Source: Fimicolochytrium jonesii (lineage: Eukaryota). Taken from it: a DNA stretch of 64,000 bases. The notes below the pieces were generated by a model, which did not search any database, had not been told where the DNA came from, and saw only the letters and a list, made by a program, of their open reading frames with translations. The stretch's first letter is position 1. Each line of letters starts with the position of its first letter. The position numbers and the translations under genes are program-made. The stretch is from contig NW_026515678.1 of NCBI RefSeq assembly GCF_025526975.1, positions 372,001-436,000 of the forward strand. The letters are read 5' to 3'. Shown piece by piece: positions 1-64,000 of the stretch.

Positions 1-138
1 TGAGGAATGCAATGCACAACGGAGCCGGTAAAGTTGCGAAGCGCAGCTTGAACGGACTTCCTCTTCCAACATCATGTCCCCACCAGCTTTGATTATCATC
101 TACACAGTCGGAAATGTCCCACCAGCAGTACGCCGTCT

Positions 139-1000
139 TTGCTCAGCTCCTCCACCACCCGGGTCGATATCTACGTAAAACCAAATGCGTATTCAGATAT
201 TTCGGGTGATTCTGCTGTGGGAAAATCGGGTCGCGCTCCTCACGGCTTGCAAGGAAGTGCATGCAAAGTGCATGTTGGGGATGTCTCCAGAAATATTACC
301 GTTACGTCGCAATGTGGTCGCAGTGTGCTCGACGATGCCCACGCCGTATTTGGACCTAAACCCATGCATGTATCCTTCAACACTCCCGACGGGTACATAC
401 AGTACATACGTCCGGAGGACAAGGAAGACGCTTTTGTTGGACAAGGTCCCATTTCGAAGATGGCGAACCTTCATAAGTGTACGCCAATGGACGTCTGCAT
501 ATCCGCGGCGGTTGGGACATGAACTACTCGTGCACGGCTCCGGCAAAGATTCTACCCAGTGTTTGGGCCCAATATGCAAGTGTCATGGCTGATTTCACAC
601 TCGCCGGTCCATCCGAAGAACCGGAACTGTTTCGACCACCACGGCCACTCAATGTGCCCCTGCCGTCTACCGAAGATCACTTCTTAGATAACATAGGGTC
701 CCTCTCCGATGCGCCGTTGAAAACGGTCAGCGGAATAATCGGGCGTGACCCGTGGAGCGTGCTTAAACCTCACGACATCTCGACGCTTCTCGATACGATC
801 GAAAGACTGGGGCATTTTTGGCTCCCCCGCTCCCCGGCGTACCGCTGCCTACGCCGCTGTTCCCATCCTGGCGCACCAAGACGGACAACAAAAGAACGGT
901 GATCTACTACGTCCCAAGGGAACTTGTGGAGCATGCTGAGTATCATGGGGGCGGCACGCTACTCGTGCGAGATTTTGCGGATTGCCCTTATTTCACCTGA
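139..1000 (+). pseudogene. Possible degenerate coding remnant or 3' part of an unknown gene
   Basis: Three protein-like ORFs in successive frames (139-522, 477-902, 818-1000) with no clean splice sites joining them. No family recognised. Confidence 0.2.
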
Positions 1001-1576
1001 GTCGAGTAGATTTCGGTGATGCGATTAGCGAATTCCGGCGTAGATGCTTTGCGTGGGATGGTGGTCAGCAAAATTGGCGTAATGGGGGCTGCGTGGAAAC
1101 AACGGTTCTCAGCAGCGAGAAGGGAGATCGGGGGGATGTAGTGTTTATTCTATATGGTGCAAAAAGGCTCGACATACACAGAACGACTTTCTCAATCACT
1201 CTGCATCCTTAGTTTCCTATGGATGTTCGAGCTTCTTGCAATGTATACATACTATGTACGTCTTCCTGGAGGAAGATGCTCTGGCTGTCGTTCCAGCAAA
1301 CGTGAACCTTGAGCTACCGCGCCACAGCCTACCTTCCAGATTCCTTCTACGCTTCTTCAAATGGATTTTGATGCGTATTGCGTCGATCGGTGGATTGTGC
1401 GGTGAAGATTGTGCTAATTATGGTTGGATACACCCGCGGTCCCTTGAGTGCGGTTCTGGCTGACCACCGTCCTAACCACAATCGAGACTTGCACAATATG
1501 GATGGGCGTCTACGTGCTCCATGGACTTATGGACTCGATGGGGTTTGCGCCACGCTATCGCTCTTTGCAGCCGAAG

Positions 1577-1584
1577 TATAAAAA
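1577..1584 (+). promoter_or_regulatory. TATA box of the pectin methylesterase gene
   Basis: TATAAAAA about 80 nt upstream of ATG 1662. Confidence 0.55.
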
Positions 1585-1661
1585 GAGCTGCTGCGAGTGC
1601 ATCTCCTCTCGTCCCCCTCAGATCTCGGAGTGCATCAATCCCCATATACATATCCGAAGCC

Positions 1662-2684
1662 ATGCTCTCCCTCAAGCTCATCTCGGCGGTCCTCCTCGCG
1701 ACCGCTCAACTCATCTTCGCCGTAACAGTCCCGCCCCCCGACGCGGTAATCGTGTCCCAAAACCCAATCTCAACCTACAAGGGTGCCGTAGCAGCTGTCG
1801 GCAACCGCACCGTCTTCCCATCCCTCAGCGCCGCCATCAACTCAACCAACCCCAAACTCGCCGCCTACATCTTCCTCTACCCCGGCACCTACAAAGAGCA
1901 AGCCATTATCCGCCGCAAAGCGCCCCTCCGCGTGGTCGGGTACAGCCCAGCCGACACAGACTACCGCGCCAACACGGTCCTCATCACCGCGTCCACCAAC
2001 GCCATCGTCGTCGGCTCCAACGACAAAAGCGCCACCATCTCCGTCCATAATGACGACACGGTGTTGCAGAACATCAACGTCGAGAACAGCTGGGTGGGCA
2101 ACCAGGCCATCGCGTTATCCCTGTACGGGGCCCGGATCGGAGTGTATGGGTGTCAGCTGCTCGGGTGGCAGGATACACTGCTCACGAACGACGGGACGCA
2201 CTTTTTTGGGAAAACCCTCATCGTGGGCGCGGTTGACTACATCTTTGGCCAACGCTCGCGCGCGTTTTTCCAGAAATGCGATATGACATCTTCCCGCAGC
2301 GGGTGGGTGACGGCCTCGGGGGTCGACACCGTCAACAACACGGGTGTGTACGTGTTCAACTACTGCACGGTGGGCAAGACCAAGAACGCCGAGGCGACTG
2401 CCGAGGGCGGCGTTTACCTCGGCAGGCCGTGGAGGGAGTACGCACACGTCGTGTGGATGAGGTCCAATCTGTCGTCGGTTATTAACCCGGCCGGGTGGGC
2501 CAAGTGGGGTGCAACTGATAACCCGGTTCATACGCAGTACTATGAGTATAATAATGTGGGGCCTGGGGCGGACCTTAGCAAGCGAGTCAACTTTTCGCGG
2601 ACTTTGACCATTGCAGAAGCGAAGAAGTATGAGATTGCGAATGTTTTGGGGACGCCTGCTTGGTGGGAGACGAGGTATCAGTGA
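1662..2684 (+). CDS. Secreted pectin methylesterase (CE8), intronless
   Basis: Signal peptide MLSLKLISAVLLATAQLIFA. All five PME motifs present: PGTYKE, QAIAL, GWQDTL, VDYIFG, YLGRPW. Confidence 0.95.
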   Translation: MLSLKLISAVLLATAQLIFAVTVPPPDAVIVSQNPISTYKGAVAAVGNRTVFPSLSAAINSTNPKLAAYIFLYPGTYKEQAIIRRKAPLRVVGYSPADTDYRANTVLITASTNAIVVGSNDKSATISVHNDDTVLQNINVENSWVGNQAIALSLYGARIGVYGCQLLGWQDTLLTNDGTHFFGKTLIVGAVDYIFGQRSRAFFQKCDMTSSRSGWVTASGVDTVNNTGVYVFNYCTVGKTKNAEATAEGGVYLGRPWREYAHVVWMRSNLSSVINPAGWAKWGATDNPVHTQYYEYNNVGPGADLSKRVNFSRTLTIAEAKKYEIANVLGTPAWWETRYQ

Positions 2685-3226
2685 GTAGCATAGATAGTGT
2701 AGGACCCTATGTAGCTGGGCAACGTCGCGCAGGATTTCCGTGTAGGTTGCGTGGGGTTAGCACACAATTCTAATTTATGCTCTAATGCATCCTTGCCGTG
2801 AGTACAATTGCTCGAAAACGCATCGCTTGGAAGCACAGGCCTCTCTACCTCGAACTCCCAGAACGCCCGATCAAGTGGCCCGGCGTGCGGAGTTTGTGGT
2901 GTGGGTCAGTAACATAACGCGTCCTCTTGGTCAACATCGAATTCCTCGATCTGCAATATCAGCCAAGCTGCCCGTTACAGGCATTCCATCGGTTCCGCGC
3001 TCACGACAATGCAACAAGACAACCATGTATCCTGTTCAACTGATCCAAATGAAGGGCATAACGAGACGGGCACGCCGCATATGCCATGCGTCGAAAACGG
3101 GAAATTGAGCAGGATACAGCAATTCATGTTTATTCTGATCAACAAGACAGCGGGGTGAAGCTTGCCGCAGCAATACACTAGGAGAACTAGGCCGCGTAGC
3201 CATTGTGCATCTAGGCGTAGCATGGA

Positions 3227-4646
3227 TCACTTGAACAGCTTCTTGATACTCATGTTCTGCTCCGAGTCCTTCTTCAGGACCTGCAAACGTAAAGAGTAGT
3301 GTATATTGTGGTGAGTCCAGCCGTCCATCGCCAACAACGGAGAGAAAGCGGATCCATACCTTTGCAACAGCCATTTCAAAGTCCTCCTGTGTGACGTGCA
3401 CCCTCCTCTCACGAAGAGCGTACATTCCCGCTTCCGTACATATACCCTTAACCTCCGCACCGCTCGCCCCACCCGTCTTCTCAGCAATCTTCCGCAGGTT
3501 GATGCCTCGCGTCATGTTCATTTTCCTGCTGTGGATCTTCAGAATGTCCGTTCGCGCCGCTTCGTTCGGTGGCGGGAACTCAATCTTCCTGTCGATACGG
3601 CCGGGTCGGAGGAGGGCTGAGTCAAGGATATCGATACGGTTGGTGGCCATGATAACTTTGATGCTTTGGGTGGCTTCGAAACCGTCAAGCTGATTCAGCA
3701 GTTCCAACATCGTGCGCTGCACTTCCGAGTCGCCTCCGCCGCTGCCTCCGCCCTCGATACGGCTAGATCCGATGGAATCGATTTCGTCCATGAAGATGAT
3801 GGACGGAGCGTGCTCGCGAGCCATCACGAAGAGCTCACGCACCATTCGACTTCCTTCTCCAATGTACTTTTGCACCAATTCGGAACCGCTGACTCGGATA
3901 AATCGACAGTCGGTGTGGTGGGCTACGGCTCTCGCGAGGAGAGTCTTGCCCGTCCCTGGAGGCCCGTACAGTAGCACTCCTTTGGGCTGTGCAATACCGA
4001 GCGCGTCGAAGAGCTCTGGGTGTTTCACGGGAAGCTCGATGACCTCCTTAATCTCTTTGATCTGGTTCTCGAGACCTCCAATCATCTCGTACGTCGAGTC
4101 GGGCACCTTCTCCACCATCATCAGACTGACCAGAGGATCCACCTTGTTTGGCAGGATCTTGTGCAGTTGGTAACTATCATGCCTCAAAGCCACACGCACG
4201 GTTGGGGTCAGCTCTGCAATGTCGATCGAGGGATTGATGTCTACAACGTATTTTCCTTCCGGCTGCACTTTGACGAGGATTTTCGTTTTGCCCATGAGCT
4301 TGACGACTTCGCCAACATAGGAACCGGGTTCTTGCAGAAGTTGAAGTTCCTCGCGTAGAAGACGGACTTTTGTGTTCAACTGGTTACGCTGCGCTTCGAG
4401 ACGGCGTAGATTTTGGCTCATATGAGAAGCCTTCGTTTCCAGCTCCTATATATAAAGTAGCGTGAGAATTGTGATGAGTGGATGTTGGACACGCGAAAGA
4501 TCGGGCCATGCCCATGCAAATCTTGTGGGCAGAAACCCATTTCCCACCGCTACGAGCATCTATCGAGGAATTCTCTGAGCTATGGGCGCACGTACCTCGA
4601 TCTTGTTTTTGTAATAGGACTTTATGCCCTCTGATGACTTGACCAT
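3227..4646 (-). CDS. RPT6: 26S proteasome AAA-ATPase subunit Rpt6 (exons 4646-4596, 4445-3360, 3280-3227)
   Basis: Walker A GPPGTGKT, Walker [31 protein letters not shown]. Splicing two GT-AG introns gives the canonical C-terminus NMSIKKLFK. Confidence 0.97.
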
Positions 4647-5101
4647 CTTTGCGATTTGTCACTGATTTATGTGGATGAAAGAGTGCAGAACCGGGAATCC
4701 GGTGGGGTTGAGAGTGATGAGTCTTTCGTGGGGTGCTCCTAGAGGCGAAAGCTTTCGAGCAAGCGACGCTCAGGTATACTGTATATTCGAAACCCTTTGC
4801 GTATGAGAGGGACTGAGTGGCCGGCCCTGTCTGTCTGGCGTATGGTGGGACTTTGGGTAATTTTGTCCAAGTTGCTCGCCAGAGACTAGACGCGACTGCT
4901 CGCGCGCTGATGGAAGAGCAAACGACGACATTGCCACGCCCGCCCACTGGTTCTGAACTCAACGAGCTTGCCTGTACTTAGCCCAGGCTTTTGCGAAACC
5001 CTCGTCGGGATAGAGCAAGTTTTCAGCCCTTCAATCGACTCCATCAACGGAACTCTTGGGTCACCGTCTGAACATATCTTACTCCTTTGAGTTATTCGAC
5101 A

Positions 5102-5169
5102 TTCGACCAGGGGGGGCAGAACTTTCAAAGATTTGTTCGACCAGGGGGGGCAGAACTTTCAAAGATTTG
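5102..5169. repeat. Perfect 34-bp tandem duplication
   Basis: ttcgaccagggggggcagaactttcaaagatttg occurs twice in tandem. Confidence 0.9.
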
Positions 5170-6064
5170 TTGGAACTCGATTGAAACCTGCATGGCTAAA
5201 GAGGACGGTGGGATTACTAGATCTCCACGTTACCAAGCGTTTCAAGCATGCTGGAGTCCGAGGGTGGGAACCTCGCCGCCAAACTTGGCTTAGGCGTTCC
5301 GAATATGCGGCTGTTTGCCTGAGGGCGGTATGGATGTATGTACTTGGGTTGAACGGGCGTAGCGATATACAATTTCGCGATCAAACCCCCGGACGAACTG
5401 GCATTTCCGTGGGGAAGGCTCTTTCTGAACTTCACTTGGTTGAATCCTTACTTTGTGGACCTGTTGCGGCAGGAAATCGACCTGATCTCAGCGCAAGTAA
5501 TGGGGGCAGTGCATAGATCGGGTTCGTTCACCAGGAACGTTATCGACATATGTGGGCTGAGAAAAATGCTGCACCACCGATGCAGTCATGTTTTCCGCTC
5601 CATATGCTATCCTGACATTCTACCTAACCACAAAACTTTGCGAGAACTCGCCGCTCTGATCGTCACAGTCCTGTATTCAAAGACGCCAATCGCAGTATCG
5701 TAAATGTGCCGTCCTGCGGCATAAATTACCGAAACCGAGGCCACGTTATTCCTAAAACAGGCCAGGGAGGCCACGGGGTATGCATAGGGGTATCTCAAGC
5801 CAATTACAGATTTCTTTCGAGAAAGACGCTAGTCTGGCGGGTCACACGCTATTCTACCAAGGGGAGTGTTGATCTGTTTGCCATCCGCACGGTTTCGTCG
5901 CAATGACATCCCGGCCCTGGGCCGGCTCGCGAATGTCTTTTTCGGGTCGAAGCGGAGCATGCCATCGTCGTCGGACTAGCTCATCGTTCACGAGTCGGAG
6001 AACTTCGGATTTTCGTATCGCGGAAATTGTATTGCAAGAAGGATTTCGATTTGCGGTCGGGGTT

Positions 6065-6202
6065 TCAAGCAAGATGCAAAGAATGCACCGACTTTCTCCA
6101 AGCCTCCACAGCAAGCCGCGCCGTGATGAGCGCCGCAGTCATCGTCCCGTTGACAGTGTAGACGATGGCTTTTTTAACTGGGTTGGGCATGTGCGCTGAC
6201 AT
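6065..6202 (-). CDS. Candidate 45-aa small ORF
   Basis: TATAAAA at 6383-6389 (minus), CA-rich leader, AAAATG context. Product MSAHMPNPVKKAIVYTVNGTMTAALITARLAVEAWRKSVHSLHLA. No homology recognised. Confidence 0.25.
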   Translation of the reverse strand: MSAHMPNPVKKAIVYTVNGTMTAALITARLAVEAWRKSVHSLHLA

Positions 6203-7662
6203 TTTGCTCCTTTGTTGATGAGGTTCGGCGTAGTTAGGGTGTTTGGATGTGGTGCTTCAGTTTGAGTAAATGCTGATTAGGGTTGTTGGTGGTGGAGTGG
6301 TTTGTCTCCATGATATGATACTTTGGTGGTGGTGAGGGTAACCCAGTATCAAGAGAAGGGGACTTGGAGATCCTCTAAGCGCTTTTATACTTGAATTCCA
6401 GCCCGTTCCCAGATTTGCATACGTACCAGAAAACACTTGCGGCACTCGGGAAGCCCCCTCATCCCTCGTGCTTTAGCAACAACCCTTCAAGGTAGATACT
6501 AGACATACACTAGACAAAAAAAAATAAAAGCCGGCACGACGCCCGCAACGTGTGGGCGGATCGGAATCGGAGGGCAGGAAGCGAAAAGTCATCAATTTCA
6601 GCCTCGGGTGTCCGAGAGAGTCCGCGTGTCCGATTGTCGGAGGCTCTTGCCGCCGTGGAGGCTCCGAGACGCGCGCGGCTGACATAAGCGCGTTTTGACG
6701 TGTTACTTCTTTGCGTGCAGCATTTAGACATTGCCTGTCGGTAGATATGACTTGAACACTACAGGTCTTAGCGCATTGGAGAACAAAAGGCATCATCGAC
6801 TTAGGTGATCACACCTGACGACAGGACGAAAGGATGTGCCCCTCCGTCCCTGTACTGAAGTACTCGAGAGCAATTGGTTGGACGGGAGTTACAGCACAGG
6901 ATGTTACCTCCCCGTAGCTGCCGCAGCTTGGTCCAGAATAACAACGCGCCCCCCTCGAGGCCGGCACTTGCATACTTTCGTGAAGGTTGTCTCTTTTGAA
7001 GCTTGTCATCACTTTGCAATGGGTTTCAGGAGAATTGGGAACGACCATTCTGTAGCACGAGAGAAACCGGACGGGGTCGCCTTTCTGAACAACAGAGATA
7101 AGCTGCCTATCGCATTTTTTGAAGGGCCGAGACCGGTAGCAAAAAAGGCAAGCGGGCCGCTGGCTTGACAAAGATCATTTGGAACCTCACGTCTATACAG
7201 CCCCATGCACGCAAGTTGTTCATTACCAGCAACCACCGCGTTCCAGAAGACTTCTGAACGTATGGCGTTCAGTGCATCAACCTCCAGAGCGTTTTCTGTG
7301 TGATGCACTTAGCGGGGTGTAGAGCGTTCCAGCGCACTTGGGCATGTTCAAGCACGAAAGAGAAGTTACCGAATCGTTCCTCCACAATGATTCACGTGGA
7401 GAGCCATCGTTTCCTCCCGCAAGCCCGAAGCTCTCCAGGTGTCGTAGCACAGCAACCCTCAGCGACAAAAATGCGAGTCCAAAATCGATAAATTAGGGAT
7501 GTACCAAGAGCGATTATGATTTATGGGTGTGCAAGAAGGTTGACTCTACATCCACAGCACGAGAGAAGGGGTAATCTGTCCAATAGTGCACGCCATTGGC
7601 TTTCCTAGCCTTCGCACCAAATACAGGATGTCCCGTGACGGATAACGGAAGAAGCATAGCCC

Positions 7663-9585
7663 TCACTTAGGCAACAAGAGTATCTTCCTCCGTCTCCTCG
7701 CAGCAGCATTTGTCGCCGCATTCGTCGGGTGAATAACCGCATCCTTCTCCTCCACCGTCCGCTTCGCGCCCTGGTATATCCAAAGTCCCAAAAACGTGAT
7801 CGCAATCCCCAACCCCTGCCGCGCATCCACATGCTGTCCGAACCACACAATCGATGCGCAAATGACAAAGATGCGTTTGACGAGGGATGCGACCGAGTAG
7901 GTGACGGGCGAGACGAGGGAGAGGAGGTGGAAGGCGATGATGTTTTGAAAGAAGTGAGTCAGGCCGTTGAGGATGAAGAGGATGAGGAGCGGGTGGCCTG
8001 ATGCTGCTTGTGGGTGGGTTGTTGGTGGTGGTGGCGATGCGGCTGAGAGGAGGTGGATGACGGAGGATGCGTCGGAGGAGAGCCAGAGGGGGAACATGCC
8101 GAGGAAGGCGAGGCCGCTGGAGTAGAAGAGGAGGTTGAGTTTGTCGAGTGGTTGGAAGTCGGGTGACTGCGTTGAAGCGGTGGTTGTGGGAAGCGGGTCT
8201 GCTTTCTGGACAGCGGAAGCGACGAACAGATCCTTCGTGTACATGTTCTGCACGACAAAGATGAGCGTTGATGTTAACGCGCAGAGGAAGCCAAACACGT
8301 TAAATGTCAGTTCTGAGATGCACACCAGCATGACGCCGAAGGTGAGTGGCATCAGAGCTAGGTAGACCTTCAAGGGGTAGTTGATGTTGTAGAATAGGCG
8401 GTAAAGCGCCACGGTGAACAGCGGCGACAGCGCTTTGATGGTGTGCGCGAAACTGACTGGGACTCGCGAGATGGCCAAACTCGAAAAGACATGCCCGAAA
8501 ATTTGGAAGGCAGCCATCGGCGAAACGGACTTTACGAGCGTCCAGGATGGCGGGCGTAATTTCATGTGGCCGCTGCTATCACTCGTGGACGCCCCTCCCT
8601 TTGCCATGGGCGTGAGATTTAGCAGACTCGACAAAAAGCACAGCCCGGCGACGAATCCAAACTGGACATAGGTCAGCGTCACGGGGTATTTGAATTGATT
8701 CAGGATTTGTTTGCCGGTTGTGTTCGTCAATGCCGAGGAGGCATACCACATTGCGCACAGCGCGCAGAATTTGAGTGTTGCGCGTGGAATGCGAAACACT
8801 CGTGTGATAGCTGCAGGGCATATTCGTGTTCCGGCGGGGGATTTATGGCTATGGCTATTCCGCCGTGGGTGGTGGTGGTGATTTTGTGATGGCTCAGGTC
8901 TGGGATATGGCGACTTAGGTGCGTGCTTTGTGGGTGTGAGTGGCATGTGATAGGATGCGGACGATTCGTACGCCACAACGGACGGTATGCGGATAGTGGG
9001 ATTAGACGCGGTGGAAGGCATGGCTGGCCCGTTCTTCGTATGTTGACCGTCGAAAAGCTGTTCTGGCGTCTGCGGAATTGGGTCGTCTTCCTGTACTGCG
9101 TCGGAGTTGAATTCAACGAGCTCACTGCCTACCGCTCCGGCACAAATTTCGGGCCGTGTCTCCGAAGGCTCCTGCCCGTACTCTCCCGGATACTCAGCTT
9201 CCAAGCGCCGTTGTTGTGATGGTTGTTTGTCGTGTCGATAAGCCGAGATGCCCAAGTCTCGCGAAAGGAGGGGAAAAGAGCGGCTGTGGCGCAATGGCGA
9301 TAAAAATAACGGCCCGATGACTTCTGCGGAAGGAGGCGCGGTGGTCGGCGGAAGGGCGGCGGGCGAGGCCGGCGGGGTGAGCGAGACAACCGAGTGCGGT
9401 GGCGATCTCTTCGAGAGCGATGGAGGTGTTAGCGCGGTGTGTGAGTGTGGTGGCGGCTGCAGTCCAGATGCAACGGTCTCCTTGTTGACATGGAGCCGAT
9501 GATTGCCGCTAAATTCGCTCTCCCTGACTGCGCGTCTTCCTTCTTCTCGTTCCAACGACGACAACGGCGACAGCATGATATGCAT
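7663..9585 (-). CDS. Triose-phosphate transporter family (SLC35E1/Sly41-like) with long disordered N-terminus; start codon uncertain
   Basis: CAMWYASSALTNTTGKQIL, PVSFAHTIKALSPLFTV, LDKLNLLFYSS, VSPVTYSVASLVKRIFVI and multiple TM segments. Confidence 0.9.
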   Translation of the reverse strand: MHIMLSPLSSLEREEGRRAVRESEFSGNHRLHVNKETVASGLQPPPHSHTALTPPSLSKRSPPHSVVSLTPPASPAALPPTTAPPSAEVIGPLFLSPLRHSRSFPLLSRDLGISAYRHDKQPSQQRRLEAEYPGEYGQEPSETRPEICAGAVGSELVEFNSDAVQEDDPIPQTPEQLFDGQHTKNGPAMPSTASNPTIRIPSVVAYESSASYHMPLTPTKHAPKSPYPRPEPSQNHHHHPRRNSHSHKSPAGTRICPAAITRVFRIPRATLKFCALCAMWYASSALTNTTGKQILNQFKYPVTLTYVQFGFVAGLCFLSSLLNLTPMAKGGASTSDSSGHMKLRPPSWTLVKSVSPMAAFQIFGHVFSSLAISRVPVSFAHTIKALSPLFTVALYRLFYNINYPLKVYLALMPLTFGVMLVCISELTFNVFGFLCALTSTLIFVVQNMYTKDLFVASAVQKADPLPTTTASTQSPDFQPLDKLNLLFYSSGLAFLGMFPLWLSSDASSVIHLLSAASPPPPTTHPQAASGHPLLILFILNGLTHFFQNIIAFHLLSLVSPVTYSVASLVKRIFVICASIVWFGQHVDARQGLGIAITFLGLWIYQGAKRTVEEKDAVIHPTNAATNAAARRRRKILLLPK

Positions 9586-10513
9586 TGGATGCACAGAGTA
9601 TGCACTGGCTTACACTGACAACAGCGTCAGAGTATAGATCCGGAGTGCCTTCAGGAAAAAACCTGGCGATTGAAGGTATAAATACAAGGCTGGTAAGCTC
9701 GGTTGTCGCCGAAGTCGTCGGCCGTGGTGTTGTACGCTCCCAACCCGAAACAAACGTGCTACGAAGCTTGCATCTACATCCGGTTTGAGGCCAATATCTG
9801 CCTACCTTCGATGAATCTATAAGCTTCCCTAGACCAAACAATACGTACGAGAAAAAGAACGTTGCGCATGCGAATCCCATTGGATGGAAAACAGGAAGAT
9901 ACGGACACTCCGCCCATGCAGAGCCAATGGAAAACGTATGGGGGAAAGCATTCTTTCCCTCGTGCATGACGGAATGCGTGCGGATGTTGATCGAACAGAT
10001 AAGGAAGCTTGCGGCAGTCTGCACTTTAATCCCTTCGCCGTCTGGTGGCCCGAAGGGGGTGAAAAGGGGGCTTGAGAGACGGTGAAAAACCTGTCAATTG
10101 TCAAGGTTGACCTCACGCGTCAAAATGCCTTTTCCTGCCGCGTCCCATTTCCGTGCTCACCAACCATGGATGCGCTCAGGTCGTCGAGGTAGAAAGGAAT
10201 GAATTGAAACTTGGGGCCAAGCAAAGGATTTCTAGCTATCGGGCACACACACAACTCTACGCTATTCGGAAGGGCCGTGGTCTAGATGTTTATTTATCCG
10301 GAGTCTATGTAGCATATATCTAATCTATGGGGAAGGGCTCGGGTTGTGTTTCGCAATGCAGCCGTTATGGTCGATACCTAACCGTCATGCATATGGCGAG
10401 GGTTGATATCAATGCGATGGTGTAGCTGCAGCCGCGATGTCGGTAGTTGAGATCAGAAGTGGGGGTTTGTACATGCGATGCCGTCTTTCGGGAAGGAACG
10501 TTCTATCTGCCGC

Positions 10514-10825
10514 CTACTTCGGGCAGATATAAAAGAACAACTTGGCCGCCTGCCACGCCGTGCACTGGCTGTTACACCTATCCGCCGAGCAAAACACATA
10601 CAAGTTCGGCTGGTTAGCCACCAGCCGGCCCGCATCGACGTCCTTATTGCATTGGCAGTAGCAGCGCTTGCAGCACGAGTAGCAGCCCTTTCGGCGTTCG
10701 AGGGTGTTGCGGGTCTCGAGACCGGTGTGGGTCGGGGTGGCGGATGTGGGGGTTGCGAGGGCGAGGAGGGTCACTAGGAGGGTGAGGGTGAGGAGGAGGA
10801 GGGGGGTTGAGGGGCGGCGGGCCAT
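10514..10825 (-). CDS. Small secreted cysteine-rich prepro-peptide (103 aa; predicted 58-aa mature peptide with 10 Cys)
   Basis: Hydrophobic signal LLLLTLTLLVTLLALATPTSA, pro-region ending LERR, then KGCYSCCKRCYCQC...C...C...C...CPK. TATA near 10935 and CA-rich leader. Confidence 0.85.
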   Translation of the reverse strand: MARRPSTPLLLLTLTLLVTLLALATPTSATPTHTGLETRNTLERRKGCYSCCKRCYCQCNKDVDAGRLVANQPNLYVFCSADRCNSQCTAWQAAKLFFYICPK

Positions 10826-11593
10826 GTTTGCTTGCGATTTGCGGTGGGTGTTTCGAGGTGGGTTTTGCCTATTGCTTTGTTGCTGTTGCGCTTGTGACGA
10901 TGAAAACGAAGGGAGTCCGACCAAACCCACCGTTTATAAATAACCCTCGTTCCTCTGACCAGCATCTGCGACCTCCCCTCCGCAAGACTTGCGAACAAGC
11001 CGTCTCCAATTCGACCAACGCATCCTTCATTGCCGCTAAATTCAGATCGAGCACCATGACGTTGCGGACCCCAGTCAAGGTCATCGTGTCTCAAAGAATG
11101 ACACACAGACGACTCGCAAACGCAGACGACAGGCAACCACACAGACGACTCGGGGTCATAAAGCGGGTCCTGGTGCTGAGATCACAGAATCTCCTTCCGC
11201 CACACGCGTTTGTCGGGGTCCAAACGCGTCGGTAAGACCCGTCGTACTGTACGTTCTCGAGAAAGAAAGGGAACATGATTGGGACAGACGCCGGCAAACA
11301 CGAGAGGCGGGTCGGAATCTCATTGATATGAAACCTGAGGCACCGAACGGAATGATGACTTGAATGTCCCATGGCGCAGAGCGTTTTCATTTCCGCGCGC
11401 TGGATTCATAAATATGGCGACTTTTGATATCGTCTCCCTCTTTCAAATAGATAGATGGGATGTGGTCGCATGTCCTGGCGCTGAAATCGCTGATCATTAA
11501 TTTCCGATTTTTCACCGAGGATGCTTCTCGCGTTCTCTGAAGAGCCGAGCCTGTCGGTGCCTCACGTTCGCCAAACTGTCGGTCTGGTTGGGC

Positions 11594-11735
11594 CCCGAGT
11601 TCTCTCCTTGTTGAAAACGCCGTCGTCCCAAGCTGTCTCGTTATTCACCCTTCTTTATCCCCGAGCTGTGTCCTGGTCATCGCCATTATCCCGGGTTGTC
11701 TCCTTCTTTACATTGCGGTTCCCCGAGCTGTCCCC
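11594..11735. repeat. Five degenerate copies of a ~14-nt motif (cccgagctgtctcc) at a 30-33 nt period
   Basis: Copies start near 11594, 11627, 11660, 11690 and 11722 with unrelated spacers. Confidence 0.65.
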
Positions 11736-12649
11736 TGCTGGGTACGCGCAAGCCACATGCTTATATAAGGGTGAAATAGTTGAGGCGTGCGCGCCAAGCC
11801 ACTTTTACACGTCACGCGTCTCGGCATGACATGGATCCCGCCTGGGGTGTTTCTGGGTGGGGGTGAATTTGACAATTGATACTCGAAACGGAGATCCAGA
11901 AGAGACTCCATACTACGTACTTAATGGTAAGATCACAGTCACTTCCATCATCTGAGAGCAATCCATTTGCATAGGAGCAGCAACTTGCATGTGCAGTCCA
12001 AGTTAGGCACTCTTACATAAATTTGGTATCCGTCTCCCTTGGCATATGAACGCCGTTGGAAGGTGTCAGAGAGGGAGGGGTTCCTGTCAATAAGGCGCGC
12101 ACGGAGAGTGGATGGAACGAGCGTCCCGTGGCACAGTCACTGGTCGCCCTTGATTTATGGGGAGAGCAGACTACGCGTCCTTGTGACAATCCTCCACGTA
12201 TCTCCATCCATCGTTTTCCACACACCTCCACCTTTGCAGAAGCAATCCATCTCGTTTCCACACTATCGCTCCACTGCTCTCTGCGTATCTTTCTCAGACG
12301 ACAGGTTGAGCGTAGGAGAACCATCTGAGCAGCGTACATCGATTTTTTTTGTGTCAGCAGTATAGCCGAGACGGAGAAACCGAGCGCCTCGGAAACCTTT
12401 CCAACCTCTTCAACTTGCGAGAACCGCCCTTGATCTCTGCTTTCGTTACAAATCACCCATCATTGACCCCAAACGATAGCTTCATCCGTACACCGCATCC
12501 GGATATATTGGCCAAAATCGAAACGTCGTTGATCTTCTATTCAATACTACTCTGGGAAGGTCGCCACGGCACTGGTCGACACCCATCCTTCTTCCACTTT
12601 TGAAAACCTGCCGAACCCAAGGCGGGTGCACCAACTCACAATCAACATC

Positions 12650-14419
12650 ATGACCGAACCTCTGCTCATCAAAGCGATCTACACCCGCAGCGTCCGGGTC
12701 ATCTCCGTTGATGATCCGCCCGCGGTCGCCGCCAAAGATGCCCTGTTGCGCATGATCGGCGCGCGATTCGGGATCAACGATACGGAGAATGTGAAGCTTG
12801 TTGTTGAGGAGGAGACGGTTGGGAGGAGGGATCAGAAAGTTTTGGGTAGCGATGCGTGAGTGTGAGGTTATGATTGGGAATATTCTGCTGAATCTGACCT
12901 TCTGAACCCTTCGTTATTTCCAGCGAGATCTCCACCTACATTCAAAACGCACAAAGCAGCGGCCGTCCGCTCCGAATCGCCCTCATCGACAGAAACGACG
13001 AGACCGACATGGAGCTGGACGTAGACCGCAAGTCGGACGCGGGCTCCGACAGCTCTACCGAATTCTTCGTCGTCACCGACGAGCATTACGCGCAATCCCT
13101 TCCCGACGGCGACGAAGAAAAGACCCCGGCCGTTGATGAAACTGACGAGTTCGAGCAGCGGGGCAGCGAAATGGTCGTCGTGGTCGAACAGCAGTTGCAT
13201 GTTAATAGCAACCTTTCGGGTGATGAGTCTGCGGTGCTTATGGAGGAGATGAGCCCGGATCATTCGGTGATGGACTTGAATAGGTCCTGCCTTGATATAA
13301 GCAGCGTGGCTTCGTCTGTTGAACATGTTGATGACAACGCTCTTGATGGGGAGGTGAAGGAGGCGGTGATGGAGGATGCGGCGGACGATATGATTTATCG
13401 CATTGGCATTATGCAACTTGCCCCCGAGCGAGTCGACAGCGGGGCCCATTTGGTCGATGCCAAGGCCGAGAAGCCCGAGGAGGTCGAGATCAAAAAGGAG
13501 GAAGAAGATACCGTGGCGGGCGTCAAGAAAGAAGAAGACACCACAGCCGACGACTCCGCATCGTCCCCTCCGCCCAATTCAAATGAAAATCAAGAGACCT
13601 ACGAATCTTTCGTCGGGTCGGTCGAACCCATGATCAACGACCTCTTGACCAAACTCGAGAGCCGCCCGGAGTACATCCCGCGCATGTTGGAGCGATTTGG
13701 GCAATCGTTGCAGACCAGGAACTGGGGGTTGACTATCATCGACGATTCGGGTGCTGTCAACAGTACCCGCACCGTGCGCGGTCGCGATTTCGTTGGACCG
13801 CCGCCGGCCGAGCCTGAAGAAACACCCACCGCAACCTCCTCGTTCCCGGGCGGTCCCAGCACCGCCGCCCACGAGCCCTCACCCACCACCCACCGCCACC
13901 AACCCCCACCCCCTTTCAAATGGCGCAACGTAATCTGCGACGGCTGCGAAACGCGCAACATCTCCGGCCCACGCTTCAAATGCGGCACCTGCCCCGACCT
14001 CGACCTCTGCGAGCGCTGCCACGCGGATAAGGGCGTCGTCGACATGGTGACGGTTACCCACCGCGATCATGAAGATCGCCATGCGTTTGTGAGGTATGAG
14101 GATGATACGGATCTGTGGATTGGGATTACGTGTGATGGGTGTGGGAGGAGGGCGTTTGAGGGGGAGAGGTTTAGGTGTGAGGAGTGTGCTGATTTTGGTA
14201 AGTCAATCCACTCAAAACCTCACAGCCCGTTACCCATTTCACTAAATATAATCAACAGATTTCTGCGCAACCTGCCGCGCAACCGCCCTCCACATCCCCT
14301 GGCACAGCTTCCGCCGTCTGTCCCACCCGTCCGTCCTTCCGCACCGTCGACACAACCGCCGTCACTCACGTCGTTCGTCTGCTACACCGCACCTGACGGC
14401 TTTGCTCAGCTCCGAGTAG
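12650..14419 (+). CDS. PB1-like plus two ZZ zinc fingers, NBR1/p62-like (introns ~12856-12923 and ~14198-14259)
   Basis: N-terminal LLIKAIYTRSVRVISV (PB1-like). ZZ1 WRNVICDGC...RFKCGTCPDLDLCERC. ZZ2 WIGITCDGC...RFRCEECADF, completed after splicing by DFCATC...HIPWHSF. Acidic linker between. Confidence 0.8.
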
Positions 14420-15271
14420 GGGCGTGAGCCGGTGAATATACCCTTCTTCTCGCCGGCCCAGCAACGGAGATCTGTTCAGTTCGATCTATGTGTTCTTCGC
14501 CATTTCTTGTGTCAAGAATCGGATCAGTGTTTCTTTTTGCATTTCTATCAAACGCCTGATATCAACCCTTGGTATCCCGAATCACTTCTCGATGCGCATC
14601 TCAATTTGTACCTCACCAATCTCTCTCTCTCTCAAAAGAAGGGTTGAGGAGAAATGTGGTTCTGTAGTTCCTGTATTTTGTCTCCCGTTTTTTTTTGTAT
14701 CTGAGGCATCTCGAATGTCCCGAAAGCACCCGTCATTTTCATGTTCTGTAAATGTATACCTTCTCTTTGAATGTCATTGGGGTTTTTGGTATCGCATGAT
14801 TTTGGGCGCTTTGTATGGGGGTTTGCACCACAGGCGAGTGCTTGGAATATTCGGTGAAGTCGATGATTCCAAACACCCATTGCACAAAGTTCAGAGGCCA
14901 CATTTCTCACCCGAATCTTGGTCAAATCTCACATTTCATTTGTTTACATAGAAACTCTATATACCAAGGGTGAAGAAAAGAATAACATAAAAAAGTGTGT
15001 TGGCATCGATGAAAGGGGTACGGAGGCAAAGGCGGAGTGGTGTAACGAGGGAGCAAGCTGGAACAAGATTAAGAAAAAGAACTAAACACACAAGTACAAA
15101 GGGGAGGGATCGGGTTGAGACGACAAAATGGGGAAAAGAGTGACGGCTTCCGATTCCCTCCGTTGCGCTCACGGCAGATCCCACACGAGATCAAAAACGC
15201 CCCCGTTTTCCCGAACCGACTTTCTTATGCCTTCCGCAACCTTCCGTGCATTTCAGCTTTGCCTTTTAACT

Positions 15272-16679
15272 CTACTGCTGAGCGCACTGGACTTGTGGGC
15301 CGTGACCCTCGTCCATATCATCTTCACCGCCGCCGTTCATGTGATTCGCGCGCGCGTGTTGTTGCATTGGGTCGACGGCGGAGAGCACGACTTCCTCAAT
15401 TTCTTTGCCCTTGACCGGTTCGACGGGTTTGCGGGGTGGCAGGGCGGCTTCGATCATGGCGAATTTGGACTGGTCGGCCCAATGTGGTTGTGGGAACTCG
15501 AGTTTGAAGGTAACGTACAGGTTGCCCTTGTCGAATGGGCGCTTGTATCTATTAAGTTGGCAGAAGAGTTTCGAGAGAGAGGCATGAGAATTTCCAAATC
15601 CCAACGGCAATCTCAAAACTAGAGCTTGCAGTTGATCTACTTACCCAGGCATACCCTCGCCTGTGATGACCTTTGTATCTCCAGGTTTGATGACTTCTCC
15701 TGGCAGGATGTTGACGAGTAGAACGCGGTCATCGAGGTGGGGAATAGTGAATTGTCCTCCGACCAACGCCGTGGCAAGGTCGATGGTTTGCTCGATGTAA
15801 AGGTCATCGCCCTTACGACTGAATCTGGGGTGCTGTTTTTCCTCGATGACGATGATGACGTCGCCAGGGATGACGCCAGGTGCTTGGTCGCCCTCTCCGG
15901 TGAATGTGATCTTTTGTCCATCAACCATACCCTTGTCGATAAAGACTTCGAGAATCTAGAATTTCATGATCAGAGTGAATACAGGTCGGTATGTGGGTAT
16001 TGCAACCGCAAAACGCTGCGTTTGACTATATGCATACCTTACGCTCGGGCACGATCTTTTTTCCATTACAACCTTTGCAGCGGTCCTTTTCCCGAATGAT
16101 TTCCCCCTCTCCCTGGCACTCGGAACATGTTTGCTGCATTTGTTGAATCATAGGCCCGATTTGCCTCATGATAACCTTGAAACCGCGTCCTTGACAACCA
16201 CCACATTTCTTGACGGCGCCCTCCTTTCCACCCTTCCCATCGCATTTCGGGCAGTTGACCTGCTTTTGCAGCGCAAGCTTTGACACCTTGCCCTTGTACA
16301 GATCTTCCAGCGATACTTTGAGAGCGTGAGCCATGTCCTTTCCTTTGAGTGGACCTTGAGGGCGCTGGCGACCGCCACCTCCACCGAAGAAACCGCCACC
16401 GCCGCCAAAGAGGTGCGAGAAGAGGTCCTCAGGCGACATGCCCGGACCTCCTCCCTCGCCTGACAGACCTTCCTCTCCATAGCGGTCGTACACTTTCCTC
16501 TTATGCTCGTCGGATAGGATTTCGTATGCGTGGGAGATATCCTTGAATTTATCTCCGGCGTCTGGGTTCTTGTCAGGGTGGAACTTTAGTGCGAGCTTGC
16601 GGTACGCCTTTTTCAGATCGGCTTCGGAGGCATCTGGAGAGCACTCTAACAGATCATAGTATTTCGTTTCCTTGACCAT
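15272..16679 (-). CDS. YDJ1: Type I Hsp40/DnaJ co-chaperone (exons 16679-16038, 15955-15645, 15548-15272)
   Basis: [16 protein letters not shown]-domain, G/F-rich region, CxxCxGxG repeats, C-terminal CAAX box CAQQ. Confidence 0.97.
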
Positions 16680-16697
16680 GTTGATCGATAGTGATCT

Positions 16698-17146
16698 CTG
16701 AAAATTGGTTTATGCGACTGGTGAGAACTTTCGGCGATCAGATCAGCCGAGATGGCAGAGTCGAAAACGCGGGTAGGCTTTTCGAGGATAAGAGTTGGTG
16801 CTCAGCGAAACTGTGTTCTGTACTAATGTGCAGCTGTTTGATATGAAACCGAGACTGACAGGTGAGTGCGGATTCTGAGAGTCGCGAAGTTTTCTCCACT
16901 CAGTATTATGCGAATCGTCCGAGGCTCAGTACCCTCGGCTTAACAGAAGATATGATAGCCACCGCCCCACAGCTGCATGCCACGATAACGTATTTGTAAT
17001 CCAACGCGGACCTTCTGCGTGTTTCCCGCACAGGACGCGAATACAACTCCGCCTAACCCTGTGCTGTTGTGCTGAGCAACGGCTCCAGGTGTCGGAGATC
17101 ACTCGTCTACGAGGAAGGAGGGGGAGGCGAGGACAGTGACACTTAC
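16698..17146 (-). other. Probable 5'UTR intron of YDJ1
   Basis: Donor GTAAGT at 17146 and acceptor ttttcAG 18 nt before the ATG. Confidence 0.45.
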
Positions 17147-20100
17147 GTTGACTTTCCGTGATATGCAACGACTGTCGATGCGCCCTTGAGGTTTGCTTTG
17201 TGTATTCGCGGGAGTCCAGCGAGGTTTTAGGGCCCAGCCTGGTACTTTATGGTGCGAAGAAAAGCTGTTTGAGGAATATGTGCTGCTGCTTAGAAGACTT
17301 GCGATTGATTCGTGCCTCTGCGCTGTCCGGGCATTTAATTATTTATCTCGCATTTCAGTGATGAGAGAAGACTGCCGGTTCTAAACATGTCGCTAATCAA
17401 TCTCCAATCATCCCTATCATCCGTCATTTAGCGACGGCCACATTCACATGTCTCAAACTAAGTCGTCCTTTCCCAAGGAAACTCGCCGGCCCCCACCTCT
17501 GCCTATTCCATATATCAGGTAGTCGCTCAAATTCCTAGCGCGTAAGGACATAAGGTACAGAAGGCGGCAGAAGAGCCTGGAAGTGCACGGAGCCACAGAG
17601 ACGACGGAGTTGCGGGGAAAGCAGACGGTTCACCCACAACAGTCCCTTTGCAGAGCAGCACGCAGCACACAAAAGCATTGCACTCCGTCTCATGCAGCGA
17701 GCAACGTCGTCCAAGTCGGTGAACCAAAATATGCCTCGGCCAAACCAGGCCCCAGTGCGGCAGTAAAAAACGCAAAGGGGCCAAACTTACACCAGGCTCT
17801 GCTTTGCTTTTCCGTCACGTCAACTGATAAAACCCTAGGAAGCCTGATGAAAAATGCAGGATTCCTGGGGTCAGAAATGAATTATCGTAGTGCGGGGCGT
17901 TTGTGTCATGCTGTAATGCGGAACACAGTTCCGATGGGAAAATGTGCGTCGGCAGCTGAAATCCTTGCCTCTGGGAACCCCAAACGGTTCCATACCTCGG
18001 TGTGCTCGGAGCAAGTGGAGATACTATCCTCGCAGGAGACTCTGAGCAGACCGGAAGTAACCGTGATTAGGCACCTGGAGGATGCTTGGTCGCATGGCGG
18101 ACTTGGGGCAGCGCAAGAAAGCAAGATGTCTCCAAGGCTTCGAAAGCGGTGCACGGGGATGGCTTGATCACGTGCCTTCCACGTGACCACCCTCGCGATC
18201 AAAATCCAAAACCGCTCTCGCAGCAGCCATTCGGTTTTCCCAGCAGATGTTGCGCCGACATCAACCTGGAACATCCCATCCGCTTTTCCGTTAAGATCTG
18301 AGAGCAGGCTCGCTCACCGTGGACAATCACTCACGAACATTGCATTGTGCGATCTGTCTGCCGTGAGACTTTACTCTCAAAATTATGCTCTAGGCTCTAT
18401 ATCCACTCGCATCCGTGTTTCTTCCGTCGTGTTTATCTCCGTTGCGCCAGGAAGCAGACAAGGGTGCGTATATTCACTCATGCCCAATTCGTCTCTCGTG
18501 AAGTGATCCGATGCTTTGCGGTAAGCCCACCCTTCCTGATTCATTAGAAGCGGTGGGTTGCGAGATTCCGGTGTACATACATACAATACATTCGATTAGC
18601 TGGCCAGTGAATTGGGACCACGGATGTGACGAGAGTGACGAGGGATAGCTCAAATGCCGTCCTTCTTGTTCCCCCGCCATTTTCTCGTATGAAATGAATC
18701 CTTAGATCTAGAAATCAGAGGTGACGGTGATCTTCATCATTGGATTGGGCAGATGTCGATATTAGCCCCTTCCTTCCCAGCGCCAAATTTTGGAGTGCTC
18801 AGTTGAACGAGCGAACGAAGGCTTGATGACGTCTCCGTCCGAATCCAAATTGAGAATGTTTGTATCGTCAGGGACGGAAGTTCTCTTTCGACCTTCTTCA
18901 TCCCTCTCCATCATCCGCCACAAGGGCTTGGATGAGCCGGGCCTTTCCAGTTTGAGAGACCATCAGATGGACAGCAGACTGGCACAACGCACTGTAGCAC
19001 GGCAGCTCATCAACCGGGAAACCATCCCTCATCTAGATTTGCAGCATCTTGATGACCACTCGCATAGCATCTTTAGCCGGGATTGTTTTGGCGAAAGCAA
19101 CATGTTTTCGCCTAAAGCATATAGCACACTGTGTAGCTATTGGTAAATGCTGTGCGCATACCGAATAATGTCCACCGATGAGAGCAAGAGCGAGGTCCGA
19201 CAAGATGCCACCACGCCACTTCCCGCCATCTCCGCTCTCACATAACCACCAATGGGGTTTTATCTTCAGCCCGTCGACGCCTTCAGACACCTCTCGAACA
19301 ATCACTTCAAATTTTCCAAGCGGGAAGCATCCTCGATTCCTTAGCTCGTGACGCCCTTCCCTGTTCCCGCCAGGCCTGCGCTGCGAGGAAGGCTCGCCGT
19401 CCCGCGCACGTTCCGAAATTTTTCCTGCCTGGCTTTCTACTCGATGTTCTCCGCCCACCCTCATGTGACCCCTATGTATCTATGATGTACTGTAAACGGG
19501 ACATGTGCCACTGCCGGGTGGCTATCATGTCGTTCATGCCGATACCCATATGCCAAGCGAATATCTTGTACATACATATGTATATGCACATAGATATGTA
19601 CATACTGACACTGACTGTACTGGACACTGGAGCATCGCAACCTGAGGGCTGGTGGCGTTTCGTGAATTCAAATGTCCGAGGGCCATTTCCTAATATCGAG
19701 CTGTTCCGACGCAGCCCATTTGCAAATCATTTTCCCCATCATTGCACGCAGAGTTCCCCCCAGTGTCATCACCCGCCCCGTGCTGAAAACGTTCCATGAA
19801 CGACTTCTGAAAATCTTGGCGCCAACATCGCATGCCAGTGATGCCAAAGCGAAAGGGACGTCCATCCCGATCGCCGCGGAGCAGCCCGATAAGGTTTCCC
19901 GAGAGACTCCAAAGAAAGATGTACCTATCCATCAGATGGCATTTCCGCCAGATGCGCCGATGGAAATGTGGGGTTATGGCCACCTTTGGCAATGTGGAAA
20001 GGAGCGATGAGGGAGGCAGGTGTGGCTTGAGAAGCGGAGATGGGGAGCAGAGGTGGTTACATTGGGTGGCGAGCATGAAGCATGGAAGTTAGGTGAGCCA

Positions 20101-20958
20101 TGAAATTCTGAATTTCTGATGTCCGAGGAATGCCAGATTCTAGCTCCGTCTTTGGTCAAACCGGACGGCTCCGCGGGACTTGTCTCAATCGTCATCCCGT
20201 CAATCCATCCGTCCGAAACATTCCCAACGCGTCCGCGGCCCCGAAACCACGGCGCCGTGGTTACGGTTGTATCTCCCCACCCAAAGCCTCCCTCTCTGGG
20301 ACAGACATGTGGGATATCTCTGCGATCGAAACTGTCTGTGATCTGCCGAATTTTTGTTTGGAGGATCCTGGCATGGCGGGGAGGCGGGTGTGCAGAATCT
20401 GCAGATGCAGAGGTCAAGGCACCAGTGATGTGATGTGATAGGGCGGGAATGGAGGGCGGGTTTGAAGTCCGAGAAAGTTGGTTGGACGCGACGTGCGCAC
20501 AGTCTCCTTCCCTTGCATGTGCATTGTGCGTTGGGGAAAAGGGAGAAAAAAAGTCTTGTGCGCTGTCGGACTTTTGAAAGCTGACGCGCGGAGTTGCGCA
20601 CTCCACATGACGATGAACGAATAGCATCTCAGTCTCAGATCACACGAACTCCGCTTTCCAATGCCAGAATTTTTTTTGAGCACATTTCTATTGAACCACT
20701 TCTTCATACGCGAGAGTCAATCCCAAGAAATGAGGAGTGGAAACCAAACGTCTATTATATCTACGTGTTCAGATGAGGTCGTTCAACCAAGGGAAGTCCG
20801 GGTCCAGCCCAGGCATAGGGGGCAAAGCACAAGGCTTAGGAGGTTCGAGTGAAAGATTAATGATATGATGTGGTAAATTATGGGTGTCTATGTGAGTCTG
20901 TAGTAAAGGTATCTAAAGGGATGTACATGAAGATGGCACACTGTATGATGTGACGCTT

Positions 20959-22356
20959 CTAGAATGAGGGCACGCCGAGCTCGAACGGGTCTATTGGTGA
21001 TGAGGTCTCGAGGTCGTCGTCGGATTCGGGCCATTGCGAGTCGATTGGTTGTTGCTGCTCGGCGTCCGCGTCTGCTTCTGGGACGGCGTCCGCATCCGAG
21101 GTGGGGCTGGCAGGCTCTTCCATGCCCGGAACACTCAATCCCATTGCAATCAGCTTCTCATCGCATCCCCACTTGACGATATGCCTGCTCAGGGCATCAT
21201 GTCGGGAAAACACCTTCGCGCACGCCTCGCACTTGAACGGGCGGATACCGAGGTGGATACGCGTATGCCTCTTCAGGTCGTGTTTGCGGGAGAAGGAGGC
21301 GACGCACAACTCGCAGTGGAAAGGTTTGGGATATGCGGATGGGGAGGCTGTGCGGGTGGATGTGGCGCGGACGGGAGCGATCTTGATGCCGTTGAGTTCG
21401 GAGACGGTGAGTGGGAGGACGTTTTGGCCGTTAACTTTTTCGCATTTGGGCTTAGGCGATTTTGGAGCGGTGCAGTCCTCGGATGAGGAGGGAGAGGTGT
21501 CTTTCCGCTTCTTGACCTGCTTAGTGCGTTTTGTTGCGGTTTTCTTGGATTTTGGTGCTGGGGGTTCGGGAGCAGCAGCAGATTCGGAGGCGGTGGTGGT
21601 GGGGATGGCAGCGTCGACTGGGGAGGATGGGACGACGATGGGTTCTACGATGTGCTCGTCGCCGACTTGGAGGTTGGCCATGGGCGCGACTGGGTAGTAT
21701 GATGGGTGGTAAGGGAATCCGCTGAATGCGGCGTCTACCGGGGACTGCTTCATCGCCATCTGCTGGTCGTAAGACATTCCTTGGTACGCTGGGGATGGCG
21801 GTGGGGTGTCAGGCAGCCGAGCGCTCATCAGTGGCGACGATGAGTCCGAATCGGAGGCGCATTGGGAGGATGAGATGGAGGAAACGCTCATGCTGCGTTC
21901 GTCGATCTGGGTGCGGCCAGAGAGCATGGCACCGGACACGACGCCGTACATGTCAAACTCAGCCTCTTCCATCGGTGTAAGCAGGCCGGACGCGGCGCTG
22001 GCCCATGCAGGCACCAGCGTTCTCTGTTCCTCAGCCAGGTCCATCGTTGCCCAGGGCCATGCATCGTTAGAAGCTGTCACGGACTGGGTGTCGCGGAAGG
22101 ACTTGTCGACAAAGATGCCGGTCACGGGCTGCTCCTCGTAGGCGTAGAGGAGATGCTCCATTCGCTGGGTATGCGCCGTCGAGTCGTTGGATTTCAAGTC
22201 GGGGATGGAAATGCATGGCGATGATGGGGATGCAAGTGATGCAGAGGATGGTGCGTCGAGGTGGTCGCCCCATTGGAGGAAACCGTCGGCAGGGAAAGCG
22301 GAGAAGAAGTCGAGGTCGCTGAACGCCCCGCTCTCAAAGGACGGTGTTTGCATCAT
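20959..22356 (-). CDS. C2H2 zinc-finger transcription factor (two fingers)
   Basis: FHCELCVASFSRKHDLKRHTRIH-LGIRPF-KCEACAKVFSRHDALSRH, acidic N-terminal region, basic NLS-like stretch. Confidence 0.92.
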   Translation of the reverse strand: MMQTPSFESGAFSDLDFFSAFPADGFLQWGDHLDAPSSASLASPSSPCISIPDLKSNDSTAHTQRMEHLLYAYEEQPVTGIFVDKSFRDTQSVTASNDAWPWATMDLAEEQRTLVPAWASAASGLLTPMEEAEFDMYGVVSGAMLSGRTQIDERSMSVSSISSSQCASDSDSSSPLMSARLPDTPPPSPAYQGMSYDQQMAMKQSPVDAAFSGFPYHPSYYPVAPMANLQVGDEHIVEPIVVPSSPVDAAIPTTTASESAAAPEPPAPKSKKTATKRTKQVKKRKDTSPSSSEDCTAPKSPKPKCEKVNGQNVLPLTVSELNGIKIAPVRATSTRTASPSAYPKPFHCELCVASFSRKHDLKRHTRIHLGIRPFKCEACAKVFSRHDALSRHIVKWGCDEKLIAMGLSVPGMEEPASPTSDADAVPEADADAEQQQPIDSQWPESDDDLETSSPIDPFELGVPSF

Positions 22357-23032
22357 CGTGGATGTGTGATGTCTCTGTAATACTAGCGATAGAGTAGGAT
22401 GCAGGCTGACGTTGATGCAGACAGGTGGTGGCGAGAGATGTATAGTAGGTTGGAAAGGTCCGGGGGGGGGGAATGAGCCTCACCGCTTCCTTTAAATTCA
22501 GATCTGCGCCGGTTTCTAGAAAGTCTGGGTATCATAGCGATTCTATTTAACGTTTCATGGGAAGCTTGTCTAGTTGCACTAGGCATACCACAGCCCAGTT
22601 GGGTTCGTTAGATTCCAGCAGAGCCGAGGCAAGGCTTTCAGGCCATCAACACCGACCTGCCATCACATCACGCTGCGCTTTCTGGGTGTGAGGCAGCGAG
22701 CAGGGAGGGATGGAGCGCCGAGAGTGGACATGGCCGAGTTGTGGCTTTTGGGGCGTGCGCAATATGCTATTTTGCAGGCTCATTTCGGGAAACGAGGCGA
22801 GAAAACCTGCACTCCGACCCATTACATTTCTTATTGCTGATGATATCTCTTATTGCGCAGAGCGCGTTCGGTTTGCGCTGGTACCGGGCGTGCGTTCCGC
22901 ATTTGCCTGTTTCCGTGGGGAGTTGCTGATGCCCGTCAATCTCACTCCGCCCATTCTTTCCAGCAAGCGATCAAACGCGCCGGGAATTGGTTCACGCGCA
23001 CATGGGTGGCCCCTTACCGCGCCCCAGGTTCT

Positions 23033-23053
23033 CCCCCCCCCCCCCCCCCCCCC
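23033..23053. repeat. Poly(C)21 tract upstream of the C2H2 TF
   Basis: Homopolymer run seen directly. Confidence 0.95.
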
Positions 23054-25472
23054 TTCATCACTCCCAGGCTGGCTGTCCCATTGAACAAGCGAATAACCAA
23101 AACAGCGATAGATTGGGCGTCAGCTCCGGGCTGTATCCCCCCTCCTCGCCAATGATAGTGAAACCGCCACCGCCCCAACAAGGCAGTCCTTCGTCTCTCG
23201 GTCGTTCTCGAAGGTGCGTGGATACGGCGAGATTGTCGCAGTTTGGAAGGCGGGGAGTCTGGTATCTCTTCTCCAACGGGATTGGCGATTGGAGGTTTGA
23301 GGGGCAAAGGATGCAGCTGCGGGTATCATTATCGTCAATTTCAAAACGATAAAATTTCGTTTCATGGATTTGCTCACGCGGATACCATGCTTTTCATTGT
23401 GATCGAAAAGAAAAGGGAGGGTCGGTAACTATGTAGTATATAGGGCTTGTTTGGCGCTGGATCAGGATCAGCTTCCAAAGAGCACAGCCTCGGACGGTCG
23501 GAGTCGACCCTTCGTATAATCGTGAGCGGGATCTGGGGCTCCAACTGGGCGCAATGAAATGGGAACTCAATCTTGCGATCGTGTGGACAAATTTGTTGGT
23601 TCGCCGTTGCTATTTGGGCACCGGTTCTTGCACCAAAAACAATCTCCATGGCTTTTTTGTTGATCATCAATGTCGACGCGTTCTCGGGTCTCCCCAGAAC
23701 CAGGTTTCGCACATTGACAGTACTGGCAGGATTGCCGGTACCAACAGCACTCAAAATAATATCACGAACGCCACGGGCGAAAAGTTTTAGTCCACGTAGG
23801 CGTCGTTCGCGGCTATTTTAATAGACTGCGGATCACACGCACGCATGGAAAGCGCAGAAACGTACGCGACATCCCAACCAGTACCGGAGGTCTACGGGCA
23901 AATGTGCTGGCCTCGTACGCTTACGGCTATCAACGCCAATATTAGCGCACGCATGGCGTTGAAATGAACCAAAAAGCCCTGGTAGACGGTAGCTTCCCTT
24001 CTCGCCATCACCAGGGGCGCGACATTGGCGCCGTTGGACAGTTTTACCCCACACCGTGACGCTCCGCCGACCAAAGGAAAATACATCGAAGCTCGTAATA
24101 AGCAAAAATTGTAGGCATTGCGTCGTGGAATACTAGTATGCACGTCGAAGATGGTGCTTCTTTGACGATGCAACGCGAAACCCACCGCAATACGACAACC
24201 TCCGGTGAAGAAAAGATATACAACGGAGGTGCAGGAAGAGACGGGAGAAAATGCCCAATAGCTTTCCTATTTTCCATGGAAAATGCATGGGCAAAAAATA
24301 TCGTACAGGCAGCCCCAAGTAATCCTGAAATGAAGATGCCCATTGTCCAGAGCCCGCCATCCTTCTCGCCAGAAAAAACTCCTTCAGTGTCTTTACGCCT
24401 CATCCGAGAACGTGTGACGATGCACAGAAACGCCCAGCCAAGGTCTCCGCCCCCGGGCGTCGGGCAGTGTGACAGTTCAAGGGATTGTGGAGTAGAGCGC
24501 GAAAAGCACATCAGACGGGATCGACACGTTGTGGCTCTGCAAGGTGGGCTCTACAGTAGTAAGTACAGTAGGGCTGGGTTGTGACTTCGGTTCTGAAAGG
24601 TGTACAGTACACCTCACGGTCGGGATCCGGAGCAGGTGTATGCGAATCACAAGGAAAGCGCAGTGCCGCCTCATTCGGAGTCGAGTCTCAGAAACCAGCC
24701 TTCATTTCCAGCGTCGATGAAAGCAACGAAAGCCCCGCCTGGCAACACGTTGTCCAGATGTTACCCGAAGAGTTGAGCTCGCTGAAACAACAGATAGTTT
24801 GGACTTCGCTTGTTCCGGTGTACCTCAATGCGTGGAGGGCGTTGCAACAAGGTGTCATCGTTCTAAGGCCCCATTGCGCAATAGCAAATGCCGGACGTGC
24901 CGAAGGTGCTGGCAATACCGTCCGGGTACACGCATGATAGTATATATTTTACGTATACTTATGCGGGATCATACGCAGATGTATGAAGAGACTCTTGCGC
25001 CACATTTTTGGGCCACTCTGTATGTATGCGATAGGCAGGTATGGAAATGGCTCCCTCGTTTTGGGGCCATTTTTACAATTTACAGCTGATTTACAGACCC
25101 ATACCGCGGCAAATTTAGCCCAAACCGTCATCGCGACGTCTAATCGTTCATTTTGATATCATATCCGGACGTGTTCCCTTGGAGAGGGCAATAAAAACTG
25201 TCTTGTGATTATCGACGCCAAACGAGGCGTGCCTTCGTCCGACATGGGTGCTTTCGCCCGATGGGCTATGCGCGTTGGGGAGATTTCCCGGGCTGCGCGC
25301 GAGAAGGGGAGGCGGAGACCTTCCTATCCAGAAAGGCAGCTGCATTACAGTATGGGGTTCCAGAGCCTGCGAGATCCGCAGTAACCTATGATATCTATCT
25401 AGACAGAGCAGCCGACTCGGCAGGAAATATGCCCTCCAATCCACTCGCTCTATTACACCCGACAAGAACCCT

Positions 25473-25598
25473 TGGGCGTTTCTCGGAGGTGGTTGGCCCT
25501 GTCCCCACCGCTTACAACGTATAGTCCCATCCCTGGGCGCTTGTCGGAGGTGGTTGGCCCTGTCCCCACCGCTCACAACGTATGTATAGTCCCATCCC
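25473..25598. repeat. Imperfect ~61-bp tandem duplication
   Basis: tgggcg..tcggaggtggttggccctgtccccaccgc.acaacgtatagtcccatccc twice; the second copy carries an extra TATG. Confidence 0.9.
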
Positions 25599-25953
25599 TC
25601 ATCACCAGTACGGGCACGTTGGGGGACATCCCTGATTGACACCCACGGAGAGAGGCGGAGAGCTGTCAAAATAGTGGTGATCGAGGCGGCAGAATATTAC
25701 GATCGGGGTACTACTGCGAATCACCGGTGTCTTTCATATGCAAATTACTGGCAAGGCCCACAAGTTTGTGAATTGCAATCCCGCACTGGCAGGCCAAATT
25801 TGGAACTTCGAGTGAATTTGGACTTTCCGGGTTCGATGTCATTTGTATTTACACGTGCATTTTTCAGGATGGTGAGATGGGTCTCCAAAATCGGGGAAGT
25901 AAAGGGCGGAGAGCAGGCTTCATGAACTAAGATGAATTAAGGGGAAGATTTGT

Positions 25954-28061
25954 TCACACGTGGGCCCCGAATTGAACTTGAGGGTAAGCCTGCCTGATGG
26001 ACTCGTAAAGCTTTGGAAGGAGGGAAAAATCCGATGAGGAGGCTGTTGAAGTTGAAAGATCGATTGCATAATTATAGCATACCTCTGGCTTAGTCCTCTG
26101 CAACGCTGCCGGGTCCTCAGCCAAGCACACAAAGGTCGTGACATTGCCCGAATCAATGACGTTCGACATAACGAAAAACTCCGATGCGCCGATAACCACC
26201 GCGAGGGACACGAACACCCCGTAATGCAAGCTGTTGTCGGGTATGTCTGAGAAGCGGACGTAAAGATAAGCAATGAACCCACAGATGAGGGCAATGAGGG
26301 TTCCACCCAGCCCAAGTACGGATCCAATGAGCTGGTCGTTTATGATCGCGTCCACCCCGCGCTGCTTGCAGAGCATCCACGTATCTTTCGCGGCGCGGAT
26401 GTAGTCCTTTCCGTACACCGCGACCTGCACGAAGGCCCATTTGTTGAAGTACTCGATAAGGCTCTCGATGATCCCGATACAGCAAGCGGCGCAGGCGGCG
26501 CAGAGGGCCGCGATGGCGTTGCCGTCCTGGGCGTTTTGGTCGGCGGCGATGCGGAGGAGTGCGCGGATGGTTTGCAGGATCGCGATGATGAGGGAGCCGA
26601 AGCAGATGCTTCCGAATGACGTCGTGACGGCACGCTTGGCGGAGGCTGCGGTCGGGTTTGATACCGGAACTGTGACTTTGCCGCGCGGGCCGCCTGGTTG
26701 GCCCATGAAGTAGTAGGTGGCGAAGAGACCGGAGACTGTTACGTGGACGGTGTTCTGTTGTTGTGAAGTTGAGTCAGATACCGCATCCAGAACAGTCGTG
26801 AGGAAATTACGATTCACGAAACTCACCGAAATCACTTGAGTGACATAGTACAACGCAAACAATAAAAACACGATTGCCACGTATCTCAGAGCATTCGACG
26901 GCGGGTTCTTGTCGTTGAAAAACTGCATCATGCCGGCGAACGTCGCAACCCACAGCGCGTTGAATGCTGTCACAAGAACCAAGCCGATGAACCCTGCCAC
27001 GAGGGTTCCAGGGAACTGAGTTGTGACAGTGGTGACGGTTTCGAGGATAATTTTCGCGAGGGGAATTCTGCTCCTCCATGACCAGAAGAAGTATGCGCTC
27101 AATGCGGCCATCAGCAACCAGATGATGGCGGCGCTCAAGATTCCGGCGGAAAAGTAGTAGACAGCCAATGCGACCAGGATGACAACATTGAAGACCATGG
27201 AAATTTTGATGAGAGCCCCAGCGAATTTTTGCATTGCCATAAAATACTGTTCAAATTGAAAACGCTTAGCGAAACGTGTCATCAACCCTCGAAGTATGTG
27301 ACGAGATTCATACCAGCACGGTGAGAACAGCTCCACTTCCAACGATGGCGGCCAAAATGCCTCCAGTATCTTTCGGTGTCAACGAGATCGTGTTATTCGG
27401 GTTGTTCGTGCCATTGTTGCCATTGTTTCCATTGGTATTCCCGTTCAACTTGAGATGCGAAAGTCCAACAGCCGCACAAACTCCGAAAGCTGCCAAAGTT
27501 GCGAGGAACAAAAGCGTTGCCCAAACATCCTGAAACCGACAGCAAACGGTAAGCGACTTGCAACTGGTGACCCCGTCTAAATCTCTTCAAAACCAGACGC
27601 AGCTCTGGTATCCCAGCTCCACCAAGCCATAAAAAAACGCAAAGAACCTTGCCACCCGTCTGACACCTCGCGGTTCCCGTCTAACTCTTCACGACCGTCC
27701 TTTCCCATCTCCGTCACGCACGCACCTTATATGCTGACGTTGGCTTGAATTTCTCCCCAGAATCCTGGGGAGGTGGCGGTCCCTGCTGAGGTGGTGGGTA
27801 GTTCGAATACTGCTGCTGGTTAGGATTATAAGCGTAAGGAGTTTGCGAAGGTGCCGCATAGGGGTTCGGTTGGTATTGCGGTTGTGGCGGGCCCTGGGGG
27901 TAAGGTTGCTGGGGCGCGTAACCGCCGTGTGGTTGATAGCTGTTCTGCGGCGGGTAGCCTGGTGGCGGAGGCCCCTGTCCATAGTAATCCGGCTGTTGCT
28001 GTCCTTGATAGCCGCCCATAAGGTTCTGGTCGCTTCCGTACTGATTGAGGTTCTTGGCCAT
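25954..28061 (-). CDS. PNS1: Pns1 / choline transporter-like (SLC44) membrane protein, multi-exon
   Basis: P/Q/Y-rich N-terminus, RAVTTSFGSICFGSLIIA, YFNKWAFVQVAVYGKDYIRAAKDTW, FVCLAEDP. Confidence 0.93.
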
Positions 28062-28616
28062 TCTGACGGAGTTCGAAATGCGCGCAAGGGATATATGGTG
28101 GTTATTCTATTTGCCGACCGGACGAGTGGCCCACACTTAGAGTATTAGGTTCCGCACTAGCTCAGTGACGCCGAGCTGACGTTGCTGGGAATGCCGCCTA
28201 CAGTACTGTACGTCGATGTTGTCGGAAGTTGGTTCTTCCTGTCGTTGAGCTGTCTGGGTGCCAACTTGGCGGCTTTCAACAAGTGTCGGTATCACCCGGA
28301 GCCTTATACTGTACAATAAGCTGGTATGGAACTGTTTTCAATCCATCACGCGTGCACCTCACATACGCGCTGACTTCAATAGGTTCTGCATGGGTTCTGG
28401 AACTCATAATACTAGGTCCCATCGAGCCTAATGCGATCAGTGAAAGCCAGCTACTCCTCTCAAATCTTGAAAGGAGGGTCAAAAGGCTTGGTATCTTGTA
28501 ACAACGAGAGTCAGTTTGGCATATCCTACGCTATGATTAACCTAGTCCTAAGCTATACAGATCAATCCCAAAAACGCATACAGATCCTCCGCCATAAATG
28601 CACAAGCAGCATCTGC

Positions 28617-31600
28617 CTAATATTCTATCATCCCGTCGTCATTATAGAGCGGGTTCTCAATCATGTCCACAGGAGGCTGATAAAGTGGGTTGCTCACAGC
28701 GTAAGCAGCATTCGTCATGTTGTCGGCAACTGCGCGACTCTGCAGCTCGTTCGCGGCGCCTCGTCGTCGGCGCATGAATACGATTGCAGAAACGACACTC
28801 AAAGCTCCTACACCTCCCACCACGGATGCGGCTGCGGCGGTGGTCGTTCCGGCGCCGCCGCTGCCGGAACCTGTGCCATCCGGTGTAGCCGTGACGGTCA
28901 CATATGTAGTCGATGTTTCTGTGGTTCTGACGACCTGCTGAGCAGTGCTGGTTGTTGTTGTGGTTTTGAAACTCGTAATAGTCAAGGGCTGTGCGGTCAC
29001 TGTGATTGTTGAGGCGGGTTCCCTTTCGGTGACGGTCACTGTTTCCGCGGGCTCCGTTTCAGTGACCGTGAGGGTAGATTCTGGCCCCGACACCGTGACT
29101 GTCGAAGCGGATCCCCTCTCGGTTACGGTCACTGTTGCCGCCGGCTCCGTCTCCGTGACCGTGATCGTAGAAGCTGGCTGCGACACGGTGGTCGTAGAAG
29201 CCGGGAGCGTCAACACAGAAACGGAAGTTACGGTAACGGGGGATGCACTCGCGGTCTCTGTCTCGCGGACAGTTACAGCTGAAGTGGCTGTGGTTGTCTG
29301 GGTTTCTGTAGTGGTGGTGGTCGGTTCCGCGACGCTCCTGAGTGTTCGGGTAACAGTAGAAGCGGGCTCGGTTTGCACATCGGTCTGCGTTTCACGCACG
29401 GTTGCGGTCGAAGTGGCCGTCTCAGTTTCACGCACGGTCGAGTATGATGTGGCGGTCTGAGTTGCCGTGGAAACCTGAGTCTCAGTTTCAGTCTGAGTCT
29501 GAGTTTCAACCAAAGTCTCCGTCGTCGCGATTCTCCTAGACTCGGTAACCGTCTGCGTCACCGGGTCTGCTGTGGAAGTCAGGTAAACGGTAGTGCCATC
29601 CTTCGTCGACCAGTACACCGCGGTCTCCGTGTCGACTTCAGTGCGAGTCGAGAGCGCCGTTGTGGTGCTCGTAACAGTGCTAGCGGGCTGCACGCTGATG
29701 GTCGTTAGGGTAGAATAGCTCGTGTAGTAAAAACTGTCTATTTCAGTTGAAATCAAGGTCAAAACTGATGTTTCCGTGTCGATTTCGGTCGAAATTTCGG
29801 TCGTGGTGCTCGTAACAGTGCTAGCCGGCCGCTCACTGATCGAAGTGATAGTCGAATAGCTCGTGTAGTAATAGTTGTCCACCTCAGTTGAAACGACCGT
29901 GCTCGTCGCGGTCGCAGTGCTGGTTTGCGTTTGAGTTGCAGTCTGAGTTTGGATCTGGGTTTCGGTTGACATCTGTATCTGAGTCGCGGTACTAGTCGCA
30001 GTGGCCGTGGTAGTCTGGGTATCGGTCAGCGTCGTAGACTGAACGCTAACTACGGTAGTCGCAGTAGTAGTCGTCGCAGTGATAGTAGAGGCTGGCGCGG
30101 TTGTTGTGGTGGTGGCGGTGTCGGTCTTAGTGCTCGTGGTAGCCGTCGTGGTCGTCGCAGTGACCGTAGAGGCTGGCGCAGTTGTTGTCGTGGTGGAGGT
30201 TACCGAAAGCAAGCTGGTGGAGATGATAGTGCTAGTTGTGGTGGTGGGCTGCACGCTCACGGAGGTGGAAACGGAGATAACCGTGCTAGTCTCCGTGGTT
30301 GACTGGACACTGACTGAGGTGGAGACGGAGTTGGAGACAGAGACAACAGTGGTGGTTGTCGTGGTAGGCTGGACGCTCACGGAGATCACGGTGCTAGTTG
30401 TTGTGGTAGGCTGTACGCTAGTTGTTGTCATGACCAGAGTCTCCGTCTGTGTGGCCGTAGCTGTCGTAGTCGCGGTTCTCGAGCCATAAGTGGTGACTGC
30501 GCATGGACACTTGTTCCAGAGACGAATACGACCATCGCTCTGACCAGCGGCGAGGTACGTCCCTGTGTCGGCGACAGCGCGTGCCAGCGAAGAGTTCGTG
30601 GTACCTACACCGGCTCCGTAGCTCCAGGCGAGACTGAATGTTGGCTTCAGCGTCCATTGCCGGATTACTTCATCTTTCCCGCTGGTAAGAAGATAAGATG
30701 CTCCATCCTTATCCATCTGGCCAAGGGTCCATACGGCGGCATTGCCCCCGGCGGGATCGTGCTTGAAAACCTGGTATGATTGCATAGTGGCTCGAATGAT
30801 GACGTGGACTGTGATAGGAGAACAAACAACCGGTCAGGATGCCTGCGCCTTGATGCATATGAGGGAGCCACCAACAATGACCCAACCATGGCCTGGCAAG
30901 AAACAACGAACGCTCACCATTTCCGCTGAAGTCACCAGCAATGACATATCTATCCATCACCAAAAGCGCACCCACGCGATATGAAGTCGTGACGTTATAG
31001 AGCGCCACGGGCGCGGTGGTATTGGCCCAATCATACTTGTAGACGGCAGTCCAGTTGTGTGGGCTGATGTAGGTGGTGTATACGTGCTGGCCATCGTAAA
31101 CCGCGCCAACCGCGTCGCCAAAACCACCTGGTACTGTAGCAGACGGAGTGGCAGTTCCAATATCCCATAAATACGCCTTGTTGTCCTTCGATGGAGCAAT
31201 GCTAATGGTGTCGGTGTGGGAAATTAGACTGGTAGGTCATCTCAGGCACGCACAATCATGGGTGGTGAACATACATCTGATTGCCATAAGTCTCCAACCC
31301 CGACAACAACTCGGTAGGGCCGGTGTATACTGTTCCGCTCGGTGACGCTCCTACCTGTTGCGTCGTGTTGTCTATGTTCCAGCTCCACACCGAGGAGTCG
31401 TTTATGCGCGCGGCATAAAGCACATTGCTAGGATGGACTGCCAGGGCGTCATGCTGATAGGTAGCGCCAATCGTACGCAATATCGCGCCGGTTGCTATAT
31501 TCCATTGAACGATCGTATTGTCGTAACTGGAGGAAAATAAAGTCGTGTTTTGTAGACCGACGGCGATGTCCCACACAAAGGCCGTGTGTACGATCATGTC

Positions 31601-31714
31601 CCGATAGGTATAGTTTGACGCGGAGGAAGAGACAAATTGTCCACACACCGCCGTACTCTGCGCAAAAAGAGCTACCGCTGTTGAGGCTATCGAGGCCCAT
31701 GCCTGCCACTTCAT
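28617..31714 (-). CDS. Type I membrane protein: signal peptide, extracellular WD40 propeller, Thr/Ser-rich stalk, TM helix, tail with two NPLY motifs (exons 31714-31275, 31228-30918, 30808-28617; ~980 aa)
   Basis: Two GT-AG introns give a continuous 2943-nt frame. WD blades: HTAFVWDIAV...SSSYDNTIVQWN, SKDNKAYLWD, TSGKDEVIRQWT, AGQSDGRIRLWN. Many N-x-S/T sequons. TM ASVVGGVGALSVVSAIVFM followed by RRRR. Confidence 0.9.
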
Positions 31715-31861
31715 CGCTCCGGGTATCATCACAGTGGGTCTGAAGGATTCCTCAAGAACGATATGCAATCACACAATCACTCGTCGATAAAGCCTGGCTT
31801 GATCGAACGGCGGGGATTAAATCTAAGGTTTAAATCTTTTCGGCGACAGTTGTTCGCAAGT

Positions 31862-31972
31862 TTCGCCCTCTCGAGCAGTGTATGCGAGACCGGGTATAAT
31901 CAAAGTTGGCAGAATTCGCTCTCTCCAGCAGTGTATGCGAGACCGGGTATATCCAAAGTTGGCAGGATTCGC
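31862..31972. repeat. Near-perfect 53-bp tandem duplication upstream of the receptor gene
   Basis: ttcgc.ctctc.agcagtgtatgcgagaccgggtata..caaagttggcag.a twice. Confidence 0.9.
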
Positions 31973-32842
31973 ATGACATCCGAGGCGAGAGGATGGCCCA
32001 GATCCGTCGCTGTTATATCGCAGTTCTGGCTTCCCACCGACACCGATAATAGGCGACGCCCCGTGAGTTCTCGGATTGGCCACTGCTGGTAAACCTAAAC
32101 AAGCGTTTGCGAAGGTTCCCCTATTAAGCCGGAGAGCTAGCGTCGGTAACATGCTCGTATTGCTTCGTAGGTTGCCGGCACCGAACACCGGGCGTATGCG
32201 CCCTCCAAGTCAATCCGGAGAAATGTGTAACTCAAAATAGTCGGAATGTGTCGAAATCCGTGTCATCACCGCTTCTTGCAGCAAACAAGCCGTTGGTAAA
32301 CCGGAGTATAGTTGCATCGCAGGAACCTCCTTTTCCGCGCTTGAATAGGGTTACTATTGTTCTGCAATTTCTCTCACGATAGTTTTGTGGCAAGATATGC
32401 ACGCTCGTAAGGAGGAGGAGGACGAGAGATGGGGATGCCGACAACAAGACCACGCGTGCTGGGACAACCCCGTTGCAAACGATACGAGATGGAGAGCAGA
32501 TGGAGAGAGAGGAAAGTCACATGCACGCGCAATGGACTTTTACTCATGCAGAAGCGCCTCACCTTTTGAAGTTGCTCCTTGTTACAATGTACCGCTATTG
32601 GCAACGGTGGGCGGACGGTGGGCTTCTGCGAAGTTGGTTTCCGCTGTTTCCGCCCTCCTTGCCCAGCTCCTTGCCAGCCTCCTTGCCCTCCGATATCGCG
32701 TATTGGTCGCGTATGCCCAAAAGGAGCTTGCAGTTCAGCTTCCAACCCAAGCTCAACACAACACTCGGCAATTCCGTAAAAGAAAACAACTCTATAGCTC
32801 AAATATCTAACGCATAACACAGCGCAGCGGACCTCCCACCAG

Positions 32843-35296
32843 ATGGCGCGCAACCTCTCGTCATCCTCCGTCGTCTTGTCCGTATCATCGACCCCATTAA
32901 AGTGGATAGTCACCCTATGTGCAACATTCAGCGCAGGCCTAGCGCTAGCATTTGTGGCGAGAAAGGCTAAGAGGCAGCTACCGAGATGTGACGATGGTGG
33001 GCATTGTGTTTCCTTTGCGAGCCGGCTTGTCTGAGACTTTGCGAAGCATCTTCGTTTTGACCGACAGGTTCCTCACATGCAACAGGTGTTCTGATAAACA
33101 GCCACACGCAATTCCAGAACGTGAGGGGGAAACGGCTGAGAACTGTCTTTATGGAGCATAAGCTAGGGAGACAGCTGCCTCTTATCGTTCTGATTCATGG
33201 AATGGGCGCGCAGGTCAGCTTCACTTGTAAAGTTTGCCGAATATCCCTCCTGGAAGGTCTTTTCTCATTGAGTTTGCAAACTCTAGCTAGGGCAATGGAG
33301 CGAGCAGATCAAGCATTTTGCGACCAACGCGAATGTTCTGGCGTTTGATATCGTTGGACACGGACAGGTCAGGATTTTGCAGTTGAGCGTCAGGAAGCGC
33401 ATGAGGATTCTGACATCAAATTACAGAGCGAACGGGTAGATACGTGAGTAGGGGACTTGACTTGCCCGGATTTGGAGATTCGGATGACGGAGGCATTGAT
33501 GGTGATCAACGCTTAGGGAGGACGCCTATACCACCTCGGCCATCGTAGAGGACATCTGCGCGCTGCTGAGCCTTTACAAACCCAAAGCGGATTCGTTCAT
33601 CGTAAGCTGACCCTTCGCCGAAGTTCGATGGAGGAGTGTACAATGCTGTAATGGCGTCTCGCTGACACGTCTCCAGCTGATAGGTCACTCATACGGCTGC
33701 AATCTCATAACCTTCTTATACCCCCACCTGCAAGATCTCATCAAAGCCATCATCTTCCTATGCCCGAAATCCACGCCAACGCCGCACGAAGTGGAGAAGC
33801 TACGGCAGTTTGTGAAGACGCCTACAGTTTTGGTGGATATACTGCGGTATCTGGATCGTAGAGGAGGCATTTACTCGCCGTCGGTAAATCGGTTGGTGGG
33901 GAAGGAGGCGTCGCCGGCGCTTAGAGAACGGCAGATTCAGTGGAATGCGGCGCATTCGACGCGCGTGGCGAAGTGGATATTCAAAGGCGTAAGCCCCGGT
34001 TATATCTGTCCTTGAAGTTATTCACCATCTGAACTACCCCGACACAGGCGCATTTTGCAGAACCCGATCAGTATGCAGCAATTCGGTGTCCGGTCTTACT
34101 GGTGAGTATTTTCTTGCCTCCCTTACGAATGTCTGACGCTCACCTAGCGATCTGAAGATTGGAGCGGCCGAGGACCTTGTATGCCCAGTCACAACGAATC
34201 TGGAAGTTGTCCATGCGTGGCTATCAAAGACGTCCGACACGGTGTCGGAACCGTTCATCATCCCAAATGCTGGCCACCAGGTTATGCTAGAACACCCGGA
34301 CGTTGTGAATGCTATAATGTACAACTGGTTGATAGAAACGGGGTTTACGAAGGTCCGTATGGCGATGGTGATGGTGGCCGGCTGCGACTGCCTGTGCTCA
34401 CTCGTTTTGCATTATAGATGGATCTGAGCTACCAACTGCAGTTGAAGAAGTCCGCTCAATCGAAGTGGAGTCTCAAGTATGTAACCGAGGTGGTGTATCC
34501 TTTCTCCGATCCAAAGAGCGGGTCTGACCTTTGCATCGCAGAAATTATGAGAAGTGGAAAAAAGTGGCGCCTGTTTCAGCGGTGCCAGTGAAAACAACGG
34601 TGACGATATCCATATGTAGAATGCTATACGAGATCACTGGGCTCATCATTTTCCGTTCCACAGCTCTTCCGGCCTATGAAGACAATGCAACAGGACGACC
34701 CGGAACATACCCCGCGTGTATTTGCCAAGGAGCATCCTGAAATAGGGCTGGTATGGACGCGGCTGAGGTAGTTTTACCCGAGTCGAGGAAAGGTTACAAA
34801 AATCCCTTCCGCAAAGGTCATTGACATATCCCGCGAAGCCCCACCATACGCCGCCGAATCCTTCAACAACACCACCTGCGTCTACCAAAAGCTTGCCACA
34901 ACATCCAAAATCCCACCAACGCGCGACGAAGTGAAACGGTTCTGCGAGGTCGCGCGCGAGTTTTGGAGAAAGAATCCGGACACGCATATCGGGGTGCATT
35001 GCCATTATGGGTTCAACCGCACGGGCTTCATGGTGTGCTCGTACCTCATTGAGCAGAATGGATGCACGGTTGCCCAGGCGTTGGCGAACTTTGCGGAAGC
35101 GAGGCCGCCTGGGATACGGCATATTCACTTCAAGGTGAGCTCACTCATCTATGGGAAAGGGGTGCGCCGGACAGCGCCTACATCGCGGTATATGACCTAA
35201 CTTGCCTTGTCCATCATTTCTCGGAAGGACGAGTTGTACATGCGCTACACGGCAGGCGTGATGCGGTCGCCCAATAGGCAAGCCAAAGGTGCATAA
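32843..35296 (+). CDS. N-terminally anchored alpha/beta-hydrolase fused to a Cys-based dual-specificity/RNA-triphosphatase-like domain, many exons
   Basis: TM-like WIVTLCATFSAGLALAFVA, LIHGMG, FDIVGHG, nucleophile motif GHSYG (33683-33697), NAGHQVMLE. Spliced in frame to VIDISREAPPY and P-loop HCHYGFNRTG (34997-35026), then EARPPGI. Confidence 0.85.
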
Positions 35297-35676
35297 AATG
35301 AGCTGAGCAGTAGAATAATCTACCGCCTCTGCAGAATAGTGCATATAGTGTGTGTGTCGATAATACACCTTCGCGTCTCGAGACTCCCGAATCCAGATCC
35401 ACGTCTCGCTTGTCTCGTCTCGAATGGATCCATTTGAGATTCCAAGCAAACACGTTGAAGTTCCAAATGGCGCGAGGGCAGCGTGTCTGACGTAAGCGTT
35501 CGAACACACGTCATCGCGATTCATGACTCCCAGACCTCCACACTTTCACACCTCTACAGGTTTGCGAATTTGACGATGATCTTGCAGAGATCGGACCCCT
35601 TCCGTCCGCTTTCCCTCCCTTCACTCGGAGCATCACTCCTTCCGTTCGCTACTTTGACCTGCCTTCACCCGCAACA

Positions 35677-37987
35677 ATGGCCCAAGAACACTCCAGCCAC
35701 CACGTCCACCGCGAACGAACCATCGTAAAGGAAGTCGAGGACGACGAGTTCGAGTGTGACGACCAAGAGTGCATTTCGTACGGAACACGCCACCAAGCTT
35801 CCCATAGCTACCATCCCCACTCTCAGAATGATTTCACTGCACCTCACTCATATAGGCTTGGTGCACGTCTGAGGAATCTGTTTGTAGGGCCGCCGGCGGC
35901 TGATGCTGACGAGGTTCTTGTCGAGCAGGAGACGGTTAAGGTGGTTAGGGTGAAGTACAATAAGGTAAAGATCAGGGTGAACCTAGGGTTGTGTTTCTCC
36001 AATTCGATTCTTTGACTGACTTCTACCAACCAGGATGGCAAACGCAACGGACACCTCGACGTCTCGACTGTCGACGAGGAGCATAGGTTAGGCGAGGCTG
36101 TGAAGGGGAAATACAGAGGTAGCGCGGGAAGCATCAGCACGAGAAGTGGGAGTGAGGTGGATCATGTGAGATACAGGGCGCTGAGCGGTGCGAATGGAAT
36201 CAAGCACCGGGTAGGAGAGACGGAGAGGGAGGTGAAGAAGCAGGTATGTCATGGTGAAAGAAGTACAGTACGTTTAGACATGAATGTGAGACTGATTTAG
36301 GTACTACGACTATGCAGCCTGGCAGCTTGCTCGGCAACATATGGTCAGCCGTCACCACCGCCCTATCCAGCACCGACGACCGCCACCGCGTAATCGAACA
36401 CCGCGCCGGCCGCAAATACAACAAAGCCAAAAGCAACGCATACGGAGCCGCCCACGATTTCAAGACTGAAGCGGATCGCGTTGCCGCAGATGCAAAACAC
36501 CAGGCGGGGAGAGCGGCAGAGAACGTACTTGACACCGTCCCGGACTTGCGGGATGTCGTGGAAGAAAAGGCTGATAAAGCGAAAGAACAGGCGAAAGATA
36601 CAATCGAACATGCTACGGATGCAATTGGGAAGGCTGCCGAGGAAGCTGCGCAGCGATATAACACCGCAAAGGAACGGGCGTCACAGGGCGCTCAACGGGC
36701 TCGTGAGACGGTTGAAGATGGAATCAAGAAGGTGCAGGAAACCGCGGAGGAGGCCGCTGCGTTGTTGAAAGAAAAAGCAGCCAAAGCGGCCGAGGCGGTG
36801 AATGAGACTAAGGAGACGGTTAAACACCAGGTCGAGGAAACGGCCGAGGGTGTGAAACGGCGGGTGGAGAACGCTGCGCATCGCGTGAAAGCAGAACTGG
36901 ATGAGACGGTCGAGGCTCTCCGCAAGTCGGCTAAAAACGCCAAAGGGAAAGCGCACAACGTCAAAGAAGGCGTCAAGGGTATTCCGCAGACACTCAGAGA
37001 AGGCGTGAGGGAAACCGCACACACCATCAAAAAGAACGCACATAACCTCAAGAAAGGCGTGGAACATACCGCCCACAATGTCAAGCAAGGGGCCAAATTT
37101 ACCGCCCAGGATGTCAGGAAACATGTCAAGCAAGGCAGCGAGTCTGTGCTCCACACATTCGAGAGCGCTGCGGAATGCTTGGGGACGCGCGGACCCAGGA
37201 CGCAGGGATGGCATCCCCACGCGGGCTTGCCGGGGTTGGGAACTTATGGCGGCCCGATTACGGGTACACCGTTCGCCAATCCTGTGCCTGTAACTGCGTT
37301 TTACACGGCGTTGAGCACCCTGTGGTTCGTGTGGCTTGCCAGGTACGTGATATCATCCCCGCCCCCCCCCCCCCCCCCCCCCCCCCCCAAAAAAAGATGT
37401 TCTCCGTTGGTTGAGCTAACACTGCGATCCTCCGCTAGCCGAGTCCACAAAGCCCGCACCCGCACTCAAATCTACCACGGCTCCGGCGCCCTCCAACTCG
37501 CCCTCGAATCCTCGCCCTCCGTCCTCCTTTCCCAAACCACCACCACACCCTCAACCTCCCAAACCATCACAACAACCCACGAAACCACCGACGAAACCCC
37601 GCACATCACGCATATCCACCACCTCATCCGCGCCATCGATGCCCGCCGCACCTTCACGACCACAGTACCGGTGTATTTGATCGTCCTGGGGGCGATGGAG
37701 CTTGGGGGGGCGTACAGGCCGCTGTTGCACATGTTGAGTTGGGCGGTTTTGGTGGCGAGTGTTGTTATGACTGAGTGTGAGTACTCCTTGCGTTCATATT
37801 TGGTTGTTGGGGATGGTTTGCTCATGTTTCCGACATTTTGATCATAGACGGGATACTCCAACCCACCGCTCACGCCCCCGGAAGCGCGCGCGCCGTTGGG
37901 GCTGGTATCACTGCGGCTATCGTCCTGTTTGCTGCCTGCAAGGCCATGTATCTTGTGGTTACTTGCGCAGGACGTCCGGTTGTTTGA
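35677..37987 (+). CDS. LEA/apolipoprotein-like repeat protein with C-terminal MAPEG-like membrane domain (exons ~35677-35963, 36034-36243, 36318-37342, 37439-37776, 37848-37987)
   Basis: A/K/E-rich amphipathic repeats (KAKEQAKDTIE, TAHNVKQGAKF). C-terminus PVTAFYTAL...RVHKAR...LIRAIDARRTF...VPVYLIVLGAMELGGA...LLH...YGIL...ARAVG resembles the MAPEG four-helix pattern. Confidence 0.75.
37362..37388. repeat. Intronic poly(C)27 tract
   Basis: Lies inside intron 37343-37438 (GTACGT...gctaac...cTAG). Confidence 0.95.
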
Positions 37988-38701
37988 GCTGCCTGCTCGT
38001 CGTACACACATACGCCACTCATCGCACCCTTTTGTGGCATCCCCATATTGGATCACCGCTACGGGAAATCGGGGAATATACCCCGCAGTCAGAGATCTTC
38101 GCGCGCAAACCAACATGATCCTGGATATGAGATGTCAGGCATTGTTTTCTCTTTTTTTTGGATGACGACTTTTGAGATTGAGCTTCTCCCCGCCCCCATC
38201 TGTTTCATTGGGATTGGAAAGCGGGTCGGGGCTTCCTGGCGTCGAGCTGGGAAATGTGAATACATATGCATGTAGTATTAATTTCTTGGAAGTTCGGTTT
38301 CCATCCATAATATTGAATGCATGAAAACCTGTGGCTGGCGGTGGGTGGACGAGTTCGAAAACGTCACATTATAGTCGCCAAATCCAATTTGCCGGGGCGG
38401 CAGAACTGCATTATACTGCCCCGCATTATAGCCTCCCCCCTAGTAAAGCACATGTCCCATCTCGAACTGGTCATTGTGGCAACGCCACTTACGAGTGCCT
38501 AATCACCATGGTAACGTGGCAAACAGACGCCAATGGAAGAAAAAACCGAAGTTGAAGCCACGAATGATTTTAAGTAAGCCAAGCAGTATAGTATTGAAGA
38601 AAACACTTTGTTTTATTGAGAACCTATGTTTAACGGAAGGTTATGCACATGAAAAAGGGAACTAGCTCCTCGACTTTACTGATCTTGATATCAATGCGGT
38701 G

Positions 38702-38775
38702 CTATAATCGTATAAGAAAATGGGACATTTGGGTCAGAATCTGAGAAGTTTTGAGTTGAGAAGAAAGAAACTTAC
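38702..38775 (-). other. Predicted 3'UTR intron of the histone H3 gene
   Basis: AAG|GTAAGT donor 34 nt after the stop, CTGAC branch point, pyrimidine tract, TATAG acceptor. Confidence 0.55.
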
Positions 38776-38809
38776 CTTTGAGAAAAACAAGCCTTCCAAT
38801 TGAAATTGC

Positions 38810-39585
<776 letters not shown>

Positions 39586-40888
39586 TCAGGTTGCGGAATG
39601 TAATGGGGAAGCAAGTGAGGGTTGTTCCCCTTGCGCTTCGCTCGCCGATGAATAATCAGCGACCGCGGATAGTAACGTCAATGCGTATCATTTCATCGCC
39701 GTCAGTCACAGCAGCGGCATATCCCATCGGGAAGTGGCTTAGGGACGGAAGGGTGCGCTGAGCACTCTCGCTGTCAACAACAAATCAACGGGCTAGCCCT
39801 TCAAAGTGGTTTCATTTCATCTCTCTCAGCCTCAAAATAGAAGGAAGGGTGTGGCAGGGTTGAACTTTGAACAAACATGCCAAGAACAGGAAGAAAGCGG
39901 GCCATAATCACATGAGGAGGCAAGACGTGTGCGACAAACCTAGCGGAGTTACATAGCATGGCATTCCGTCGAGCAATGCAGTCCAGACAGGAGACGGAGC
40001 ACGTCCCCGGCGTCCACTGTACATGCAGTCAGGTCGCTGCCGAGGACACTTTCAACCTTTCCAGCTGCACGCGACATTCCAACTCCTCGTGTGCATCTCG
40101 ACTCCACGCGACATTCAGCCGACATAATGAGAACTTTTCCTTACGATCGATAAGTTGGGAGTAAGGCAAGAGTTTCCGTCGAAGTGTTGGTATGCTTTTG
40201 ATACTAGGATACTCGTCAAGTTCGGAGGTGAATGTCCGTTCCATTCCTCGTTTTTGGGGTGAACTGAGTTTGGCATTTCCAGCGAAATGTCGTAAGGAAA
40301 GAAGCTTCCTGGCTGTCGAAAGTGCCGAAATGCATGTCCACTGTCCAGAACTTGACCGGCACTTTCCACCCGCCGGAAACCCGGTAGCGGCTGACTTGCA
40401 AGCAAAGGTTTTCAATAAACCGGGTGGAATAGTCACGTGAGTTCCCCGACTTCTCGGCAAGACGGGGGCCGTGTGTCATACGTATGTTTCGGGAAGACAT
40501 CATGATAGTTACTGGGGCCTCCCAGTCCCCTGGCTCGAAGCTTGTCTCAGGTCGGACGTCTTCCTTTCTGACCAGGGAACCCCGCCACCAGCAAGGAACA
40601 ACAGAGCTTTCTCGCTCGGCTCAGCAGAAGGGGCTTCTTGGCCGCCTTCGCCAAAGTATAGTGGAAAAGCCTTGTCGACGCACTTGGCGTAGGAATTAAC
40701 TTTTTAGGCTTTCCACTCTTGGACCAAGCATCATCCTTCTTGCCAACGTCGATATCCACGCCATTACAATTCAGCACGATTCCACAGACGCACAGCACGA
40801 CACTGCTAGTAGCATGCCGCGCAGGTCGGTTACGAGAAGGCTGTATCGCGCAGCTTCCGCGTCGCTCAACACATTACGGTCGGCGAAA

Positions 40889-42154
40889 ATGAAGAGTCTG
40901 TTTGTCTTGCTGGCACTCCTGGCATGTTTGCCGCCACGGGTTCTTGGCGCTTGCATATCCTGCCCTGCTACCCCGGATTGTCTAAATACTTGCGGTGGAA
41001 ACGAACAGGTACGCCGATAGTCTACTCATCCGCGAGACCCTGGGTAGAAATTCATTCCTTGCTATTCCGCAAAACAGGTGTGTGTTTATGTGACCCGTCA
41101 GACATGCGACCAATGCCCGCAAGCAGAGTGCAGGACATCCTCAGCAGAATTGTTTGCGAATCCCGTCTTTCCGCGCCCAAACTGGACACCGGATGCGGCT
41201 TTGCCGCCAGCAGACATCACGACTGTCTTCCCAACCCCAGCGGTTCCGAGCAAACTCATGGCTTCCGCTCTTGAAGTCCAGGCCGGCCCTGGAAACTCCT
41301 CTCCGACCGCTGATGGTAGCTCAGGACCAGTGGTGTCGGTCGGCAACACTGGAAAGTCAGGGGAATCACCATCGCAGAGTATCTTTGGCAAGGTTCCAAT
41401 CCCAATCCTGATCGCAGGAGTGGCGGGAGTGGGTGTACTATCCGTGGGGGCATTCGCGTTTACGCTCCGTCGTCGCTCTCGCATCCGAAAGGCGCAGGCC
41501 GCCAGAGGGCTCGAGAAGGCGGCAATCCCGGTTCTACGTCCCGTCGGCTCGTTTTCGACGGGACACGAAATCATGGATGAGTTCGGCTCCGCCTCGTCAT
41601 GGCGGTCCTCGCACAGCACGTCACCGCACAGCCATGTGGCGAATGTCTTCCCTCAAAGAGCCGCCTCTCGTTCGTCTCATCGCGACCCTGCACGTCTGGC
41701 CCTCTCACTGGCCCCGACAGAAGCCGATCGGCCACCGTACCAGAGCAAGCCGGAGACGATGGCGACATATTCTCCAATCTCCGAACCGTTGCGCTACTCC
41801 TCTTCCTCTTCCGCACCCACAATACGCGATCCATCTGAAGACCTGTCCGACATGGAAACCGCGGACTACTCTCGGCGTTCATCTTTGCTATCCCCAAAAG
41901 CGCAACGCCGGTCTTATCTTCGGTTCTCAAGCGCTCCGCCCAAAGAGTCACCCTTGTCGATGAGCGTCAAACGCCAATCAGCAAGCAGCCTCATATCCAT
42001 GTATTCGGAGTCGGTTATCGGAGACCCCACACTACCTGCGAGCACAACATACGAGGATAAGCGCGGCTCCACCGCATCGTGGATGGCGAGTAGTCAGGAC
42101 TCCAGGCGGTTCTTCTATGCCGGTTCCCCGACTAGCACCGTTTTTGGCCGATGA
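40889..42154 (+). CDS. Opy2-like single-pass membrane protein (intron 41009-41077)
   Basis: Signal peptide, 8-Cys module CISCPATPDCLNTCGGNEQVCVYVTRQTCDQCPQAEC, TM ILIAGVAGVGVLSVGAFAF then RRRSR, Ser-rich tail. Confidence 0.75.
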
Positions 42155-42584
42155 GTGTAGAAACGACTGGCGGTGTGTCATCAAGTAGATTGGATGGCCT
42201 ATTACTCGATAGATGCCGCATCCCAAATAGGAAATGTACATAGCGCTTTGGAATCGGTGTACCATGTGTGTATTTTAGGCTCTTCTCGGCAGACTCTTTC
42301 GGTTTGTCTGTACATGTACAAACGCTTTGTAAATAAACGAGCTTCTCATATGATCCCCAAGTCCCATAAATGAATAGGTGCAGATGTGGACGACGCGCCT
42401 GCCGCTCGAGGAGACCATCTCGTCATAGGGGCTGGCGAAAGCGGCTGGTATGATAACGCCCATTCCGAACTTTGAACATTCTGAGCACACATTCAACCGT
42501 ACTTTTGACTTACATCTTGAGCTTCAAATCAGCGCTCTCAACAGCCTAACAGGTTGAGGATTTATTAGCTCCGAAAATCTCACC

Positions 42585-44272
42585 ATGTTCTCCGCATTCT
42601 CGGCCGCCCCGAAGCCTATGGAACACAGTGAGTTGCAAGCCCTTGTGCGAGATCAGATAATACAAGAAGCAGGTTCGTATCCTTGATTATCTCACCTACG
42701 GAGTTAGAGCGGCATACTCACGAATGGCGGTCTAATTTTTGGCAGGTGTCGACTTTGAAAGCCGCCCCATCTTGGCCATGTATTCGTGTTTCTTCCCGGA
42801 CCCTCGCGCGGCGAACTATGATGACTTGCTCAAGTGAGGCTTTTTGGAGAATAGGACCGTTGGAATGAATCTCGAGGAGGCGCTGACCCCTGCCCTAATG
42901 TGTCTGGAAGATTGCTTCTGCAACGGTTAGATGAAGTTGTGGAGAGCGATTATGTGCTAGTGTTCTTCGCCGCGGGCTCACAGTACCAGCCGGGATGGTC
43001 GTTCCTTTACCGGGCGTATTCATTATTAGGAAGAAAGTAAGCGGATCTGAGAACCGAATCATGATGGATGGTACCGCGCCAAAGCTAACGCCTCCACCTT
43101 CCAGATACCGCAAAAACCTAAAGTCGATGTTCATAGTCCACCCATCCCTTTGGCCACGCCTAATCATCCAAGGAATGGGAGCTGTGGTGAGGTTGTTATT
43201 CTACCCAGCGAGGATCATTCCTTAAGCATTGGAGGAGCGCTTTGAAGGCAAAGATGGCGCGAATAGCGTTTGAGCTGACAATTCCCGTGTATCTCTCCCC
43301 ATCAGCCCGAAGTTTGCGCGCAAGCTGGTCTGGGTATACAGTTTGGCGCAGTTGGGAGGTTCTGTGCCTTTGAAGCAGTTGCACGTGCCTGAGGCGGTCT
43401 TGGCGTGAGTAGGCGAACGTGCTATGTCGTGGACGAGAGGATCTGGACGCTGAGGTTTTGATCTTTGATAGGGTGGATGCGAAGAGTAGCAGCGGGAAAG
43501 TGTCGATGGAGAAGCTTCCGCCAGACACTTCTAGTGTTTTCGGGAAACCATTGGAGGAGATCATGGGGCTGAATGGAGAGGAGGGGTTACCACGGGTCGT
43601 GACGGATTGCATCGAGTACATTCGGAAAGACGGTAACGTCGCCGTCGTCCTGGGCTTCGTGTCGCAAACGTGGGCTGACCGACATACTCAACTGTTAGGG
43701 ATGAACGTGGAAGGCATCTTCCGCCGATCACCAGCATCACAACAACTGCAAGCCGCGAAACGGGCATACCAGACTGCAGAATCCACATACGATCTGCAAG
43801 CATCAGGGGATGTGCATCTCGCCTGCGTATTGCTAAAGACTTTCTTTCGAGATCTTCCAAATCCTGTGTTTTCGGCGGCGATGTATGATACGATACGGGG
43901 GATACAAAGTAAGATCACTCCTTCTTACTCAACGCACATTCCTTCTATCACGTTGACGCTCCACATCTACCCACAGGCCTCCCAACAGACTCCGCCCGCC
44001 TATCCTACACAAAGAACACCATCCTCCCCCTCCTCCCCCGCCCAACCTACCTTCTCCTCGAAGCAACCTTCGCGCTCCTCCACGACATCCACGCCAACTC
44101 CTCAACAAACCTGATGACATCAACCAACCTCACCATTGTGTGGGCGCCGAATCTGGTGCGGAGCGATAACCCGATCGCGGATTTTAGTATGGGCGCGATG
44201 GGCGCGCAGAGTGGAGGGGCGGGAAATGTGATTAGGATTTGTATTGAGCGGTTTGAGGAGGTTTTTGAGTAG
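42585..44272 (+). CDS. CRAL-TRIO/BCH plus RhoGAP protein (ARHGAP1/Ecm25-like), multi-exon
   Basis: VESDYVLVFF, YRKNLKSMFIVHPS, SPKFARKL, VFGKPLEE, arginine finger VEGIFRRS, LKTFFRDLPNP, NLTIVWAPNL. Confidence 0.9.
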
Positions 44273-44439
44273 GTTGGATGAGATCGTGTTGGCGGCCATT
44301 TGGGCGGGGAGGACATGGGGTCAGCGCGAACCATACAGCGCGCAAGTCGGCATCCACCACGGCGTCGGCACATATACTCCGAACAGTAAGTTGCATCTTT
44401 TTTTTCGAAGGCCGAATGGTTTTATACCCCGCCTTCTGA

Positions 44440-44960
44440 GATGCGTCGGGGAAGGTACCCCAGCAGCGCATGACGCCCGGGCGTACATACATGACTAGCT
44501 TTTATACCCGCTCTTCGGGTTGTACATACCGAGTAATGACATAGTACCACTTTTCCACGGCAATTTTACTGGAAGAAAACTCGATTTCCCTGCCATGCTT
44601 AGGATCATGGTATCCGCACGGCGTCGAAAGAGATAAGCAGAACTTTGTTGGGTCGTTGATCTTTGACAGACCTGTCGCGTCCTTTCGCTCCATTGAAGCG
44701 AAGGCCGTTTGATGTCCTTCGGACCGCATATGGTTGAAGCGTGGCTATCCAGGTCGAAGGTGATGCTGCGACGGAAAGAGCTGAGACTGCAACGGGGAGG
44801 GTTTGACCTTTGGCAACATATATACCAGAAGGAGAGGCAGTGGCACAGGAAATCCTTGCAAAAAGGTGCATCCAAGGATTGAAGATATTGAGAGGGATGA
44901 TGAAGGAGAAGCTCGGACCACATCCTCCATTGCCAGCACAGGGAGATACACATCCACACC
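44440..44960 (-). pseudogene. Possible decayed fragment of a nucleotide pyrophosphatase/phosphodiesterase gene
   Basis: RPNKVLLISFDAVR resembles the ENPP motif VLLISFDGFR; GIKAS follows downstream, interrupted by stop codons. Confidence 0.25.
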
Positions 44961-45088
44961 GCAAAAATGTGGCGAAATGCAGACTATAATATCAATTTCG
45001 AAGGCCATAAAAGAGCCGCACCGATATCCGCCATGTCCCTCCCTCATCACCTCAAAGATTGGCATTATCCCGAAAAATCCCAGGCTTC

Positions 45089-46399
45089 ATGCGCAACACC
45101 CCTCTCTCCCGCCTACAAAACGGCGATGGGAAAGACCATCTCCTCCGCTCCGAGGACCACATCGCCCCGAACACCAATTTCACAATAACCACCTTATCCA
45201 CGTCCTCGTTGCACGATGGCGATGGGGATCTCGAGGATACGTACGGGAGGACATTGCGGGGGAAGAATAGCACGTTCGCGGATCTGACGCCGGGGGCGCT
45301 GGAGAAGATCCTTGATTTCATTGACGAACCTACCGCGTTGCTTAGGACGTGCACACGGCTAAGGAATGTAGGCAGGAATGTCGACGTGCGGTACCATTGG
45401 TTGGTCTCGCCGCGGCGCGCACGGCGGCTGCCCAAACTCGTTGGCGGTTCGTGGGGTGCCCATGCCGCGGCGATGACGCGGGCGATGGATTTGATATTCC
45501 GGGCATGCAAGCGTCGGATTGTTTCGGCGGAATTGATTGAATTGCTGCAATCGCAGGGGGATCTGCCGCCTAATGTAGGCAGTTTGAGGAGGGATGTGGC
45601 GGTGATGCGCGGGGCGGGGCCACGGGTGTGGGGTGGGTGGAAGGTGTTGGATGATGCGGTGGCGGAGATGGGCGATGATGAGCGGGTGGTGGAGTGGTGT
45701 GTCGCGGCCGGCTTTGTGACGGATGTCGATGGCGTTGTGCAGGGGATGTTGGGGAGAGGATGTTTAGAGGGATGTGTCAGTGTCCTGCGAGGTGTCGTTG
45801 AGGGCAACAAAGATGAAGAAGGTGCAGACGGTGCATTGGTGTCGAAAAGCGCTGCGAAAAACTATCCGGGATCGCAACATTCGCTAGCCGGTGGAACAGC
45901 TTCTCTTCCACCCTTGAAGCAGACTCCAACATCCGGAATGACGATAATCAATCCACACCCCGCCATCCTCGACCACCTCATCTCCCAATCCCCACTGCAT
46001 CCGCTCTTCCTCCGCATCCTCCCTCACCTCTCCCCACCGCTCATCCCCGCCTCAGCCCTCCCTCAGCTTCTCGCACACCCACACCTCCTCACGGCAATCT
46101 TCACGCACGCCCTCCTCCCGCTCGACTCGATCCTGCTGACACTCGCACAATCCACCGCGCCCATCCGCAAACAAATCCTGGCAACCCTCGCGATGCATCA
46201 AAAGGTGATCGAGGGGCAAATCAAAGGATGTCAGGAAGGTGCAGGGCGTTTGATGCGCAGGGCGGCGATGGAGGATGATGGGGAGACGTGTGAGTGGCTG
46301 GTTGAGGCTGGGGTGTCCGTGCCGGCTGTGGTTATGAAGATGGCAAAGGACATTGGGTCGAAGAAAGCGATTAAGGCGCTTAAGAAAGGAAAGACGTGA
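45089..46399 (+). CDS. Uncharacterised protein with an F-box-like N-terminal motif and an ankyrin-like C-terminal repeat
   Basis: 436-aa ORF from ATG 45089. FADLTPGALEKILDFIDEPTALLRTCTRL and LMRRAAMEDDGETCEWLVEAGV. Confidence 0.65.
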   Translation: MRNTPLSRLQNGDGKDHLLRSEDHIAPNTNFTITTLSTSSLHDGDGDLEDTYGRTLRGKNSTFADLTPGALEKILDFIDEPTALLRTCTRLRNVGRNVDVRYHWLVSPRRARRLPKLVGGSWGAHAAAMTRAMDLIFRACKRRIVSAELIELLQSQGDLPPNVGSLRRDVAVMRGAGPRVWGGWKVLDDAVAEMGDDERVVEWCVAAGFVTDVDGVVQGMLGRGCLEGCVSVLRGVVEGNKDEEGADGALVSKSAAKNYPGSQHSLAGGTASLPPLKQTPTSGMTIINPHPAILDHLISQSPLHPLFLRILPHLSPPLIPASALPQLLAHPHLLTAIFTHALLPLDSILLTLAQSTAPIRKQILATLAMHQKVIEGQIKGCQEGAGRLMRRAAMEDDGETCEWLVEAGVSVPAVVMKMAKDIGSKKAIKALKKGKT

Positions 46400-47139
46400 G
46401 AACAGAGTGAAGGAAACATGGACATCTTGTGCGGGATGGAATAGAAATCGTTGGGATAGTCAATTTCATATCTGACAACGTTCATCGTTCATATGCTCTG
46501 AATCCCCAAGAGATTGTAGTACGACAGCCGCCATGAGCGCACTCTCGCGCGCCAAGGTTTATGGTGATCACTCATATTGTCGGAAATGGAGTGAGAGGCG
46601 TCCTCGTTAATCGGAGTGCTTTGCAAAGACCGATTACCGTCAAGTCCCAATTGTGTGGGCGGCAAGTGGGTTTTCGCAATGCTGTTCGTCGTCTCTGTGC
46701 CGGCAAATATATGCCGTGCTTATCCCAAGGATAAGAATAGCATGTACCCGGCATTTGCCGCTCAATCTCAATGCTTTGTGATGTGAAAGGGTATATGCAT
46801 TCTTTCTCTGAGATTGCCCACCACCACGTCCTTTGACACCATTCGGAATGCCACGAACGCTCCTCCATTGCTCAAGGATCATAGCCGGCTTCCCATATGG
46901 CTGCTCCACGAAAGTGCAAGTACGAGAAGAGTGGGCAGAAAACTAGTTGCTTGAAAGCGGGGATTGAATTCAAAAAAGGAAGGTTTACACAACAGATACA
47001 AAATACTGCTGGCCAAGCAGCCCCATCATCTCCCAGTATCTACAGGATGTCTAAAAGTTTGGGGGAGATGGGATTCTAGAATGAGATGTCTATGCAAAAG
47101 TTCAGAGTAAAGGTCTATGTCTATGTAAAATGTCTATGT

Positions 47140-47186
47140 TCAGTTCGATCACGAAGGTTGGATCAGTTCGATCAACGAAGGTTGGA
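47140..47186. repeat. 23/24-bp tandem duplication in the 3' flank of the secreted precursor gene
   Basis: tcagttcgatca(a)cgaaggttgga twice; several gtctatg copies nearby. Confidence 0.85.
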
Positions 47187-47258
47187 TGTCGGTTGAGTAG
47201 TCGGAGGAACATCTGAAAGATCGTCCGATTGCAGAGAGTGAGGAAGTTGCCATCGGCT

Positions 47259-47789
47259 CTAGATGTCGAGCGCACAGAACTGGTTGGCAGCAACAGTGTT
47301 GTAACCCTCGTTGTTCACCAGATCGAAAACACAGTCAGCCACGGCCTTCGCACTGGGCTTGCGGGGCGCCCCGATATCCCTACGGCGCTTCTCCCAAGGA
47401 AGGCGCTTGCCGTGCTTGTGCGCAAGCTTCACGAGCTTGTTCCACGCCTTCTTTATGCACGGCAAGCACGCTTTGACCCCGTTCTCAGAAACAATGGCAC
47501 ATCCGAGGAAAGCAGCGAAAGCGGCGCCGGAAGTGGCGAAAGTGCCGAGGACGACGGCGGCGAAGCAACCGCCGGTGGCGGCGACCATGACCGCGCAGTG
47601 GATGCCTTCGGTCCAGCCGCATTTGCCGGCGCGGGTGGTGAGGGCCGAGGTGGGTTCAGGGAAGCTGAAGTCGAGGCCATTGAACATGGTGGTGCCGGAG
47701 GCATCGCCGGGGGAGGCGAGGGCAGGGGCGGCGGTGAGAGCGACAACAGCCACGATGGCGACGAGGGCGGCGGTGAGTGAGAAGCGCAT
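47259..47789 (-). CDS. Secreted 176-aa precursor, prepro-toxin/antimicrobial-peptide-like
   Basis: Signal MRFSLTAALVAIVAVVALTAAPALA, pro-region ending LTTR, 6-Cys hydrophobic core, cationic helix, KRRR site, 2-Cys C-terminal peptide. TATAAAA at ~47896-47902. Confidence 0.85.
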   Translation of the reverse strand: MRFSLTAALVAIVAVVALTAAPALASPGDASGTTMFNGLDFSFPEPTSALTTRAGKCGWTEGIHCAVMVAATGGCFAAVVLGTFATSGAAFAAFLGCAIVSENGVKACLPCIKKAWNKLVKLAHKHGKRLPWEKRRRDIGAPRKPSAKAVADCVFDLVNNEGYNTVAANQFCALDI

Positions 47790-49049
47790 TGTGATTGGAT
47801 GAGACTGGTTGCTCTTGTTGAGGTGTTGAGGTGGGTTGGTGGGTTGGTGGGTTGGTGGGTTGATGAGAAGGGAATCTGGACGCACCCCTCCCTCCTTTTA
47901 TAGCCGACGAAGCAGTGTGGATGGATTGGACATCTTCAACCACATCCTTCGCCGAGTTTACTTCCTCCGCAACTACGCTCTAGCAAAGCTCGATAGGGTA
48001 TCATGCATCGTAATGCGCTGGGCTCTTGCAAAGCCCGGATCAACATGTAAGTTAATCGAACCCCCGCAAGGTCCACCGCCCGCCCAACCTAGCACCCGCT
48101 CCACAAACAGTGCGGGTGGGAAGCCGGAACCCATTTACGGCGACGAAGGTGGAGTATGGCGACGAAGGCACCGAGACCGGGACAGCGCAAAAGATATCCC
48201 ACTCCGACAGAGCGCCCGGCGCCGCCGGCCCTGGCCTCCACATATTCTTGCCGTACGGAAAGATAGCTGGTTGGGGAACCTTCTTGTGACGGCGCCTCAT
48301 GGGCATCGGCGACTCGGATAAAGTTTTGGTCAGGCAGCGGACACGCTGGGAACTATCGAATGACTACGAGGGTCAGGTCACCCGCACTTTTGCCCGCCAC
48401 GGACTCTGAAGAAAACATGCCGCCCCGAAATAGAGGGGGTTGGGGACCCCGTCTGTTGAGGGTACATGACAACTAGTTTTATGTAGTGTAGAACGTGAAT
48501 GCGGCGAGGAACCGAGGTCTCTGACCGAAAAATTGCCAAATACTGTCAATCGTGCTTCCAACTGTCGAAGTTCTGTCAGAAATCGCGCATTTTAATTCCT
48601 TCGGATTAAAAAGCTTGAAGTTCGGCTCCTTTGCATCTGTTTGTCGAGCATCGGATGTTTGAAGTATGCAACCAATTTTCGCCAGAACCCGAGGTACAGC
48701 CATGCACCACTTCCTGTGTGAGAAACGAGGGGGATCATAATGGCGCCGCCGGACCTAAAAAGTGTCCCCCTATTCTTTCGTCTTGATATGTGAGTGCGGC
48801 GGCGCCGGAATCGTCCGGATCAGTAGAGAGTGGGCAGCGGAGTCGATGAGGAAGCGAGCTGGAAATCGGGGTGTGAAGGATAAACGGGTGTATTCTTTCA
48901 TAACATACATATTCTATCGATAGATCCAAATGCCTATCATACCGCACAGCACAAGACATCGCAAATCCACCCACTTATATACGTATCACAGGCTACCATA
49001 CTACTCAACGCTGCTCTCCACCGCACACTTCATAGGTTTGCTGCACGTC

Positions 49050-50108
49050 TCAAATGACAGTCTCCTCCTCAAAGAACGCCCGCACAGCAATCGCGGTGCC
49101 CTTATCCAGCGAGAAATCCCGCAACTGCGCAACGCTCGCTCGGGCGATGTTGGCGAAGGTTTGAGCGCCTTCTTGGATTACGAAGCAGTCTGTACAGAAG
49201 AGATATAACGCCGGAGGGTAATATCAAAGGGTACATATCGCAAATGTGAGGGGAAATGAGAGACGTACCATGAGGTTTCAACCGTGTAGCTGTGCCGGAC
49301 ATGAGCGTGATGAGCGGCAACCAGGCGCCTTGGGAAGTTATGTTCACTTGCGGGAGCTCCTCCATCATCTGCATCCGTCACAATTAAACTGCCTTCGTGG
49401 AAGGTGCGTCCGATGTAAAAGAACAGTATCTTCTGCAGTAGCGCATACCTGAGTAATCTTCCCCTGCACAACCCCCGCAGCCTCCTGACTCGCCAACCAC
49501 GCAATCTTCATCACCACATCCCGCACCTCCGCAGTCGAGTGTACCGGATGCATCTGGATCCCGCTTGTTCCCAACAGGAGAATTTGCAGCTGGAGGAAGG
49601 GTGATGGGTCCCGTTCGCGCAGCCAGATGAGGAGATGGACGTGGGCGAATTTGTAAGTGCTTCGAGTGACTCTGGGGAGGGGCGATGAGAATAGGATTTT
49701 AAACGCAGGTAGCGTGAGATATTGAAGCAGCGGCTTCGTTCAGGTTACCTGTCTTGCAAAGCATCCACAAACTCACGCGATTCGAGGTCGGCGGATGAGG
49801 CATCGACGCAGAGAACCGCTAGGGATGAATTAGGGCATGTGATATCCTTGTTGGTCGCCAGGAGTCGGTGAGTGTTGTTCCGGCTTCACAAAGCAGTGAC
49901 TGCCAGGAAACGTACGGCTGGCAAGTTCCGAGAGATTGTGACGTCTACGGTAGGTTGTGTGGGAAACACCGTGTTGAAGACATCGCGAGAATGAAGATGG
50001 ATCTTCAGATGAACTACCTTGACAGCGGAACATGCCACGGATGGCCGAGTCGTTCGTGATGGCCCAATGTGGGAGCAGAGCGTTGTTGACGAGGAGGATT
50101 GGTTGCAT
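49050..50108 (-). CDS. ERCC1-like fold protein, probable SPO16/SCRE/PTD meiotic crossover factor, multi-exon; 5' structure uncertain
   Basis: Spliced product includes VLCVDASS, LQILLLGTSGIQMHPVHSTAEVRDVVMKIAWLAS and the HhH-like end HDCFVIQEGAQTFANIARASVAQLRDFSLDKGTAIAVRAFF. Confidence 0.6.
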
Positions 50109-50504
50109 TGGTGTGCGGAAGAGGCCTGGGAACTTGGGGAAAAGGAGATCGTTTGAAGGACGCGGTCTGAGCTCAGTTGTTCCGAGACCGCTTTCGATCC
50201 AACCACGAGAACAAAGCATAATAGCCATCTAGCCATAGAGCCATATTGATGCCAGAAAGCCGTTGAAATACAAGAAAACTCTATGATACAAAATGATTAC
50301 GCCCCGTCTCCACTCTTCAACCCATTTGCTACGTAGTAAAGAAAACCGTAGCCTAGATGGATCTGCAGCGACGGCTATCTACTCGATTCGAAGCTAAGAG
50401 GCGCCCAATTGACGCGATTATAGATAAGGAATGATGTGATGCGATGCGGGGATGATGAGATGCAAGAGATGAAGGGATGGATATGAAATGTTGGAAAACG
50501 CTCT

Positions 50505-52364
50505 CTACATCATGCCACCCATGCCGCCCATACCGCCCATTCCACCCATGCCACCCATAGGCGCAGCACCCTCCTTCTTTGGTGCGTCGACGATCATGCA
50601 CTCGGTTGTGGTGAGCAGGGAAGCGACACCGGAAGCATCAACGAGACCGGTCCTGACGACCTTGAGAGGGTCAATGATACCCTCCTTGATCATGTCGACG
50701 TACGTTCCCGTGGCGGCGTTGTATCCGTAGTTGAAGTTCGAGGAGTCGGCAGAGGCAGAGGTGCCTTCCGCGGGGATGTTGTAGGACTCGAGCAGGCGAC
50801 CGACGACGACGGATCCTTCCTCGCCGGCGTTGTTGACGATGGTTTTGCAAGGGGCGAGGACGGCCTTGCGGACAATGTCGATACCGAGGGATTGGTCAAA
50901 GTTCTCGGGCTTGATGTTGGCGAGGAACTTAGAGGCCTTGAGGAGGGCTGTGCCTCCACCGGGGACAATACCCTCCTCGACAGCGGCGCGCGTAGCGTTC
51001 AGAGCATCGACGAATCGGTCCTTCTTTTCGCCGACCTCGACCTCGGAGGAGCCACCGACCTTGATGACGGCGACACCGCCAGCAAGCTTGGCGAGACGCT
51101 CTTGCAGCTTCTCCTTCTCGTAGTCGGAGGTGGTGTTGTTGATGAGAGAGCGGAGTTGTTCAGAGCGCTGGCTGATGGCATCCTTGGAGCCAGCTCCGTT
51201 GAGGAAAATGGTGTCATCCTTGGTGATAGTGACGGAGTTGGCGGCTCCGAGGTCTTCTGGCGTGCACTTCTCGAGCTTGAGGTCGACCTCGTCGCTGAAG
51301 ACCGTCCCGCCGGTCAGGATGGCCATGTCCTGGAGGATGGCCTTACGGTTGTCTCCGAAGCCAGGAGCCTTCACGGCGCAAACCTGGACCTGTCCACGGA
51401 GCTTGTTGAGGATACATGCGGCAAGCGCCTCACCGTCAACGTCCTCAGCAACAATGAGAAGAGGGCGACGACGGGTAGCGGCGACCTCAAGAGCGGGGAG
51501 AAGATCCTGGAGAAGCGAGATCTTGCGCTCGGAGAGCAAGATCAAAGGCTTCTCGAACTCAACCTTCTGGGTGCGGGTGTCGGTGATGAAGTATGGAGAA
51601 ATGTATCCGCGGTCGAAGCGCATACCCTCGGTGATGTCGAGTTCGTCGACGAGAGTCTTGCCTTCCTGGACGGTGATGACACCCTCCTTGCCCACCTTCT
51701 CCATAGCCTGAGCAATCAACGCACCGACGTGCTTGTCACCGTTGGCGGAGATGGTAGCAACCTGTGCGACCTCCTGGGACGTTGTGATGTTGCGCTTGTT
51801 GTCCTGGAGAACCTTGACGATGGTGTCGACGGCTTGTTGGACACCCTTCCTCATCTCAGTGGGGTTGACACCGGCAGCAACGTTCCGCAGACCTTCGGTG
51901 AAGATGGCACGGGTCAGCACGGTGGCAGTGGTGGTTCCGTCTCCAGCAGTCTCGTTGGTCTTGTTAGCAACGTCTTGCACAAGACGAGCACCCAAGTTCT
52001 CGAACTTGTCCTCTAGGACAATGGACTTGGCAACAGTCACACCGTCTTTGGTGATCTTTGGAGATCCATATGATTGCTCTATTAGTGGGGAGGCCAATTA
52101 GTGATGCTGCTAATGGGTCTGAATCGCAAGGAATACTCCCGATCTGGGACCTCGTATTCACTCACCAATGAGGACGTTCCTTCCCTTAGGTCCGAGGGTC
52201 ACGGCGACAGCCTTTGCGAGGATGTCGACACCACGAGCGAGACCTTGCCTGCCCTCCTGGCCAAACATGATCTCCTTGTGGCCACCAAAGTGCCTGACCT
52301 GGTTGGCGGTGGCGGCCCTGCCGGAGAGGGCAGCCCTTGCAAGCTTTGCTGACGAGCGGAACAT
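50505..52364 (-). CDS. HSP60: Mitochondrial chaperonin 60 (exons 52364-52166, 52078-50505)
   Basis: Basic presequence, [31 protein letters not shown], (GGM)n tail. Confidence 0.98.
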
Positions 52365-52484
52365 AGTGTGTGTTTAGCTTGTTTGTGAAAGCGAGACGTT
52401 TGCCTTGGGTGATGTTAAGCAAGTGCTACGGGGCAAAGGGTGATCACTGGCCGGCCTCCTTTTGTCCTCTCCCCGACCTTCGAT

Positions 52485-52600
52485 GGAAGAAATTTCCTAT
52501 TCGGCCTCTCTTGCCTGCGTGACCGACAAACGCGTGAGCTTCTCGGAACTTGGTCGATTTCCAAGTCTTTCCATAACGCTGTTTCCAAGCACTTCCATAA
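52485..52600 (-). promoter_or_regulatory. Heat-shock-element-like nGAAn cluster upstream of HSP60
   Basis: GAAatTTC plus two pairs of GAA units at 10-nt spacing (ggaagtgcttggaa, ggaaagacttggaa); no perfect three-unit HSE. Confidence 0.35.
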
Positions 52601-53815
52601 CCCGCATCCACTCCCACACAACGGCACTTCGATCTTCGCCGAGGAAGACGATAAAGCTCGCAGGACAGTCCATACACGGCCTGCTGGACTGTCCTGCGCT
52701 GATGCACCGGAAATTTGGAGTCGACCTTCCAAATCAGCCCTTGTTCTTCGTTACCAAGACTCAAACGGCGAAGCGGCGGTTCTCTAACACGGCTCAGAAC
52801 TTGGAACACCTCAAGGGCGTTCGGCATTCTTGGTAATGGATCGAGTGTGATATCAAAGATGGGACCCTCTTCTAATCTTTGCAATCGACCTGAACGTTGG
52901 ATGCTTTCAGCTCAACACACGGTAAGTAACCCTCCGCGTACGCCTACGGTTATTGTTGTTTCCTTCGAACTTCCCAAAAAGCGCAGGGGTCCCTGAGAAA
53001 TTGCAGCAGCGCTAATCGTAATTGACCGCCGCGGAGGAAAGCCACGCACGGCTGACACTCTCCTCACGTAAACTCGACGTCGACCAAAATTACGATAAAA
53101 CTCGCGCTTGTTGATGGAACGAGCACAGTGTACGGTGAAGTTTGTGGCTAGGACGCCAAGCTAGGCTTCGGTGGAGACTCTGTGTGGAGAAAGTCATCCC
53201 TCGCGATGAGCGGAAGGTAAAACTGGTGCTGCATGGCTCTTACTCAGCTCATGGTATATTTCGAAAATGCTGGCCGCCGATGGCGCAACAGACCGGCTCA
53301 TTGCGCTGGCTGCACGTGATGGGATAGTTTTGGGAGTTACTCATCCCGATCGGTTTTGGGAACGAGGGTCGGATGGGAAGCATGTGGAGAAAGCCGTTTA
53401 GTTCACTCAGACTTACGCACATGCTTTACATTACAAACATTTGAAAACTCGTTACCCAATGGGATGATGCAATTACTCTGCTGGATCGCACTAAATGCAT
53501 CCATTGCCGTTCCGTAAGGAGAACATTGGGCAAAGTCTTGGGCGCTCCGTGCTGTATATATGTATACATATGTAGATTAGTCCATTGGAAGCCCCATAGT
53601 TTCATTGAGGTGAGAAAGAATTCCAAAACACTTCACATGCTATTCGGTTCTTCGCGACGGTTTGGAGGTCGTCTAGGAGGTCGTCTATGTCGCCGATGGT
53701 ATGGATGACCACAAGTATGAAAACGCGTGGAGTTCGCGCTGTCGTCAATCCCGTCTGAATCCCGTCCCCAATTCCATCGTCTCCGACATCGTCTCCGAGA
53801 GTGAATCTGCCCACC

Positions 53816-54733
53816 ATGGCGTTCACAACCGGCCACATGTCGACCTCCAAGCTCTCCTTCAAGCGCAAACGACCGCTCTCGCCACCTCCAGCGCCAGCTC
53901 CCCCACCGCAGCATCGCGCCTCAAAGTCTCAACCTACCGATCATTTCCGCCCTCTCAAAAAGGAACCACTCTGGAACGACGGAAAGAATAAAACCCAGTT
54001 CGCGCCGCAATCTAGCTCAAAGATACCCAAATCCAGCTACTACAAACCCATCCCGACTTCCGACTTCGGCGACGACTTCATCTCCATCAAAGAAGAAAAA
54101 GAATCTCTCTGGAGCGATGTAAAGGACGAATCCGAACAGCAGGACTCCCGCCAAGCTGAATGGGCGGCCTGGAGCGGCGCGGTTCCGAAACGTTGGCAGA
54201 ATTACGATACATGGGCAGACGGGATACGCGAAGGGATGGAGGTGAAACGTGAGAAAGGGCCGAGGAACCGTTACGCACGCCGCCGAACGGAAGGGGAAAA
54301 AAGTTGGGGAAGGGGAACGAAAGAAGAACTACACCAAAGGAGGAAGGGAAAAGCCCAACGCAAAGCCGCGGACGCCTTGAGGGATCCGAATTCCTTCGCA
54401 TCGCGCCTAACTGACGGCCGACAGAAATATCGCTCGCGATGGACCACCCTCAAAGCCGCTCCGCCAAACACTCTCGACGACCGAGACCTGCCGATCCCTT
54501 CCTTAAGCCAGGATAAAATCACTGCCAACAGCATACACCAGTTCCTGTTTGAAGGCTGCGAATTCACAAGGGACGAGAAGAGGAAGATGGTGAAGGATAG
54601 TCTGTTGCTTTGGCATCCGGATAAGTTTGGGAAGATGTTGGAGGCTTTCAAGGAGGAGAAGAGAACAAGGGTTGCATGGGTTGCGCAGGAGTTGTCGAAG
54701 GCGTTGACGGAATTGTATGGGACGTTTGGGTGA
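53816..54733 (+). CDS. Uncharacterised basic protein with C-terminal NFKBIL1-like/J-like HPDKF domain
   Basis: Intronless ORF containing YRSRW...DLPIP...RKMVKDSLLLWHPDKF...AQELSKAL; start at 53816 or 53837. Confidence 0.75.
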   Translation: MAFTTGHMSTSKLSFKRKRPLSPPPAPAPPPQHRASKSQPTDHFRPLKKEPLWNDGKNKTQFAPQSSSKIPKSSYYKPIPTSDFGDDFISIKEEKESLWSDVKDESEQQDSRQAEWAAWSGAVPKRWQNYDTWADGIREGMEVKREKGPRNRYARRRTEGEKSWGRGTKEELHQRRKGKAQRKAADALRDPNSFASRLTDGRQKYRSRWTTLKAAPPNTLDDRDLPIPSLSQDKITANSIHQFLFEGCEFTRDEKRKMVKDSLLLWHPDKFGKMLEAFKEEKRTRVAWVAQELSKALTELYGTFG

Positions 54734-54992
54734 TGCGATTGGAAAAGCTTTACGGGGTTGCAGGAGTTAGGACTTCTTTGTGTGAAGCGTGTCGGCGAGA
54801 CATAAGATATACCCGAAAGTGCTTTCGAGTGGCTTCCAGCACGCATCTCTCTTATGTATTCAGCGTGCGGAAGTTGAAGAACGGAAGTGACATGACGAGA
54901 ATCTTTGCATTCAAAAATGTGTACATAAAATACAAGACTCCTTTATGTTGAAACGACCCCACAATGCATTTTGATGGAAAGGTCTACACTGC

Positions 54993-56540
54993 TTAGATCA
55001 TCTTCTGGATGAGACCGTTGATCTTGTCCTCACGGTTGCCAGACTCACCACCCTCGATGAAGTGGGTAGCCTTCTTGCCCTTGAAACCACTGGAAAAGGA
55101 GAAAGGGAAAGAATGAGTATGATGTCCACATTGCGGCAAATGCGATGCTCCAAAGCCCCCAGGAACCCCAAAAATGAGCTTCCTACGTACCCAGTCGGGT
55201 TGGAAAGGTTGAAAGGCCAAAGGAAAGCATTAGCTTGCTTGAAGTTGGGGCCGACTGTGTAGATCTCGTGGATCAAGTCCTCAACACAGATGATGCCGTT
55301 GGCGCCAAGCTGCTTCTCAATGACAGAGTTGTCAGTGATGGGAAGACGCTGCTTGTCGACCTTGGCGAAACCGCGCTTGTAGATCAACTCGCGCACGGAC
55401 TTGAGGTTGGGGTAACCCCAGGCGACGTAGGGGCCGACCCACTGAAGCATCTGGAGAGTGGCCTTGGTGAGACGGACGAAGGTACCGCTGTTGATCTTGG
55501 TCAAACGCAAAAGCTGGAGGATCTTGCGGGGCTTGGGGGCGATCTTCATCACACCCTTGATACGGACGACGAAGGCGAGGGGAGCGTCAGCGGGCACGTA
55601 GAAGTTTCCGTTGGCCTTGGCTTGACGCTTAAGGCGAACTTCATCCTTCTCCTTGGAGCGGTACTCCTTGACGTACTGCTCCGCACGCTTGAAGATGACC
55701 TTGCGCTTAGCCTTGGCAGACTGATAGATAGAAGGAGATGGGAGTGTTAGGAACTGAAGATCTCCACAGGGATGGTATCCGGAACCCCTCTCCCAGGTCA
55801 CCCCCGAAATGTGATGCGTCGAAAGCGTCAGTCCCGAAAGATGGTATTTAGACAACTACATCTCCGTAGTAGCGGATTCGTTGGTCGTGGTAAAATTGGC
55901 GTCATCATCCACTTTCGATGCATCACGGTCGTTGTGTCCTCCCGCCAAAGCTCCACCAAAACAACAGAAAGGGGATTGAAGGAGATACATACCTTCTTGC
56001 GCTCAGCCTCAGCGACGGCACGCTCAGCGGCGACCTTCTCGGTGGTCTTGCGCTTCTTGAGCACAGACTCGGGCACGAAGACCTTCTTCTCGGCGCTGGA
56101 GTGGGTGGCAAACAAACGTCAGAGACCGATCTGCCAAAAAGGTACCGGTGGGGGGAGCCCCTGTATCCATTCTCTATCTTCCCATAGACAAGAATAGCGA
56201 TAGATAGCAGGGTCACAAAACGGATCCAGGAGGTATGCCTCCTTTCACAACGTTGCGTCGTATGACTTTGAGAGGAAAGCACTAATTCCGTGAGGAACAA
56301 ACGTGCTTAGACCTCCAATTCCTCACGGCGTCAGACTCTGGGTGAGCAAAGAAGGACGCCAGTGAGAGGTGATGGCAGATGGCCCGACTTGCGCTGTACT
56401 TGGAGGTAAATCCTGTCTAGTGTTTCTCCGAGAACCCTCGGTTGAGAAGGGCTCTCACACGAATTGCTCCCATCGCTAACCGTCAACGCCCCGCACAGAG
56501 AACAACAGAAGGAGGAGTAGAATACGTACGTGGCGGACAT
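54993..56540 (-). CDS. RPL7: 60S ribosomal protein L7/uL30 (exons 56540-56530, 56095-55993, 55720-55191, 55089-54993)
   Basis: [60 protein letters not shown]. Confidence 0.97.
55823..55913 (-). ncRNA. Intronic box C/D snoRNA guiding LSU rRNA 2'-O-methylation (snR39B/SNORD2-like)
   Basis: Box C ATGATGA at 55908-55902, box D CTGA at 55831-55828, ~17-bp flanking stem (55910-55926 with 55811-55827), 13-nt guide antisense to the conserved LSU sequence CCCGAAAGATGGT. Confidence 0.9.
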
Positions 56541-56678
56541 CTTTGCTGCGGGTGGAATGACCGAAACGAAGAGCTGTCGTCCAAATGGTCGTGAAGAGAA
56601 GGGAAGAAAAAGCGAGAGAAGCGAACTTTGGCGCTTGCGAAACAAAAGCTGCGAGCGCCGGGAAAGAAATTTACCATC

Positions 56679-56696
56679 CACGTGACGCTCACGTGA
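56679..56696. promoter_or_regulatory. Two CACGTG E-boxes in the RPL7/RPS16 bidirectional promoter
   Basis: ccacgtgacgctcacgtga between the divergent start codons. Confidence 0.5.
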
Positions 56697-56834
56697 AGGT
56701 AAATGATTTCGTTGAGAGAGCATGAGAACACGGTGTGTAGAAGACGCGCTCTGACTCTGGGGACTGGGTCGATTTGGACACCGCTGAAGCCAATCGCTCG
56801 GTTGATCTCCCTCTCGCACGCCATCGACGACATA

Positions 56835-56950
56835 GTAAGTATCAACGTCCGTCCATCCATCCATCCATCCATCCACATAGCGCATATCCATCCATCCATC
56901 TGTCGTCCCCAGCGGTGGCGGTGAATTCGCAGCGTCGCATTTGCTTACAG
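56835..56950 (+). other. Probable 5'UTR intron of RPS16 containing a (CCAT)n microsatellite
   Basis: GTAAGT donor at 56835; acceptor ttacAG at 56950 (alternative at 56974). Confidence 0.5.
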
Positions 56951-56981
56951 AACCTCTGCTCGTTTGATTTACAGTCTCAAC

Positions 56982-57913
<932 letters not shown>

Positions 57914-58264
57914 GGGAAATACATTCTATCATTATCTGGGAGGCAAACCAACCGTCGATCATTTCATCACTTTCTTCGTTCTGGATTCTGGGTCTGTTGC
58001 GTGGTCAGCATCGAATGAATACGCAGTTTTGTATATACCATTCCTGCGGGCCCAGACTTGAATAGAATTGATTGGCAAGCACGATGTGCACAGATTGTCT
58101 GCAGGAGATGTGGTCGAGCGGACAGATGGTCGTCGATGGTGAGGCGTGGAGGAGGATTGTAAACCAAAGGTCGAGAAAACGGGTGCAGGATGTTCACATC
58201 CATTTCGATCACGAGGAACTTTGCAAAACTACTGGAAATATGGAGTAGGTCCAAGCCAACTACG

Positions 58265-61200
58265 CTATGAGTACAGTGAGACTCCCGAGCGCCACAGGAA
58301 CGGCGGCTCAATCACAAATTGGAATCGGGGGACAATGCACAGATACGGAGTCTCAACGTCGTCCAGATGTCCCACATGCACCAAAGGTCCTACACAAGCC
58401 AAACTATTAGCAAAGTGCTTCCCATGGATGATCCAATCTGAAAACACACACCATATTCCCTCCCATTCAGAGTGAACCCAACACATCCCTCCTTCGTGTC
58501 CACACCACATCCAATGACATCGCCTTCCCTCAACGCAGGCCCATCCCACTGTCGCAGCACCCTAACCAAATCATCTTGCCCAGGGTTTTCGAGTATGTCT
58601 TGGATCCGTGATTGGAGATCATTCATGAGTATACCGCCTCTGATGGAGAGCAGTGTTGCGATTTGGCCGCTGGGGAGGGCGAGGATGAGGAGGGTACCGG
58701 ATTTCGTCGTGATGCCGATTTGAGGGATGCTGGACGTGATGTTTAAGATTTCTGCGTCTTTTTTGGCGGTGATGTCTGAGCGTTGATGTCTGGCGTTGAT
58801 GCACGTACCTTTCATAATTCAGTCCTCGCAGCCCGATATGCACTTCGTAGTAGGACGTCGGCGTAAACAATGCGATCCAACTATGGCTATCCACTCCCTG
58901 CTCCACTACGTCCACGGGGGGGTTTGGGCCATGACCTCCCACGATATCTTTGCCCTCTTTGCTTTTCATTAGTGCTGGGATGGGTAACGTGCCATCTGGT
59001 AAAAAGCTATGTTTTGCGTTGGCATCTCCTAAACCGGCAGATGTACATCATGTATGGGACTTACCAAATCGGATCAACCCCATCTCCAAACCGGACCTTG
59101 CACCCTTGACCAGCAGCAAGCGATATTGCAGGGTACCTAAAGATATACAATCATCAAAAACAACCGTCGATGACGTCTAATCACGGCCTCTGCACATACC
59201 ATGCAACATCGGCGTCAATGCCAGTAAACGCAGCCCCTACTGATTTCCCATTTTTAAAATACTCCAGCTCACCAGCGTCCAGATCGATCACGGCGGTGAT
59301 GATGTCGCCGATGAACCAGTCTTCGCCGTAATCATTCTGAAAAACCAACGGATGTATGAGCATCGGATAGCTGAAATGGTATGCTAGATGCAACGTACAT
59401 CCGTGGTAACCCCCGCATGCCACTTCTTCCCCCGATTCCCATCAACCGCATACGAATACTCATCATCTGAACCCCTACTCAATCACCCTTCTCTCAACCT
59501 CCAAACTCCTCATCAACCACAAACTTACCTCCAACGCCAACCCCAACCTCAGGATCCCACCCCGCAACCCTCTCCGCCCACCCAATCTGCAAAATCCCAT
59601 CAGACCGTAACTCCACTTCGTATGCGTACCGCCCCGACCCGCTGACGGAGGTGCGGGAATAGGCGGTTTCGAAAGTCCAGGAGTCGTTCAGGAGCTGAGG
59701 GGGTTAAGGGGTGAGTCATGTGTGAGATGATGCGGGTGGTGAGAGTTTGGGGGAGCTACCTCGCAGCCTTGGGGACTGATCTTTAGGCCTGATGTTGCGG
59801 TTGGTGGCCGAAAAAATGTGATGTAGTTCTCGGGGAGGATAGATTGGGAAGTGGCAGGTGTGAAATCGAAAGCTGATTCTTGGAATGCGGTTGTGTAGAG
59901 GCGGGTTGGGCCGTTTGGGAGGGGGAGTTTGAGGAAGGTGGAGGATAAGGGGAGGATGGCGGGCTTATGTGCTGTTTCGTCCAGAGATTTTTTGGATTAG
60001 TGACGGCGGCTGAGGTCTCTTCTGGGCATGTGGGGACGTACCTGGGATGCTCGCCAGCACTGAGAGCAGAGCGGCGGCTGCATCATGAGTCGTCGGCCGA
60101 CGCAATAGCGTCATCAAATCCGGGAGGAGGGCATTAGTTGCAGCGCCATCATCGCCAGCTGCTGTAACTATGCCTGATGCATCATGCTCCCATGTCCTAT
60201 ATCACATGGTTGGACATGCTCTACGTACCTTGCTTCACAATCTTCGCATAAACCTTCAAACATTGGCTCATCAGAGTATCATCTGTGTCGGCTTCCGTCG
60301 AGAATGGATCGTCAGTTCCCCCTGATATTGGCGTGGTGGGTTCACTGGTCGGTATCGCCCGATGCCAACCCTCCAACCTCTCTTCCGACTTAATTCTGCC
60401 CTTCCCACTCAATGACCCATCATCTTTCCTCGCCGCCACCCCAACCAAATCCCTCAAAAGCTCCTCAAGCGCCTCCCACGGAAACTCCCCAGGCAGCGTG
60501 AAGACATCCGAGCACAAAATGACATCCAACGCCATCAACCTTCCAGTAATCTCCTCCACGAGCGGGCTAACCATATGCGTGTCGTGCGCGTATACCTCCC
60601 GTTCCTTGATGTACTCGCCGCCGTCTTGCCGGAGAAGCCCGGCGAGGGGCATGATGGCGGTGTAAAGGATGTATTCCGTGAGGGTGGGGTCTGGAGGAGT
60701 AGAGGGGTTAAGAGGGATGGGTTGGGAAAGGAGGACAGGGAGGACTAACCTTTTCGCCCAAGCGTTTCGAGAACTTTTGCGGCCACGACCTGAACGTCTT
60801 TTCGCTCGCCGTCTAGTAAGAGGGCGTTTAGATGCTCTAATGCACCCGCTGCAACTAACTTCTGCCTCGTCAATTCTATTCCCACGAAAGCAGTCAGCAC
60901 ACCTTAATCTCACCCAAACGCCTGCGCAGGCAAGCAGACGCTACCAGACGTTACCAGAAACACCAACAAGATGCAAAAGCAACGCACATCCCGCATACTG
61001 CAGCTCTGGATCATCAGAGCTGCAGATACGCATCACCGTGCCGGCCACGTCGTGAGTTTCAATGTGCGGGCGGTTTGAGGGGTTACCGGTGAAGTACATG
61101 AGTATGTCTACGATTCGTCTGAAGGAGGAAGGAAGTGTGAGTTGGGATGGTGGTATGTGATGTACTGAAGCAGGATGGTGTACTTACAATGAGTTTTGAT

Positions 61201-62978
61201 CTGTAGAGGCATCAAAGGCGAGCAGGAGTGAGAAGCCGTTTGCGGCGATGAACTCGGGATGGGCTTCCTCTGGACATAGCGTTACGTCAAGAGCACATCG
61301 AATGGATGAATGCACATCCTTCACCTACTGTGAGCCAGAAGATCATGCAAGAGCGCCTAAGAAGCTACCCTCAGAAAGGATATCGCAACCAATACGCTAT
61401 GCACTGTGGACCTACCAACGCATTGCAACAGGCCGACTCAGCACTGCCACCCGGCACCGTCTTCAACATCGGGACGACCGCTCCCACTATTCCCGATGCG
61501 ATCATGTCCTTCTGAATCTGTGCTGGGAGTTCATGAGCCCGAGGACGTGCAACGAAACGTCAAGAGATGCTTACAGTTGCCACTCGCCAGATGCTTCAGC
61601 GTCCCGAACGCCAGCCGAGGAACGTTGTCCTCTTCATGGCCGAGGAGAGCGCTCAGGGACGTGTAGACAGTTCGGACGGACGCCAGTTGTTCTTTACCGA
61701 TATCTACATGTGTAATATGGGGTTCTGGCTGCTCATCTAAGGCTAGACTTACTGTAGATGCATACCTTTATTGACGAACTCGTGGATGAGGAAGAGGGAC
61801 CAACAGACTAGCTGGTTATCGTCTATTAACACGGGTTGTGAGATAGATGCATCGGACGGATTACAACACGTGTGTGCGCACCACTCCGTAAGCCCATGGC
61901 GAGCAAAGGGAGTAAATCGAGGCTCTGTAACTCCTGGAGCTCCCACAGTAGTTCTGGAAAGACTGAGTTAGCTTCAACCCGGTGAATGTGAGTGTAATAA
62001 TACAAGCCAAACCGAACGAGGGGATCTTTGACAGCAGCCGAACGATGGAGTGCATACATAGCCGCTGTAGACTGTCGTTGCCATATGTCAAGCGAACCAG
62101 GCGTCCCATGTGCATGAGGAAGCCGGCATCAAGCAGTCGTATTTGGACGTCCTCTAAAAGAACACTGCAATAAGACATTGTCTGAACTCCTTTCAATACG
62201 ACCACATGCCCTTTCACGTACCGCACAGAGTAAGCTGATGCGCCAAAAGCTGTACTCAAAGTCAGCTAAACGCCAAATCTCGCATGAGATCAAACCCGCG
62301 CCTCACCAAAGTCCAATGAACCAAATCATCAACGCAAGAACCAGAGAGCGCAATGATGGAAGCCAGCGGAGGAATAACACCGTATCGAACGATCCGCACA
62401 GCGCGGCTCTCGCTCCCGTCGATCAGCCGACACAGACCCATTAGCGCGAGTCGGGAGACGTCTTGGTCCGTGGACGATAGGAGGAGCTCGACGAGCTTCT
62501 TGAGGAAGCCGCGACGGGCGAGGTCCTTGCTAAATGTTTCCTTGTTAGATCAGATGGGGATCGATGCCGTGCCCAGATTCAAGGAACCAACCGATATTCT
62601 TCATTCTTAGCAAGCTGATGCACGGTGCTCAGAGCGGTTCGAACGGTGCTCAGCGGCCTCCCCGGTTGCAACGCATCCATGATGACCGAAGACTGTTTCA
62701 TCCTGCTCAGAAGCAACTGGACTACGTTCATCCGCAACTGTGGATTGGTGCAGGATAGCATTTCTTATTGAGGAGCATGTCAAAATCATGATTGATGGGC
62801 TCATGGCTACATGGATATGATTCTTTCGCTGACCTTGCAGTTCATGAACCTTAATCACTATGCACACAAACAACGCTCAGACCACTTTTACATACGCGAG
62901 TTTTGTAGCAATTTGAGGATACCCACCGTCCTTCGACCGCCGCCTCCTCCCAGAATGCGGACCATGGTCCAGCGACAT
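58265..62978 (-). CDS. Large multi-exon armadillo-repeat plus tandem SPRY-domain protein (RSPRY1-like SPRY)
   Basis: ARM-like exons (FLKKLVELLLSSTDQDVSRLALMGLCRL; IQKDMIASGIVGAVVPML). SPRY1 NDSWTFET...YEVELRSDGILQIGW...DDEYSYAVDG...PAISL. SPRY2 YYEVHIG...EGDVIGCGVD...FTLNG. Ends approximate. Confidence 0.75.
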
Positions 62979-63269
62979 CTTTGCTAGCGCTTTCCTTGAA
63001 TGCAGGCCGTGGCGAAGGCGGAATTGGTTGCGAAAAAGGGCTAGTTCCAAAGTCAATAAGGCCAAACGTGGCTGCGCATCGCGTCGATTACGTGTGGACG
63101 CGACTCCAACGCGCTGGTGTCCGAAGGTGAGTTCTCATCAGAATTTGGACAACGACCTGGTAAAACAGCAATTAGAAGCTCCAATATCGGATTCAGCACA
63201 TCCCGGTCCTAGGCGAATATATCATAGAGAAAGATTCCAAAACCATCGGGAGCGGACAACACTGAGAAA

Positions 63270-64000
63270 ATGGCCGCCGCTGCCGCCGATAATGCTGCCT
63301 TGGCTGCCGGAGCCGCAGCACTGGCAGCTATGGCAGAGCAAGAGGCGATGGGAAACGAGCGGGTGGAGGCCGAGATACCCGACGAGCTAAAAGAGCAGCC
63401 GCCGCCTGAGAGTTTATTTGCTCTGGATAAGCGCATGGATGAGGTACCGTTTCCCACATGCATATGGCATACGGCGAAAACCTGGGAGTCATAATGACTT
63501 CTGTTGATAGCTGTTATCCGATATCAAAGTTTTACAGCAACAGCGGGCGAAGGACTATCAAAACACGAGTGGGAGAGTTGACCGGCTGGCTGCGTTCCAA
63601 TCCATAAGGTATGCACTTCGAGGAGTACCCTGAACCTGAACAGGATTGTTAACATCTCTCAGTGTGTTCGAAAAGTACAAGCATATGCGCGCGGAGCGCA
63701 TAGAGGAAATAGTCAAGACCAGCGTCCCAGAGAGAGCTGCAAGCTCCTCCAAGCTCATAGCTGATGAGGTATGTGTGCTGAATCCAAGCGCTTTCTTTTT
63801 TGGCTGCTCCTGACATTTCTTTCGCGCAGCTCGATACCTACTGGCAACTTGATGATAGTCTAGCGCACGACCAGCTACTCGTAATGCTGGTGGATTTCTT
63901 CAAGCATAAAGCATCTCTCCTGTTGGAGCAAAACGCCCTCATGCTCTCAAGATGGGCTCGTTTCTGCCGAACATCACATGACGTCGCCAATTTCTTCCCT
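63270..64000 (+). CDS. 5' part of a multi-exon coiled-coil protein, possibly DUF4549/CCDC162-like; runs off the window
   Basis: AAAATGG start, GT-AG introns, motif LMLSRWARFCRTSHDVANFFP; divergent from the ARM-SPRY gene. Confidence 0.55.

Follow-up and report, generated by a model that had tools for sequence, protein, structure and literature searches.

A predicted chytrid surface receptor with a WD40 head and a twin-NPLY tail resembling that of beta integrins

Among the described proteins that come closest to the gene considered here are SibA to SibE of Dictyostelium, type I single-pass proteins with a Gly-rich helix, two NPXY motifs and no canonical alpha partner, all of which likens them to it. 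The proximal NPXY of SibA is reported to bind talin A and to carry force (PMC9197732, PMC12686525). The Sib proteins carry a von Willebrand A domain outside the cell and, in the comparison available, were seen in dictyostelids only (bioRxiv 2020.04.29.069435). The mannose-binding protein of Acanthamoeba, and amoebal receptors like it, also join a non-integrin ectodomain to an NPXY tail, and use of talin has been proposed for them (PMC12686525). With integrins proper, the tails of those of Capsaspora are reported to recruit human talin through NPXY/F (PMC6450878).

The fungal side of the matter has a gap at the membrane. Basal fungi are reported to be without integrin, its functional substitute being called yet unidentified, while zoosporic fungi are reported to have retained the ILK complex along with talin, vinculin and paxillin (PMC5042518). 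In a second survey talin is recorded from most of the chytrids examined and as absent from Rhizoclosmatium and Dikarya, and the MyTH-FERM myosin Myo22 is recorded from Spizellomyces and Rhizoclosmatium and as missing from three of the five chytrids examined (bioRxiv 2020.06.12.142943). The premise of the preliminary description of this DNA, that chytrids have talin and lack integrin, is thus borne out in these sources (PMC5042518, bioRxiv 2020.06.12.142943). The one fungal talin with a description in this literature, that of Orpinomyces, for which the genome is partial, is reported with its middle domain occupying residues 100-262 and without a FERM domain among those listed; the scaffold genes of this fungus are reported to have decreased on insoluble cellulose, which speaks against a simple adhesion role there. 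A chytrid NPxY receptor is not described in the literature searched, a body of work with most subscription journals outside its reach.

The gene lies in Fimicolochytrium jonesii within a window of 64,000 nucleotides, the whole stretch of DNA that was analysed, and spans positions 28617..31714 on the minus strand, to which all the features given below belong. Read unspliced from 31714 to 28617 it runs into stops, and the gene is more than one open reading frame; removal of two GT-AG introns gives a 2916-nucleotide frame for 971 amino acids with zero internal stops, so that the gene as modelled has three putative exons and is intact. Exon 1 (31275..31714, amino acids 1-146) carries the start codon, a signal-peptide-like stretch, blades 1 and 2 of a WD40 propeller and most of blade 3. 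After it come a putative intron 1 of 73 nucleotides (31202..31274; GTATGT donor, CTAAT branch, TAG acceptor), exon 2 (30918..31201) with the end of blade 3, blade 4 and most of blade 5, a putative intron 2 of 109 nucleotides (30809..30917; GTGAGC donor, CTGAC branch, CAG acceptor) and exon 3 (28617..30808) with blades 6 and 7, the stalk, the membrane helix, the tail and the stop codon. Just one of 1615 open two-intron models, the chosen one, agrees with the consensus for donor, YAG and CTRAY branch at each of its introns; these criteria were fixed after the model had been chosen. A WD40 profile ranks it 80th of the 1615 and so does not single it out, and among the sequencing runs searched no RNA run with the gene was found; because of these two results we infer both splice sites. 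The same search of runs matched one soil DNA run (five records), two 151-nucleotide pieces of which are nearly identical to the tail end and the helix and are uninformative on expression.

The receptor product was not found in searches of the protein collection although three of nine neighbouring open reading frames tested are present there as NCBI proteins, and for that reason the gene may be unannotated. Pfam comparison of 25 and a further 69 open reading frames of the window detected no adhesome gene nearby. One neighbour is a proteasome subunit, which scores 679 bits to the human protein, 646 to one further entry and 638 to the entries, presumably from yeast, that carry the name '26S proteasome regulatory subunit 8 homolog'. 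The scores of this neighbour, the shortness of the introns with their CTRAY branches and the chytrid origin of the sole homologue of the tail agree with a probable zoosporic fungus.

At its N-terminus the predicted protein has a probable signal peptide (amino acids 1-25, 31640..31714), judged from a hydropathy of 1.3 over amino acids 7-25 together with the sequence; an in-frame ATG at 31729 could lengthen the region by five amino acids. Next is the putative WD40 head (amino acids 36-340, 30513..31609), with seven repeats marked off by the spacing of their W/Y-D/N/T ends, a count made by inspection in which the fourth blade was recognized by eye only. The Pfam WD40 family reaches 27.2 bits in exon 3 against a cutoff of 27, exon 1 matches several propeller families weakly (Pfam, E 5e-5 to 6e-4) and exon 2 alone gives zero Pfam matches. 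A repeat profile of our own, made from 61 repeats of the exon 1 search matches, scores 34.4 bits on the head and at most 5.4 in 200 shuffles, and longer WD40 profile alignments span amino acids 43-176 and 213-349. Exon 1 also falls with WD40 clusters in the Atlas (scores 0.92-0.94); its fold as a single sequence has a pLDDT of 39, and the closed propeller is putative. When exon 1 was used to search proteins, 13 of 469 candidates were long multi-repeat WD40 proteins, 26-43% identical on parts, and there was no true orthologue of the head among the 469. The named matches are WD40 proteins of bacterial type.

Beyond the head is a Thr/Ser-rich, mucin-like stalk of 540 amino acids (346-885, 28878..30497), in which Thr makes up 37% and Ser 14% while Cys is missing, and the DNA of which carries internal repeats of 93, 54, 36 and 18 nucleotides. 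The one 19-residue hydropathy peak above 1.5 in the protein is centred on amino acids 900-920 (28773..28835), a single Gly/Ala-rich transmembrane helix with a small-xxx-small pattern, followed by four Arg. The positive-inside rule and the eight N-glycosylation sequons in amino acids 26-345, where shuffles give 3.07 (P 0.005), point to type I topology, with the head outside. WD40 propellers are normally intracellular, and an extracellular one on a receptor with twin NPxY motifs would be unusual by itself.

The cytoplasmic tail is 51 amino acids long (921-971, 28620..28772). Its proximal NPLY (amino acids 948-951, 28680..28691), a predicted site for talin F3, begins 27 residues after the helix and is separated by an 8-residue spacer from the membrane-distal NPLY (amino acids 960-963, 28644..28655). 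At N-4 of the proximal motif is an aromatic residue, Tyr944 (28701..28703), and at Y+3 is Pro954 (28671..28673), which aligns with P786 of integrin beta1D; the C-terminal GM[IL][ED]Y (28620..28634) is absent from the integrin alignment. Shuffling of the tail residues yields two NPx[YF] 8 apart in 11 of 1,000,000 trials, and the double motif is unique within the six frames of the window. A fold of helix and tail from two sequences, in which one unbroken helix stops short of Tyr944, is too weak to be given weight (pLDDT 56). The anatomy set out in the preliminary description, namely a signal peptide, a sequon-rich WD40 head, a Thr-rich stalk, one Gly/Ala-rich helix and a tail of about 50 residues, was recovered here, and so were the positions of both NPLY motifs with their spacer of 8 and membrane distance of 27.

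Helix and tail, compared with 1,835,955,588 representative proteins, found one match at E<=0.001 (E 2e-7, 47% identity), hypothetical protein HDU87_008532 (KAJ3182369.1) of Geranomyces variabilis, Spizellomycetales, the sole homologue of the tail. It retains both NPLY motifs and the 8-residue spacer, so the conservation of spacing in orthologues on which the preliminary description had staked its reading holds in this one homologue, together with a membrane distance of 26 (27 in Fimicolochytrium), an aromatic residue at N-4 (here Phe), the Pro at Y+3 and the C-terminal GM[IL][ED]Y common to both fungi. Between the start of the proximal NPLY and the C-terminus 15/25 columns are identical, as are 11/21 in the transmembrane helix and 8/27 in the juxtamembrane part, so that the motif region is conserved well beyond its juxtamembrane flank. 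The Geranomyces protein is 217 amino acids long, Thr/Ser-rich and without signal or head, and is probably a truncated gene model. With a profile of the two tails, one of 7998 scored candidates matched, the Geranomyces protein itself, and a word-indexed protein search with the tail alone gave none of 2236 candidates at E<=1; the tail family rests on two sequences. One metagenome match (1 of 71 stretches passed) and one match in prokaryote genomes (1 of 32 passed) were rejected, each being antisense to a bacterial open reading frame that is Sco-like by eye.

Likeness of the tail to those of beta integrins, as the preliminary description had it, proves weak but specific. Pfam Integrin_b_cyt (PF08725) is the only family matched by the tail alone at E<=10, and its 17.7 bits (E 0.003) fall short of the cutoff of 23.4; at that E-value limit the Geranomyces protein, too, matches this family and no other, there with 11.5 bits (E 0.26; the same cutoff of 23.4). 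Both matches take in just the motif half of the model, positions 25-44 of 44. Against 177,635 PDB sequences the two-tail profile has one match at E<=10, weak at E 0.45 and in register over the two motifs, to the tail of integrin beta-1D (3G9W chain C), and the tail as a single sequence drew chance prion matches only from the PDB, at E about 1. The 3G9W structure is reported to be a complex of beta1D with talin2, and beta2, in which Trp747 is followed by a three-residue linker (WN), is reported to bind talin more tightly than beta3 and beta7 with their four-residue linkers (PMC12637224). Tyr944, Phe in Geranomyces, has a three-residue linker in the same register as beta2 Trp747, but is not the Trp that integrin beta conserves 3-4 residues upstream of the proximal motif. 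P786 of beta1D is reported as one of two residues distinguishing it from beta1A in the talin-binding region, with a force effect that required kindlin (PMC10293852).

The predicted receptor has in common with integrin beta a single helix and short tail, a proximal NPxY/F and a distal NxxY 8 apart, and a similar distance from the membrane; it departs from it in having Tyr/Phe for Trp, the extra GM[IL][ED]Y and a score below the Pfam cutoff. Pfam on the exon pieces (E<=10) returned WD40/propeller families and none of the betaI (von Willebrand A) head with its MIDAS, ADMIDAS and SyMBS sites, by which integrin beta is defined (bioRxiv 2020.04.29.069435). Amino acids 346-885, with 0 Cys, have nothing of the Cys-rich PSI/EGF stalk of integrin beta, and the LLxxxHDRKE-type membrane-proximal (clasp) segment is missing from both fungal tails. 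No alpha-clasp motif was found in the receptor either. The seven-bladed extracellular propeller of integrin alpha invites comparison as a candidate ligand-binding head, by analogy only: the repeats here score as WD40, with no FG-GAP family at E<=10 and no GFFKR tail. By the defining features, so far as they can be read from the predicted protein, the receptor is not an integrin.

Nor, judged in the same way, is it a Sib. The single glycine-rich helix and two cytoplasmic NPXY motifs of the Sib type are present, whereas the predicted receptor is fungal, bears its WD40 head on a mucin-like stalk, and gave no von Willebrand A match when its exon pieces were compared with Pfam at E<=10. The Acanthamoeba mannose-binding protein differs in having a lectin head, in the single motif mentioned for it, in being amoebozoan and in that talin use there is only proposed. 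Within fungi the Wsc/Mid2 wall sensors consist of a signal, a head, a Ser/Thr stalk, one helix and a short tail. The receptor shares that overall build and differs by the WD40 head and the twin NPLY tail.

How the tail is read inside the cell is the point on which explanations part. NPxY motifs are read by many adaptors and are the classic sorting signal of LDL-receptor-type tails; FxNPxY, yeast NPFxD and YxxPhi are the consensus forms of sorting signals. APP is an example of such reading by adaptors (PMC11597407), and SNX17 is reported to recycle NPxY cargo, integrins included. If the NPLY motifs were a trafficking signal of this kind, taken by clathrin adaptors or an SNX17-like recycler, the protein would serve, free of any force-bearing link, as a mucin-like receptor of the surface or for uptake, and the missing integrin clasp segment fits such a role. 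We consider this unlikely: the N-2 residue is V in one fungus and T in the other, not Phe/Tyr, so the tail departs from FxNPxY; it departs from NPFxD because the motif is not NPF; there is no YxxPhi after either Tyr; and sorting would leave the constant spacing of 8, the distance of 26-27 residues and the Y+3 Pro unexplained. Binding of another FERM protein, most plausibly Myo22, with the receptor moved along actin protrusions and talin secondary or absent, would suit the occurrence of this myosin in Spizellomyces and in talin-lacking Rhizoclosmatium, the reported joint working of talin A and myosin VII in Dictyostelium and the need of the distal NPLY for a non-kindlin partner. The reported absence of Myo22 from three of the five chytrids examined, and the N-4 aromatic and Y+3 Pro, which are linked to talin binding, make it quite improbable as the principal explanation; Myo22 as a second partner is compatible with docking of talin.

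The resemblance in build to fungal wall sensors suggests another course, in which the protein is a stress sensor of Wsc/Mid2/Msb2 type with a Ser/Thr spring, a wall-anchored head and a tail leading to a Rho GEF or kinase, its integrin likeness being convergent. The overall build matches, and the nearest Atlas clusters for helix and tail are a fungal WSC-fragment cluster (0.83) and Mid2 (0.77), though Atlas scores below 0.9 are reached by one third of shuffled proteins; with no Pfam match to WSC, Mid2 or SKG6 at E<=10 and the Cys-rich WSC head missing, such a sensor is very unlikely. The 12-residue period of the motifs, and the failure to find the product in the protein collection while some neighbours are there, could instead speak for chance, for a recent 12-residue duplication without function or for a decaying gene. 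The two 36-nucleotide motif units have only 16/36 bases in common, however, and their Pro and Leu codons differ, and with so few shared bases a recent duplication drops out; a protein of only 47% identity across the region has retained both motifs, and 2916 nucleotides are open without a stop. This last explanation is largely refuted and we give it hardly any weight.

The reading that we slightly favour, by analogy with Dictyostelium SibA, is of a single-chain adhesion receptor whose proximal NPLY is predicted to recruit talin. Retention of the tail in a second chytrid makes it a likely candidate for the talin membrane anchor in integrin-lacking fungi. Talins of Spizellomycetales are probably full length, with a FERM head. 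Through aromatic(N-4)-NPLY-x-x-P the proximal motif would dock on talin's F3 (PTB-like) lobe, and this docking would tie to actin whatever the outer WD40 head grips. The propeller may serve as a ligand-binding head that grips a surface or partner, with the extended, O-glycosylated stalk presumably keeping it clear of the membrane or carrying it across a thin coat, and the Gly/Ala-rich helix may promote clustering. With no sign of an alpha partner or of inside-out activation, the receptor is more likely to work by force coupling and clustering than by activation of the integrin type. For the distal NPLY a second partner of FERM/PTB type is expected, and for the C-terminal motif another one, in neither case kindlin. 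Kindlin was reported from no premetazoan, though premetazoan beta tails retain the distal motif (PMC4325847), and the proposal in the preliminary description that it binds the tail falls because kindlin is reported as animal-only. The receptor is predicted to serve zoospore crawling, attachment or germination. Against talin recruitment stand the one headless homologue, the weak library matches, and the lack of Trp and of an HDRKE-type segment; the reported Orpinomyces talin without a listed FERM domain and the one chytrid examined without talin count on the same side.

A broader proposal, which we hold tentatively and with some doubt, is that chytrids replaced integrins by a family of single-chain receptors with a common talin-docking tail of integrin-beta type and swapped outer heads, that the WD40 propeller has here been turned into an adhesive head, and that such receptors fill the place of the anchor still missing from the talin adhesome of fungi. 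If so, one chain would do the work of the animal alpha propeller and beta tail together. What the literature searched does not describe is an extracellular WD40 head, as predicted here, on a twin-NPxY receptor in a chytrid lineage, and a 51-residue tail with conserved talin-type determinants makes the question of the integrin substitute testable; for a tail-clustering assay there is precedent in the reported work with Capsaspora integrins (PMC6450878). Should the tail bind, the link between talin and NPxY would have been kept in the fungal line under different outer heads, and this would bear on how crawling zoospores grip surfaces and on the question whether that module predates integrins.

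The product of the receptor gene (window 28617-31714, minus strand) was itself not recovered from the protein collection, against three of nine neighbouring ORFs tested that are present there, and so the gene may have been overlooked by annotation. The sole homologue of its helix and tail, P0017 of Geranomyces variabilis (KAJ3182369.1), has an N-terminal start that lacks both signal peptide and head; its gene model is probably truncated, and there may be further exons upstream. When the tail was used to scan metagenomes and prokaryote genomes, each scan gave a single match (L001:2315-2371 and L002:4001-4102, respectively), both on Bacteroidota-type contigs, and both were rejected as tail homologues because NPLYQP is there read antisense to a bacterial Sco-like gene.

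A 53-nt direct repeat (window 31862-31972; 2.1 copies, 91% matches), from which the start codon of the receptor gene is about 150-260 nt downstream, is possibly a duplicated promoter element. Further upstream, at 3-12 kb, are fragments of a dual-specificity phosphatase (34772-35197, plus strand) and a RhoGAP (43506-44114, plus strand), with no evidence tying either to the receptor. The plus strand also carries a single-exon pectinesterase (1521-2684; PF01095, E 2e-45) and a 509-aa ORF (36312-37841) with amphipathic, apolipoprotein-like repeats under Pfam cutoffs, LEA- or perilipin-like at a guess. Two annotated single-exon proteins on that strand, of 436 aa (45089-46399) and 305 aa (53816-54733), each form a single-member cluster and gave nothing significant in a Pfam search.

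The receptor tail ends in GM[IL][ED]Y (window 28620-28634, minus strand), common to the Geranomyces protein and outside the integrin alignment, and this C-terminal motif may be a third docking site.
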